Part shown: piece by piece, positions 1-10,757 of the stretch | How the letters are laid out: each line of letters opens with the position of its first letter | Numbering within the stretch: the first letter of the stretch is position 1 | NCBI GenBank assembly: GCA_038046625.1 | Contig: JBBSVV010000015.1 | Location: forward strand, 1-10,757 | Source of the DNA: an archaeon | Lineage (GTDB): Archaea > Iainarchaeota > Iainarchaeia > Iainarchaeales > Iainarchaeaceae | Reading direction: 5' to 3' | Length of the DNA stretch: 10,757 nucleotides | The notes under the pieces: model-generated | Database searches by the model: none | Seen by the model: the letters and a program-made list of their open reading frames with translations, nothing else | What the model was told of the DNA's origin: nothing | Translations under genes and position numbers: made by a program

Positions 1-475
1 GAGTGGTCGCGGGTGAGAGTTCACATCGACCCCGCGGTTTGCGACCTCGCCGTCGGCTCTTGGTATCCTGGCAGTGCATAAGCTGCCAAGGGTGCAGGTG
101 TTAACTGATTAAAACCGAACGTTAGTTGGGTTAAGAACGGTGCGAGCCAGTTTGGTTACTATCTATTGGAGTTGCCGAGTGTCTGAGGGGAAGGAGCACT
201 GAGTACGAGAGGAACGGTGCTTCGTGGCCACTGGTTAACCAGTTGTCCGACAGGGCAAACGCTGGGTAGCTACGCCATGGCTCATAAGAGCTGAAAGCAT
301 CTAAGCTCGAAGGAGCCCCTAAAAATAGACACTCACTCCGAAAACTTCGCACGTAAAAGTGCGGAGGCTATGGACGAGGGCTCCGGCAAAAGACCGGATT
401 GATAGGTTGGGGATGTAAGTTTCAAGCTTCGGCGAGAAATTAAGTTCACCAATACTAAAAGCCCGAGAGGGCTCA
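1..475 (+). rRNA. rrl: 23S rRNA, 3' part (domain V from ~E. coli 2454 through domain VI), archaeal, 5'-truncated by window
   Basis: Colinear with LSU rRNA landmarks: ACCTCGnnGTCGGCTC (44-59), CCAAGGGT (86-93), GGGTTnAGAACG (128-139), sarcin-ricin loop AGTACGAGAGGAAC (202-215), GCTGAAAGCATCTAAG, GATAGG, TACTAA near the end. The G2547.A2561 A-loop base is archaeal-like. 3' end approximate. Confidence 0.97.
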
Positions 476-498
476 TAAACCGGGTTTCATAGCACTTT

Positions 499-573
499 TT
501 TCTTTCTCCTGCGGAGAAAGAAACCTTGTACCCAAAGGGTACGAGGCCTCGTGGAATCTTTGATTCCACAAGG
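499..573. repeat. Three abutting inverted repeats, each with a 3-nt loop
   Basis: tttctttctcc-tgc-ggagaaagaaa (499-523), ccttgtaccc-aaa-gggtacgagg (524-546), cctcgtggaatc-ttt-gattccacaagg (547-573); no spacer between them. Confidence 0.9.
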
Positions 574-577
574 AACC

Positions 578-625
578 TGCACTAAAAAGAAAGAGTGCAA
601 AAAAAGTTTGCACTAAAAAGAAAGA
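578..625 (+). repeat. 17-bp direct repeat, period 31
   Basis: tgcactaaaaagaaaga at 578-594 and 609-625. Confidence 0.9.
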
Positions 626-686
626 ACGCAGGGAACAGTGCACCGAAAAAAAGCGAAAGCCTACCTTTCGGTCCAATGCACGACAA

Positions 687-724
687 CAACCTTTTTTCTC
701 TTCGAGAAAAAACGTTGACGAAAA
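687..724 (+). repeat. Hairpin element copy 1 (CAACC-[T-rich arm]-TTC-[A-rich arm]-CGTTGRCGAAAA)
   Basis: caacc ttttttctc ttc gagaaaaaa cgttgacgaaaa; same architecture at 2000-2047. Confidence 0.8.
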
Positions 725-823
725 CTATTGTTTCTTTTTTTCTTGAGTAAACTACAGAAACAAGAAATTATTTTTTCCTTGACGTCAGGCTGGCGAAAAT
801 TTTCGGCTTTTTAGAAATATGTT

Positions 824-1342
824 TCAGCTGTTCATTATTTGTTCAAGTTCCGCCACTTCGCTCTTGATTCTGCCGAGTATTGTTTCCAGTGCATCTATTT
901 CTCTTCTTTTGCGCTTGTCAAAATCTCTTGCGGCTTCAAGCCTGGCTGCATCAACTTCCCTAGCTACTATTTGTGAAAGATTGAATATCCTGTCATGTGC
1001 CTGCCTCACCCTTTCTGTTGCGAACCTTTGAATAGCCGGGTTACTGCTGTTTTTCATCACTCTCAGTTCAGAATTATTGAATTCTATGCCGCGCCCTGCC
1101 AACTCGGTTATTTCAGCCATTTGAACCTGTCCCTTTGCCAGCCTTGCATCGAAATGTTTCTTGGAGGCGCCGCCGAGGAATTTTCCATGCACAGCCCTTT
1201 TTGTCACGAGTTCCTCCATTTTTTGAAGGCGGGTTAATTGGTTCTCCTGCCTGAGTTGTGTAAACGGGCTTTGCGGCTTTCCCTTTGGCGGCGTTTTACT
1301 ATTAGTTCTTCTATTCTGCACGTGCTTGCTGTATCTTGGCAT
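824..1342 (-). CDS. Hypothetical basic protein (172 aa) with a predicted helical/coiled-coil C-terminus
   Basis: Long ORF. The internal ATG at 1342 (MPRYSK...) is preferred over 1492 because it has an SD-like GAAGTGAG and an AT-rich promoter upstream, and the longer start would overlap the opposite ORF. No family recognised. Confidence 0.75.
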   Translation of the reverse strand: MPRYSKHVQNRRTNSKTPPKGKPQSPFTQLRQENQLTRLQKMEELVTKRAVHGKFLGGASKKHFDARLAKGQVQMAEITELAGRGIEFNNSELRVMKNSSNPAIQRFATERVRQAHDRIFNLSQIVAREVDAARLEAARDFDKRKRREIDALETILGRIKSEVAELEQIMNS

Positions 1343-1363
1343 AAACTCACTTCTTAACTCTTC

Positions 1364-1403
1364 AAAACATTTATATTGCTGGGGGTTATTATATTTTTGG
1401 TGA
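1364..1403. promoter_or_regulatory. Overlapping divergent archaeal promoters plus SD
   Basis: + strand AAAACATTTATATT (1364-1377) and SD GGTGA (1399-1403) before TTG 1408. - strand AAAAATATAATAA (1398-1386) upstream of ATG 1342. Confidence 0.5.
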
Positions 1404-1407
1404 TAAG

Positions 1408-1590
1408 TTGAAACCACAAGCACTAAGACGAATAAACAGAGGAAGAGCCCCTCCCGGATCAATTCCCGGATGGAGAAAGGGAACATCAGCAACTGGCTTT
1501 AAAGTAGCTGCTCAATCTTCACGCACAACTCCCGGGCTTGCAAGGGCGCAGGCTAGGGCCAGGGCTAGAAGAGCCCAAAAAGGCCAATAG
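1408..1590 (+). CDS. Small very basic Arg/Ala-rich hypothetical protein (60 aa)
   Basis: TTG start 4 nt after GGTGA, TATA box at a suitable distance, fills the gap up to the rnpB promoter. 11 R + 4 K, no D/E. Confidence 0.6.
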   Translation: MKPQALRRINRGRAPPGSIPGWRKGTSATGFKVAAQSSRTTPGLARAQARARARRAQKGQ

Positions 1591-1604
1591 TTAACTTTTT
1601 AACC
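1591..1604 (+). promoter_or_regulatory. TATA box of RNase P RNA gene
   Basis: TTTTTAA at 1596-1602, about 25 nt before the P1 5' end at 1625. Confidence 0.6.
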
Positions 1605-1624
1605 TAATTTTCCGCAATATATAC

Positions 1625-2000
1625 GAGTAGCAGGTGATCGGCCATCGGTTCTCCGTGAACTGAGGAAAGTCCGCCCACCCGCAATAACACATACGCGGAG
1701 ACGCGGTCCAAAAGAACAGAAACGTAACAGTTTCGGCTGTTAGGTGCGACAACCCATGCTTCGCATGAGTTTTGCTCCGCAGTTGACTGATGAAACGCGC
1801 TTTTGGTTGGGTGCAACCCTCTCTGAGGGGCTAAGTCGAATGCCGGTGAGCGCCGTTCCTTCACAGGAACAAAACCCCTTGCTTTAATGGGTTTCAAGGC
1901 TCGCGCATGGAAGGCCTATCGAGGCACAAGCCGAAGATAGGGCGCCCTTCCGCCGCGGGCTTGCGGCGCGGAACAGAAGGCGGCTTACACCCTGCTGCTC
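1625..2000 (+). ncRNA. rnpB: Archaeal RNase P RNA
   Basis: P1 gagtagcagg (1625-1634)/cctgctgctc (1991-2000); CR-I GAGGAAAGTCCGCC from 1662; CR-V AACAGAAGGCGGCTTA (1972-1987) forming P4; ACAGAAA and TGAAAC S-domain motifs; P5 caccc/gggtg; P2 atcggc/gccggt. Confidence 0.96.
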
Positions 2001-2145
2001 AACCTTTTTCTTTCTTTTTTCAAAAGAAAGAAAAACGTTGGCGAAAAAGAAAGAAAAAGAAAAGCTGAACCAAAAGAAAAGAGCAAGAAAAAAGTTGAGC
2101 CAAAAGAAAAGAGCAAAAACTTTGGCGAAAAAGAAAGAAAAAAAG
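2000..2145 (+). repeat. Hairpin element copy 2 followed by A-B-B-A purine-rich repeats; T-tract may also terminate rnpB
   Basis: Perfect 14-bp stem 2005-2018/2022-2035 with TTC loop. ttggcgaaaaagaaagaaaaa at 2038-2058 and 2122-2142. 27-nt unit at 2060-2086 and 2090-2116 (2 mismatches). Confidence 0.88.
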
Positions 2146-2167
2146 CCACTGCCGATTCTCTAAGCCC

Positions 2168-2174
2168 TTTTAAA
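2168..2174 (+). promoter_or_regulatory. TATA box of alaS (probably leaderless mRNA)
   Basis: TTTTAAA ending 23 nt before ATG 2197; no SD. Confidence 0.6.
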
Positions 2175-2196
2175 CCCTTTATCCCTAATTTTTTCC

Positions 2197-4728
2197 ATGA
2201 AGGCGGACAAGGAAGTCAAGAAGGAGTTCAAGCTCAAGGCCTCGAAAGAGCCTGAGAAGAACTACCCTGTTGCCGCTTTGAAGAAGTACGGCTTTACTCG
2301 CCATCAGTGCTCGAAATGCCAGAAGTTTTTCTGGTCACAGGATTCTTCGTGGAAAGTCTGTGGTGATTCATCATGTTCCGGTGGCTACTCTTTCATCGGC
2401 AATCCGCCTTCCAAAAAAGGCTATGATTATTTGGGCACGTGGGAGGCGTTCCGTGATTATTTCAAAAAGAAAGGTTATTTCGAGTACAAGCGCTATCCTG
2501 TTGTTGCGCGCTGGAGGCCGGATGTTTATTGGGTTGGCGCTTCGGTATATCCTTTCCAGCCTTACGTTGTGAAAGGAGAAATAAAGCCGAAGAGCAACGC
2601 AGTGATAATTCCACAGCTTTCATTGCGCTTCAATGACATTGACAATGTCGGCATTACTGGTTCACATTACGTTTGCTTCGACATGCTGGGCCAGCTTCAT
2701 TTCGAGAAGAAGCAGGATTACGACCAGAACCTTTACTGGGATGAATACTTCAATTGGATTGTGAAGGGAATGGGGATTCCTGAAAAGGAAATTGTTGTGC
2801 ATGAGGATGCGTGGGCCGGCGGGGGAACGTTCGGGCCGTGCATGGAGTTTTTTTGCCGCGGAATGGAAATAGGGAACCAGGTTTACATGCAGTACGAGCA
2901 AACGGATTCTGGTTACAAAGAATTGGACATAAAAGTCCTTGACATGGGGCAAGGGCATGAAAGGGTTCCGTGGTTAACCACGGGAAAAAGCAATTCCTAC
3001 GAAACGACTTTTCCCAGCGTCGCGAAAAAGCTTTATTCCATCACGGGTTTCAAGCCTGATGAGAAACTGATGCAGAAGTTTTTGCCTCACTCTGCTTTGT
3101 TGAATGTGGACGAGGTTGAGGATATTGAAAAGGTTTGGCAGCAAATCGCAAAGAAACTATGCCTTGATGTCAAGGAACTCAAGGAAAAAATCCTTCCTCT
3201 TGCCGCGATTTACAGTGTCGGCGAGCATTCCCGCGCCGCGCTCGTTGCTTTGAATGATAATGCTTTGCCTTCGAATGTGGGTGGCGGGTACAATTTGCGA
3301 ATTATACTGAGGCGCGCTTTGGGTTTCATTGATGATTACGGCTGGAAAATTGACCTCGCTGATTTGGCTGAGGAGCATGCAAAGTTTTTGAAGCCGATGT
3401 ATCCTGAGCTTTCCGAGAAGCTTGATAATGTTGCAGTGATTTTGGAAAATGAGAAGAAAAAGTTTTTCGAGAACAAGGTGCGCTCGAGGCAGATTATTTC
3501 AACCGCGCTCGCCAAGAAAAGCACTGTTTCGGTTGATGACTTGGTTGAGATGTATGATTCGCATGGGATAAGGCCGGAGCAGTTCAGGAGCGAGGCAAAG
3601 GAAAAAGGGGTTAAGGTCGAGGTTCCTGATGATTTTTACGCGCGCGTTGCGGAGAGGCACGAGAAATCAGAGCATGCGGTTGCCACAAAGAAGGAAATGA
3701 AATTCGATTTGAAGGGCGTTCCTGAAACAAAAATAATGTATTATTTCGACTGGAAGCTGCTTGAGTTCGAGGCGAAAGTGGTTTGGAGCAAAGATACCTT
3801 CGTCGCGCTCGAGCAAACTGCATTCTATCCTACTTCTGGAGGGCAATTGCATGATATTGGGGCAATGAACAATGAAAAAGTTGTTGATGTGTTTAAGCAG
3901 GATTACGTGATTCTGCACAAACTTGAAAAAAATCCTTTTAAAGTGGGCGATAAAGTGAAGGGCAAAATCGATTTGGAAAGGAGAAAGCAACTGATGCAGC
4001 ACCACAGCTCCGCGCACCTCGTTAATTTATGTGCTTCGGAAGTTCTCGGCCCGCATGTCTGGCAGGCGGGCGCAGCGAAAACCCTTGAAAAGGGAAGGCT
4101 GGACATCACTCACTTTGATTCTCTCACGGAAAAGGAATTGAAGCAGATTGAGGATTGCTGCAACGAGAAAATAAAAAAGAATCTCAAGGTTGAAAAGGAA
4201 ATCCTTCCGCGCGAGCAGGCTGAGGACAAGTACGGAATGCATATCTATCAGGGCGGTTTTGTTCCGGGAAAAAACCTGCGCATCGTGAAAATCGGCGCTG
4301 ATGTCGAGGCCTGCGGCGGAACCCACGCGAACACCCTTGGCGAGCTCGGGGAATTGAAAATTATAGGTTCCACGAAGGTTCAGGATGGGGTTGTGAGGAT
4401 TAATTATACCGCGGGAAAGGCTGCGAAGCATGAGAAGGGGAATGTTGACGGGCTGATGAAAGAGGTTTCTGAAATTCTCGGCGTGAAGCCTAATCAAGTG
4501 CCCGACCGTGCCGAGGAATTGTTCTCGAAGTGGAAAATGGCGCGCAAAATGATTGCCAGGGGAAAGAGGGACGAAAGCCTTGAGCTTGTTTCAAAGGAAA
4601 CTGCGAGCGGCTCGAACGAGGAATTATTGAAAATGGCCGGCCAGACTTTCTCCACGCAGCCCGAGCACCTGCCCCGCACATTGAAAAGGTTTTTGAAGGA
4701 GCTTGAAGAACTGAAGAAAAGGCTTTGA
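2197..4728 (+). CDS. alaS: Alanyl-tRNA synthetase, archaeal type (843 aa)
   Basis: N-terminal CxxC...CGDxx[61 protein letters not shown], editing motifs HSSAH and CGGTH. Confidence 0.97.
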
Positions 4729-4739
4729 ACCAAGGCCAA

Positions 4740-4755
4740 AAAAACCATTTAAATT
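4740..4755 (+). promoter_or_regulatory. BRE/TATA of leuS (probably leaderless or very short leader)
   Basis: A-run followed by TTTAAAT (4748-4754), ending 24 nt before ATG 4778. Confidence 0.55.
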
Positions 4756-4777
4756 GTTTTATAGGGTGTTATTTGTC

Positions 4778-7468
4778 ATGCCTGCGAATTTGAACCAGAT
4801 TGCCAAGAAGTGGCAGAAGAAGTGGGATTTAACCAGGGCTTTCCGCGCAAAGGAAACCAAGGGCGGAAAGAAGTACTACGTCCTCGAAATGTTTCCCTAT
4901 CCATCCGGAAAGCTGCACATGGGCCACGTGAGGAATTACTCCATCGGCGACACCCTTGCGCGCTTCATGAGGATGCGCGGCTTTAATGTCCTTTACCCGA
5001 TAGGCTTTGACGCGTTCGGCCTGCCCGCGGAAAACGCCGCAATAGAAAACAAGGCGGATCCGCGCGAATGGACTTTGCAGCGCATAAAGGACATGACGCT
5101 GCAATTGAAGGAGCTTGGCTTCAGCTATGACTGGGAACGCACAATCGCGACGTGCTATCCGGAGTATTACAAGTGGAACCAGTGGTTTTTCCTCAAACTA
5201 TTTGAAAAAGGATTGGCTTACAAAAAAGCTGCGAAGGTAAATTGGTGCGGCAAGTGCAACACGGTTCTCGCGAACGAGCAGGTAATCAATGGAAAGTGCT
5301 GGCGCCACAAGGGCGAGGAAGTAACGGAAAAGGATTTGGAGCAGTGGTTCTTCAAAATCACTGATTATGCGGATGACCTGCTCAAAGGGCTTGAAGAGCT
5401 CGAGGGCTGGCCTGAGCGCGTGAAGACAATGCAGCGCAACTGGATTGGCAAGAGCCATGGTGCCGACATTTTTTTCAGGCTCGAGGGCTCGAACAAGGCC
5501 ATTGGGACTTACACTACGCGCTGTGACACGATTTACAGCGTGACTTTCCTCGCGATTGCGCCGGAGCATCCGATGCTTTCCGAATTGGTGAAGGGAACGG
5601 GCATGGAGGGACAGGTTCGGGAATTCATTGAGGAAACAAAGAAACAGAGCATAATCGACCGCGAGAATGAGGAGAAGGAAAAATCGGGGGTTTTTACGGG
5701 CAGGTACGCAATCAATCCTGTCAACAATGAAAAAGTGCCGATTTTTGCCGCAAACTTTGCGCTAATGTACGGTTCTGGCATAGTGATGTGCGATGCACAT
5801 GACAAGCGCGATTTCAGGTTTGCGCGGAAATATGATATTCCATTGAAGTTTGTAATAAGCGAAGACGGCAAGCCGATAAGCCCGGGTGATTGCAGTGATG
5901 CGTTCACGGATGACGGGGTTCTGTTCAATTCCGGGGAATTCAGCGGAATGAAGAACCGCGACGCGCTCCCGAAAATGGCTGATTGGCTTGAGAAGAAGGG
6001 CCTCGGCAAAAAAACAACCAATTACAAGCTGCGTGACTGGCTGATTTCCAGGCAAAGGTTCTGGGGAACCCCGATACCGATAATTTATTGTGCCGATTGC
6101 GGCTTGGTTCCTGTTCCTGAAAAGGATTTGCCTGTCGAGCTTCCAAACCCCAAGGAGGCGGATTTTGCTTTTGGCGGAAATCCTTTGCAGACCGTAAAGA
6201 AATTTGTCGAGGCCAAGTGCCCCAGGTGCGGCGCAAAAGCCAAGCGAGAAACGGACACAATGGACACTTTTGTTGATTCCTCGTGGTACTTCCTGCGGTA
6301 CACTTCCCCGAAAAGCACAAAGGCGCCCTTCGACAAGGAGAGCGTTTCTTACTGGCTGCCGGTTGACCAGTACATTGGGGGAATCGAGCATGCGATTCTG
6401 CATTTGATGTATGCACGCTTTTTCACGCGCGCTCTCAATGATTTAGGATTGGTTAAGTTCAAGGAGCCATTCACAAAGCTCTTGAGCCAGGGCATGGTTA
6501 TCAAGGACGGCGCGAAAATGTCAAAGTCTTTGGGAAACGTGGTAGAGCCCTCGGGAATAGTGAAAGAATTCGGCCCGGACACCATAAGGATTTTCATGCT
6601 CTTCACTTCGCACCCTGAAAAGGAGATTGACTGGAACGACCGAGGTGTCGAGGCTTCGCACAGGTTTCTGCAGAAAGTGCACATGCTTTTTGCCGAAAAT
6701 GCGAAAAAAGTTTCCTTCAAAAAAATTCCTTCAAGGCTCAATTTTTCCGGCCGCTTGGTTCTGGGCCTTGCGAACAAAACAATTGCGAGTGTCACGGAGC
6801 ACATAGAGAATTACAGGTTCAATTATGCGATTTCGGAAATAATGGATTTGGTTAACGCAGTCCAGAAGTACGGGTCTCCAAATCCCGAAGTTCTAGGGTT
6901 TTCCTTTTCGGTTATTGCGAGGCTGCTTGCCCCGTTCGCGCCGCATCTCGCGGAAGAATTGTGGAGCATGCTCGGCAACAAGAACCTTGTTGCTCTTGAA
7001 GAGTGGCCTGTTGCGGACAAGAAATTGATTGATGAAAAGGCGATTGCGGCTTCGCGCATGGCCGGCTCTATCCGCGAAGATGTTTTGAACATCCAGAAGC
7101 TAGCGGGCATTTCTGCGCCGAAAAAGGTTTCTGTTTTTGTTGCTCCGAAGTGGAAGTGGAAGGTGCTTTCCAAAATAGTTTCTTCCATGGACAAGCCTGA
7201 TTTCGGCGCGGCAATGAAAATTGCTTCTTCTCTTCCTGAGGCAAAGCCGTTTTCCAAGGAGCTTCCGGGGTTTGTGAAGGCTGTTGTGCAGAAGTTCCAT
7301 GAGCTGAAGGAAGTGAAGGAAATTGACGAGTTTGCTTTGCTCTCGGATTCGAAAAATTATATTTCTGGCATCATTGGCGCCGAGGTTTCCGTTATCGATG
7401 CGGAAAAATCAGCCGAGGAAAAGGCAAAGAAGGCCTTTCCTTTGAAGCCGGCTATTCTTGTTGAGTGA
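4778..7468 (+). CDS. leuS: Leucyl-tRNA synthetase (896 aa), bacterial-type core with archaeal-type C-terminal domain
   Basis: [13 protein letters not shown] (HIGH), [60 protein letters not shown]; ends [18 protein letters not shown] 4778 preferred to TTG 4754, which overlaps the TATA box. Confidence 0.97.
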
Positions 7469-7476
7469 ACTGCTTT

Positions 7477-9168
7477 TCAGTAGTCTACCGTGACGTTCAG
7501 CGTGTCGCGAAGTTCCCTGAGTTCCTTTACAGCTTTCTGGAAATTCTGGCCGTTCCGGTTCCTCAAAATTATTTCGTTGGTGCAGGTGGTTCTGTCGCCG
7601 TACATTCTCGCGTTCATTGATTCCAGGTCGAGGCCGTTTTTCGCGATTATGGCGAGCTGCCTGGACAGGATTCCGGGCCTGTCAACGGAATCCACCCTTA
7701 GCCTTATTCCTGCTTTTGCGGATTTTTTGACGGGCTTGTGTTTCCTGAGTTCCTTTTCAACTAGCCCCTTGGTTTTGCTTGCGTTCGCAAAGAAAAGCCA
7801 GTCAGAATCCAGCTGTGTTGAGTTGCTGTAAAATATTTTTACGCGGTCCCCCGAACTGATTTTTTTCCACAGCGGAACGATTTTTTCGTTGACCTTTGCC
7901 TTTGAGGCGCGTTTCGCGTTTTTTTCGTCGTAAAAGAATGCGAAGTCAAGCACTGTAGAGTCATGCGGCAGGTCAACTATGCCCCCCTCGGGGGTAAATG
8001 CCAGGATGGCGCGGTGGTGAAGCCCCAGGTTAAGGGAGTCGCTCAACTGTTTCGGGTTCCTGATTTCCGGTTCCTTGAGGCTCGAGAACATTTTCGAGTA
8101 TTTGTCCAGGAGCTCTTTTTTCTCCGGCTTCCCGTTCCTCATCAATGCCATTACCCCGTCATCGGCGACTTCATCCATTTCTGCCGAGAAGAAATAGATT
8201 TTGAGCGGTTTTTTTGACGGCCCGAGCACCTGTGTGTGCAGTGACTCGTAAATCCCGTGCTCCGGAATCGCGATGTAGTCCTTCACTTTTCCGGGAATCG
8301 GCTTGAAGAGCGAATGCACCTTTCCCATTGCTGAGTAGCATTCCTCCTTTTTTTCCACGATTATTTTGAGTATGAGCTCGTCGTGGATTTCTTCAAGAGA
8401 CCTGTTTTCAACCTTGATTTTGCTGTAAATCAGGTATGCTGATTTTGCCTTTGTTTCGAACCTCCATTTTTCCCCCGGGAAGGACTTTTTGAGGAGCGCC
8501 ACGGTTTTTTTGATGTCGCGGCTTGTCGCTTTAACTTTTATTCCTATTTTTCTGCATAGTTCCCTGTACTTTTTTGGCTCGAGAGCTTCAAAGCAGAGGT
8601 CCTCCATTTCGTACTTGAGTCCATGTATGCCGAGCTTGTGCGCAAGCGGCACGTAAACGCTCAGCGCGTCGATTGCTATGCGCTTCTGCTTTTCCTTAGG
8701 CAAAAACCTTAATGTGCGCATGTTGTGGAGCTTGTCATAGAGCTTTATGAGCAGGACCCTGGTGTCCTTGGATGCTGCGATAATAGTTTTGAGCGCGTTT
8801 GCCGTGGATTGTTCCTGCCTTGATTTGAACCTCATCATGTCCAGCTTTGTGACTCCGCTGACTAAACCTGTAACCTGCTTCCCGAAGATTTTTTGCATTC
8901 TTGCTTCGGTTACATTGCTGTCCTCAAGCACGTCGTGCAGAAGCGCGGCTGAAATGACGACTTCATCCATTCCTTTTTCCGCGAGGCTTTTTGCGACCGC
9001 AACTGGGTGCGAGAAGTAGGGGTCGCCGGATTTCCTGAACTGGTTTTCGTGGCACTTTTCGGAGAAGCGGAATGCCTCTTCAATCATGTCGAGGTTTGCA
9101 TTTGGGTGGTATTTTCTCGCGAGGCGCCTTATTTCGGCGAGGTCCCGCGTGAAGCCTTCTGAATGCAT
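7477..9168 (-). CDS. Long RelA/SpoT homolog: HD hydrolase + degenerate synthetase + TGS + ACT (563 aa)
   Basis: HENQFRKSGDPYFSHP, AALLHDVLED, KLYDKLHNMRTL, YVPLAHKLGI, KDYIAIP...YESLHT, TGS FTPEG..LP..STVLDFA...AKVN, ACT DRPGIL. TATA-like ATTAAATT at 9198-9191. Confidence 0.93.
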   Translation of the reverse strand: MHSEGFTRDLAEIRRLARKYHPNANLDMIEEAFRFSEKCHENQFRKSGDPYFSHPVAVAKSLAEKGMDEVVISAALLHDVLEDSNVTEARMQKIFGKQVTGLVSGVTKLDMMRFKSRQEQSTANALKTIIAASKDTRVLLIKLYDKLHNMRTLRFLPKEKQKRIAIDALSVYVPLAHKLGIHGLKYEMEDLCFEALEPKKYRELCRKIGIKVKATSRDIKKTVALLKKSFPGEKWRFETKAKSAYLIYSKIKVENRSLEEIHDELILKIIVEKKEECYSAMGKVHSLFKPIPGKVKDYIAIPEHGIYESLHTQVLGPSKKPLKIYFFSAEMDEVADDGVMALMRNGKPEKKELLDKYSKMFSSLKEPEIRNPKQLSDSLNLGLHHRAILAFTPEGGIVDLPHDSTVLDFAFFYDEKNAKRASKAKVNEKIVPLWKKISSGDRVKIFYSNSTQLDSDWLFFANASKTKGLVEKELRKHKPVKKSAKAGIRLRVDSVDRPGILSRQLAIIAKNGLDLESMNARMYGDRTTCTNEIILRNRNGQNFQKAVKELRELRDTLNVTVDY

Positions 9169-9203
9169 TACAATAGTGTGTTTGGAAACTAATTTAATCT
9201 GCT

Positions 9204-10757
9204 CTACATTTCCTGTGTGGCCTGTATATTGAGCAGTTCCATGCCCTTCCTTATGGTTTCCGCAGCAACCTTCACCAGCAGCAGCCTTGATTCACGCCCG
9301 CCTTTTCCCGCTTTAAGCACCGGAACCTCATGGTAAAAGGAGTTGAATGTTGACGCAAGCTCAAGGAGATAGTGCGCTATTTTGTGCGGGCTCATCTGTG
9401 CTTCGGCCTCTGCGGCCTTTTCGGAGTACTTTGAAATAACCGAAAGCAGTTCCTTTTCCTTTTCCTCTTTGAATTCAGGTTTTTTCGGCGCAGCGAATTT
9501 TCCCGCTTTTTTGAGTATGCTTTGCGCCCTTGCATAGCTGTACATCACGAACGGGCCTGTTTCGCCTTCGATGCTTGTCGCCTTGTCCCAATTGAATATT
9601 ATTGTCTTGTTTTTGTCCTGTGAAAGCATGCCAAACTTTATTGCCGCCAATGCAATTGCCTTTGCGGTTTCTGCAACCTTTTTTTGGCTCCAGTCTTCAT
9701 GCCTTTGCCTTGTTTCGGCAAGTGTTTTTTGGAACACTTTTTCGAAGAGCTCGATGTATGTGATTACATTGCCTTCGCGCGAGGCCATTTTCCCTTCCTC
9801 GAGCATCACCAATTCATAAGGGACATGGATTGTTTCGCAGTACTCGCTCTTCCTTTGGTTCAGCAGCTCGAGTGTTTTTATCAGCTGCTGGAAATAGAAT
9901 TTCTGTTCAGAGCCAACCACGTTGTATGAGAGTTCCGCCTTGAGCTTCTGCTTCTTCATTTTTGCGAGCGCAATGTCCTTGCTTGAGTAAAGGGCCGCGC
10001 CGTCGCTTTTCAGCACAAGGAATTTGTCGAGGTTGTATTTCGTGAGGTCAACGAGCAGCGCCCCGTCGTCTTTGACTGCGATGCCTTCCATGTAAAGCCG
10101 GTTCACGATTTTTATTCCTTCTTTTTCAACTTCGCTTTCCAGGATTATGCGGTCGAACTTTATTCCAAGCTCTTTGTAAATGTAATCGAAATACGTGAGG
10201 CTCATTTTCCTGAGTTTTTTCCAGTCCGAAACGAGTTTCTTGTCTCCCTTTTCTAGCTGCACAACCATTTCGCGCATCTTTTCCTCCAACTCGGGGTTGC
10301 CCTTTACTTCCTTTGCCCCCATTGCGTAGAGCTTTCCCAGCCACTTGCCCTGCTCCGCAATGCTTTTCGGCTCCGCGCCTTTCCAGAGGTTCCGGTATGC
10401 GTAAAGCGATTTGCTCGCGTGCGGCCCCACGTCTCCGCAATAATCAACCCTCAGGACTTTTTTGCCCTGCGCCTCAAGGAGCCTTGCAATGGATTCGCCG
10501 AGGCAAATGTTCCTCACGTGCCCGATGTGGAAATCCTTCAAAGGATTTGCCTGGCAATATTCAACGATTATTTTTTTGCCCTTCACGGATTTTTTTCCGG
10601 CTTTGGTTTCGCTAAGGGCTGTCTGCGCGAGCGCGTTTTCTTCGACAAAAAAATTTATGTAAGGGCCCCTAAGTTCGCTTCTCGAGAATGATTTCGGGAG
10701 TTTCAGTTTCGAATTTATTTCCGCCGCAATATCTGCGGGGCTTTTCCTGAATTCCTT
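9204..10757 (-). CDS. argS: Arginyl-tRNA synthetase, 5'-truncated by window
   Basis: FHIGHVRN (HIGH), KSDGAALYSSKD, YNVVGSEQ..YF, KMASREG, GETGPFVMYSYARAQSIL, FNSFYH, terminal Met. The frame stays open upstream of 10586 to the window edge and reads KEFRKSPADIAAEI...GPYINFF, typical of the ArgRS N-domain. Confidence 0.96.
   Translation of the reverse strand, partial: KEFRKSPADIAAEINSKLKLPKSFSRSELRGPYINFFVEENALAQTALSETKAGKKSVKGKKIIVEYCQANPLKDFHIGHVRNICLGESIARLLEAQGKKVLRVDYCGDVGPHASKSLYAYRNLWKGAEPKSIAEQGKWLGKLYAMGAKEVKGNPELEEKMREMVVQLEKGDKKLVSDWKKLRKMSLTYFDYIYKELGIKFDRIILESEVEKEGIKIVNRLYMEGIAVKDDGALLVDLTKYNLDKFLVLKSDGAALYSSKDIALAKMKKQKLKAELSYNVVGSEQKFYFQQLIKTLELLNQRKSEYCETIHVPYELVMLEEGKMASREGNVITYIELFEKVFQKTLAETRQRHEDWSQKKVAETAKAIALAAIKFGMLSQDKNKTIIFNWDKATSIEGETGPFVMYSYARAQSILKKAGKFAAPKKPEFKEEKEKELLSVISKYSEKAAEAEAQMSPHKIAHYLLELASTFNSFYHEVPVLKAGKGGRESRLLLVKVAAETIRKGMELLNIQATQEM

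Follow-up and report, generated by a model that had tools for sequence, protein, structure and literature searches.

Long RelA/SpoT homologues (RSHs) include the bifunctional Rel[HS] proteins of Bacillota and Actinomycetota, of which those of Bacillus subtilis (6yxa), Staphylococcus aureus (7oiw), and Mycobacterium tuberculosis (5xnx) have been solved. In these, a hydrolase (HD) domain, a synthetase domain, and a TGS domain follow one another, with an ACT domain further downstream. Rel and RelA bind the ribosome through their helical and zinc-finger domains. A TGS histidine (H420/H432) reads the CCA end of tRNA (PMC7797070). Escherichia coli has a hydrolase-dead sensing synthetase, RelA[hS], and a hydrolase paralogue, SpoT, which keeps weak synthetase activity according to PMC9974481. 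The same paper supplies the experimental precedent for a hydrolase-only long RSH, namely the SpoT[Hs] of Acinetobacter baumannii (Moraxellaceae; 7qpr), in which the hydrolase is intact, the catalytic Asp and Gln of the synthetase have been replaced, and the dead synthetase domain is retained for regulation. This protein of about 700 residues carries helical and zinc-finger domains, is insensitive to the ribosome, and acts beside a separate synthetase-only RelA. The small alarmone hydrolases and Mesh1 (3nr1, 5vxa, 7qod) consist of a single domain of about 180 residues.

Archaea were described in a 2011 survey of RSHs as being without the long forms (PMC3153485), and according to a 2021 paper no archaeon had yet been found to contain (p)ppGpp, the two species that it assayed itself belonging to other phyla (PMC8646023). 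In the same year another study reported that 69% of Diapherotrites genomes contain RelA/SpoT genes (PMC8407392). The initial annotation of the locus treated here had drawn attention to an RSH in an archaeon as a novelty, a premise that is weaker than was assumed, since gene presence in Diapherotrites is already published. The hydrolase-only SpoT of Moraxellaceae is known as well. The division into two clades presented below may also appear already in Figure S34 (figshare) or the supplements of PMC8407392.

The locus was analysed in a window of 10,757 nucleotides, the whole stretch of DNA under study, from a groundwater archaeon of the Iainarchaeota/Diapherotrites (DPANN). It contains an open reading frame with an ATG start, established by ORF calling and translation, whose product, P0001, is a compact long RSH (Table 1). 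As in Rel[HS], the HD, synthetase, TGS, and putative ACT regions occur in that order. The HD_4 match scores 132.5 bits against a cut-off of 27.2 and was recovered at the same site by a search of the whole genome, and the RelA_SpoT match that follows it scores 71.6 bits against a cut-off of 27. The C-terminal region gives a weak ACT_4 match of 19.8 bits, under the cut-off of 27; a beta-alpha-beta-beta-alpha-beta arrangement is predicted by AlphaFold2 at residues 488-562 with a pLDDT of about 90, and the region is absent from 5 of 44 close relatives. PF19296 had no match on P0001, and the short, cysteine-free linker between TGS and ACT indicates that there is no helical or zinc-finger domain. 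The match to the family profile TIGR00691 (spoT_relA) covers profile positions 1-453 of 687 and scores 452.1 bits, under the cut-off of 499.2.

Table 1. Features of the P0001 locus, with positions numbered from the first letter of the window.
Feature	Position	Strand	Details
argS (arginyl-tRNA synthetase; 5' end outside window)	9204..10757	-	TIGR00456, 403.7 bits
argS-RSH spacer	9169..9203	-	A/T-rich ATTAAATTA box about 27 nt before the ATG
Compact, probably hydrolase-only long RSH gene (A-type, [Hs])	7477..9168	-	563 aa, protein P0001
HD (hydrolase) domain	8626..9075	-	residues 32-181; HD_4 E 1.4e-38
Pseudo-synthetase domain	8140..8448	-	residues 241-343; RelA_SpoT PF04607, fold retained, catalytic set gone
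K323-I-Y-F-F-S replacing catalytic E-x-Q-x-R-T	8185..8202	-	residues 323-328, read from 8202 to 8185
TGS domain	7831..7998	-	residues 391-446; PF02824, 37.1 bits vs cut-off 22.2
D414 in place of the tRNA-CCA-reading His of Rel/RelA	7927-7929	-	aligned to residue 420 of 6yxa
Putative C-terminal ACT/RRM-like domain	7492..7704	-	residues 489-559; TGS-ACT linker about 38 residues, 0 Cys

The predicted structure of P0001 (AlphaFold2; pLDDT 88.9, pTM 0.77) superposes on the catalytic domains of S. aureus Rel with bound pppGpp (7oiw) with a TM-score of 0.93 and an rmsd of 1.8 Å. Its homologues in the PDB include solved Rel and RelA proteins, with E-values down to 6.5e-97, and the best matches in sequence and structure are Rel[HS] proteins (2.6e-95 to 6yxa). 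A. baumannii SpoT is recovered at 7.5e-44 with a poor whole-chain structural match (TM about 0.5), and the small alarmone hydrolases and Mesh1, which resemble P0001 in HD fold and catalytic motifs but not in its four-domain architecture, at 1e-12 to 1e-15. The ratio dN/dS between the P0001 gene and a 97%-identical ortholog is 0.17, and the gene is therefore under purifying selection.

The two catalytic halves of P0001 have had very different fates. The hydrolase residues are identical to those of Rel[HS]: the motifs RKSGDPY (from residue 45), H78-D79 within LLHDVLED, and D145-K-L-H-N149 are present, and all nine residues examined (R45, S47, H54, H78, D79, E82, D83, D145, N149) are in place. 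Only 4 of 10 synthetase residues are left. The residue pattern is thus that of an [Hs] protein, and the synthetase set of a bifunctional Rel[HS] is incomplete. In the E-x-Q-x-R motif the substitutions are E323K, Q325Y, and R327F, and in the alignment K323, Y325, F327, and S328 stand opposite E-x-Q-x-R-T in all 14 bacterial Rels compared. R240 of GRxK has become Lys, R268 is lost, K303 and N305 of the K-x-N-x-Y loop are replaced by Glu and Gly, and HWxYK reads L-M-R-N-G; D263, K242, Y307, and S-L-H-T are retained. The principal observations of the initial annotation thus stand, including an intact hydrolase next to a pseudo-synthetase in a long archaeal RSH, the exact position of KIYFFS, and the loss of the GRxK arginine, the KxNGY loop, and HWxYK. 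Its proposal of a hydrolase-only enzyme is probable on the evidence of residues, conservation, and fold, and its analogy with Moraxellaceae SpoT is apt (PMC9974481), with the difference that SpoT of A. baumannii replaced Asp and Gln whereas P0001 keeps D263 and replaces Glu and Gln.

A homologue search returned thousands of relatives, and 44 hydrolase-type (A-type) proteins, to which P0001 belongs, were compared with 46 synthetase-type (B-type) archaeal proteins, 14 bacterial Rels, and 7 members of a group C of about 640 residues in which both sites are intact. The changes seen in P0001 lie far beyond chance because the same substitutions are fixed in its relatives: column 323 is Lys in 40 of 44 A-type proteins and Glu in every B-type (46/46), bacterial (14/14), and group-C (7/7) protein, and column 325 is Tyr in 34 of 44 A-type proteins. 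The full hydrolase set is present in 42/44 A-type and 0/46 B-type proteins, and the full synthetase set in 0/44 and 41/46, respectively. Sequence constraint follows a similar course, with mean pairwise identities of 0.49 (HD) and 0.43 (synthetase) within the A-type and of 0.27 (HD) and 0.50 (synthetase) within the B-type, the value of 0.43 indicating that the pseudo-synthetase domain is still constrained. The parts concerned with sensing differ as well. The linker between TGS and ACT has a median length of 38 residues with no Cys in the A-type (n = 44), 106 residues with three Cys in the B-type, and 197 residues with three Cys in bacteria (n = 14), and the TGS histidine is found in only 2/44 A-type proteins as against 46/46 B-type and 14/14 bacterial proteins. 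The ribosome arm (helical and zinc-finger domains) and the tRNA-sensing histidine have thus been lost in the A-type and not in the B-type.

The initial annotation had proposed searching the genome for an intact synthetase, and this search yielded one that the first reading had missed. P0005, a second long RSH of 634 residues on another contig (C41) of the same genome, matches PF04607 with 135-138 bits in a genome profile search, has 10/10 synthetase and 3/9 hydrolase residues, and retains the guanine-stacking Tyr, the K-x-N-x-Y loop, the TGS histidine, and the zinc finger. It is probably a RelA-like [hS] protein with an intact synthetase and a dead hydrolase, the mirror image of P0001. The genome gave no PF04607 or HD_4 matches beyond these two proteins, and Ppx/GppA (PF02541) was not found in it, a result that does not speak for its absence. 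The pairing recurs in related archaea: all 28 of the genomes with two copies that were fetched carry one A-type and one B-type gene, and at least two RSH matches are present in 18 of the 19 other genomes of the window's own family. Of the 103 genomes of the sampled phylum that carry an RSH, 42 gave a single match, and the 18 of these that were fetched are all B-type. In four B-type-only genomes (92-99% complete) the sole HD_4 match is the dead domain of the B-type protein itself, showing that an A-type partner is not obligatory for carrying a B-type synthetase. A 140-residue ORF adjoining the B-type gene (L003:6858-7280) has no Pfam match at E-values up to 1.

Taken together, these results make it likely that P0001 belongs to the [Hs] kind of long RSH and acts solely as a (p)ppGpp pyrophosphohydrolase, paired with the endogenous synthetase P0005. 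Sequence, conservation, fold, co-occurrence, and synteny support this model; from them we infer both enzymatic activities, the substrate, and the regulation. P0005 would make the alarmone and P0001 would break it in the same cell, as a RelA/SpoT-like pair with reciprocal domain decay, the archaeal proteins not being orthologous to those of E. coli and both being shortened. The complete, Mn2+-type HD site of P0001 is predicted to remove the 3'-diphosphate from (p)ppGpp, and its conserved synthetase domain would have no more than a scaffolding or regulatory role left, although the retained D263, K242, Y307, and S-L-H-T may still allow some nucleotide binding. Since P0001 has neither helical and zinc-finger domains nor the TGS histidine, it is expected to hydrolyse off the ribosome and to escape inhibition by deacylated tRNA; the hydrolase may still be modulated by the TGS and ACT domains that remain. 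That a maker/breaker pair of this kind has been conserved, and has decayed reciprocally, in a single archaeal lineage speaks strongly, at the genomic level, for the use of this alarmone by some archaea.

An active HD domain could also serve a physiological substrate other than self-made (p)ppGpp, such as (p)ppApp, the Mesh1 substrates NADPH or PAPS, or alarmones taken up from a host or neighbour. HD domains of the family do accept other substrates (Mesh1-NADPH and Mesh1-PAPS complexes and a (p)ppApp hydrolase are among the matches), DPANN archaea are often episymbionts, and the B-type-only genomes indicate that the two genes are not strictly coupled. We nevertheless consider this reading unlikely, given that a synthetase with all ten residues is encoded in the genome alongside P0001, that both types occur together in every two-copy genome fetched, and that P0001 matches the catalytic domains of Rel (E 1e-80 to 1e-97, with the structural agreement to 7oiw noted above) far more closely than it does Mesh1 and the ppApp hydrolase (E 1e-12 to 4e-6). 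The candidate substrates of the initial annotation, which included environmental or host alarmones, NADPH, or an undescribed archaeal alarmone, are not supported: with an intact synthetase in the genome, endogenous rather than imported (p)ppGpp is the simplest substrate.

The activity of P0001 is itself a prediction, and the sub-threshold TIGR00691 score together with the retention of ACT and TGS would also suit a pseudoenzyme in both halves that acts as a non-catalytic regulator binding nucleotides or partner proteins. Yet 42 of 44 relatives, which are deeply diverged with identities down to about 33%, retain all of the metal-binding and catalytic hydrolase residues that were examined, and no other domain of the A-type is as well conserved as HD, a pattern that would be hard to explain without catalysis and makes such a regulator very improbable. 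We give equally little credence to the converse proposal that P0001 is still bifunctional, its K323/Y325 site carrying out pyrophosphate transfer with altered chemistry or a different acceptor. The replacements at columns 323 and 325 are themselves conserved, part of the site (D263, K242, Y307, S-L-H-T) is retained, and the domain is still 43% identical on average across the A-type; an acidic Glu has, however, been exchanged for Lys, R240, R268, K303, N305, R327, and HWxYK are wholly unconserved within the A-type, and in A. baumannii SpoT comparable losses go together with an absence of synthetase activity in vivo (PMC9974481).

The hydrolase-only form in archaea appears to have arisen separately from that of Moraxellaceae. 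A search for related loci with the A-type alignment and generic hydrolase patterns, which returned at least 79 bacterial Rel loci and at least one locus of 'Candidatus Iainarchaeum', supplied the bacterial sample for quick LG+G4 trees with 50 bacterial rows, six of them Pseudomonadota loci. In this phylogeny, a step that the initial annotation had proposed together with the alignment to Rel and RelA, the A-type proteins group together in a clade of their own (support 100), separated from the 50 bacterial rows by a branch with an SH-aLRT of 95, and, with the six Pseudomonadota loci sampled, they do not fall within proteobacterial SpoT. Both the A-type and the B-type clade lie outside the sampled bacterial clade. 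Their grouping with each other has a support of only 56 and the trees give no firm branching order for A-type, B-type, and group C, so that a duplication inside archaea would be compatible with them. A broader scenario, to which we would give slightly less than an even chance, is that Iainarchaeota possess a true (p)ppGpp cycle of two enzymes, which was split independently of proteobacterial RelA/SpoT. One bacterial Rel would have been acquired and then resolved into a ribosome- and tRNA-sensing synthetase-only enzyme and a ribosome-independent hydrolase-only enzyme, the latter, shorn of its sensing arm, becoming fixed downstream of argS, an arrangement that would tie removal of the alarmone to expression of the tRNA-charging machinery. 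On this scenario Archaea would have their first stringent-type alarmone system. The pair would be a second, independent subfunctionalisation in the style of RelA and SpoT with different residues and domains lost, and the A-type and B-type losses would help to sort which parts of a long RSH serve which activity. The practical reach of these findings is limited by the earlier publication of gene presence and by the uncultured state of the organisms; both members of the pair are nonetheless open to direct tests in E. coli and in vitro, for which the organism need not be cultivated.

The contig itself is archaeal. It carries the 3' end of an archaeal LSU (23S) rRNA (410 bits), an archaeal RNase P RNA (93.9 bits), and an archaeal-type AlaRS (823 bits); archaeal SSU rRNA (RF01959) was not found in the 84.6%-complete genome, and placement consequently rests on these other markers. 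Two ORFs of the window (824-1492 and 995-1237) have no Pfam match at E-values up to 1. Bacterial contamination or a chimeric contig, a concern raised in the initial annotation and kept alive by the typically bacterial nature of RSH genes and by an adjoining bacterial-type LeuRS (TIGR00396, 984 bits), can be set aside as scarcely credible, because the gene shares its contig with those archaeal markers, because separately assembled contigs from four runs and two studies span AlaRS-LeuRS-RSH-ArgRS (e.g., 2192-10025 and 2931-10025), because the argS-RSH order recurs in related archaeal loci, and because the contamination estimate for the genome is 0.21%. The argS gene lies directly upstream of the P0001 gene on the same strand, 35 nt before its start codon, and is similarly placed in 33 of the 44 A-type loci; this conserved neighbour is possibly an operon partner of the RSH gene. 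The ATTAAATTA box in the spacer, judged from its sequence, may be the archaeal TATA box of a leaderless transcript.

P0001, the 563-residue long RelA/SpoT homologue (RSH) encoded in the window, matches the HD_4 (E 1.4e-38), RelA_SpoT (71.6 bits), and TGS (37.1 bits) families of Pfam, with an ACT match below threshold; the NCBIfam model TIGR00691 scores 452 bits vs. a cut-off of 499 and is covered over profile positions 1-453 of 687. The motif positions assigned in the initial annotation, which had described an intact hydrolase joined to a pseudo-synthetase, were exact in a motif scan of the translated sequence. Both halves of that description are borne out by alignment with 14 bacterial Rels, seven compact bifunctional-looking proteins, and 89 relatives, in which P0001 holds all nine hydrolase residues examined and four of ten synthetase residues. 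Six of these ten are replaced (R240 and R268 by Lys, K303 by Glu, E323 by Lys, Q325 by Tyr, and R327 by Phe), and K242, D263, Y307, and H311 are retained, along with the S-L-H-T motif surrounding H311. Outside the scored ten, N305 (Gly) and HWxYK (reading L-M-R-N-G) are also lost.

Coordinates of features in the window, in P0001, and on contig C41 of the same genome
Feature	Position	Strand	Remark
Archaeal LSU rRNA 3' end	window 1-478	+	410 bits
Archaeal RNase P RNA	window 1626-1999	+	93.9 bits
LeuRS	window 4754-7468	+	bacterial type, TIGR00396, 984 bits
P0001 gene	window 7477-9168	-	ORF starting at ATG, 563 aa
RKSGDPY	P0001 from residue 45		hydrolase motif
H78-D79	P0001		hydrolase motif
D145-K-L-H-N149	P0001		hydrolase motif
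D263	P0001		synthetase position, kept
K323-I-Y-F-F-S	P0001 residues 323-328 (window 8202-8185)	-
P0005 gene	C41:4934-6838 (L003:4934-6838)	+	synthetase-only (predicted) long RSH, 634 aa

Screening the entire genome with PF04607, a check in line with the initial annotation's proposal to look for an intact synthetase, located one on contig C41 (137.9 bits), in a second long RSH, P0005; no HD_4 or PF04607 match beyond P0001 and P0005 was found in this genome. P0005 comprises RelA_SpoT, HD_4, TGS, and ACT_4 domains plus a weak AH/RIS match, and is the mirror image of P0001, with all ten synthetase residues and three of nine hydrolase residues; its HD motif reads H-N and its R-K-S-G motif is absent. 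It keeps the TGS histidine and a Cys-rich zinc-finger region, and its E-F-D-D motif, vs. K-V-K-D in P0001, resembles the RelA-type charge reversal. The gene has CorA on its upstream side and a KaiC-type ATPase on its downstream side, with AsxRS, SerRS, and TFE-alpha within 10 kb; we take TFE-alpha, a short TIM gene, and the KaiC-type ATPase, all on C41, as archaeal markers. An ORF for a LAGLIDADG-type endonuclease is also present on C41 (L003:11979-12851, minus strand).

Among 151 genomes of the same phylum, including that of the window, 103 gave an RSH match at E <= 1e-20 (61 with two or more, 42 with one) and 48 gave none at this threshold; within the window's own family, all 19 other genomes match, 18 of them with two or more. 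Ninety of approximately 166 matches were fetched and classed as hydrolase-type (A-type, n = 44 including P0001, a partial contig-end copy, L029, being excluded) or synthetase-type (B-type, n = 46 including P0005). The full set of hydrolase residues is present in 42/44 A-type and 0/46 B-type proteins (range 0 to 6 of nine), and the full set of synthetase residues in 0/44 A-type (range 2 to 6 of ten) and 41/46 B-type proteins. The A-type replacements are fixed, with Lys at column 323 in 40/44 and Tyr at column 325 in 34/44, and one protein of each type occurs in all 28 genomes from which two copies were fetched. Judged by these residues, reciprocal decay of the two predicted activities is a property of the lineage. 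Mean pairwise identities (HD, SYN, and TGS domains, respectively) are 0.49, 0.43, and 0.41 for the A-type and 0.27, 0.50, and 0.54 for the B-type, which argues that the A-type pseudo-synthetase is still constrained and that the B-type pseudo-hydrolase is decaying. Over the whole P0001 gene, dN/dS is 0.17 against a 97%-identical same-genus ortholog (28.5 synonymous and 18.5 non-synonymous differences).

Two quick IQ-TREE trees were built (LG+G4, SH-aLRT support only), the supports of which should be taken with caution given the long branches and uneven composition of the rows. In the first (99 rows), the A-type and B-type clades have supports of 100 and 96, and 20 bacterial rows are grouped with support of 100. 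In the second (98 rows, 50 of them bacterial from at least 10 named phyla), the A-type clade, which includes a locus titled Candidatus Iainarchaeum, has support of 100 and the B-type clade 97, their joint support is only 56, and the bacteria all lie on one side of a branch with support of 95. A-type, B-type, and group C proteins (the last about 640 aa long, with both sites intact), the compact RSHs, stand apart from the sampled ordinary bacterial Rels.

The linker between TGS and ACT has a median length of 38 aa (range 28-43) in A-type proteins, 106 aa in B-type, 118 aa in group C, and 197.5 aa in bacterial Rels, with median cysteine counts of 0, 3, 3, and 3, respectively. One TGS column is His in 46/46 B-type, 14/14 bacterial, and 7/7 group C proteins and in 2/44 A-type proteins, where Asp (18/44) and Asn (9/44) occur; the P0001 residue, D414, was aligned by HMMER to residue 420 of Bacillus subtilis Rel. 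H420 of that protein (H432 in RelA) makes a stacking contact with the CCA end of uncharged tRNA, and H420E abolishes both activation by deacylated tRNA and tRNA inhibition of hydrolysis (PMC7797070). By sequence, A-type proteins have lost the sensing arm: the ribosome-docking domains and, in all but these two proteins, the tRNA-reading histidine.

An AlphaFold2 model of P0001 (59-sequence alignment; mean pLDDT 88.9, pTM 0.77) ends in a beta-alpha-beta-beta-alpha-beta unit. In Foldseek searches of the PDB, its catalytic half superposes on Staphylococcus aureus Rel with pppGpp (7oiw) at TM 0.93 and rmsd 1.8 Å, and over the whole chain B. subtilis Rel (6yxa) matches best; full-length Acinetobacter baumannii SpoT (7qpr) reaches a TM of about 0.5. 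Five of 44 A-type proteins (L026, L027, L034, L072, and L073) stop after TGS, at about 480-490 aa, and in the first three the match passes through one in-frame stop (TGA or TAA) at this place, so ACT may be dispensable or separately encoded. In some Rels, the ACT domain is a binding site for branched-chain amino acids.

The most likely working of the pair is that P0001 would hydrolyse the (p)ppGpp that P0005 makes. It would do so away from the ribosome and regardless of tRNA, and its pseudo-synthetase, TGS, and ACT domains may support or tune the hydrolase, as has been demonstrated experimentally for A. baumannii SpoT (PMC9974481). Against this reading stand the 48 genomes lacking an RSH match and the B-type-only genomes, which account for all 18 single-match genomes fetched. 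Four of these, with completeness values that range over 99, 97, 93, and 92% (genomes G001, G002, G016, and G061; loci L076, L077, L084, and L080), hold a synthetase-type RSH only, and no HD_4 match was found in them outside that protein, so a synthetase is tolerated without an RSH-type hydrolase in related families.

RelA/SpoT genes have been recorded in 69.0% of Diapherotrites, 41.7% of Woesearchaeota, 21.3% of Pacearchaeota, and 19.0% of Nanoarchaeota genomes and ascribed to transfer from Bacteria (PMC8407392); a 2011 description gave long RSHs as absent from archaea (PMC3153485). The literature searched yielded no paper on an archaeal hydrolase-only/synthetase-only pair.

The P0001 gene is archaeal and is not an assembly artefact. 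The genome (986 kb, 57 contigs) is 84.6% complete with 0.21% contamination, and the names attached to close P0001 homologues are Candidatus Diapherotrites archaeon or just archaeon. Separate assemblies of four public groundwater runs, from two studies, supplied contigs over the region, two of the runs being a possible source of the genome assembly itself; single contigs cover window 2192-10025, 2931-10025, 4405-9752, and 6705-9983, and others 569-2802 and 569-2221, so the RNase P RNA, AlaRS, LeuRS, RSH, and ArgRS genes are physically linked. A bacterial contig or chimera, which the initial annotation had named as grounds for rejection, is contradicted by these bridging contigs and by three archaeal markers in the window: the two RNAs and AlaRS (TIGR03683, 823 bits vs. 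a cut-off of 745). The contigs break or branch at 491, 574, 604, 1726, and 1766. That of run X5, the smallest of the four, is one base short within the RSH gene at 8209, just upstream of the K323 codon, where the other three match the window; either a mistake in assembly or an uncommon variant could account for this. The stretch from the rRNA end to the RNase P RNA (479-1625, about 1.1 kb) has no RNA-family match, and no Pfam family matches its 222-aa ORF (824-1492, minus strand) even with E relaxed to 1; a 97-aa ORF overlapping the RNase P RNA (1604-1897, minus strand) is probably spurious.

In the window, argS lies upstream of the P0001 gene on the same strand, ending 35 nt before it, with an A/T box in the spacer about 27 nt 5' of the ATG. 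ArgRS is present at 37/44 A-type loci from other genomes and directly upstream on the same strand at 33/44 (median gap approximately 82 nt), an arrangement that persists down to ArgRS identities of 33-38%. LeuRS, by contrast with the archaeal-type AlaRS a bacterial-type enzyme, converges on the RSH 3' end at a distance of 8 nt, and at 16/44 A-type loci the convergent gene likewise encodes such a LeuRS (at least 42% identity). At two loci from another genus of the family (L015 and L020), the convergent neighbour in this position is only 28% identical over the C-terminal part, and could belong to another class I synthetase type.
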